Assembly (NCBI GenBank): GCA_964016885.1
Contig: OZ024766.1
Coordinates: 17,608,001 to 17,672,000, forward strand
DNA: 64,000 nt
Direction: 5' to 3'
From: Eledone cirrhosa
Taxonomy: Eukaryota
Under the pieces are notes generated by a model. The model was not told where the DNA came from. It searched no databases and saw nothing but the letters and a program-made list of their open reading frames with translations. Numbering within the stretch: position 1 is the first letter of the stretch; each line of letters starts with the position of its first letter. Shown in pieces: positions 1 through 64,000 of the stretch. The translations under genes were made by a program, and so were the position numbers.

Positions 1-1596
1 GTGTCCCCGCTTCTATCTGGAGACAGAGTCCGAAGTCTGGTTCGTCTTTGTTCATCGACTTGTTGGAGTCTTTCATACTCTTCTCTGTCGCTGATTTCCA
101 GTCTAAGGGTGTCCCCGCTTCTATCTGGAGACAGAGTCCGAAGTCTGGTTCGTCTTTGTTCATCGACTTGTTGGAGTCCTTTATACTCGTCTCTGTCGCT
201 GATTTCCAGTCTAAGGGTGTCCCCGCTTCTATCTGGAGACAGAGTCCGAAGTCTGGTTCGTCTTTGTTCATCGACTTGTTGGAGTCCTTCATACTCTTCC
301 CTGTCGCTGATTTCCTGTCTAAGGGTGTCCCCGCTTCTATTTGGAGACAGAGTCTGAAGTCTGGTTCGTCTTTGTTCATCGACTTGTTGGAGTCTTTCAT
401 ACTCTTCTCTGTCGCTGATTTCCAGTCTAAGGGTGTCCCCGCTTCTATCTGGAGACAGAGTCCGAAGTCTGGTTCGTCTTTGTTCATCGACTTGTTGGAG
501 TCCTTCATACTCTTCCCTGTCGCTGATTTCCTGTCTAAGGGTGTCCCCGCTTCTATTTGGAGACAGAGTCTGAAGTCTGGTTCGTCTTTGTTCATCGACT
601 TGTTGGAGTCTTTCATACTCTTCTCTGTCGCTGATTTCCAGTCTAAGGGTGTCCCCGCTTCTATCTGGAGACAGAGTCCGAAGTCTGGTTCGTCTTTGTT
701 CATCGACTTGTTGGAGTCCTTCATACTCTTCCCTGTCGCTGATTTCCTGTCTAAGGGTGTCCCCGCTTCTATTTGGAGACAGAGTCTGAAGTCTGGTTCG
801 TCTTTGTTCATCGACTTGTTGGAGTCCTTCATACTCTTCTCTGTCGCTGATTTCCAGTCTAAGGGTGTCCCCGCTTCTATCTGGAGACAGAGTCTGAAGT
901 CTGGTTCGTCTTTGTTCATCGACTTGTTGGAGTCCTTCATACTCTTCCCTGTCGCTGATTTCCAGTCTAAGGGTGTCCCCGCTTCTATCTGGAGACAGAG
1001 TCTGAAGTCTGGTTCGTCTTTGTTCATCGACTTGTTGGAGTCTTTCATACTCTTCTCTGTCGCTGATTTCCAGTCTAAGGGTGTCCCCGCTTCTATCTGG
1101 AGACAGAGTCTGAAGTCTGGTTCGTCTTTGTTCATCGACTTGTTGGAGTCTTTCATACTCTTCTCTGTCGCTGATTTCCAGTCTAAGGGTGTCCCCGCTT
1201 CTATCTGGAGACAGAGTCTGAAGTCTGGTTCGTCTTTGTTCATCGACTTGTTGGAGTCTTTCATACTCTTCTCTGTCGCTGATTTCCAGTCTAAGGGTGT
1301 CCCCGCTTCTATCTGGAGACAGAGTCTGAAGTCTGGTTCGTCTTTGTTCATCGACTTGTTGGAGTCTTTCATACTCTTCTCTGTCGCTGATTTCCAGTCT
1401 AAGGGTGTCCCCGCTTCTATCTGGAGACAGAGTCCGAAGTCTGGTTCGTCTTTGTTCATCGACTTGTTGGAGTCTTTCATACTCGTCTCTGTCGCTGATT
1501 TCCAGTCTAAGGGTGTCCCCGCTTCTATCTGGAGACAGAGTCCGAAGTCTGGTTCGTCTTTGTTCATCGACTTGTTGGAGTCCTTCATACTCGTCT
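1..1596. repeat. 108-bp tandem array (~15 copies, runs off window start), directly downstream of parvoviral NS1
   Basis: Unit GTGTCCCCGCTTCTATCTGGAGACAGAG...TTTCCAGTCTAAGG. On the minus strand it reads LRLEISDREEYERLQQVDEQRRTRLRTLSPDRSGDT, in the same frame as NS1 beyond its stop at 1611-1613. Confidence 0.95.
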
Positions 1597-1610
1597 AAAA
1601 TGTACACAAG

Positions 1611-2560
1611 TTAATCATCTGAAAAACTGCTATCTTCATTAATCATTTTGGAGAAGCGATGTTCATAGAAAAGTATATTCCATATGAATGGATTTAGCTT
1701 CTTTTTCACATATTTAAGGAACGGTGATGCTGTATTAAATGTGAATTCGGTGTACCTTGTAATGAAAGCCACCTCCAATAACGGTGCATTTTGATCGAAT
1801 TTGTGATTTGACGTTATAATTAACGGAGTTCTGTGGACAACCTGGTCTTGTTTGAATTTTATTGCGACCTCTCTATCAACACCTTCTGCTAATTTTTTGA
1901 AAGTCTGTAGAGTCTCAAGTGTAAAGTTTGGCTCCTCTATCAAACCTATTTCGACATTGATAAGGTTTTGGAATGGGAAGCTACTTGTTCCCTGAATCGT
2001 AGAGACATGTGTAAACACCTCAGCAATGCTTCTCGCTACCATTGATTTTCCAGTGTTTGGTAGGCCTCGAAACACTAATAGATTCCTCTTGGGTTTATTT
2101 TTGCGTCAGTAGCTCCCAAACCGTATTAACGAAAGTGGCTTCTGGCAAGGCCTGCGTTAGCATAATTGATTTGATAATTTTTAACGAAACTTCTTTTTCC
2201 ATATAGTTTTTGTCGTTGTCGAATAGTTCCCAGTTCATGGCCTCGAATTTGTCCTTAAACGACATGTTTAGTGTCTTAAGCTTCTCACACTCCAGAACTT
2301 TCTTCATGATGCTATCGTACATGGGGTGTAAGATAGTTGTCATTATTTCTGTGCAACCGATGTGACTTCATATCCTGTTCGATGCGAAATTTCTTAGATG
2401 TGAAGATGTATGTTAAATAGTTGAACAATGTCAATGGCGTTCCTGATTTTGGTTTAAATGTGGGGGGTCTTCCTGTTGTAATAACGGCTCTTTGCTAGTT
2501 GATGGTTTTGGTTGGTTGTCTGGTTGCGGTATGTGTTCTATTTCTCTTAGATTAGATCAG
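1611..2560 (-). pseudogene. NS1: Endogenous parvovirus/densovirus NS1, SF3 helicase half (copy 1), disrupted
   Basis: Walker A GLPNTGKS, Walker B IGLIEE, B' FKKLAEG..V.IKFK, motif C PLIITSN, Arg finger FITRY. ORFs 2343-2095 and 2075-1611 are split by a stop. Homology to copy 2 extends upstream (PTFKPKSGTPLTLFNYLTYIFTSKKFR). Confidence 0.9.
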
Positions 2561-2574
2561 TTGTCCAGTTGTGA

Positions 2575-3857
2575 ACAATGCCAGGCCAGGTGACCATGTC
2601 TTGCTCATACAGAACTGATTTTGGCTTGATTTCTAAAGCTAGATGCCTTTCCCAATGCCAACCTCATTTACAGTGTGGACTGGGTGCTTTTTCTCATGTC
2701 ACTAGCACGACCACTTTACAGTGTGGACTGGGTGCTTTTTGTTGTGACACCTACATGGCCACTTTACAGTGTGGACTGGGTGCTTTTTGTTGTGACACCT
2801 ACATGGCCACTTTACAGTGTGGACTGGGTACTTTTTATTGTGACACCTACATGACCACTTTAAAGTGTGGACTGGGTCCTTTTTGTTGTGACACCTACAT
2901 GACCACTTTACAGTGTGGACTGGGTGCTTTTTGTAATGACACCTACATGACCACTTTACAGTGTGGACTGGGTGCTTTTTGTTGTGACACCTACACGACC
3001 ACTTTACAGTGTGGACTGGGTACTTTTTGTTGTGACACCTACATGACCACTTTACAGTGTGTACTGGGTACTATTTGTCGTGACACCTACATGACCACTT
3101 TACAGTGTGGACTGGGTACTTTTTGTTGTGACACCTACATGACCACTTTACAGTCTGGACTGGGTACTATTTGTCGTGACACCTACATGACCACTTTACA
3201 GTGTGGACTGGGTGCTTTTTGTTATGACACCTACATGACCACTTTACAGTGTGTACTGGGTACTTTTTGTTGTGACACCTACATGACCACTTTACAGTGT
3301 GGACTGGGTGCTTTTTGTTGTGACACCTACATGACCACTTTACAGTGTGGACTGGGTACTATTTGTTGTGACACCTACATGACCAATTTACAGTGTAGAC
3401 TGGGTGGTGTTTGTCATGACACCTACATGACCACTTTACAGTGTGGGCTGGGTACTATTTGTTGTGACACCTACATGACCACTTTACAGTGTGGACTGGG
3501 TACTATTTGTTGTGACACCTACATGACCACTTTACAGTGTGGTCTGGGTACTATTTGTTGTGACACCTACATGACCACTTTACAGTGTGGACTGGGTGGT
3601 GTTTGTCATGACACCTACATGACCACTTTACAATGTGGACTGGGTACTTTTTGTTGTGACACCTACATGACCACTTTACAGTGTGAACTGGGTACTTTTT
3701 GTTGTGGCACCTACATGACCACTTTACAGTGTGGACTGGGTACTTTTTGTTGTGACACCTACATGAACACTTTACAGTGTGGACTGGGTACTTTTTGTTG
3801 TGACACCTACATGACCACTTTACAGTGTGGACTGGGTACTTTTTCTCATGACACCTA
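2575..3857 (-). repeat. SINE-like fragment with expanded 48-bp internal minisatellite (~25 copies)
   Basis: Unit ACCACTTTACAGTGTGGACTGGGTGCTTTTTGTTGTGACACCTACATG matches the internal motif of the SINE at 22031-22370. It is preceded by the same CCAACCTCATTTACAGTG segment. Confidence 0.85.
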
Positions 3858-3881
3858 ATGGATTATATGGAGTCTCAGACA

Positions 3882-4100
3882 TTACAGCATCCATGAGTGA
3901 GGGACGCTGTCAAATACCTTCTGGTAATGAATCCATGCCATACTTCGGCTACTACAGTCTTCTAAGGTAGTCTTGTTGATTAGGGGTGAGCCTTTTCTGC
4001 CAAAGCAATCACTCCGACATTCTGTTTGTTCATTTTCGAGGTAGCAACCTGTAGAGAGGAGGTGCTCGAAAATGTTATCGGCTGTGAGACCAGCAAGGAC
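3882..4100 (-). mobile_element. Non-LTR retrotransposon reverse transcriptase fragment (R4/Dong-like)
   Basis: EQTECR...LINK..LEDC...MAWIHYQKVFDSVPHSW resembles the RT motif EQKGCR...WIDYxKAFDSVPHSW. Confidence 0.7.
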
Positions 4101-4217
4101 CAGATCTTGTCCCCCTTCCATTTCAGCCGCCCACACTTGACGGGGGCAGCTAAGAACTGTTTTATTCAGGTCAGATCTGCCGGGAAAAACGTCTGAGTGG
4201 AGGGGGGGGGGCACTCC

Positions 4218-7200
4218 TGAATAGCACTGTCTGGTGAAGGACCCCACCGTCACAAGCAGTACTCTCTGGTCAAGGACACCAGTCACAAGTAGTACTCTCT
4301 GGTGAAGGACCCCACCGTCACAAGCAGTACCCTCTGGTGAAGGACCCCACCGTCACAAGCATTACCCTCTGGTCAAGGACACCCCAGTCACAAGCAGTAC
4401 CCTCTGGTCAAAGACCCCACCGTCACAAGCAGTACTCTCTGGTCAAGGACCCCACCATCATAAGCAGTACTCTCTGGTCAAGGACACCAGTCACAAGCAG
4501 TAGTCTCTGGTCAAGGACCCCTCAGTCAAGTGCTTGACTGTCTTTGATTTTCCATTGATTTTACTTCTCTTCCCAATCCTTTGTCATTTCATCTGGAATA
4601 GTAAACCCCTTTGACAAGATCTGATGTACAACTGTACTGAATCTTCAACCTTCTCATTGAACTGAATAGCACTGTCTGGTGAAGGACCCCACCGTCACAA
4701 GCAGTACTCTCTGGTCAAGGACCCCACCATCACAAGTAGTACCCTCTGGTGAAGGACCCCACCGTCACAAGCAGTACTCTCTGGTCAAGGACACCAGTCA
4801 CAAACAGTACCCTCTGGTCAAGGACACCATAGTCACAAGCAGTACTCTCTGGTCAAGGACACCCCAGTCACAAGCAGTACCCTCTGGTCAAGGACACCAC
4901 CGTCACAAGTAGTACTCTCTGGTCAAGGACACCCGAGTCACAAGCAGTACCCTCTGGTCAAGGACACCACCGTCACAAGCAGTACCCTCTGGTCAAGGAC
5001 ACCACAGTCACAAGCAGTACCCTCTGGTCAAGGACACCAGTCACAAGCAGTACTCTCTGGTCAAGGACACCACAGTCACAAGCAGTAGTCTCTGGTCAAG
5101 GACACCACAGTCACAAGCAGTAGTCTCTGGTCAAGGACCCTCAGTCAAATGCTTGACTGTCTTTGATTTTCCATTGATTTTACTTCTCTTCCCAATCCTT
5201 TGTCATTTCATCTGGAATAGTAAACCCCTTTGACAAGATGTGATGTACAACTGTACTGAATCCTCTATTTTCTCATTGAACTGAATAGCACTGTCTGGTG
5301 AAGGACCCCACCGTCACAAGCAGTACTCTATGGTGAAGGACCCCACCGTCACAAGCAGTACTCTATGGTGAAGGACCCCACCGTCACAAGCAATACTCTA
5401 TGGTCAAGGACCCCACCGTCACAAGCAGTACTCTCTGGTCAAGGACCCCACCGTCACAAGCAGTACTCTCTGGTCAAGGACACCACCGTCACAAGCAGTA
5501 CCCTCTGGTCAAGGACACCACCGTCACAAGCAGTACTCTATGGTCAACGACACCATAGTCACAAGCAGTACTCTATGGTCAAGGACCCCACCGTCACAAG
5601 CAGTATTCTATGGTCAAGGACCCCACCGTCACAAGCAGTACTCTCTGATCAAGGACACCACAATCACAAGCAGTAGTCTCTGGTCAAGGACCCCTCAGTC
5701 AAGTGCTTGACTGTCTTTGATTTTCCATTGATTTTACTTCTCTTCCCAATCCTTTGTCATTTCATCTGGAATAGTAAATCCCTTTGACAAGATCTTATGT
5801 ACAATTGTACTGAATCCTCTATTTTCTCATTGAACTGAATAGCACTGTCTGGTGAAGGACTCCACCGTCAGAAGCAGTACTCTCTGGTCAAAAACCCCAC
5901 CGTCACAAGCAGTACTCTATGGTGAAGGACCCCACCGTCACAAGCAGTACTCTCTGGTCAAGGACCCCACCGTCACAAGCAGTACTCTATGGTCAAGGAC
6001 CCCACCATCACAAGCAGTACTCTCTGGTCAAGGGCACCAGTCAAGCAGTAGTCTCTGGTCAAGGACCCCTCAGTCACAAGCAGTAGTCTCTGGTCGAGGA
6101 CCTCCACCCCAGTCACCAGCAGTACCCTCTGGTCAAGGACACCACCAACACAAGCAGTACCCTCTGGTCAAGGACACCACCGTCACAAGCAGTACCCTCT
6201 GGTCAAGGACACCATAGTCACAAGCAGTACTCTCTGGTCAAGGACCCCCACCCCAGTCACAAGCAGTACTCTCTGGTCAAGGACACCACCGTCACAAGCA
6301 GTACTCTCTGGTCAAGGACACCACAGTCACAAGCAGTAGTCTCTGGTCAAGGACCCCTCAGTCAAGTGCTTGACTGTCTTTGATTTTCCATTGATTTTAC
6401 TTCTCTTCCCAATCCTTTGTCATTTCATCTGGAATAGTAAACCCCTTTGACAAGATCTGATGTACAACTGTACTGAATCCTCTATTTTCTCATTGAACTG
6501 AATAGCACTGTCTGGTGAAGGACCCCACCGTCACAAGCAGTACTCTATGGTCATGGACCCCACCGTCACAAGCAGTACTCTCTGGTCAAGGACACCACAG
6601 TCACAAGCAGTAGTCTCTGGTCAAGGACCCCTCAGTCAAGTGCTTGACTGTCTTTGATTTTCCATTGATTTTACTTCTCTTCCCAATCCTTTGACATTTC
6701 ATCTGGAATAGTAAACCCCTTTGACAAGATCTTATGTACAATTGTACTGAATCCTCTATTTTCTCATTGAACTGAATAGCACTGTCTGGTGAAGGACCCC
6801 ACCGTCACAAGCAGTACTCTATGGTGAAGGACCCCAGCGTCACAAGCAGTACTCTATGGTCAAGGACCCCACCAGTCACAAGCAGTACTCTCTGGTCAAG
6901 GGCACCAGTCACAAGCAGTAGTCTCTGGTCAAGGACCCCTCAGTCACAAGCAGTAGTCTCTGGTCAAGGACCTCCACCCCAGTCACCAGCAGTACTCTCT
7001 GGTCAAGGACACCACCGACACAAGCAGTACCCTCTGGTCAAGGACACCACCGACACAAGCAGTACCCTCTGGTCAAGGACACCATAGTCACAAGCAGTAC
7101 TCTCTGGTCAAGGACCCCCACCCCAGTCACAAGCAGTACTCACTGGTCAAGGACACCACCGTCACAAGCAGTACCCTCTGGTCAAGGACACCAGTCACAA

Positions 7201-10200
7201 GCAGTACCCTCTGGTCAAGGACACCAGTCACAAGCAGTACTCTCTGGTCAAGGACCCCCACCCCAGTCACAAGCAGTACTCTCTGGTCAAGGACACCACC
7301 GTCACAAGCAGTACCCTCTGGTCAAGGACACCAGTCACAAGCAGTACCCTCTGGTCAAGGACACCAGTCACAAGCAGTAGTCTCTGGTCAAGGACCCCTC
7401 AGTCAAATGCTTGACTGTCTTTGATTTTCCATTGATTTTACTTCTCTTCCCAATCCTTTGTCATTTCATCTGGAATAGTAAACCCCTTTGACAAGATCTG
7501 ATGTACAACTGTACTGAATCCTCTATTTTCTCATTGAACTGAATAGCACTGTCTGGTGAAGGACCCCACCGTCACAAGCAGTACTCTATGGTGAAGGACC
7601 CCACCGTCACAAGCAGTACTCTATGGTGAAGGACCCCACCGTCACAAGCAATACTCTATGGTCAAGGACCCCACCGTCACAAGCAGTACTCTCTGGTCAA
7701 GGACCCCACCGTCACAAGCAGTACTCTCTGGTCAAGGACACCACCGTCACAAGCAGTACCCTCTGGTCAAGGACACCACCGTCACAAGCAGTACTCTATG
7801 GTCAACGACACCATAGTCACAAGCAGTACTCTATGGTCAAGGACCCCACCGTCACAAGCAGTATTCTATGGTCAAGGACCCCACCGTCACAAGCAGTACT
7901 CTCTGATCAAGGACACCACAATCACAAGCAGTAGTCTCTGGTCAAGGACCCCTCAGTCAAGTGCTTGACTGTCTTTGATTTTCCATTGATTTTACTTCTC
8001 TTCCCAATCCTTTGTCATTTCATCTGGAATAGTAAATCCCTTTGACAAGATCTTATGTACAATTGTACTGAATCCTCTATTTTCTCATTGAACTGAATAG
8101 CACTGTCTGGTGAAGGACTCCACCGTCAGAAGCAGTACTCTCTGGTCAAAAACCCCACCGTCACAAGCAGTACTCTATGGTGAAGGACCCCACCGTCACA
8201 AGCAGTACTCTCTGGTCAAGGACCCCACCGTCACAAGCAGTACTCTATGGTCAAGGACCCCACCATCACAAGCAGTACTCTCTGGTCAAGGGCACCAGTC
8301 AAGCAGTAGTCTCTGGTCAAGGACCCCTCAGTCACAAGCAGTAGTCTCTGGTCGAGGACCTCCACCCCAGTCACCAGCAGTACCCTCTGGTCAAGGACAC
8401 CACCAACACAAGCAGTACCCTCTGGTCAAGGACACCACCGTCACAAGCAGTACCCTCTGGTCAAGGACACCATAGTCACAAGCAGTACTCTCTGGTCAAG
8501 GACCCCCACCCCAGTCACAAGCAGTACTCTCTGGTCAAGGACACCACCGTCACAAGCAGTACTCTCTGGTCAAGGACACCACAGTCACAAGCAGTAGTCT
8601 CTGGTCAAGGACCCCTCAGTCAAGTGCTTGACTGTCTTTGATTTTCCATTGATTTTACTTCTCTTCCCAATCCTTTGTCATTTCATCTGGAATAGTAAAC
8701 CCCTTTGACAAGATCTGATGTACAACTGTACTGAATCCTCTATTTTCTCATTGAACTGAATAGCACTGTCTGGTGAAGGACCCCACCGTCACAAGCAGTA
8801 CTCTATGGTCATGGACCCCACCGTCACAAGCAGTACTCTCTGGTCAAGGACACCACAGTCACAAGCAGTAGTCTCTGGTCAAGGACCCCTCAGTCAAGTG
8901 CTTGACTGTCTTTGATTTTCCATTGATTTTACTTCTCTTCCCAATCCTTTGACATTTCATCTGGAATAGTAAACCCCTTTGACAAGATCTTATGTACAAT
9001 TGTACTGAATCCTCTATTTTCTCATTGAACTGAATAGCACTGTCTGGTGAAGGACCCCACCGTCACAAGCAGTACTCTATGGTGAAGGACCCCAGCGTCA
9101 CAAGCAGTACTCTATGGTCAAGGACCCCACCAGTCACAAGCAGTACTCTCTGGTCAAGGGCACCAGTCACAAGCAGTAGTCTCTGGTCAAGGACCCCTCA
9201 GTCACAAGCAGTAGTCTCTGGTCAAGGACCTCCACCCCAGTCACCAGCAGTACTCTCTGGTCAAGGACACCACCGACACAAGCAGTACCCTCTGGTCAAG
9301 GACACCACCGACACAAGCAGTACCCTCTGGTCAAGGACACCATAGTCACAAGCAGTACTCTCTGGTCAAGGACCCCCACCCCAGTCACAAGCAGTACTCA
9401 CTGGTCAAGGACACCACCGTCACAAGCAGTACCCTCTGGTCAAGGACACCAGTCACAAGCAGTACCCTCTGGTCAAGGACACCAGTCACAAGCAGTACTC
9501 TCTGGTCAAGGACCCCCACCCCAGTCACAAGCAGTACTCTCTGGTCAAGGACACCACCGTCACAAGCAGTACCCTCTGGTCAAGGACACCAGTCACAAGC
9601 AGTACCCTCTGGTCAAGGACACCAGTCACAAGCAGTAGTCTCTGGTCAAGGACCCCTCAGTCAAATGCTTGACTGTCTTTGATTTTCCATTGATTTTACT
9701 TCTCTTCCCAATCCTTTGTCATTTCATCTGGAATAGTAAACCCCTTTGACAAGATCTGATGTACAACTGTACTGAATCCTCTATTTTCTCATTGAACTGA
9801 ATAGCACTGTCTGGTGAAGGACCCCACCGTCACAAGCAGTACTCTATGGTGAAGGACCCCACCGTCACAAGCAGTACTCTATGGTGAAGGACCCCACCGT
9901 CACAAGCAGTACTCTATGGTGAAGGACCCCACCGTCACAAGCAGTACTCTATGGTCAAGGACCCCACCGTCACAAGCAGTACTCTCTGGTCAAGGACACC
10001 AGTCACAAGCAGTACCCTCTGGTGAAGGACCCCACCAGTCACCAGCAGTACACTCTGCTCATGGACACCACCGTCACAAGCAGTACCCTCTGGTCAGGGA
10101 CACCACCGTCACAAGCAGTACCCTCTGGTCAAGAACACCACCGTCACAAGCAGTACTCTATGGTCAAGGACACCATAGTCACAAGCAGTACTCTATGGTC

Positions 10201-11070
10201 AAGGACCCCACCGTCACAAGCAGTATTCTATGGTCAAGGACCCCACCATCACAAGCAGTACTCTCTGGTCAAGGACACCACAGTCACAAGCAGTAGTCTC
10301 TGGTCAAGGACCCCTCAGTCAAGTGCTTGACTGTCTTTGATTTTCCATTGATTTTATTTCTCTTCCCAATCCTTTGTCATTTCATCTGGAATAGTAAACC
10401 CCTTTGACAAGATCTGATGTACAACTGTACTGAATCCTCTATTTTCTCATTGAACTGAATAGCACTGTCTGGTGAAGAACCCCACCGTCAGAAGCAGTAC
10501 TCTCTGGTCAAGGACCCCACCGTCACAAGCAGTACTCTATGGTGAAGGACCCCACCGTCACAAGCGGTACTCTATGGTCAAGGACCCCACTGTCACAAGC
10601 GGTACTCTATGGTCAAGGACCCCACTGTCACAAGCGGTACTCTATGGTCAAGGACCCCACCGTCACAAGCAGTACTCTCTGGTCAAGGACACCAGTCACA
10701 AGCAGTAGTCTCTGGTCAAGGACCCCTCAATCACAAGCAGTACTCTCTGGTGAAGGACCCCACCGTCACAAGCAGTACTCTATGGTGAAGGACCCCACCG
10801 TCACAAGCAGTACTCTATGGTCAAGGACGCCACCGTCACAAGCAGTACTCTATGGTCAAGGACCCCACCGTCACAAGCAGTACTCTCTGGTCAAGGACAC
10901 CACAGTCACAAGCAGTAGTCTCTGGTCAAGGACCCCTCAGTCAAGTGCTTGACTGTCTTTGATTTTCCATTGATTTTACTTCTCTTCCCAATCCTTTGTC
11001 ATTTCATCTGGAATAGTAAACCCCTTTGACAAGATCTGATGTACAACTGTACTGAATCCTCTATTTTCTA
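4218..11070. repeat. Composite satellite: runs of ~33-38-bp units separated by a constant ~145-bp block; 2258-bp higher-order duplication
   Basis: Unit GTCACAAGCAGTACTCTCTGGTCAAGGACCCCACC. Constant block GTGCTTGACTGTCTTTGATTTTCC...GAACTGAATAGCACTGTC. Identical ORFs recur at 5365/7623, 5852/8110 and 6821/9079 (offset 2258). Confidence 0.95.
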
Positions 11071-11465
11071 AGATGTGTTGTCCTTGTCAACAATATACCA
11101 CTGGTATCTTTGTTTTAGCTTCTCTTCTCCATCCTTTGTCATCTCATCAGGAATAGTATATTTTTAGACAGTGCCTCACTCTATTTTCTAAGATGGGTCG
11201 TCCTTGTCAACAGAATATACCACTGGTATCTTTATTTTAGCGTCTCTTCTCCATCCTTTGTCATCTCATCAGGAATAGTATATTTTTAGACAGTGCCTCA
11301 CTCTATTTTCTAAGATGTGTAGTCCTTGTCAACAATATACCACTGGTATCTTTGTTTTAGCGTCTCTTCTCCATCCTTTGTCATCTCATCAGGAATAGTA
11401 TATTTTTAGACAGTGCCTCGCTCAATCTATTTTCTAAAATGTTTTGTCCTTGTCAACAGATTATA
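11058..11465. repeat. ~120-bp tandem repeat (~3.5 copies) related to the 145-bp block
   Basis: Shares ATCCTTTGTCAT.TCATC.GGAATAGTA with the 145-bp block; minus strand reads YTIPDEMTKDGEE. Confidence 0.85.
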
Positions 11466-11507
11466 CAAATGTTTCTAGTCAGGGTGTCCAACAGTCACAT
11501 GTTAGGC

Positions 11508-12095
11508 TGTCCTTCCTGCCATATCTTGTATACATCTGACTAAACGACACCCAATTGCTGTCTAGGAAGGTCAAACTTGGCTGGTTTAGATGTCGGGTCC
11601 TAGACGAGGTCTTGGTTGGCAAATTTGAACCCATTTTCCATCGGTAGAGATAATGGAATGTCCTTCCTGCCATATCTTGTGTACATCTGACTAAAGGACA
11701 CCCAATTGCTTTCTAGGAAGGTCAAACTTGGCTGGTTTAGATGTCGGGTCCTAGACGAGGTCTTGGTTGGCAAATTTGAACCCATTTTCCATCGATAGAG
11801 ATAATGGAATGTCCTTCCTGCCATATCTTGTGTACATCTGACTAAAGGACACCCAATTGCTTTCTAGGAAGGTCAAACTTGGCTGGTTTAGATGTCGGGT
11901 CCTAGACGAGGTCTTGGTTGGCAAATTTGAACCCATTTTCCATCGATAGAGATAATGGAATGTCCTTCCTGCCATATCTTGTGTAGATCTGACTAAAGGA
12001 CACCCAATTGCTGTCTAGGAAGGTCAAACTTGGCTGGTTTAGATGTCGGGTCCTAGACGAGGTCTTGGTTGCCAAATTTGAACTCATTTTCCATG
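11508..12095. repeat. 151-bp tandem repeat (~4 copies)
   Basis: ORFs recur at a 151-bp offset (11600, 11751, 11902); unit TGTCCTTCCTGCCATATCTTG...GATAATGGAA. Confidence 0.9.
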
Positions 12096-12339
12096 ATTTT
12101 CACCACTAATAAGGTTAAAATCTGTCAAAATTAAAAAATAGAGTTTAAAAAACATGTCTCCTCCCTCAATATACTACTGGTATCACTAATTCTGCTCTCT
12201 CCTCCATCCTTTGACATTTCATCTGGAATAGTAAACCCTTTAGAGTGTGTTACATTTAATCTTTTCACTCAATCTATTTTCCAAAAGGTTTTGTTCTTAA
12301 CAGAATATACAAATGTTTTAATTGTAATATTTTATTTAT

Positions 12340-13265
12340 AAGGGTAGAGGGTCAGACACCATGTTAGGGTGGTGGGTTGGCAGTAAGGGTAGAGGGTCAG
12401 ACACCATATTAGGGTGGTGGGTTGGCAGTAAGGGTAGAGGGTCAGACGCCATGTTAGGGTGGTGGGTTGGCAGTAAGGGTAGAGGGTCAGACACCATGTT
12501 AGGGTGGTGGGTTGGCAGTAAGGGTAGATGGTCAGACACCATGTTAGGGTGGTGGGTTGGCAGTAAGGGTAGAGGGTCAGACGCCATGTTAGGGTGGTGG
12601 GTTGGCAGTAAGGGTAGATGGTCAGATGTCAGGTTAGGGTGGTGGGTTGGCAGTAAGGGTAGAGGATCAGACGCCATGTTAGGGTGGTGGGTTGGCAGTA
12701 AGGGTAGAGGGTCAGACACCATGTTAGGGTGGTGGGTTGGCAGTAAGGGTAGAGGGTCAGACGCCATGTTAGGGTGGTGGGTTGGCAGTAAGGGTAGAGG
12801 GTCAGATGTCAGGTTAGGGTGGTGGGTTGGCAGTATTGGTAGAGGGTCAGACACCATGTTAGGGTGGTGGGTTGGTAGTATTGGTAGAGGGTCAGATGTC
12901 AGGTTAGGGTGGTGGGTTGGCAGTAAGGGTAGAGGGTCAGACACCATGTTAGGGTGGTGGGTTGGCAGTAAGGGTAGAGGGTCAGACGTCATGTTAGGGT
13001 GGTGGGTTGGCAGTAAGGGTAGAGGGTGAGACACCATGTTAGGGTGGTGGGTTGGCAGTAAGGGTAGAGGGTCAGACACCATGCTAGGGTGGTAGATTGG
13101 CAGTATAGGTAGAGGGTCAGACACCATGTTAGGGTGGTGGGTTGGCAGTAAGGGTAGAGGGTCAGACGCCATGTTAGGGTGGTGGGTTGGCAGTAAGGGT
13201 AGAGGGTCAGATGTCAGGTTAGGGTGGTGGGTTGGCAGTAAGGGTAGAGGGTGAGACGCCATGCT
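12340..13265 (+). repeat. G-rich 45-bp minisatellite (~20 copies) derived from a SINE 5' head
   Basis: Unit ATGTTAGGGTGGTGGGTTGGCAGTAAGGGTAGAGGGTCAGACACC runs into a SINE B-box at ~13278 and resembles the SINE head at 58365-58405. Confidence 0.85.
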
Positions 13266-13385
13266 AGGGCAGAGTCTGAGTTCAACTCTTGCCGAGGTTT
13301 GCTTTGTCTTTCAACCTTACGGGAGCCGAAGAAGTAAAGTACCAGCAATACACTGGGATAATTGTTGGCCTTCTGCCCAAAAAGC
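13225..13385 (+). mobile_element. tRNA-derived SINE (second family)
   Basis: TCTGAGTTCAACTC B-box followed by GCCGAGG..TTTGTCTTTCA and AAAGTACCAG; same family as 18040-18200 and 58365-58790. Confidence 0.7.
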
Positions 13386-13633
13386 AGAAACAATATTTCA
13401 TATATTACATTCCTGAAGATATTGTCTAACTCTATATTTCCCTCAACTGTGATCTCAGTTAATATCTGAAGATAATAAAAACTTCTGTCATTCAAGTTGA
13501 AATACAAAATAATTTTCCAAATAAATTTTGCCAATAAACCCACTTTAGAGGAAATAATTCACAGTAATTGTGTTATAGATAAAGTGTTAAATCAGTTCTG
13601 TATGAAAAGTTTTAGTCGTGAAATTATGATAAA

Positions 13634-14156
13634 CTAGCAGTGGTACCCGGCGTTGCACAGGATAAGGCATTGTGAAATATATAACCGCCTTAGCTAAGCT
13701 TAGTATTGCCACAACCACGGCTGGCAAAGAAGTAAGGGTCTGGTGGTACGTAAGTAAGCAACACTGTGGCTTAAAACGTGAGGAAGAAGTTGTGTGCACT
13801 TACCAACTGTTTGGGGAATGCGTGTGAGATTTGTCTTGAGCAAGGGTGGCTGAATAACCGGAGGCAGCAGACATACAGACATATTATAAGGGCGCGATTA
13901 TATTGTTATATGTATGTATCTATCTAAAAAGCGAAAGACTAAGAATTATAGAGAGAAATCGCTAAATCGCCTAATGCGGTCCCTAGGGCATTGAAAATTT
14001 GAAATTTTTTTTTGCTCAGAACACTCCCTGAAACATAAGTATTGCATGTGTAAAGTTTGAAAACAGTCGGTTGGGTTCTTCTCTAGTTTTACGGATTCAA
14101 ACTCACACACACACACACACACACACACAGACATCCTCAGTTTTATATATATATAT
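13634..14156 (-). mobile_element. Non-autonomous Helitron-like element
   Basis: Minus-strand 3' end GCAACGCCGGGTACCACTG-CTAG|T. 5' end (TA)nAAAACTGAGGATG followed by (TG)n. Confidence 0.65.
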
Positions 14157-15059
14157 ACTAGCAGAAAACCACCTGGTGGGCGTTTTCTGCTAGTATATAT
14201 ATATATTACACACACAGAAATGTATATATATTTCTGTGTGTGTGTGTATATATATATATATATAGAGAGAGAGAGATTACAATAATCAAAGTTCAGTTTA
14301 AGTCATTTATTTGCTTACAATTGTTTCCTCCAAACCGAGGTTTGGATTCTTCGGAGCAACTATTTACTGATCTATAACATACTTGACCTCCTTTTCAACC
14401 CAAGAGACACATAAAACATATGCGCATATTGATCAACAGTGGGGTGACATTCATCAAATGATATAGCATGGCAATTTATATATAAAGGTTACAGGATAAA
14501 AATAAAATAAAATAAAAACAAGAGTGAAAATAAAGATAAACATGAAGCGTTGGCAGTCTATGAAGATAAAGCAAGAGGAAAGCTTAGAGTAGTCAGTGTA
14601 TGAAACAATCTCACGTGTAGCGTGCACGCTTGTCTTATTTATACATGATTAGAGTGCGTCAGAATGATATTTGCAGGGTCAGGCAGTTGAAGCAGGCAAT
14701 CGATCTTATTATGTAGGCTGGATTATTAAGTCATTTATTCTCATACATCTGTATGATATACAGTTTCGGATGCAGGGAAACACCAAAATATCAAAAACTT
14801 TCCACATACTATAAACCTTATTGTATCATAGGCAAAGCCGTCCCACTGTCTTCGCTCACACGACCACCCACATAATCCGTGAGACGCAATATATATAGAG
14901 AACACTTGTCTATCGTATAATTCGCGGTGGTTCAGCATATAATCAAGCTATAAACCGTATCCAGTCGGTTCTTATATATATATATTACACACACAGAAAT
15001 GTATATATATTTCTGTGTGTATATATATATTACACACACACAGAAATGTATATATGTTT

Positions 15060-15233
15060 CTGTAGCACTCCTCAATTCCCCCCCGCTATCCCCCTCTCGT
15101 AGTCTGTCTCTTTCTTTCACTCTCACTCTACGCGTGCGCAAAAAACATTCGCACGCGCGCACGTGTTTGTGTTTCCACTGTCGGACAGACAGACAGACAG
15201 AGAAATTGCTGGTTATATATTATGAGGAGATAT

Positions 15234-15309
<76 letters not shown>

Positions 15310-15643
15310 CCTCAGTTTTATATATATATATAGATATATATATAGTAAAAAATTGAACGGGGACAAAACAGAGAGGCAGTACGAACAAAGGTTTATTAGT
15401 TTCACGCTCGTGGGAGGGGGGGGAACGACGTGTCGGGCATAAGCCCTTCTTCAGGTGAAAATTGTGTGGGAAGAGAGTTCCAAGGGTGTGTAGGGGAGTG
15501 GTGGAGAGACATATAGAAAAAAAAAGGGGGTGAGAGGAAACGGTTCAAATGAAATTAAATATAAAAGCATGATAAAAATAAAAATAAAAATAAACACACA
15601 CATACACACACTGACATCCTCAGTTTTATATATATAGATATAA

Positions 15644-15697
<54 letters not shown>

Positions 15698-15720
15698 ACA
15701 GACATGCTCAGTTTTATATG
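15060..15720 (-). mobile_element. Further 5' fragments of the same non-autonomous Helitron family with (CA)n/(TA)n microsatellites
   Basis: CATCCTCAGTTTTATATATA...GAT at ~15307-15335 and ~15615-15639 (minus strand A|TCTATATATA..AAAACTGAGGATG). Confidence 0.55.
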
Positions 15721-16134
15721 CTCCAGTTAACTCAGCTGGGCAAAATGGATTGTGAAGACGTGGAGTGAGTGATGTTGTTACATGGTGCAAGCAACATGTT
15801 AACGAACAGTTGAAAACGTTTAACAAGAGAGAATGGAGGCCATAGAACAGCTTTGAACTTCTGAGCCAAAATTAAAAATGAATTTATCCCCATCTGATGA
15901 AGGATATTTTACTGTGATGTAGAATTGAGAGATCTTTTACAGTTATGGTAATAATGAGGAGATGAATATTGAATATTTAAGCAAATCTTTTTAACACCTT
16001 AGCATTTAAACTGGATGTATCCAGTCAGAATTCTCTCACCTCTTTCTGTTCAAACCGGCTGCAACAGGTTCCTTATACTTGCATTCAGGTATTGTTCTCA
16101 AAATAAATAATAACAAATTCTCACAGAATAGATA

Positions 16135-16526
16135 TTATGTGAGATAATTATGTAAGATAAAGTGTTTACCATGGAAATACAATAGTATATATAGAGTAAT
16201 GTAAATGTTATGTGAGATATTATGTGAGGTAAAGCCTTTGCTGTGACAATACAATAGTATATATAGAGTAATGTAAATGTTGTGTGAGATATTATGTGAG
16301 GTAAAGCCTTTACTGTGACAATACAATAGTATATATAGAGTAATGTAATGTTATGTGAGGTAAAGCCTTTACTGTGACAATACAATAGTATATATAGAGT
16401 AATGTAAATGTTATGTGAGGTATTATGTGAGGTAAAGCCTTTACTGTGAAAATACAATAGTATATATAGAGTAATGTAAATATTATGTGAGGTAAAGCCT
16501 TTACTGTGACAATACAATAGTATATA
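16135..16526. repeat. 75/60-bp satellite, left part
   Basis: Unit TTATGTGAGGTAAAGCCTTTACTGTGACAATACAATAGTATATATAGAGTAATGTAAATG; cut after ...CAATAGTATATA by the Helitron. Confidence 0.95.
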
Positions 16527-17479
16527 CTAGACATGAAAAATGCGCAAGCTCAAAAGTGCCACAGAATGTTATAATAAACCTTCAAAAGTGTGGGACTAGA
16601 GTTGTTGCTAAAAAATATTGTAATCATTATATATCGTACATTCTGTGGCATCCTTTATAAAAATAGCTTAAACCAACGAAGCCTTTATTTTTACGCTATT
16701 TCACTTAGTTAATTCTTAGAGTGTAACATATAAAAATATGATTTACAACTATAAAATAAATTAATTAATATAATAACAGAGCTGCGGAGCTGAAATTTAG
16801 GAAATAATGGAGTATCGGATCCTGAGTTGGAGCCAGTCAATTTTTGGCCGACTCTGCAGCCCTGTATAATACATTTCATATTAAAGTTATTAATAAACCT
16901 ATTTTACACTTCATGCAAATTACCATGAGATATTGATATTAGATATAAGATACAGCGCAATATCTACAGCTGTAAAAGTACGAAAGCGAAGTAATAATAA
17001 GTGGCTTAAGGTAATTCCAATATGAAAGTTTGTAGTGATAAAAATTTGATAATGCAATACGATTGTTAAAATTATAGTTCTATGAAAATGTAACAATAGA
17101 TAACTAAATTATTTTACTAGTATATTTAAGAAATTATCATTATAGATTTGATCGTTCATATAAGCATCATATTAAGTTTCAACACAATTATTTTGTTACT
17201 ATGAGTATATGATAATAATATTACGTAATTATTTATAGCTGTTATTACATTAAACATAGATGTATTTATTTTTATATGTTACACTCTAAGAATTAACTAA
17301 GTGAAATAGCGTAAAAATAAAGGCTTCGTTGGTTTAAGCTATTTTTATAAAGGATGCCACAGAATGTACGATATATAATGATTACAATATTTTTTAGCAA
17401 CAACTCTAGTCCCACACTTTTGAAGGTTTATTATAACATTCTGTGGCACTTTTGAGCTTGCGCATTTTTCATGTCTAGT
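16526..17479. repeat. 213-bp inverted repeat (16526-16738 / 17267-17479), 528-bp spacer
   Basis: ACTAGACATGAAAAATGCGCAAG...CATATAAAAATA and its reverse complement; no mismatch noticed by eye. Confidence 0.95.
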
Positions 17480-18039
17480 TTAATATTTTTTTAAGGCAAC
17501 GCTTGTAATAACTCTAGTTAAACAGGATATATATTAATAATAAATTATCGTTGTAATGTAATTAGATTATGTAATTGTTATTATAAATTATCTTATAAAT
17601 ATTAGTGTAAGATGTATAAAAATATTTTCAGACTTTTAATATAAACAACTACAAAAAACAATCAATATTAAATCAATATATTATACATAATAGAAAACAT
17701 AAAATAAACAATACAAAAACAAAATATTTACATACAATTGCAATTATCAGTGTATATACATTTTCTTTATATTCCCTGAGCAAATTAATAAGATTTGTTT
17801 TTATTGTACATAATTTGATGACTTGTTGGAGTGTATTAAAAGATAGCAACAATTTGTGATTAAATTGTTATCTTAAGCAACTCACTTTTTAATAGTTGTT
17901 GGCTGAGCGAAATTGTAAAAGCCTATGAGCAAATATAAAAAAAAATACACAAACAACATTTCCTTGTGTTATTACAACATTAGATAAAATAATTGAGCAA
18001 TGTCGTTATATTTTGCTCTTATTGCACATTAATAGTGTT

Positions 18040-18200
18040 TCTATTTTTCGGCACAAATCCATTACGGCAGTCCATTACTGGTACTTTATTTTATCGAATT
18101 AGTAAGTGTGAAAGTCGAAGTTAACCTCGGCAGGATTTGAACTTAGAATGCAAAGGACCATAACAATACTGCAAAGCATGGTGTATGACGCTCTACCAAA
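18040..18200 (-). mobile_element. Degenerate tRNA-derived SINE nested in the Helitron
   Basis: ACTGGTACTTTATTTTATCGA...AACCTCGGCAGGATTTGAAC (reverse B-box). Confidence 0.65.
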
Positions 18201-18669
18201 ACTTGTGTTGAGCTGGTCATTAATTTATGGTGGTCGTGCGTGGAGTAGAGCAATCGCTAGTTGACATATTATGAACAAAACATTTTTATTTGCCGAAGAA
18301 CATATTTTCAATACTGTTTGTGAATGTGACGAAGGAAATACATTCTGATATGGAACAGTGTACAAAGTGTGTCTGTGAATAACATAATGTTACCTCATGT
18401 TGTTGTCAAGACATAATGGATTTCGTATATCCAGTTAGAAGATGAAACCTAGCCATCTCGGATTAGTTATATTTCATGCCATGTGTAAACGTGTTTGAGG
18501 ATAGCAAAATATGCGTGTTTCTTGTCTGGAAACTTTCTGCTAAACTGATTGGTTTCGTTTTTGGCACTATACAATACTCATCCAACAGATAGCTGTATTG
18601 GATCCTTGATTGGTTAATATTTAGGTGAGGGTGCTTGATGCAGAGTTAGTGCAAAATGGATCAATGAGT

Positions 18670-19325
18670 GTAATAATAATAATGATAATAATAATGAAAA
18701 TATTGTGTACAATGCTGAGGTGCACTACAACTCATCAAAAGTGCATATATAATACATAGGGTAATATAAAAACGTCAGGAAAAAAGAACAGTGCATGAGT
18801 CATGATATACACATATGTGCATGTGTATGGAAGGGGGACATCAGGTGTAGTTTTGGTGTATTTCGGAATGTATGATGGTTTTAAAGGATGCAGTGTGTCA
18901 TCAGCTAACAACTGATGCAGGAAGTTTGTTCCATCCTTCAGCAACTCTGAGCATGAAGAAATATTTCCTAAAGTCATGGGAGCTGTGTTGTTTTCTGACT
19001 TTGTAGGCATGTCCACGTGTTAGACACATGGAGATCAAAAAGGTGTTCGGGGTTGTTGTTGGTCGGATGGTTAATAACTTTGTGGGTGTTTACCAAGTCC
19101 ATTGCCAGAGGGAAGCAAAATATTCAGGGTATGGTAGGTGTCTGATGGAGGGTATGCGCTTGGTTGCATGTCTCTGAACAGTTTCCAGGAGGTCAATGTT
19201 CTGAGCAAGATAGGGGTTCCAGACTGATGACGCGAACTCCAAGTGTATTCGTACCATAGATGTATACAGCTTTAAATAGATGGCTGGAGAGCAGCTAATG
19301 AAGGTCTTGCTGATTGATGCCAAGT
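18670..19325 (-). mobile_element. CR1-clade LINE 3' fragment nested in the Helitron
   Basis: LYTSMVRIHLEFASSVWNPYL...LETVQRHATK, then TRGHAYKVRKQ...FFMLRVAEGWNKLPASVV, followed by an (ATT)n-type tail. Confidence 0.85.
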
Positions 19326-20119
19326 CAATCTTAATAAATTGACTGATTTATCTGTTCACTACTGCTAATCCACCGCTGTTTGTACAATTTTTTAGATAAT
19401 GTCAATTTGAGCTTGAATCATTGGCGTAATGAAATTTGAAAAGATTATAAGCAAATCTTTTTTAAAATACACAGACAACATTTAACTGCATCGTTGCAAC
19501 ATTAGATCTAATAATGGAGCAAAATTTGTGCAGAATTATTGTTTGTGCAATAAGATTTTTTTTTTTCTCCTATTGTTGATTTAAATTTCATATGTCGATT
19601 ATTATAGTTGAATTAATAAAAAAATTAAATATTACATACAAATAGTTTAACATAATAATTAAAAAAATAATCCAACATAATAATAATAAAATAATTTAAC
19701 ACAAAACAAACAATATAGACAGATATACAAGTAAATATGATACAACCAATATTATAAGCATGTTATATAAATAAATCTTGTAATTTAATATATAATAGTT
19801 AATAATTACTTTTACAAAAGCATATTATATTGGCAAATGGACAAGTAACTATTAACTAGATCATTCATATAAAAGTAAATAAAGGTTACAATCAATATTG
19901 GAAGGTGCATTATAAAGATATGTAAATAAAAAACGTTATAATTTATTTTAATATATTTTTAAAATATAAGACTAAAAAAAAAATTTTTAAAGAAAGCATA
20001 AAATACAAAACAAAATATAGTTGACACCACACAATGTGCAGATATATAATTTTAGTCAGCCATATTAATCCAAAGTATTAGAGGATTTTTGTGTTGCTAA
20101 AAAAGGCACAAAAATAGTG

Positions 20120-20312
20120 TATGTATTTTCACATAAAAGGCTTTACCTTATATAATTATCTCATATAATATTGAATCTACGAGAGTTTTATGTTATTTGT
20201 TTTGAGAAAAATACCTTACTATCAGTATGAGTGGCTAATTATGGCCAGTTTGAATAGAAAGAGGCGAGAGAATTATGGTCGGATATGGTCTCTTTAAATG
20301 CTAAAGCGCTAG
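20120..20312. mobile_element. Unamplified, degenerate copy of the TTAA-MITE that seeds the 75/60-bp satellite
   Basis: AAAAGGCTTTACCTTATATAATTATCTCATATAATATTGAATC, ending TTTAAATGCTAAAG. Confidence 0.55.
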
Positions 20313-20454
20313 AGAGTTTCTGGTACAAAAATTAATACATTGGAATTTAAAATATAATACAACATTGAAAGTAGTTGATATAATGGATAAAAAATAAAAG
20401 ATTTATAAAATTAGATAATAATAGATAAAAATATGCTTAATTTAAGATAAAATA

Positions 20455-21822
20455 TTGATAAAATTATAATACATAAAAATTGATATCATACGGAGAGTAT
20501 AGTTCAGTGACAAAATGGTCACAAGAATATGGTTGAGTGACATGTGTTTTCAATATTATATCTCAAAAGGCCATAGTAGCTGCAAACCAATTTCACAATT
20601 TCCCGAGGGTAAAAAAAACAGCAGACATTCACCATGAAGATAATATATCTCAATGGTGGGACTGGATTCATATTCTAATAAATTCAGAAATGCCCTAAAG
20701 AAATAGAAACAAAGCAATAGTTAGAGATAACAAGACATCTCTCAACCTCTGTTACTTTTTCTTAGGATCAAGCAAATTTTTCAAAAAATGCTTGCTGCTG
20801 TACATTGGCGGTGAAAGTTCAATTCAACTTTTCTAAAAACAACAGGTAGTTGTTAAGCAGTTTCGACGGGAAACCTATATACTGCTTGGAAAAAACGGCA
20901 TCGTTAATAATTGATAAAATTATAATACATAAAAATTGATATCATACGGAGAGTATAGTTCAGTGACAAAATGGTCACACGAATATGGTTGAGTGACATG
21001 TGTTTTCAATATTATATCTCAAAAGGCCATAGTAGCTGCAAACCAATATCACAATTTCCCGAGGGTAAAAAAAACAGCAGACATTCACCATGAAGATAAT
21101 ATATCTCAATGGTGGGACTGGATTCATATTCTAATAAATTCAGAAATGCCCTAAAGAAATAGAAACAAAGCAATAGTTAGAGATAACAAGACATCTCTCA
21201 ACCTCTGTTACTTTTTCTTAGGATCAAGCAAATTTTTCAAAAAATGCTTGCTGCTGTACATTGGCGGTGAAAGTTCAATTCAACTTTTCTAAAAACAACA
21301 GGTAGTTGTTAAGCAGTTTCGACGGGAAACCTATATACTGCTTGGAAAAAACGGCATCGTTAATAATTGATAAAATTATAATACATAAAAATTGATATCA
21401 TACGGAGAGTATAGTTCAGTGACAAAATGGTCACACGAATATGGTTGAGTGACATGTGTTTTCAATATTATATCTCAAAAGGCCATAGTAGCTGCAAACC
21501 AATTTTACAATTTCCCGAGGGTAAAAAAAACAGCAGACATTCACCATGAAGATAATATATCTCAATGGTGGGACTGGATTCATATTCTAATAAATTCAGA
21601 AATGCCCTAAAGAAATAGAAACAAAGCAATAGTTAGAGATAACAAGACATCTCTCAACCTCTGTTACTTTTTCTTAGGATCAAGCAAATTTTTCCAAAAA
21701 TGCTTGCTGCTGTACATTGGCGGTGAAAGTTCAATTCAACTTTTCTAAAAACAACAGGTAGTTGTTAAGCAGTTTCGACGGGAAACCTATATACTGCTTG
21801 GAAAAAACGGCATCGTTGATAA
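20455..21822. repeat. 456-bp tandem triplication covering the last ~30 codons and 3' region of the RepHel-USP gene
   Basis: CGGAGAGTATAG recurs at 20491, 20947 and 21403. Confidence 0.95.
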
Positions 21823-24800
21823 TGTCCCATCTGTCCTGATTGCGGACGATGCTGGTGTAGTGCCCGGAGTCTGCACTAGCCAGTGAATGCAAGACGGAGC
21901 CGATTAGTCGGAATTTTTGGCCGTAAATGCTCTGCTTGTTCGGAGAGAAATTCATCAACTCAGAATCAATTCTGATCATCTGATTGTTTGTATATTCGAA
22001 TCTATTCAAATAAACAACCAAGTAACGCATTCATCATCATCATCATCATTTCTTTTTACGTCCACTTTTCCCTGCTTGCAAGGGTGGGACGGAAACTGAT
22101 GCTGGCATGATTTCTACAGCTGGATGCCCTTCCTAACACCAACCTCATTTACAGTGAGTGCTGGGTGCTTTTTTGCCGTGGCACCTCCACGACCACTTTG
22201 CAGTGGAATGATAGGGACCCCAGTCCCTATCATCTCATTTCTACAGCTGAGTAAACTGGAGCAATGTGAAATAAAGTGTCTTGCTCAAGGAAACAACACA
22301 TCACCCGGTCTGAGAATTGAACTCACAACCTTTCGATTGCAAGGCCAATGCTCTAACCACTAAGCCATGTTGGAAATACATGGTTAACTGTACCAAAGTG
22401 CTCGGTGTCAATGCCACACAGATCGCATCTCTTAATGAGCGAAACATCAGTTTTGAGCAAGCTTTTGAATTGCTGCCGACCATTAACAGGCTGCAACGTC
22501 AGATCAGACTTGACATCAGTTATATGTGTGCAAGTGCCACAGCCGTTGATCGATGCACAATAACATTCATCATTGTGCAATCTGGGGCAATTGTGCTCGT
22601 GTTTTCTAGTGCAGCTGAGCCAAGTATTTTCCTCAAAGGTGAATAGTTGTTTAATTTTTTTAGAGAACAACTGATAAATGTGCTTCCAAAAATCGTGCGC
22701 ACACTGTTGGGTACCATCATTAAACCTGCCACCGAGAATATTTCTCAAATTTGCGACCGATTTAGTTCCAGATGACGATATAATATCGCTAATTTCACGA
22801 ATAGCAACATCATCAGTGGACTGAATGTGTTCAACCAACAACACCAGCTGGCGTATAACTTGCATGGTGCTGTTTACAAAGCAAGCATTTCTCTCATTGA
22901 TCAGCGAAATGTACGGCTTTGCAACCGTTTTCTCAGTTCTGGCCTTTTTTGGATTCGCCAAGTTGACCATTCCACTGTCAATATTAATAGCAAATTTACT
23001 TTTTTTAGTTGCTTTTTTGGCCTGTCCAATACTGTTGGGCCTCACGTTACACAATGGAAGCGGTCCCATATTAATGGTCTCTCTCAAATAATTGTATTCT
23101 CTCCAAGCACTAGAGTCGCACATGATCAAACTCGTTGGATCAAGATCAATCAAGTAAACATTGCACAGTTTGCGGGCTCTAGACAAGGCTACATAGGCCA
23201 TACCGTCTGCAAAAACGCCAGTGCCCAAATCAACAACGACTCCATCGACACTTATTCCCTGTGATTTGTGGATGGAAATTGCATATGCAATGCACAAGGG
23301 ATATTGTTCTCTAGTGATAAAAACACTAGGAGACAATTCGTAATCGGCTTTGACACGTTTGATGGCAACAATTTGGTTTGTACTCTCAAAGAGAACGTCA
23401 ATGGAAGTAATTTTTCCAAACTCATAATTGAGTTGCTTTACAGTTCCCATTGCACCATTGCACAAGCCTTTCTCAAGATCGATGTTGCGTTTAAGCATAA
23501 CTCGAGCATTAACGCCAACTTTAAGAACAGTTTCAAGGCCAGCAGTATCAGAAGTCTTTTTAGTGGTCAGCTTTTTTCTTATTGTTTTCTTTTGACATTT
23601 GGTTTGCCTCATATTCGAATCAATAGCCATAAGCTCAACGGTATTAATGCCAAGTTTATTGAGCATTGCAGCGTTAAACTTTTCTACTGACTCGTTTAGA
23701 GGCATGATACAGACGATACTCAAATTAGAAGTCTGTATCAGCTCACACATTTTGTAAGCAACCTGATCAATGGAAGCTTTGCCGTTGAGATCAATTCTAT
23801 GCTTATTTAGAATTTCAATATCTGAATCAAGTGGTGAACCCAGCCTTATTCGGCCGAGCATGTCAACATAATTATCCAAGTCTTCTTTCTGACGCATGTT
23901 GACTGTCAACTCGTCGTACTTGAAGTACCTCCACAAATGGTGGCTGCTGACGCCTATGCATGATCTTTGTGCATCTTGGTGAGTAACTTTGTTAAACACC
24001 GGCTTTTCTCTAACAGGCGGTAATTGAAGCAAATCTCCAAAAACAACAATGTTCATTCGCCCGAAAGGAGAAATGCCTTGGGCAAAGTCACAAAACAATT
24101 GGCACAATCTCAAGTGAATGAATGCCAACTGCAAATGACTGACCATGCTAATCTCATCGATTATGATCAGTCGGACATATTGAAGCCCCATCCTCAGCAT
24201 TTTCAAAAAGTCCTTTGGTAGATCATCGTACACGGGAGTTTTACCGTGCTGCACTTTGAGCTTTAGCATTCGATGAACAGTCATGCCGTTGAGTTGGAAA
24301 GCAGCCATTCCTGTGGGTGCCGATATCACTACGCTCGGGCCATTGTCATTTGGATACATGTACTGAATTTTATCAGCCAGTACATTTATCAAAAAACTCT
24401 TGCCCGTGCCACCAACACCTGAAACAAATTTCAAGACTTGTGGACAATCATCGCAACTACATCTCGGATAAGGTTTGCTGTTGTCCCAATGTTTGTCTTG
24501 TTTGTCAATACCGGCAACGATATCGTCATAAATTTTTCTTTGCACTTCATTCAGTTTATTTTCTTTATGCCTCAGTGCATCCTCATTGACATCTCTCATG
24601 CATGGCAAATCGACATTAGCATCATCAACTGCCAACGCCTCCATGTGATCACCGCAAGAATGGTCATCATTATCATGAGACTGAGGTTCGTTTTGAATAT
24701 GTTTGGCTTGTTCCAGCGCATTCTCCAAACGTTTGCGCACATTCTGGAACCTGACCATTTCAGATAAATGGTTTGCACACTGTTCAAAAGACTCTTTATA

Positions 24801-27800
24801 AGTCTCACAACCTCCCAGCAAGTCTTTTTCCTCGTCTCGCCAAGGTTTAAAGAGTATAAGCAGGTTGTGGTGATAGCGCTCACAGGTATCTGCAGTCAAT
24901 CTAATGTTTGGCGACTTCACAATCCGCTCTTTCACAGATTTGAAATAGCCAAGATTATTTCTCAACCTGAAGTCGTCATCAAAATTGCTGTTACCAATTG
25001 GATTCACATGTTCGTATTTACTCGCAAGTTCATACAAACACATGTGCTCCATCGAATCAGGCCTGTTTGGATACCAATTTTCGACCATATTCTCGTAATA
25101 AAGATCGGTAGAATACGGTTTCAATTTATCCAGTTCATACTGAGGCCTGAACCTGTGGGATCGGTAACTAGGCAAATCGGCCCCAATCCAAATGAGGCTT
25201 TCAGAGCATCCATAAAAATGGTGGCCAAGCAATTTGTCTGCAGCCTCATAGGCACCTGTATCACGCTTGCCCATCAGCTTAAGTCCGACACTCTTGTATC
25301 TGGAGTAAATGGACTTGGACTTGTCAATCTCAGCCCAAATACCTTCAGTTTCAGTCTTTTCGGACTTTGTCTGATAACTAGTAACATATCGGTTTAGAAT
25401 CATGCTATCTTCACCGATGTATTGGATATCGACATTAGCTTTCCAGACATACAGAACAACAGGATTGTAGTCATTGATGCACTCTTCCCCTTGTCGTCTG
25501 TCAAGCTTGTACAACTTTTTGACAGCTCTACCTTTGTGTTGAGATTTTATACACTCGTTGACGCTAAGCAAATTGAAATTCCCGATAGGACGAGGAAATC
25601 CAAACCTGCATCGAGTGTAAAAACGACCACTCGAAAATATTTGCCTTTTGCAGGATCCACTACACACATGTCGTTGAAAACGCAACACCAAGTCTGACAA
25701 AACGGGGCTTTCTACATTGGACGGCATGCGACATGTGATCATGGACTGTATAAACGTCTGAATAGCATACTTGTCGTCTCTGTCCATAATAGGGCCATCT
25801 TTAATCCATAATTTCATATGAACATGCGGAGCACCTCTCATTTGGTATTCCAACCTCCAAAAAAAGTGCTCGACAATACCAAACGGAGAATTGGTATGTT
25901 TAACAACTTCTTTCATAAAGGTGGTGAACCGATGGTGAAAATGTTCGCTAACAGCCACCACGTCATCCGCGCACAACTCATTGGTGCGTTTTCTAGAAAT
26001 GTCTGGTATGTCAGCATTCAACTTTTCCAGGAACTCTCTCAGATCAGGCCAAAAGTACTCTGCACAAGACAAAGTTAAGAACAAGTGGGCCGGGCCAAAT
26101 TTCTCGTCCATAGCCATCAAGTCTGAACATTTTCTAGACCAAAACTGCTTGGAACCACGGACATTGGCCATCATCATATTTAAATTGCCCTCTAGGTGCC
26201 TGTCATTTTCATGAAGCCGCCTTCTAAACTCGCTTATAGTCATGCGGCTGTTTTTGGTGGTCTTCATGATGGCATATATACCAGAATCAATGCCTCTCTT
26301 GTCGGCTTTATCAAGACAAAACATGAGATATTGTATATCTCGCCGAAATCTAGAGTCGCTATGATTCAGTCTGTTTCTTATGAACATGTATGGCTTTACA
26401 GCGCCAAACGGTCTATTGTCCACGAAAATGCCAAACTGACCAGTTGGATAAAGACAAGGAAAGCACAACAACTCAAGTTTTTTATCATTGTCTGCAATGA
26501 AATCGCCTTCCACTCTTTTCATTTTGTACAAAGCCAAGTCAGTGTCTGCAGGGAGACACGGATTCATGTCTTTAACAGTGTGATGCTCATAGGTAATGCC
26601 AGCATTCGATTTAAGTAAAAGATTATCGAATTTGGCATTATTAACTCCCGAGCACTCGACAATGTTTTCATTTTCCGTATCGGCGTAGCGATTGATCTTA
26701 ACATCGGCATACATTACATTGTTTGCTGCAAGCCAATCAAGTGCCTTCAATACTTTACTCATGTCTACCATTGAACGCCAGATAATTTGTTTCCGCGAAG
26801 GCAAGCTATCAACGACTATTTTAAGCATGTCGTCTTGAAGCGCAGGTAACGTATCCATGGTGCGGTTAATAGTTCCGTCCATAGGCAAAGGCAAGTGAAT
26901 TGCAATTCCTTTAATAGCGGAAATGCATGCTGAAATATTGCCTTTGAATGAGTATGGCACCAGTTTTATTACATTGACGAAACATTTGGCCCGTTGTACA
27001 AGTATTCGCTCATATGTATTAAGATCAGCAAGTTCTTTGGGAACGGCAGCAACGCCCAAGCCATTTATTGAGGCCATTGAAGGCACCCCACTGTTTCGCA
27101 AATGTGTAGTGCATGTTGTGCAGACTGTGCAAGGCAAAGAGTAGTTGGCAGTTATTGCATCCTTTGCAACGGCCGTTTTAAAATATCTAGAGTTCCAATT
27201 ATCCCAAACTTTTAGTTCCTTGCTATATTTGCGCAGTTTGCAGATATGACAATGTTGGATTTTATAGTTGGTAATTTCAGATTGAAATCTTTGAACTTGA
27301 TTACCATATTTATGAATGACATCTGCATCAGTGTGTTCGACATCATTGAAACCAGTGCACATATTATTGAATTTAACTGCAATAGCACGCTCAATGTTGG
27401 CAACGTCTGTCAAATTCTCAAAGTTGGTCCAATCGCCATTGAAAACAGCTTCATTGTACTTGTTGAGCCAAATACATAAGGACCGAACTTTATAAATTTT
27501 CCTCAGCAATGTGCGCAACTTTGGCGAGTGAACTGCTATGGATTTTAAAAAGCCAAATTCACTGGTGCAGCCAGTTTGACCGATGCAGTGCTGATCATTA
27601 TCATGAGTAACATTGCAAAACTCATATTTCTCGATCAACTGCCTTATTTCAGCAACTGTCATATCGGGATTGAGTTTTGGAAGTTTATCATCAATTCTTT
27701 GGCACAAAGTTAGACGAGCAGCTGAGTCATTTGGACATGTATCTAATATGGAAGACCCGCAAGGTCTAACCAAACATTTAGACACATCATTATCATCATT

Positions 27801-28742
27801 CTGCTCGTCAGCATTAGCCATGTCATTCACAATGTTGTCTGTCTCCTTATTATTGATAACGACTATTCGGACTTTCTCAACGGACTGATTTTTAAACTCA
27901 TCCATTTTCATGTACTTTGCAGTGCTCTTGTCAAAATTAGGAAGCTCATTGGTGGAACTGTGATAATGTTGATTTCCCCAATAATGCAACAAACCGTTAG
28001 CATTGACCTTTTCCATCAATGTATGCACAGCTTTAACATTTATTTTTAATTGAGCACACACAAAATTTCGCATCCCAACAGATCTGGAGAACACACTCAG
28101 CACGTGACTATATGCGTCGTTGCGAAGATTGGTATCTGTTATTGTCTTTTTATATGACTTAACAAATTGGGACATCAAGATCTGATGCTGAATCCGGAAG
28201 TCAACCATTTTATTTAGTTTCTTCATTTGATACAAAGACCGCTTATGAAGAAACTTTTTTTTATAATATGTTTTCTCATAAGACTGTATATTATCTTTAT
28301 GGTGAATTTTATACATAGCCTTTGTTTGTAATACTTTGTCTTGATTTGCAGATCTGTACTTGGTCTGCTCTTTAGCCAACTCGGTACGTTTAGAAGCTCT
28401 ACGCTCGGCTTGCTTTTGAGATATAATAGCTGAATTTGCAGATCTATACTTGGCCTGCTTGTTTGCCAACTCATACCGTTTTGAACATCTATACTTGGCC
28501 TGTTTTTGTATCAACTTCTCCCGATTCCGCATCCGGTAAGCTGCTTTCACATCCAATTTAATATGCCCATCTAGATTATTAGCACAGGAATGTGAACAAG
28601 CTTGTGGGACCGCATCATTGTAAGTATATGAACTGCCTGCAACATCAAGACCCAATTCACAAGTGCAGCGTTGCTCATTCACATCGGCAGTGGGGACACC
28701 AAAATCAGTGACAGGTCTCGATTCACTCGCGAGATACATCAC
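21731..28742 (-). pseudogene. Helitron Rep/helicase (HUH-Y2 Rep + PIF1 SF1B helicase) with C-terminal USP/peptidase-C19-like domain; interrupted by one SINE (restored length ~2223 aa)
   Basis: Rep motifs FLTLSCAE, EYQMRGAPHVHMKLW, YVTSYQTK. Helicase motifs GVGGTGKS, APTGMAA, IIDEISM, GDLLQLPPV, SIHKSQG, YVALSR. USP Cys box NERNACFVNSTMQ, QQCAHDF and His box VLH...SGHYTS...W..IND. Deleting 22031-22370 gives in-frame HVFP|MRYLVVYLNRF. Confidence 0.92.
22031..22370 (-). mobile_element. tRNA-derived SINE with RTE-like 3' tail and (GAT)n end
   Basis: A-box TGGCTTAGTGG, B-box GAGTTCAATTC, CCTTGAGCAAGACAC. Tail CCCACCCTTGCAAGCAGGG is shared with the RTE fragment at 31543. Confidence 0.9.
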
Positions 28743-28802
28743 AGCTACACTATATATTTAAACATATATACAGTGATACCTCGCTACTTGGCGGTTCATA
28801 CG

Positions 28803-28845
<43 letters not shown>

Positions 28846-28932
28846 TAAGTAATTAATACCGTATAAATGGTACAAAGACTGTTTATGTAAAATGTATTTC
28901 TCAACAGAGCATTGAATACTTAGGAGAAATTC

Positions 28933-29098
28933 AAAACGAAGAGTGATAAAATTTTCAAGCAAAGAGTTTAATTAGGTAATGACTTACAAATTTGTTTCAG
29001 TATATAGACAAAGCCTGAAGCGTTAATTATAATAATTAGTTAATAATATTACAAAATATACCTAATTAAACTCTTTGCTTGAAATTTTATCATTCTTC

Positions 29099-29102
<4 letters not shown>
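28933..29102. repeat. ~44-bp imperfect inverted repeat between (TA)n tracts, upstream of RepHel
   Basis: ACGAAGAGTGATAAAATTTTCAAGCAAAGAGTTTAATTAGGTA versus TACCTAATTAAACTCTTTGCTTGAAATTTTATCATTCTTCGT. Confidence 0.85.
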
Positions 29103-29158
<56 letters not shown>

Positions 29159-30528
29159 GGGGAGAGAGAGAGAGATTTATCTAGTCCTTCGCTCAAGATT
29201 AATCTATAAGTTTAGATGTTTGCCTTCGTTTAAGTAAATATTACAGTAAGATTTTTAATATAAACAACTACAAAAAACAATTAATATTAAAACGAAAAAA
29301 TTATCAATGATAAAAGAAGCGGATGCAACTTTTTTTTTTATAAAGTTATATTCCTGTTTCTTTAAAGAACATTTCATTTTTGTTCTATTGTAGGCGAAAT
29401 AATGCAATGGTTTAATAGGGAAGATATAACTTACGAATTATGTCTCTAACCGTGTAACGCTTTTTAAGTAGATAACTACAATTGAAAATACTAAAGAAAT
29501 GGAACCAACAATTCAATTTGAAAGTCGTCTAGTGACAGTGTATTACTGGTACTTTATTTTATCGACCCCGTAACGATGAAAGGCAAAAATGCAAATGCTT
29601 AAAATTTAAATTGCCTTAATTCTATCGTCTGCTGTTTCATTAAAGGGAGATTATCGTCTGTATTTAATTCTATCGTCTACTGTTCCACTAAACAGATATA
29701 CCTCCACTATCGTCTCTATTTATACATTTTAACTTATAACTTATACACATTTGATTTGAAATATTTTATCTAGTCCCCCCTCTCAATATTATGATGATTT
29801 CTTTCGAATGAAACAGTTCTAGTCCTGTAGAAGCCATTTATATATATAATTGAACTGAGTTAAAAATTCACAATATTTATAATTAAATAAGCTCATATAT
29901 ATATGTGTGTATTTATCTGTTTATTGTATTATATATAATGTGTGTATATACAGGATGTCCCCCAAAAATATATACACACTTCAACAGCATTCTAATAACT
30001 ATTGCCTGTACAGGTAATCAAAGTGTCAATCGAATGTTAGTTTCGTGTTTTAACAGTACAAATTTACAATACACACATAAAACCAGTGTATATACATACA
30101 TGAGTGTGTATACACATACATGAATGTGTATATACAATATATATGTATATATATATATATAGACACATATATTCACGGTGCAACGGTACATTAAAATATA
30201 GATGCGGGAGAGGGGGGGGGGGTGTATATATAGGGGCGCTGGGGATAAAGGAGTGTAAAGCGTGTGTAATTGATATATTGAAGGAGAGGAGCGTGCAGCG
30301 ACAGAGTAACAAATATATAGAGAGGGGGAGAGATGGTATTGAAGGGGAGGAGTGCAAAGCGAAAGAGTAAGAGATATAAATAGAGACGGAACAGATAGAG
30401 AGAAACAGGCGTAAGTAACAGTGGAAGAGATATAGAGAGAGGTACTCTGATTGGTTGAAAATTAGCCAATGACATACGATCACCACCACGGCTATCCCCG
30501 AAAAATTTTTAGATAAGCTAGGCATATA

Positions 30529-30583
30529 TGTTAGAACACGAAAAGTGAACATTCTGTTGTTTCACACTTTTCGTGTTCTAACA
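30529..30583. other. Perfect 19-bp-stem hairpin at the Helitron 5' terminus
   Basis: TGTTAGAACACGAAAAGTG, 17-nt loop, CACTTTTCGTGTTCTAACA; 2 nt from the TC end. Confidence 0.9.
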
Positions 30584-30585
30584 GA

Positions 30586-31200
30586 TAGAGTAATGTAAAT
30601 GTTATGTGAGGTAAAGCCTTTACTGTGACAATACAATAGTATATATAGAGTAATGTAAATGTTATGTGAGGTAAAGCCTTTACTGTGACAATACAATAGT
30701 ATATATAGAGTAATGTAAATGTTATGTGAGATATTATGTGAGGTAAAGCCTTTACTGTGACAATACAATAGTATATATAGAGTAATGTAAATGTTATGTG
30801 AGGTAAAGCCTTTACTGTGACAATACAATAGTATATATAGAGTAATGTAAATGTTATGTGAGATATTATGTGAGGTAAAGCCTTTACTGTGACAATACAA
30901 TAGTATATATAGAGTAATGTAAATGTTATGTGAGGTATTATGTGAGGTAAAGCCTTTACTGTGACAATACAATAGTATATATAGAGTAATGTAAATGTTA
31001 TGTGAGATATTATGTGAGGTAAAGCCTTTACTGTGACAATACAATAGTATATATAGAGTAATGTAAATGTTATGTGAGGTAAAGCCTTTACTGTGACAAT
31101 ACAATAGTATATTTAGAGTAATGTAAATGTTATGTGAGATATTATGTGAGGTAAAGCCTTTACTGTGACAATACAATAGTATATATAGAGTAATGTAAAT
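30586..31200. repeat. 75/60-bp satellite, right part
   Basis: Resumes at TAGAGTAATG, exactly where the left part stopped. Confidence 0.95.
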
Positions 31201-31542
31201 GCTAAAGGCTTAGATTAAAGTCCAATATTCAATTTATTTATTATATAATTCTAAACAAGTTATTTCATTGTGGGCCGGTAGCAAATGATCTGTAATTGAA
31301 ATTTACTATATTGTGTGGGTGACCAATTACAGTGATTATTTGTTGGTAGTGGATGTGTTGTGGTGTTCATTCCTTATTTATAACAAGACAGACAGCAGTG
31401 AAATAAAAAGGTGTATAATAAATCAGAAGGTGTTGTGGTTGAAAACAAACATAGGTTTTTATTTAAGTGAAGTGACAAGCATGACTAATGCAGAATATGT
31501 GACAAAGATGTATGTGAACTGTTCAGTAGGAAATGTCGAGTC

Positions 31543-32411
31543 CATCATCATAATCATCAGGATTTTACGTCCGCTCTTCCCTGCTTGCAAGGGTGGGGCG
31601 GGTCCTATTCAGCACGGCATCTCTCCACTTGTCCCGGTCCTTCGTCATCTCCACCGTGAGCTTCAGCGATCTGAGGTCTGTTCTCACCACCTCCGCCCAT
31701 GTTTTTCGTGGTCTACCTCTACCACGTCTTCCTTCTACTGGGATTTCCTGGCACTTCTTCACCCATCGGTCTTCCTCCATGCGCATCACATGTCCATACC
31801 ACCTCAGTCTCCTCTCCCACACAACCCAGTTTCTCTCTCAACACATCACATGTCCATACCATCTCAGTCTTCTCTCCCACACACCACAACTTATCCCTCT
31901 TATACACAGTTTCTCTCTCAACACATCACATGTCCATACCATCTCAGTCTTCTCTCTCACACAACCCAACTTATCCCTCTTATACCCAGTTTCTCTCTCA
32001 ACACATCACATGTCCATACCATCTCAGTCTTCTCTCCCACACACCACAACTTATCCCTCTTATACCCAGTTTCTCTCTCAACACATCACATGTCCATACC
32101 ATCTCAGTCTTCTTTCCCACACACCACAACTTATCCCTCTTATACCCAGTTTCTCTCTCAACACATCACATGTCCATACCACCCCAGTCTTCTCTCCCAC
32201 ACACCACAACTTATCCCTCTTATACCCAGTTTCTCTCTCAACACATCACATGTCCATACCACCTCAGTCTTCTCTCCCACACACTACAACTTATCCCTCT
32301 TATACACAGTTTCTCTCTCAACACATCACATGTCCATACCACCTCAGTCTTCTCTCCCACACACCACAACTTATCCCTCTTATACCCAGTTTCTCTCTCA
32401 ACACATCACAT
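31543..32411 (-). mobile_element. RTE-clade LINE 3' end with internal 80-bp tandem expansion (~7 copies)
   Basis: RRLRWYGHVMRMEEDRWVK...GRRGRGRPRKTW, tail and (GAT)n; it truncates NS1 copy 2. Confidence 0.85.
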
Positions 32412-33667
32412 GATGTTTTGGTCGAACTTGTTGTTAGACGTAATAATAAGTAATGTTCTGTGTACGACCTGATCTTGCTTAAATTTTATGGTGACTTCAG
32501 TGTTGACACCTTCGGCTAACTTTTTAAATGTTTGAAGAGTTTCGAGCGTAAAGTTGGGTTCCTAGATCAGTCCAATTTCTACATTTACTAAGTTCTGAAA
32601 CGGAAAACTACTGGTTCCTTGAATGGTTGACACATGCGTAAACATATCTGCTATGCTACGCGCTACCATAGATTTTCCTGTGTTCGGTAAACTTCTGAAT
32701 ACAAGAAGATTACGTTTCGGTTTTCGTTGTGTTAACAGTTCCCATACCATGCATACGAATGTGCTTTCAAAGATGTCCTGTGTCTTCAGTATAGATTTAA
32801 ATATTTTCAAAGAAACTTCTTTATCCATATACTGTTTTTCACTTTTGAACAGATCCCAATTCATTGCTTCAAACTTGTCTTTAAATGACATGTTTAATGT
32901 TTTTAACTTTTCACACTCAAGGAGCTTCTTCATCACACTATCGTACATTGGGTGAGATATTGCTCTCATGAAATTATCGTTGTTGGTTCGGTGTAACCAG
33001 TGAGACTTTATGACCTGCTCCGCCCTGAACTTTTTAGATGTGAAAATATAAGTCAAATAATTGAACGACGTAAGTGTTGTCCCAGACTTGCATTTGAAAG
33101 TTGGTTCCTCCTGACGTACGTTGTTGTTTTTGCTTGTAGAAGGTTTCAGTGATATTCCAGGTTTAGCTCTGTGTTCAAGTTGACACCAGTTCGAGAAATC
33201 TTCATTGATGTCATCTATATCCAGTATAAGTACGTAACGTAACGCAGTGGCTGACAAAAGTAGTAAGCCATACTGCTTGGGAACTTTATTCTTTGGCATT
33301 CTGGAATGAATCTTTCTAACTTGTTTGCCTTCTTATAAAGACTTTGTATGTATTTTAGCCGTTGATTTTCGCCCGGGCTTTGTGCACTGTGCCAAATAAT
33401 ATGGAAGTGGTTAAATGTGTTCTACTCCTTCTTAGCACATAACGAATTGTTCTTAGGGTGATATATTACAGTCGCTCCTTGAACCTGGACAAATTCTTTC
33501 ATTTTATAGTTCGCATTTATTTGAAAAGAGTCTTTTCTTGTTTTGTCTTCTTGGTATATTGTAACGTTGAGTTCATAATCTTTGATTGGTATTCTGCCTT
33601 CATCCCCAAAAAAATCGTCGCTCTCTATCCAAGGGTAAATGCACATATAGAGCTTTTGCCCAGTATT
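32412..33667 (-). pseudogene. NS1: Endogenous parvovirus NS1 (copy 2): HUH nuclease + SF3 helicase, with stops and a frameshift
   Basis: HFHIIW at 33409-33392 and MAYYF at ~33271-33257, both in the frame of ORF 33730-33422 past its stop. Then SLPNTGKS, IGLI*EPNF, FKKLAEG and LIITSN. Confidence 0.9.
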
Positions 33668-33921
33668 CTGAAATGGTAAATGGTTACATTGTAATATTAC
33701 TTTAACGATGTGCTTGTCTGGTTTTGCCAACTCTCGTTATTTCATAGTTACGTAAGCCTTGTGGCCATTTGCATAAGTTAGTTTTAGCCGAATTCATTAT
33801 AGTTGCTTTAGCTGTACCCCATGCCATCCAACCCATCGTTTGTGGACTTCCTGATATATACTCGAAATCTACTTCTGAATGGTATGTAATTGTTATCATA
33901 AATGAAATTTTAGAAGGAATG

Positions 33922-34473
33922 TGTAGTAACCTACATTCCGCGGGCTCACATACATTCTCTGTGCGTGATTTGGCTCAGTTCAGCCAATCGGCGCCAGTAG
34001 AAGAGGATGTATCCCTACGCGCCCTGAGGAAGAAATTCCCCGCGAAGATTTGAAGAATCTCTCTCTTGTACCAGAAACTTCGAGCCAGCAACACGCATAA
34101 TGTAACAGTGAGATATTGCACCCCTAGCCTCGCCGGCTTAACGGCGCAATGGCACATTCCCTTTGGTAACCTCTTTTTATCTGTAACTTCAACCATATAA
34201 ATAAACAGATATTTCATCTCTAATTGCTGCTGTTGAAGTCGTTGTTATGTTACTCGTGTCTCAAGAACATCTTTAATCCATGCTGCTGTAATTGGCGACC
34301 TGACGAAAGGAATATTGTAAATAGATGGTAAATAGATCGAGGGACCTTCCCTCACGTCTATGTCAACAAGATAATCCAACGAGGATACTATCACTTACCA
34401 CACTGGCAACTAACGACTTTCAATCATCTACCCTGCTAAAGTGGCGACTACTCTATAACCAATAACTGCTAAA
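33922..34473 (+). mobile_element. Probable solo LTR (552 bp)
   Basis: TGTAG...CTAAA (degenerate CTACA) ends, 4-bp TSD AATG (33918-21 / 34474-77), internal AATAAA. Removal restores DSQNIPSKISFM. Confidence 0.7.
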
Positions 34474-35016
34474 AATGTTTTGAGAGTCTAATATTGGTAC
34501 TGAGTCTAAAGTAGCTATCGGTGGAGGATTAGATGGATTTACAGGAAATTGTGTTAAATGCAATCTACCCATATTTTCTTCTTCCTCTGTTTTATCTACT
34601 GCTAAATCTTTGCTCCATGTACCGTCTTTAGTTGGTGCCCATTGTGATTTTTTAGCTCCTGAATATGTATTTATCTCGCATGGTAGACCGTTAGTTAATT
34701 TAATTGTTGGTGGTTCGAATGTAGTGTTGAATGGATAGAAACTCATCATTGAAAACCAACTAGGTGTTCTGTTAACCCATGTGTAAGCTGCTGTATCTCC
34801 TGCGTATAAGAATTGGAAGTCCCTTGTATTTAAGTATGATAGTATTCCTTCTGCTGGTATTTCTTGTTCGTTAGCTGTTGCTGCCTTTATATCTTGCCAT
34901 AGCCACCAATCTTTTCTAATTAATCTATTGCTATCTATATTTTGTAATTTTCCCTCGTCTCTCGTTAATGGTATGTTATGTGTCCAGTTATTATTTAAAT
35001 GTGATATATGCCAAGT

Positions 35017-35236
35017 GAAGGCGTGTGGCTGAGTGGTTAGAGAATTGGATTCGCAATCGTAAGGTTGTGAGTTCAATTCCTGGACAAGGCGACGCGTTAT
35101 GTCCTTGAGCAAGACACTTTATTTCACGTTGCTCCTTCTACCTGGAGTTGCGACCGATAGATAGTATTAGCAATTGGAAAGACCAACGGAAACATTGTTC
35201 CCTCGGTCCGATTTGACGAAAGTCGATCGTTCCTGA
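35017..35236 (+). mobile_element. tRNA-derived SINE inserted in the capsid gene
   Basis: A-box TGGCTGAGTGG, B-box GAGTTCAATTCC; 11-bp TSD ATATGCCAAGT (35006-16 / 35237-47). Confidence 0.9.
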
Positions 35237-35269
35237 ATATGCCAAGTTTGATTTGGAAACAAAGCGTAT

Positions 35270-36612
35270 TTATTATCTACGTAATGTATCACCCATGGTC
35301 TAGTGTTTGTTGTAGTGTTTTGTAATGTCCCCTAATTTGTCTGTTAATGGTATTATCTACGTAATGTACCCCCCATGGTCTAGTGTTGTTGTAATGTTTT
35401 GTAATGTCCCCTAATTTGTCTGTTAATGGTATTATCTATGTAATGTACCCCCCATGGTCTAGTGTTTGTTGTAGTGTTTTGTAATGTCCCCTAATTCGTC
35501 TGTTAATGGTATTATCTATGTAATGTACCCCCCATGGTCTAGTGTTTGTTGTAGTGTTTTGTAATGTCCCCTAATTTGTCTGTTAATGATATTATCTATG
35601 TAATGTACCCCCCATGGTCTAGTGTTTGTTGTAGTGTTTTGTAATGTCCCCTAATTCGTCTGTTAATGGTATTATCTATGTAATGTACCCCCCATGGTCT
35701 AGTGTTTGTTGTAGTGTTTTGTAATGTCCCCTAATTTGTCTGTTAATGGTATTATCTATGTAATGTACCCCCCATGGTCTAGTGTATGTTGTAATGTTTT
35801 GTAATGTCCCCTAATTTGTCTGTTAATGGTATTATCTATGTAATGTACCCCCCATGGTCTAGTGTTGTTGTAATGTTTTATAATGTCCCCTAATTTGTCT
35901 GTTAATGGTATTATCTATGTAATGTACCCCCCATGGTCTAGTGTATGTTGTAATGTCCCCTAATTTGTCTGTTAATGGTATTATCTATGTAATGTACCCC
36001 CCATGGTCTAGTGTTGTTGTAATGTTTTATAATGTCCCCTAATTTGTCTGTTAATGGTATTATCTATGTAATGTACTCCCCATGGTCTAGTGTATGTTGT
36101 AATGTTTTATAATGTCCCCTAATTTGTCTGTTAATGGTATTATCTATGTAATGTACCCCCCATGGTCTAGTGTTTGTTGTAATGTTTTGTAATGTCCCCT
36201 AATTCGTCTGTTAATGGTATTATCTATGTAATGTACCCCCCATGGTCTAGTGTATGTTGTAATGTCCCCTAATTTGTCTGTTAATGGTATTATCTATGTA
36301 ATGTACCCCCCATGGTCTAGTGTTGTTGTAATGTTTTATAATGTCCCCTAATTTGTCTGTTAATGGTATTATCTATGTAATGTACTCCCCATGGTCTAGT
36401 GTATGTTGTAATGTTTTATAATGTCCCCTAATTTGTCTGTTAATGGTATTATCTATGTAATGTACCCCCCATGGTCTAGTGTTTGTTGTAATGTTTTGTA
36501 ATGTCCCCTAATTCGTCTGTTAATGGTATTATCTATGTAATGTACCCCCCATGGTCTAGTGTTTGTTGTAATGTTTTATAATGTCCCCTAATTCGTCTGT
36601 TAATGGTATTAT
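35270..36612. repeat. ~80-bp tandem array (~17 copies) amplified from capsid coding sequence
   Basis: The unit covers IIPLTDELG..QNTTTNTRPW..HY.DN and is continuous with VP sequence on both sides. Confidence 0.9.
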
Positions 36613-36810
36613 GTTTGATATTTTGTATCCGCATGCTTTAACTCTGAAGTTACTGCAAGGTGTTAAGTAAGTTTCTAATTCTGCTATTGTCATACTCGCT
36701 TTTAACTCTGTGTAAGGAATTAAAGCTGCTCTATGTGCTCTTCGTAATTGTATATATTCTGCATCGTGTTTCTTGTAGTAGGCTTTATCTATTGGATTTT
36801 CAGTACAATT

Positions 36811-37821
36811 TCATCATCATCATCATCATCAATTGCATCATCACCGTTTTACGTCCGTTCTTCCACGCTAGCATGGGTTAGACGGGTTGTCCTGTTGTGG
36901 GCAGTGTCTGGTCGGCTGACCATGCCTTGCTCATACAGGAACTGATCTGGCTTGATTTCTACAGCTGGATGCCCTTCCTAACACCAACCTCATTTACAGT
37001 GAGTGCTGGCTGCTTTTTCGTGGCGCCTACATGTCCACTTTACAGTGTGGGCCGGGTGCTTTTTCGTGGCGCCTACACGTCCACTTTACAGTGTGGCTGG
37101 GTGCTTTTCCATGGCGCCTACACGTCCACTTTACAGTGTGGGCTGGGTGCTTTTCCATGGCGCCTACACGTCCACTTTACAGTGTGGGCTGGGTGCTTTT
37201 CCATGGCGCCTACACGTCCACTTTACAGTGTGGGCTGGGTGCTTTTCCGTGGCGCCTACACGTCCACTTTACAGTGTGGGCTGGGCCCTTTACCATGGCG
37301 CCTACACGTCCACTTTACAGTGTGGGCTGGGCCCTTTACCGTGGCGCCTACACGTCCACTTTACAGTGTGGGCTGGGTGCTTTTCCGTGGCGCCTACACG
37401 TCCACTTTACAGTGTGGGCTGGGTGCTTTTCCATGGCGCCTACACGTCCACTTTACAGTGTGGGCTGGGTGCTTTTTTGCCGTGGCACCTCCACGACCAC
37501 CTTACGGTGGGGGGTGTGGGGGCATATTGTCTATATGCTTCAGCTTGTACCCATGGGAGGTCGGGTACTCTGTATTACTGCGCGACGCCAGAGGTCACGG
37601 TCGTGTGTCATCGCCTTTGAGAGGTGTAATTGGGTAAGGTCGGCTTTTATCACCTCATCCCAGGTCATCTTGGGTCTCCCCACTCCGCGGTTTCCATCGA
37701 CTTCTAGTGCTCTGCACCTTTTTATGCAGCTGTCATCCTTCATACGCATCACATGTCCATACCAGCGCAACCGCCTCTCCTGCACACAGCATTTGATTCC
37801 TCTTATGCTCAGTCTCTCTCT
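36811..37821 (-). mobile_element. RTE LINE 3' fragment plus SINE-like tail with 49-bp minisatellite, inserted in VP
   Basis: ERRLRWYGHVMRMKDD...GNRGVGRPKMTW (37824-37540), CCACTTTACAGTGTGGGCTGGG repeats and a (GAT)n tail. Confidence 0.85.
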
Positions 37822-38084
37822 CAATTCATTTACGTAATGTATAAATATTCTAGAGAATTTTTTCGATACTATTGGACAGCGTGGAAAGATGGCTGTGTCT
37901 AACTCACTTTTGGCAACTCTTTATCCTCAGTGATGTCATCCAGGCGGAAGTGGCGTCACCAGGACCGGTCTGTGGCGCAGTGGTAAGGGACATCTTCTGT
38001 AGACAGTGTTTCACATTTTATCTTTTCACTCAACTTATTTTCTATAATTCTGGTCACGGTCGCCCCCCCCCCCCCCCCCCCCCA

Positions 38085-38320
38085 GCCACAAGCAGTACCC
38101 TCTGGTCAAGGACCCCCACCCCACAGTCACAAGCAGTACCCTCTGGTCAAGGACCCCAGTCACAAGCAGTACCCTCTGGTCAAGGACCCCACAGTCACAA
38201 GCAGTCCCCTCTGGCCAAGGACCCCACAGTCACAAGCAGTACCCTCTGGTCAAGGACCCCACAGTCACAAGCAGTACTCTCTGGTCAAGGTCCCCCCACC
38301 CCACCCCACCCAGTCACATA
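38085..38320. repeat. Short array of the same ~35-bp unit as 4218-11070
   Basis: GTCACAAGCAGTACCCTCTGGTCAAGGACCCC, about 6 copies. Confidence 0.9.
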
Positions 38321-38389
38321 CTGTGGCCCCAAGTGTTTCAGAACGTCTGCTTTACTGACTGACCTGAAGTACTTTCATGATCTATCCTT

Positions 38390-38810
38390 CAGATTCATTC
38401 CTCTGACCTCTACTACTTGATCCCTAATTGAGCCTCACCCTCTTCTTGGTCTTGATCCCAGATTCATTCCTTTGACCTCGTCAATAAGGTTGACCAGTTA
38501 CTACTTGATCCCTAATTGAGCCTCACCCTCTTCTTGGTCTTGATCCCAGATTCATTCCTCTGACCTCGTCAATAAGGTTGACCAGTTACTACTTGATCCC
38601 TAATTGAGCCTCACCCTCTTCTTGGTCTTGATCCCAGATTCATTCCTCTGACCTCGTCAATAAGGTTGATCAGTTACTACTTGATCCCTAATTGAGCCTC
38701 ACCCTCTTCTTGGTCTTGATCCCAGATTTATTCCTTTGACCTCGTCAATAAGGTTGATCAGTTATTACTTGATCCCTAATTGAGCCTCACTCTCTTCTTG
38801 GTCTTGATCC
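38390..38810. repeat. 88-bp tandem repeat (~5 copies)
   Basis: TACTACTTGATCCCTAATTGAGCC recurs at 38411, 38499 and onward. Confidence 0.9.
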
Positions 38811-39153
38811 AGAGGTTGAGGAAATATTTCACAGTAATTCTACGATAGATTTATATATACAGTGTTACACGAGTTCTGTTTAAAACGTTTTAGTCTTGAA
38901 ATGATGATAAATAGAAGAGATGTATTCAAGATTGAAAAATAAATTTATCCCAATGTCATCTGATATTCTGAAATAAGAAAGAAGTAGAGCGAGGGTTCTG
39001 AGGTTGTATGAATGTAACAAAACGAGACATGGTTTGTGTATATAATATTTAATTAACGGTAGATGGAATACTTGACATGTCAAAGATAGATGTTAGAATG
39101 AAACAAAGTTAGTAGTTACCGTTTTGATTGCCAGGCAAACGCGGCTGGCAGAG

Positions 39154-39291
39154 GGCGCCTGGCTAAGGCCAGGCGCCTGTTGGCCAAATTAATGGCAGAG
39201 CCAAATGAGAGGCTCTTCGACCTGGTGCCGAAAAGGCAAAGAGAGAGGGGAAGCTTAAAGTTGTTAGTTTTATAGGGCTCTGACCGGAAGT
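39154..39291 (-). promoter_or_regulatory. Putative viral promoter: TATAAAA with upstream ETS-like site and downstream GC hairpin
   Basis: Minus-strand TATAAAA at 39274-39268, CCGGAAGT at 39284-39291, hairpin GGCGCCTGGC-TAAG-GCCAGGCGCC at 39154-39177; oriented toward VP and NS1. Confidence 0.35.
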
Positions 39292-39499
39292 CGCAGAAAG
39301 GGTTCCACCTCCCGTCTAGATCCCAATCAAAACAAGGGAGACAACCGCTACAGAAGCAGTATGAGATAATAGAGAATACTTAAGAAGCAGAGATAGATTT
39401 AATGGTGGAAATTTTATATTTCTATATTGGTGAAATGTAGATATATATAACTTTGATATCAGAGGTAAATTATTTTTTGAAAGTGGTAAGTTTTCTTGA

Positions 39500-40615
39500 G
39501 GTAAACCTTATCACTGTGATGTCTGTGGTAAATCATTGTCTAAATGTTGTGGCTTCCCTACACACTAACATATACAGGAGAGGAACTATATCACTGTGGT
39601 AAATTATTGTTTAAATGTTGGCTTCACTAGACACTAACATATACAGGAGAGGAACCATATCACTGTGATGTCTGTGGTAAATCATTCTCTAAATGTTGTG
39701 GCTTCACTAGACACTAACATATACAGGAGAGGAACCATATCACTGTGATGTCTGTGGTAAATCATTCTCTAAATGTTGTGGCTTCACTAGACACTAACAT
39801 ATACAGGTGAGGAACTATATCACTGTGATGTCTGTGGTAAATAATTCTCTAAATGTTGTGGCTTCACTAGACACTAACATATACAGGAGAGGAACCATAT
39901 CACTGATGTCTGTGGTAAATAATTCTCTAAATGTTGTGGCTTCACTAGACACTAACATATACAGGAGAGGAACTATATCACTGTGATGTCTGTGGTAAAT
40001 CATTGTCTAAATGTTGTGGCTTCACTAGACACTAACATATACAGGAGAGGAACTATATCACTGTGATGTCTGTGGTAAATTATTGTTTAAATGTTGGCTT
40101 CACTACACACTAACATATACAGGTGAGGAACTATATCACTGTGATGTCTGTGGTAAATCATTGTTTAAATGTTGTGGCTTCACTAGACACTAACATATAC
40201 AGGAGAGGAACCATATCACTGTGATGTCTGTGGTAAATCATTGTTTAAATGTTGTGGCTTCACTAGACACTAACATATACAGGAGAGGAACTATATCACT
40301 GTGATGTCTGTGGTAAATCATTGTTTAAATGTTGTGGCTTCACTAGACACTAACATATACAGGAGAGGAACTATATCACTGTGATGTCTGTGGTAAATCA
40401 TTGTTTAAATGTTGACTTCCCTACACACTAACATATACAGGAGAGGAACTATATCACTGTGATGCTGTGATGTCTGTGGTAAATTATTGTTTAAATGTTG
40501 GCTTCACTACACACTAACACATACAGGTGAGGAACCATATCACTGTGATGTCTGTGGTAAATCATTCTCTAAATATTGTGGCTTCACTAGACACTAACAT
40601 ATACAGGAAAGGAAC
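39500..40615 (+). pseudogene. Decayed C2H2 zinc-finger unit amplified as an ~80-bp array (~14 copies)
   Basis: The unit translates PYHCDVCGKSFSKCCGFTRH*H..TGEEP. It is 80 bp rather than 84 bp and has a stop in each copy. Confidence 0.85.
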
Positions 40616-41313
40616 TGTAGCAAGACATGATAGTACTATTTTATCGCTGTGGCATAATTTATTCAAGCTTGGTGAGTAGCCAGCCCTGTAGGGTTGGTGA
40701 TGTATAAATACAAATGACCATTTCCGCCCAGCAGTAGAGCACACCTTATCCAAAACTAGCTAGTAGCTGTCTTTTGGGTGCTGGTAGTGCAACAGCTTGT
40801 AACTATCTTTCCACTGTTTTGATTTTTCTCTCTAACGTTGAGAATAGTTCGTTAGACGGCTTTTCAGAGATTTACCATTTATCTGACAACTTATTTTACC
40901 AAATATTCGACTGGAAGAAACATTATTATCCTTCCTACAACCAACTTTAATAGTGAGAAGAAATTAAGGATAAATTAGAGCCTGTCTCACTACATTCATA
41001 TCGCTAACATCTTCACAGAGAAAACCTTGCTACATATGCTTTGTACACTTGTTGAAACCAATCAGAAAAATAAATTATTTTTGTATAAAAACTACGTCTT
41101 ATAATTTTTCTTTAACTATTAGAACACCTCTCTTACAGCTTCATCATCCTAAAATGGCAATCTTGCTAAAAAAAAAAATGATAATGTCTTCTAAGGTGGT
41201 GACTTTCCAACATAGGGATATTTCTGTTGGAAATATTCCCTTAGAAAAAATATGAAATTTTTTTTGGTAGCAGGTTTGTGTTCAAGAAAGGAAGATTTGA
41301 AGTTAAGTTGACT

Positions 41314-41760
41314 ACATCATCATCATCACCATCATCATCGTTTAACGTCCATGTTCCACGCTTGCATGGGTTTGGACGGGGGTTTTCCCACTTGAGGCAA
41401 CAGTGGTTGTCTTGCTCGCATAGGAGTGTCTGGCAGGTTTTCTACAGCTGGATGCCCTTCCTCACACCAACCACATTTACAGTGTGGGGCTGGGAGTTTT
41501 TTACCGTGTTGCCTACACGGCCACATTACAGCGTGGACTGTGTGGCGGGTTTTCTACAGCTGGATGCCCTTCCTAACACCAACCACATTTACAGTGTGGG
41601 GCTGGGAGGTTTTTACCGTGTTGCCTACACGGCCACATTACAGCGTGGACTGTCTGGCGGGTTTTCTACAGCTGGATGCCCTTCCTAACACCAACCACAT
41701 TTACAGTGTGGGGCTGGGAGGTTTTTACCGTGTTGCCTACACGGTCACATTACAGCGTCA
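41314..41760 (-). mobile_element. SINE/RTE-tail-like fragment with ~119-bp triplication
   Basis: (CAT)n, TTTAACGTCC, and TTTCTACAGCTGGATGCCCTTCC three times. Confidence 0.7.
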
Positions 41761-41864
41761 TTAGTGAAAATTTTAATCTTGATTTGCTTTCGATTTGTGT
41801 TAGAAGAAATTTGAAAGGAAAATGAAACAAGTCGATGAGGATGTTCTTTTTATTGTTATACTGG

Positions 41865-42492
41865 TCATCATCAACATCATTTTACGTCTGCTTCTCCCTG
41901 CTTGCAAGGGTGGGGCGGGAACTGATTCTGGCTTGATTTCTACAGCTGGATGCCCTTCCTAACACCAACCTCATTTACAGTGAGGGCTGGGTGCTTTTTT
42001 TTGCCGTGGCACCTCCACGACCACTTTACAGTGAGTGCTGGGTGCTTTTTTTTTGCTGTGGCACCTCCACGACCACTTTACAGTGTGTGCTGGGTGCTTT
42101 TTTGCCGTGGCACCTCCACGACCACTTTACAGTGAGTGCTGGGTGCTTTTTTGCTGTGGCACCTCCACGACCACTTTACAGTGGGCTGGGTACTTTTTTG
42201 CCGTGGCGCCTCCACGACCACTTTACAGTGGGCTGGGTGCTTTTTTGCTGTGGCACCTCCACGACCACTCTACAGTGAGTGCTGGGTGCTTTTTTGCCGT
42301 GGCACCTCCACGACCACTTTGCAGTGGAATGATATCGAACCCAGTCCCTATCATCTCATTTCTACAGCTGAGTAAACTGGAGCAATGTGAAATAAAGTGT
42401 CTTGCTCAATGAAACAACACATCACCCGGTCTGAGAATTGAACTCACAACCTTTTGATTGCAAGGCCAATGCTCTAACCACTAAGCCATGTG
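41865..42492 (-). mobile_element. tRNA-derived SINE with expanded internal ~49-bp repeat
   Basis: Near-identical to 22031-22370 apart from the copy number of the internal unit. Confidence 0.9.
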
Positions 42493-42599
42493 ACACACTG
42501 GGGTTGATTTAATCAACTTTCCCCTCTCCCAAAATTGTTGGCCTTGTGCCTAAGGTTTTCTTTGTGGTGCAAAGAGTATTTGGAGTAACATTATTCAAT

Positions 42600-45500
42600 A
42601 AAGTCAGAGAGTCACTCCAGGTAGAGCTGCTACTTCTCTGAATTGAGAGATCACAGCTCTGATACTATGGACATGTGGTTAGAATGTCTCAGGTAAGAAT
42701 CACTGGAGAGTCACTCCAGGTAGAGCTGCTACTTCTCTGAGTTCAGAGATCACAGCTTTGATACTATGGACATGTGGTTAGAATGTCTCAGGAAAGAATC
42801 ACTGGAGAGTCACTCCAGGTAGAGCTGCTACTTCTCTGAATTGAGAGATCACAGCTCTGATACTATGGACATGTGGTTAGAATGTCTCAGGAAAGAATCA
42901 CTGGAGAGTCACTCCAGGTAGAGCTGCTACTTCTCTGAATTGAGAGATCACAGCTCTGATACTATGGACATGTGGTTAGAATGTCTCAGGAGAGAATCAC
43001 TGGAGAGTCACTCCAGGTAGAGCTGCTACTTCTCTGAGTTCAGAGATCACAGCTTTGATACTATGGACATGTGGTTAGAATGTCTCAGGAAAGAATCACT
43101 GGAGAGTCACTCCAGGTAGAGCTGCTACTTCTCTGAATTGAGAGATCACAGCTCTGATACTATGGACATGTGGTTAGAATGTCTCAGGAAAGAATCACTG
43201 GAGAGTCACTCCAGGTAGAGCTGCTACTTCTCTGAATTGAGAGATCACAGCTCTGATACTATGGACATGTGGTTAGAATGTCTCAGGAAAGAATCACTGG
43301 AGAGTCACTCCAGGTAGAGCTGCTACTTCTCTGAGTTCAGAGATCACAGCTTTGATACTATGGACATGTGGTTAGAATGTCTCAGGAAAGAATCACTGGA
43401 GAGTCACTCCAGGTAGAGCTGCTACTTCTCTGAATTGAGAGATCACAGCTCTGATACTATGGACATGTGGTTAGAATGTCTCAGGAAAGAATCACTGGAG
43501 AGTCACTCCAGGTAGAGCTGCTACTTCTCTGAATTGAGAGATCACAGCTCTGATACTATGGACATGTGGTTAGAATGTCTCAGGTAAGAATCACTGGAGA
43601 GTCACTCCAGGTAGAGCTGCTACTTCTCTGAGTTCAGAGATCACAGCTTTGATACTATGGACATGTGGTTAGAATGTCTCAGGAAAGAATCACTGGAGAG
43701 TCACTCCAGGTAGAGCTGCTACTTCTCTGAATTGAGAGATCACAGCTCTGATACTATGGACATGTGGTTAGAATGTCTCAGGAAAGAATCACTGGAGAGT
43801 CACTCCAGGTAGAGCTGCTACTTCTCTGAATTGAGAGATCACAGCTCTGATACTATGGACATGTGGTTAGAATGTCTCAGGAGAGAATCACTGGAGAGTC
43901 ACTCCAGGTAGAGCTGCTACTTCTCTGAATTGAGAGATCACAGCTCTGATACTATGGACATGTGGTTAGAATGTCTCAGGAAAGAATCACTGGAGAGTCA
44001 CTCCAGGTAGAGCTGCTACTTCTCTGAATTGAGAGATCACAGCTCTGATACTATGGACATGTGGTTAGAATGTCTCAGGAAAGAATCACTGGAGAGTCAC
44101 TCCAGGTAGAGCTGCTACTTCTCTGAATTGAGAGATCACAGCTCTGATACTATGGACATGTGGTTAGAATGTCTCAGGAAAGAATCACTGGAGAGTCACT
44201 CCAGGTAGAGCTGCTACTTCTCTGAATTGAGAGATCACAGCTCTGATACTATGGACATGTGGTTAGAATGTCTCAGGTAAGAATCTCTAGAGAGTCACTC
44301 CAGGTAGAGCTGCTACTTCTCTGAATTGAGAGATCACAGCTCTGATACTATGGACATGTGGTTAGAATGTCTCAGGTAAGAATCACTGGAGAGTCACTCC
44401 AGGTAGAGCTGCTACTTCTCTGAATTGAGAGACCACAGCTCTGATACTATGGACATGTGGTTAGAATGTCTCAGGAAAGAATCACTAGAGAGTCACTCCA
44501 GGTAGAGCTGCTACTTCTCTGAATTGAGAGATCACAGCTCTGATACTATGGACATGTGGTTAGAATGTCTCAGGAAAGAATCACTGGAGAGTCACTCCAG
44601 GTAGAGCTGCTACTTCTCTGAATTGAGAGATCACAGCTCTGATACTATGGACATGTGGTTAGAATGTCTCAGGAAAGAATCACTGGAGAGTCACTCCAGG
44701 TAGAGCTGCTACTTCTCTGAATTGAGAGATCACAGCTCTGATACTATGGACATGTGGTTAGAATGTCTCAGGAAAGAATCACTGGAGAGTCACTCCAGGT
44801 AGAGCTGCTACTTCTCTGAATTGAGAGATCACAGCTCTGATACTATGGACATGTGGTTAGAATGTCTCAGGTAAGAATCTCTAGAGAGTCACTCCAGGTA
44901 GAGCTGCTACTTCTCTGAATTGAGAGATCACAGCTCTGATACTATGGACATGTGGTTAGAATGTCTCAGGTAAGAATCACTGGAGAGTCACTCCAGGTAG
45001 AGCTGCTACTTCTCTGAATTGAGAGATCACAGCTCTGATACTATGGACATGTGGTTAGAATGTCTCAGGAAAGAATCACTGGAGAGTCACTCCAGGTAGA
45101 GCTGCTACTTCTCTGAATTGAGAGATCACAGCTCTGATACTATGGACATGTGGTTAGAATGTCTCAGGAAAGAATCACTGGAGAGTCACTCCAGGTAGAG
45201 CTGCTACTTCTCTGAATTGAGAGATCACAGCTCTGATACTATGGACATGTGGTTAGAATGTCTCAGGTAAGAATCTCTAGAGAGTCACTCCAGGTAGAGC
45301 TGCTACTTCTCTGAATTGAGAGATCACAGCTCTGATACTATGGACATGTGGTTAGAATGTCTCAGGTAAGAATCACTGGAGAGTCACTCCAGGTAGAGCT
45401 GCTACTTCTCTGAATTGAGAGACCACAGCTCTGATACTATGGACATGTGGTTAGAATGTCTCAGGAAAGAATCACTGGAGAGTCACTCCAGGTAGAGCTG

Positions 45501-46680
45501 CTACTTCTCTGAATTGAGAGATCACAGCTCTGATACTATGGACATGTGGTTAGAATGTCTCAGGAAAGAATCACTGGAGAGTCACTCCAGGTAGAGCTGC
45601 TACTTCTCTGAATTGAGAGATCACAGCTCTGATACTATGGACATGTGGTTAGAATGTCTCAGGTAAGAATCTCTAGAGAGTCACTCCCGGTAGAGCTGCT
45701 ACTTCTCTGAATTGAGAGATCACAGCTCTGATACTATGGACATGTGGTTAGAATGTCTCAGGTAAGAATCTCTAGAGAGTCACTCCCGGTAGAGCTGCTA
45801 CTTCTCTGAATTGAGAGATCACAGCTCTGATACTATGGACATGTGGTTAGAATGTCTCAGGTAAGAATCACTGGAGAGTCACTCCAGGTAGAGCTGCTAC
45901 TTCTCTGAATTGAGAGATCACAGCTCTGATACTATGGACATGTGGTTAGAATATCTCAGGAAAGAATCACTGGAGAGTCACTCCAGGTAGAGCTGCTACT
46001 TCTCTGAATTGAGAGATCACAGCTCTGATACTATGGACATGTGGTTAGAATGTCTCAGGTAAGAATCTCTAGAGAGTCACTCCAGGTAGAGCTGCTACTT
46101 CTCTGAATTGAGAGATCACAGCTCTGATACTATGGACATGTGGTTAGAATGTCTCAGGAAAGAATCACTAGAGAGTCACTCCAGGTAGAGCTGCTACTTC
46201 TCTGAATTGAGAGATCACAGCTCAGATACTATGGACATGTGGTTAGAATGTCTCAGGAAAGAATCACTGGAGAGTCACTCCAGGTAGAGCTGCTACTTCT
46301 CTGAATTGAGAGATCACAGCTCTGATACTATGGACATGTGGTTAGAATGTCTCAGGTAAGAATCTCTAGAGAGTCACTCCAGGTAGAGCTGCTACTTCTC
46401 TGAATTGAGAGATCACAGCTCTGATACTATGGACATGTGGTTAGAATGTCTCAGGTAAGAATCACGACATATTTTAGGGGTAAAACAAACCGGCAGGAGA
46501 CCCAGGGGGGAAGTCCCTGAACAAAATAGTTGGATAACATCCCTGGGCTTGGCCGGCCATACCTGGAGATCGAGCCGGATCAGATGGAGATGTGGGCTTC
46601 TAACAGGACCCACTGGTAGGAGAGTTTGAGAACTTTGCCACCACGATCCTCTCAGGAAGAAGTGGGTAAAGAAGACGGAG
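42600..46680 (+). repeat. 99-bp tandem array (~39 copies) amplified from an RTE LINE ORF2 C-terminus, followed by the unique LINE end
   Basis: Unit ESLQVELLLL*IERSQL*YYGHVVRMSQERITG (cf. RTE LLLRIERSQLRWxGHxxRM), continuing into GRRPRG...LPPR. Confidence 0.88.
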
Positions 46681-47078
46681 GAGGAAAGGGAGGTAAATGT
46701 TATAGTTTCCTCAACTGTATCTATTAAAAAGCCTGACTAGACATTTATTGTGTGTCAAATTCAGTCTCCCTGAGAACTATGTATCTTTGTGGAATGTTCA
46801 GCCACTTACACTGTAATACATAATGGACTAATGGCCAGTCTTGTCACATATTGTCATCATACTGAATCTCCCTGAGAACTATGGTAAGGTATCAGAAATA
46901 TATTATGTTAAGGTATTGTTCTGAAAATAAATAACATCAAAATCTCATAGATTCGATATTATGTGAGATAAAGTGTTTACCACGACCCCAACCCTTTAAA
47001 CCGGGCGTATACAGCCACTCATACTGATGTTATGTGTTTGTTCTCAAATAAATAATATCAAAATCTCAGATTCGATAT

Positions 47079-50000
47079 TATGTGAGATAATTATGTGAAA
47101 TAAAGTCTATACTGTGACAATACAATAGTATATATAGAGTAATGTAAATTTTATGTGAGGTAAAGCCTTTACTGTGACAATACAATAGTATATATAGAGT
47201 AATGTAAATGTTATGTGAGGTAAAGCCTTTACTGTGACAATACAATAGTATATATAGAGTAATGTAAATGTTATGTGAGGTATTATGTGAGGTAAAGCCT
47301 TTACTGTGACAATACAATAGTATATATAGAGTAATGTAAATGTTATGTGAGGTATTATGTGAGGTAAAGCCTTTACTGTGACAATACAATAGTATATATA
47401 GAGTAATGTAAATGTTATGTGAGGTAAAGCCTTTACTGTGACAATACAATAGTATATATAGAGTAATGTAAATGTTATGTGAGATAATTATGTGAAATAA
47501 AGTCTATACTGTGACAATACAATAGTATATATAGAGTAATGTAGATGTTATGTGAGATATTATGTAAGGTAAAGCCTTTACTGTGACAATACAATAGTAT
47601 ATATAGAGTAATGTAAATGTTATGTGAGATATTATGTGAGGTAAAGCCTTTACTGTGACAATACAATAGTATATATAGAGTAATGTAAATGTTATGTGAG
47701 ATATGTGAGGTAAAGCCTTTACTGTGACAATACAATAGTATATATAGAGTAATGTAAATGTTATGTGAGGTATTATGTGAGGTAAAGCCTTTACTGTGAC
47801 AATACAATAGTATATATAGAGTAATGTAAATGTTATGTGAGATATTATGTGAGGTAAAGCCTTTACTGTGACAATACAATAGTATATATAGAGTAATGTA
47901 AATGTTATGTGAGATATTATATGAGGTAAAGCCTTTACTGTGACAATACAATAGTATATATAGAGTAATGTAAATGTTATGTGAGATATTATGTGAGGTA
48001 AAGCCTTTACTGTGACAATACAATAGTATATATAGAGAAATGTAAATATTATGTGAGGTATTATGTGAGGTAAAGCCTTTACTGTGACAATACAATAGTA
48101 TATATAGAGTAATGTAAATGTTGTGTGAGATATTATGTGAGGTAAAGCCTTTACTGTGACAATACAATAGTATATATAGAGTAGTGTAAATGTTATGTGA
48201 GATATTATGTGAGGTAAAGCCTTTACTGTGACAATATAATAGTATATATAGAGTAATGTAAATGTTATGTGAGGTAAAGCCTTTACTGTGACAATACAAT
48301 AGTATATATAGAGTAATGTAAATATTATGTGAGGTATTATGTGAGGTAAAGCCTTTACTGTGACAATACAATAGTATATATAGAGTAATGTAAATGTTAT
48401 GTGAGGTAAAGCCTTTACTGTGACAATACAATAGTATATATAGAGTAATGTAAATATTATGTGAGGTAAAGCCTTTACTGTGACAATACAATAGTATATA
48501 TAGAGTAATGTAAATGTTGTGTGAGATATTATGTGAGGTAAAGCCTTTACTGTGACAATACAATAGTATATATAGAGTAGTGTAAATGTTATTTGAGGTA
48601 AAGCCTTTACTGTGACAATACAATAGTATATATAGAGTAATGTAAATGTTATGTGAGGTAAAGCCTTTACTGTGACAATACAATAGTATATATAGAGTAA
48701 TGTAAATGTTATGTGAGGTAAAACCTTTACTGTGACAATACAATAGTATATATAGAGTAATGTAAATGTTATGTGAGGTATTATGTGAGGTAAAGCCTTT
48801 ACTGTGACAATACAATAGTATATATAGAGTAATGTAAATGTTGTGTGAGATATTATGTGAGGTAAAGCCTTTACTGTGACAATACAATAGTATATATAGA
48901 GTAGTGTAAATGTTATGTGAGGTAAAGCCTTTACTGTGACAATACAATAGTATATATAGAGTAATGTAAATGTTATGTGAGGTAAAGCCTTTACTGTGAC
49001 AATACAATAGTATATATAGAGTAAAGTAAATGTTATGTGAGATATTATGTGAGGTAAAGCCTTTACTGTGACAATACAATAGTATATATAGAGTAATGTA
49101 AATATTATGTGAGGTATTATGTGAGGTAAAGCCTTTACTGTGACAATACAATAGTATATATAGAGTAATGTAAATGTTGTGTGAGGTAAAGCCTTTACTG
49201 TGACAATACAATAGTATATATAGAGTAGTGTAAATGTTATGTGAGGTAAAGCCTTTACTGTGACAATACAATAGTATATATAGAGTAATGTAAATGTTAT
49301 GTGAGATATTATGTGAGGTAAAGCCTTTACTGTGACAATACAATAGTATATATAGAGTAATGTAAATGTTATGTGAGGTAAAACTTTACTGTGACAATAC
49401 AATAGTATATATAGAGTAATGTAAATGTTATGTGAGGTATTATTTGAGGTAAAGCCTTTACTGTGACAATACAATAGTATATATAGAGTAATGTAAATGT
49501 TATGTGAGATATTATGTGAGGTAAAGCCTTTACTGTGACAATACAATAGTATATATAGAGTAATGTAAATGCTATGTGAGGTAAAGCCTTTACTGTGACA
49601 ATACAATAGTATATATAGAGTAATGTAAATGTTATGTAAGGTAAAGCCTTTACTGTGACAATACAATAGTATATATAGAGTAATGTAAATGTTATGTGAG
49701 ATATTACGTGAGGTAAAGCCTTTACTGTGACAATACAATAGTATATATAGAGTAATGTAAATGCTATGTGAGGTATTATGTGAGGTAAAGCCTTTACTGT
49801 GACAATACAATAGTATATATAGAGTTATGTAAATGGTATGTGAGCTATTATGTGAGGTAAAGCCTTTACTGTGACAATACAATAGTATATATAGAGTAAT
49901 GTAAATGTTATGTGAGATATTATGTGAGGTAAAGCCTTTACTGTGACAATACAATAGTATATATAGAGTAATGTAAATGTTATGTGAGATATTATGTGAG

Positions 50001-64000: not shown

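Follow-up and report, generated by a model that had tools for sequence, protein, structure and literature searches.

A degraded endogenous parvovirus in Eledone cirrhosa and its relatives point to a capsid-first lineage with a capsid gene likely nested in an NS1 intron

The 64,000-nucleotide stretch of Eledone cirrhosa contig OZ024766.1 considered here (the window; positions 17,608,001 to 17,672,000) contains, on its minus strand, a degraded parvovirus insert of ~2.4 kb that is split by host repeats and lacks the start of the capsid gene (VP) and both genome ends. Read in the viral sense, the first surviving VP piece (37828..37876; ~aa 150-164 of a 522-aa paralogue), defined by paralogue alignment, is followed by a host RTE/SINE-type insertion within VP (36812..37827), which carries a 46-bp tandem array (36,993-37,476) and is probably of RTE type, judging by its C-terminal peptide. 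Comparison with paralogues places further VP pieces at 36610..36811 (~aa 164-230) and 35237..35331 (~aa 238-270), together with a tandem expansion (35271..36612) in which an 80-bp stretch of the capsid DNA itself is present in 17 copies. Next come a host SINE, flanked by an 11-bp target-site duplication (35017..35236), a stop-free VP piece (34478..35016; ~aa 271-450; dN/dS 0.12-0.31 versus paralogues), a host solo LTR with the target-site duplication AATG (33922..34473), whose family copies are 95-97% identical and in several instances paired ~2 kb apart, and finally the VP C-terminus (33702..33917), including the stop codon TAA (33,704-33,702). All four interruptions had been recognized in the original prediction, which also proposed a capsid ORF of ~400 aa ending at 33702; that end was correctly placed, while the surviving VP amounts to ~375-390 of 522 codons.

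Still on the minus strand, the VP-NS spacer (33668..33701) comprises a pyrimidine tract and CAG, a conserved site predicted to serve as the acceptor of an NS1 intron (AG 33,669-33,668). The NS1 main exon (32415..33667) encodes the HUH (HFHIIW) and Tyr (YFCQP) motifs and Walker A/B/C of an SF3 helicase, in line with the HUH, Tyr and SF3 features originally described, and matches Parvo_NS1 in Pfam (E 1.8e-6). This copy contains stops at 33,424-33,422 and 32,564-32,562, changes frame near 33,240 and is cut off on its 3' side at 32,415 (~aa 410 of 549) by an RTE-type insertion of host origin (31543..32414), which itself carries an 80-bp array. NS1 had been thought to start ~35 nt past VP. The NS1 frame does adjoin VP, but ~35 nt is the distance to the splice acceptor, the first in-frame ATG lying at 33,646, 55 nt past the VP stop. 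Neither a hairpin nor AATAAA was found in the spacer, as had been stated; the lack of a promoter or polyA signal there is accounted for by the spacer being a splice acceptor, with NS1 likely beginning in a short exon that precedes VP.

The upstream DNA of four close paralogues aligns to the window no further than 37,876. Absent 5' of this position are the PLA2 N-terminus (~135-150 codons), the promoter, the NS1 first exon and the left hairpin. The range originally given to the virus, 32412..39300, runs into a high-copy host LTR (38985..39355; 2,342 candidate copies), which lies outside the viral insert and was rejected on this account as a viral promoter end. Of the whole reconstructable genome once envisaged, remains of VP and NS1 are present, while the left parts, the 3' part of NS1 and both ends are missing. 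The window copy is a truncated, dead fragment, one of many copies in the genome.

It is these other copies, along with contigs from sequencing runs, that make up the evidence for gene order. VP followed by NS on the same strand was found in 15 of 20 NS-anchored paralogous stretches, four of the 15 being ~99% identical to each other; of the remaining five, four contain NS only and one is a fused fragment in the opposite order. Three further stretches present VP then NS, of which two share just 29-48% identity with the reference, and two contigs from a second organism (organism B; 3,670 nt and 3,570 nt) are collinear across the VP-NS junction. The same order is seen in a second lineage, the NS1 of which is 25.6% identical over 414 aa, namely at one locus (L058) and in 7 of 16 stretches anchored on VP only, the other nine containing VP alone. 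At every mapped VP-NS junction, both genes lie on one strand. An NS fragment precedes a VP fragment at L018, L071 and L075, and at L032 NS aa 3-490 is fused to VP aa 349-520; no copy with NS followed by a whole VP was encountered among the 50 stretches mapped. As judged from these sequences, the VP-before-NS1 order is real and characterizes the virus lineage as a whole. The undescribed mollusc lineage originally proposed is supported by paralogues, a second organism and a second lineage, as is the recurrence of its gene order at other loci. VP is under purifying selection (dN/dS 0.11-0.31 in 10 of 10 pairs). The inserts range from ~99% identical to ~30% diverged.

In the paralogues, NS1 matches Parvo_NS1 with E values of 5e-18 to 7e-16 and again contains Walker A/B/C; three of three NS1 paralogues carry HFHII (aa 83) and YFCQ (aa 130), and H-F-H-x-I and the Tyr are invariant in both lineages. 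The top PDB sequence matches of NS1 are AAV Rep and parvovirus NS1. Paralogues encode a PLA2-VP of 522-538 codons, in which the PLA2 domain (PF08398; E 1e-13 to 3e-13), with a YCGP loop and an HD/HN motif, is the region missing from the window copy. The capsid core yielded no Pfam match; in a profile comparison it matched the capsid of Penaeus monodon metallodensovirus (PmMDV; E 1.6e-8, profile positions 214-268). The structure search that had been proposed was performed with a natural open paralogue that is 79-92% identical to the main VP pieces of the window. The model is a predicted beta-barrel (pLDDT 70.7, 153 residues being below 50), and every named match among the top Foldseek matches listed is a parvovirus capsid, with best E values of 5e-12 in PDB and 3e-21 in BFVD and low TM-scores of 0.25-0.46 by query length. 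VP is thus predicted to fold as a parvovirus-type single jelly roll.

In paralogues, hairpins precede VP and follow NS1, bounding a viral unit of ~3.9 kb. Three left and two right terminal hairpins and four that follow the polyA signal each fold better than 200 of 200 shuffled sequences; the left and right hairpins differ except for shared GGGA repeats, and their loops occur in two reverse-complementary orientations. Dimer junctions pivot on these hairpins, head-to-head ~400 nt 5' of VP (L021) and tail-to-tail ~216 nt 3' of NS (L023). Since the hairpins sit outside the VP-NS pair and such junctions exist, the genome is likely linear rather than circular.

Examination of the DNA preceding VP in paralogues revealed a TATA box ~155 nt before the VP ATG and an 18-codon ORF that runs up to a GTRAGT donor, the donor being located 7-10 nt ahead of that ATG. 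Among 11 VP upstream regions, the ORF is present in all, the donor GT in nine and the TATA in nine. On the other side of VP, 15 of 16 loci, that of the window among them, have a pyrimidine tract and CAG; in paralogues, the CAG acceptor lies ~35 nt past the VP stop, the NS1 frame continues in phase 0, and AATAAA and then the right hairpin follow. In agreement, a joint (5172-6791; GT..AG, coding strand, 1,618 nt) that skips all of VP was seen in runs X4 (organism A) and X18 (organism B), in one contig per run with 29 letters on its short side, neither run being recorded as RNA, as is true of all 23 runs. Its 3' end is the site homologous to the window acceptor. The joint had a depth of 0 in X1, X5, X8, X14 and X20, three of which (X1, X5 and X14) are guessed to be RNA or unlabelled, giving two positive runs of seven. 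Processed DNA copies were not seen, the leader being missing from eight NS-only or 5'-truncated loci; a genome search with the left end of one strain returned nine matches, all at loci already mapped with VP, and one 74-nt match. Given the acceptor in the spacer, the 18-codon exon and donor before VP, and the VP-skipping joint, the capsid gene likely lies inside an NS1 intron. As the first exon precedes VP, the VP-first order also holds at the transcript level. In the second lineage, no GTRAGT donor was found in the 260 nt before the PLA2 segment in eight of eight regions, and so the nested arrangement is shown for the first lineage only.

This last result, together with an NS ATG of its own in the VP-first second lineage, would suit a linear virus in which NS1 comes mainly from a promoter inside VP, the splice being a minor product or one of host context, as would the finding of the joint in two of seven runs and of unspliced contigs that also span the junction. 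Such a scheme is nonetheless unlikely, as the copies keep the 18-codon exon, the donor and the acceptor although their synonymous sites differ by 54-64% in VP and approach saturation in NS, the joint has identical coordinates in two organisms, and a Leu codon takes the place of the first NS-frame Met in six of the loci examined. More improbable still is a circular or circularly permuted genome, as originally suggested, in which VP-then-NS would only reflect where the circle was opened. Head-to-tail or circular forms would indeed produce what is seen at L028, where VP is preceded by a right-end hairpin in the same sense, and at L020 and L025, which are bounded by direct repeats (370 and 131 nt, respectively). 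These repeats were rejected as signs of a circle, since they lie outside the hairpin-derived ends, in a cluster of mixed viral fragments. Against a circle, two different hairpins bound the unit and serve as pivots of fold-back dimers, with loops in both orientations, the copies with NS before a whole VP that a circle would also yield are absent from the 50 mapped stretches, and the first exon lies before VP. Nor does the layout of circular Rep-encoding ssDNA viruses, with one stem-loop origin, apply to a unit with two distinct end hairpins, fold-back dimers and a parvovirus-type NS1.

That the sequences now belong to an NS1-driven host mobile element, no longer a virus, might be read from the ~99% identical copies, which sit on four contigs with different junctions, and from the matching spliced contig in a host run. 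Yet the PLA2 capsid is retained under purifying selection, the copies form many divergent lineages with ragged rather than precise ends, and related VP and NS are present on free-standing contigs of ~4 kb (4,017-nt ENA contigs), making this a most improbable reading. The least probable is that an ordinary NS-VP parvovirus was rearranged upon integration or in a concatemer and then copied through the host genome. Many inserts are indeed rearranged, deleted or fused (L021, L022, L024, L032 and L035), but this proposal is largely refuted by a spacer of the same 48-55 nt, containing no terminus, that connects VP to NS in copies that are 60-75% identical in protein and diverged under purifying selection, in the second organism and in the second lineage.

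The window contains, with considerable confidence, an endogenous fragment of a VP-first parvovirus lineage that likely had a linear, hairpin-ended genome and made NS1 by splicing out VP. A single left promoter would yield one pre-mRNA, which when spliced would encode NS1 (18 + ~550 aa) and when unspliced would encode VP1, putatively through leaky scanning or re-initiation, given that the short ORF then stops after 28-29 codons; VP2 may be translated from an ATG further downstream. Control of splicing, and not NS1 activating a downstream capsid promoter, would then act as the early/late switch. Replication is presumed to be by rolling hairpin, with replication intermediates having entered the germ line many times.

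Like Parvovirinae and Iteradensovirus, which are monosense with a PLA2-VP1, the lineage described here has an HUH and SF3 NS1, a PLA2 at the VP1 N-terminus, hairpin ends and ~4 kb encoded on one strand, and a jelly-roll capsid is predicted to be shared as well. Monosense parvoviruses differ in gene order, since VP here lies on the left and the NS1 body on the right, joined across VP to a short first exon. For all parvoviruses, PMC11357303 assigns the left half of the genome to NS and the right half to VP. PMC12298888 gives this order too and describes splicing and the use of a single left promoter in bocaparvo-, erythroparvo- and amdoparvoviruses. To the left of VP, the present lineage has only 18 NS1 codons. 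PMC13426907 bases the classification of Parvoviridae on the SF3 domain; because membership rests on that domain, VP-first is a new layout and not grounds for exclusion. Indeed, the SF3 NS1, the HUH motifs, the predicted jelly-roll VP and the end hairpins of the ~3.9 kb unit, the latter from paralogues, are features of this family, in which the hairpin-ended unit measures 4-6 kb, and the PLA2 of the VP1 unique region is one of Parvovirinae and Densovirinae. Family members package linear ssDNA in T=1 particles; the sequences covered here are integrated copies and contigs. Ambisense densoviruses, with NS and VP on opposite strands, are unlike the single-strand arrangement found at each junction.

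Among solved structures, the capsid of PmMDV (Metallovirinae), a virus of a marine invertebrate with a 4.4 kb genome, is the best sequence-level match of the VP core. NS lies on the left in PmMDV. Its genome has ITRs and is without PLA2, according to PMC11357303, whereas here PLA2 is present and the two hairpins are distinct. The nearest parallel to a PLA2 sequence ahead of NS1 is Swazi bat-associated megaparvovirus, in which, according to PMC13426907, NS1 is preceded on its own strand by a PLA2-containing ORF with a splice donor and has the capsid core on its 3' side, in a genome of ~6.4 kb; in the lineage considered here, by contrast, the entire PLA2-capsid gene precedes the NS1 body.

An endogenous NS fragment from Octopus bimaculoides (KOF81493 / A0A0L8GWZ8; 246 aa) was listed by Francois et al. 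in 2016 (PMC5013282). Its helicase motifs are those of this lineage, and it is among the copies in the NS1 tree, which comprises copies and unclassified relatives only, if it equals P0009, of the same length and organism; squid and cuttlefish ESTs in the same paper resemble the second lineage by eye. The parts of that paper covered hold fragments only, with no gene order, termini or splicing. In the open-access literature searched, neither a monosense parvovirus with VP first nor an octopus parvovirus genome came up. Scans of IMG/VR and JGI metagenomes returned no relative, a weak result because short patterns were used. Unannotated GenBank genomes may carry the VP-first order.

Subfamilies and genera are delimited by monophyly on NS1/SF3, with 35-40% NS1 identity as the threshold. 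The evidence leans, if modestly, towards a cephalopod VP-first parvovirus clade, unclassified and probably of subfamily rank, with at least two lineages 26% identical in NS1, in one of which the whole PLA2-capsid gene would be an NS1 intron and splicing alone would set the switch between replication and capsid production, and which would still be circulating and entering octopus germ lines. Early and late expression are usually linked to the order with NS on the left and VP on the right. This rule, treated in reviews as universal, is broken by a capsid-first layout in two deep lineages, and a capsid gene nested in an NS1 intron would offer a simple alternative timing mechanism. The further occurrence of PLA2 is relevant to the number of times that this domain was gained, and the many inserts provide a dated fossil record as well as a host for a marine parvovirus branch so far known only from fragments.

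The original prediction of a capsid gene (VP) preceding NS1 on one strand was borne out in the window, where the main copy is a genuine endogenous parvovirus fragment. Six-frame reading of the minus strand, together with mapping with open paralogous proteins, placed NS1 at 33,667 to 32,415, and the same protein mapping placed VP in five minus-strand pieces (37,876-37,828; 36,811-36,610; 35,331-35,237; 35,016-34,478; and 33,917-33,702). Located between these pieces were all of the interruptions that had been proposed, namely, an RTE/SINE insert, an 80-bp array (17 copies of a unit that is itself capsid DNA), a SINE flanked by a duplication of 11 bp, and an LTR whose target site duplication is AATG. 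NS1, which matched Parvo_NS1 (E 1.8e-6), is broken by two stops and a single frame change and stops short at about residue 410 of 549. The notion of a reconstructable genome at 32,412-39,300 held for the presence of VP and NS1 but not for the first 135-150 capsid codons or either genome end, all of which are absent, with viral DNA totaling about 2.4 kb; the upper part of that range, rejected as viral, is host LTR. The only named relatives were proteins of Octopus vulgaris and O. bimaculoides, which makes an octopus the likely host.

Other elements were noted in the window. Host LTRs at 38,985-39,355 and 33,922-34,473 belong to two young families (copies 95-98% identical; more than 2,300 candidates each), in which paired LTRs are separated by a mere 1.75 and 2.1 kb or so, indicating short non-autonomous elements. 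A second NS1 fragment of the main lineage (1-2,464, minus strand, residues ~181-514) is 71% identical to the main copy at the DNA level, and its C-terminal DNA has given rise to a 108-bp tandem array at 1-1,596; with the 80-bp array, two satellites of the window are thus of viral origin. An apparently young Helitron presents an open Rep/helicase frame of 2,134 codons at 22,353-28,757 on the minus strand (Helitron_like_N, E 1.8e-28; PIF1, E 3.4e-24).

Sequence comparison and structural modeling both identify the gene upstream of NS1 as a predicted capsid gene. Open VP paralogues of 522-538 residues begin with a PLA2 domain (PF08398, E 1e-13), and their profile matched the capsid of Penaeus monodon metallodensovirus (E 1.6e-8), as well as the PLA2 region of other VP1 chains. 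When an AlphaFold2 model of a paralogue, built from a 60-sequence alignment (pLDDT 70.7, pTM 0.56, 153 residues under 50), was compared with the PDB and BFVD, parvovirus capsids were retrieved in each case (best matches, Syngnathus chapparvovirus, E 5e-12, and an unclassified bird-swab member of the Parvoviridae, E 3e-21, respectively), at 8-18% identity and TM scores of 0.25-0.46 by query length, in line with what had been anticipated for VP. Language-model features likewise suggest an affinity with parvovirus VP and NS1 clusters.

A genome search returned 44 NS and 31 VP matches, these being matches rather than copy numbers. VP precedes NS on the same strand in 15 of 20 ten-kb stretches around NS matches, four of the 15 being about 99% identical yet with differing junctions; four stretches hold NS only, and in one (L032) NS residues 3-490 are joined directly to VP residues 349-520. 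Fourteen more stretches added three VP-then-NS cases, two of them just 29-48% identical to the reference. NS fragments lie ahead of VP fragments in three stretches (L018, L071 and L075), none of which contains NS followed by a whole VP. In organism B, two contigs span the junction in VP-then-NS order, one 3,670 nt long and about 89% identical, the other 3,570 nt long. The junction is not unique among homologs otherwise arranged NS-then-VP; it recurs at other loci, and having the capsid gene first characterizes the lineage as a whole. Identity among open paralogues is 60-67% for NS1 and 60-75% for VP; as every one of 10 pairs gave a VP dN/dS of 0.11-0.31 and eight of the 10 showed saturation at NS synonymous sites, the paralogues diverged as working genes.

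Four contigs (L021-L024) carry inserts about 99% identical, each with its own fold-back rearrangement and two starting inside TA microsatellites, which we read as a recent burst of entry or re-insertion. At L019 (3,045-6,020), an extended open frame (1,178 residues, one stop) whose surroundings resemble a retroelement continues in frame into NS1 sequence, a possible capture or chance fusion.

The ends of the genome were considered across copies. An imperfect hairpin lies about 400 nt 5' of the VP ATG, its stem sequence varying between lineages with pairing kept. Past the NS stop, AATAAA (five of five checked) is followed by a short hairpin set between a run of A and a run of T, and then by a second hairpin that shares the GGGA repeats of the left one. 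The short hairpin, GC-rich and seen just 3' of the NS stop in six stretches (L019, L020, L025, L026, L028 and L035), also varies in sequence while keeping its pairing and position between polyA signal and right hairpin. All nine folded stretches fold better than 200 of 200 shuffles, although two lie on fold-back junctions and owe their score partly to construction. A circular or permuted genome, as had been suggested, would fit L028, where a right-end copy lies 5' of VP, the arrangement expected of a head-to-tail form. By contrast, the dimer at L021 is joined head to head about the left hairpin and that at L023 tail to tail about the right one, which, together with the two outer hairpins, argues against circularity; the viral genome is likely linear. 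Relative to the inner arm, five loci show the left loop in one orientation and three show it in the opposite one, these being flip/flop isomers or collapsed dimers. Both are expected from rolling-hairpin replication.

The spacer between VP and NS1 had been described as lacking a promoter or polyA signal. Indeed, no conserved polyA signal was found 3' of VP across the copies; instead, 15 of 16 loci, the window among them, have a pyrimidine tract and CAG past the VP stop that match the phase of the NS frame (predicted acceptor AG at 33,669-33,668 in the window). A role of the spacer as splice acceptor would explain why it lacks a promoter. Alignment of public sequencing runs to a paralogue revealed a joint across 1,618 skipped nucleotides, whose ends read GT..AG on the coding strand and which leads from a point 10 nt upstream of the VP ATG to one 15 nt short of the first NS Met. 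Its depth was 18.1 in X4 (organism A) and 8.0 in X18 (organism B), each represented by one contig with 29 letters on the short side, from runs not on record as RNA, and 0 in X1, X5, X8, X14 and X20; the alignment of one X5 contig starts right at the donor and leaves 53 letters loose. Independent backing comes from conservation of the splice signals. In all 11 upstream regions, an 18-codon ORF (M-N/S-Y-E/D-D/E-L-K...) closes at the donor on a codon boundary; nine of the 11 retain an intact donor GT, and nine have a TATA box at -149 to -162. Unspliced, the ORF would run to a stop 10-11 codons past the donor. The capsid gene thus likely sits within an NS1 intron.

What was seen directly comprises the gene layout and its motifs, the hairpins and dimer junctions, the conservation of the splice signals and the joint in two contig sets. 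We consider the full mechanism probable, in which a linear VP-first genome makes NS1 by splicing out its capsid gene. A single promoter would drive transcription, with spliced RNA yielding NS1 and unspliced RNA yielding VP1 and VP2 via leaky scanning; splicing would set the early/late balance, and replication intermediates would have integrated repeatedly. The joint-bearing X4 contig stops where one insert is truncated, a weak hint that transcripts in X4 come from host inserts rather than free virus.

A different parvovirus insert adjoins one main-lineage copy (NS1 25.6% identical over 414 residues, VP about 19%). At this locus (L058, 2,461-5,907), PLA2-VP precedes NS1 on one strand, as it does in seven of 16 VP-anchored stretches of this second lineage, the other nine holding VP only; one copy has a hairpin 5' of VP. 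The GTRAGT donor is absent from all eight regions examined and NS keeps its own ATG; the nested-intron scheme is accordingly proposed for the main lineage. The second lineage, also seen at L072, L076, L077 and L080, has 25 or more VP matches across the genome, and ESTs from squid and cuttlefish listed in the PMC5013282 supplement resemble its NS. At about 8.97-9.09 Mb of G000:C12 (L020, L025, L058, L059, L075 and L078), inserts of both lineages lie densely on one strand amid pieces of transposons and have short stretches of viral sequence in duplicate among them, an arrangement that looks like a piRNA-cluster-type trap.

Related VP and NS genes, 35-40% identical, lie on 4,017-nt ENA contigs. 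The available text of PMC5013282 lists an endogenous O. bimaculoides NS fragment with the motifs of the main lineage and gives no gene order, and that of PMC11945456 and PMC9616810 had no further bearing on VP-first order. A bipartite exception to the parvovirus layout has been described (PMC10267136). In a lineage outlined in PMC13426907, a PLA2 ORF lies 5' of NS1 with the capsid 3', whereas in the main-lineage copies the whole PLA2-VP precedes the NS1 body. No report of a VP-first monosense parvovirus was found in the literature searched. In all parvoviruses, NS is said to be encoded to the left and VP to the right (PMC11357303; likewise PMC12298888 and PMC9896142), and the capsid-first order departs from the layout so stated.
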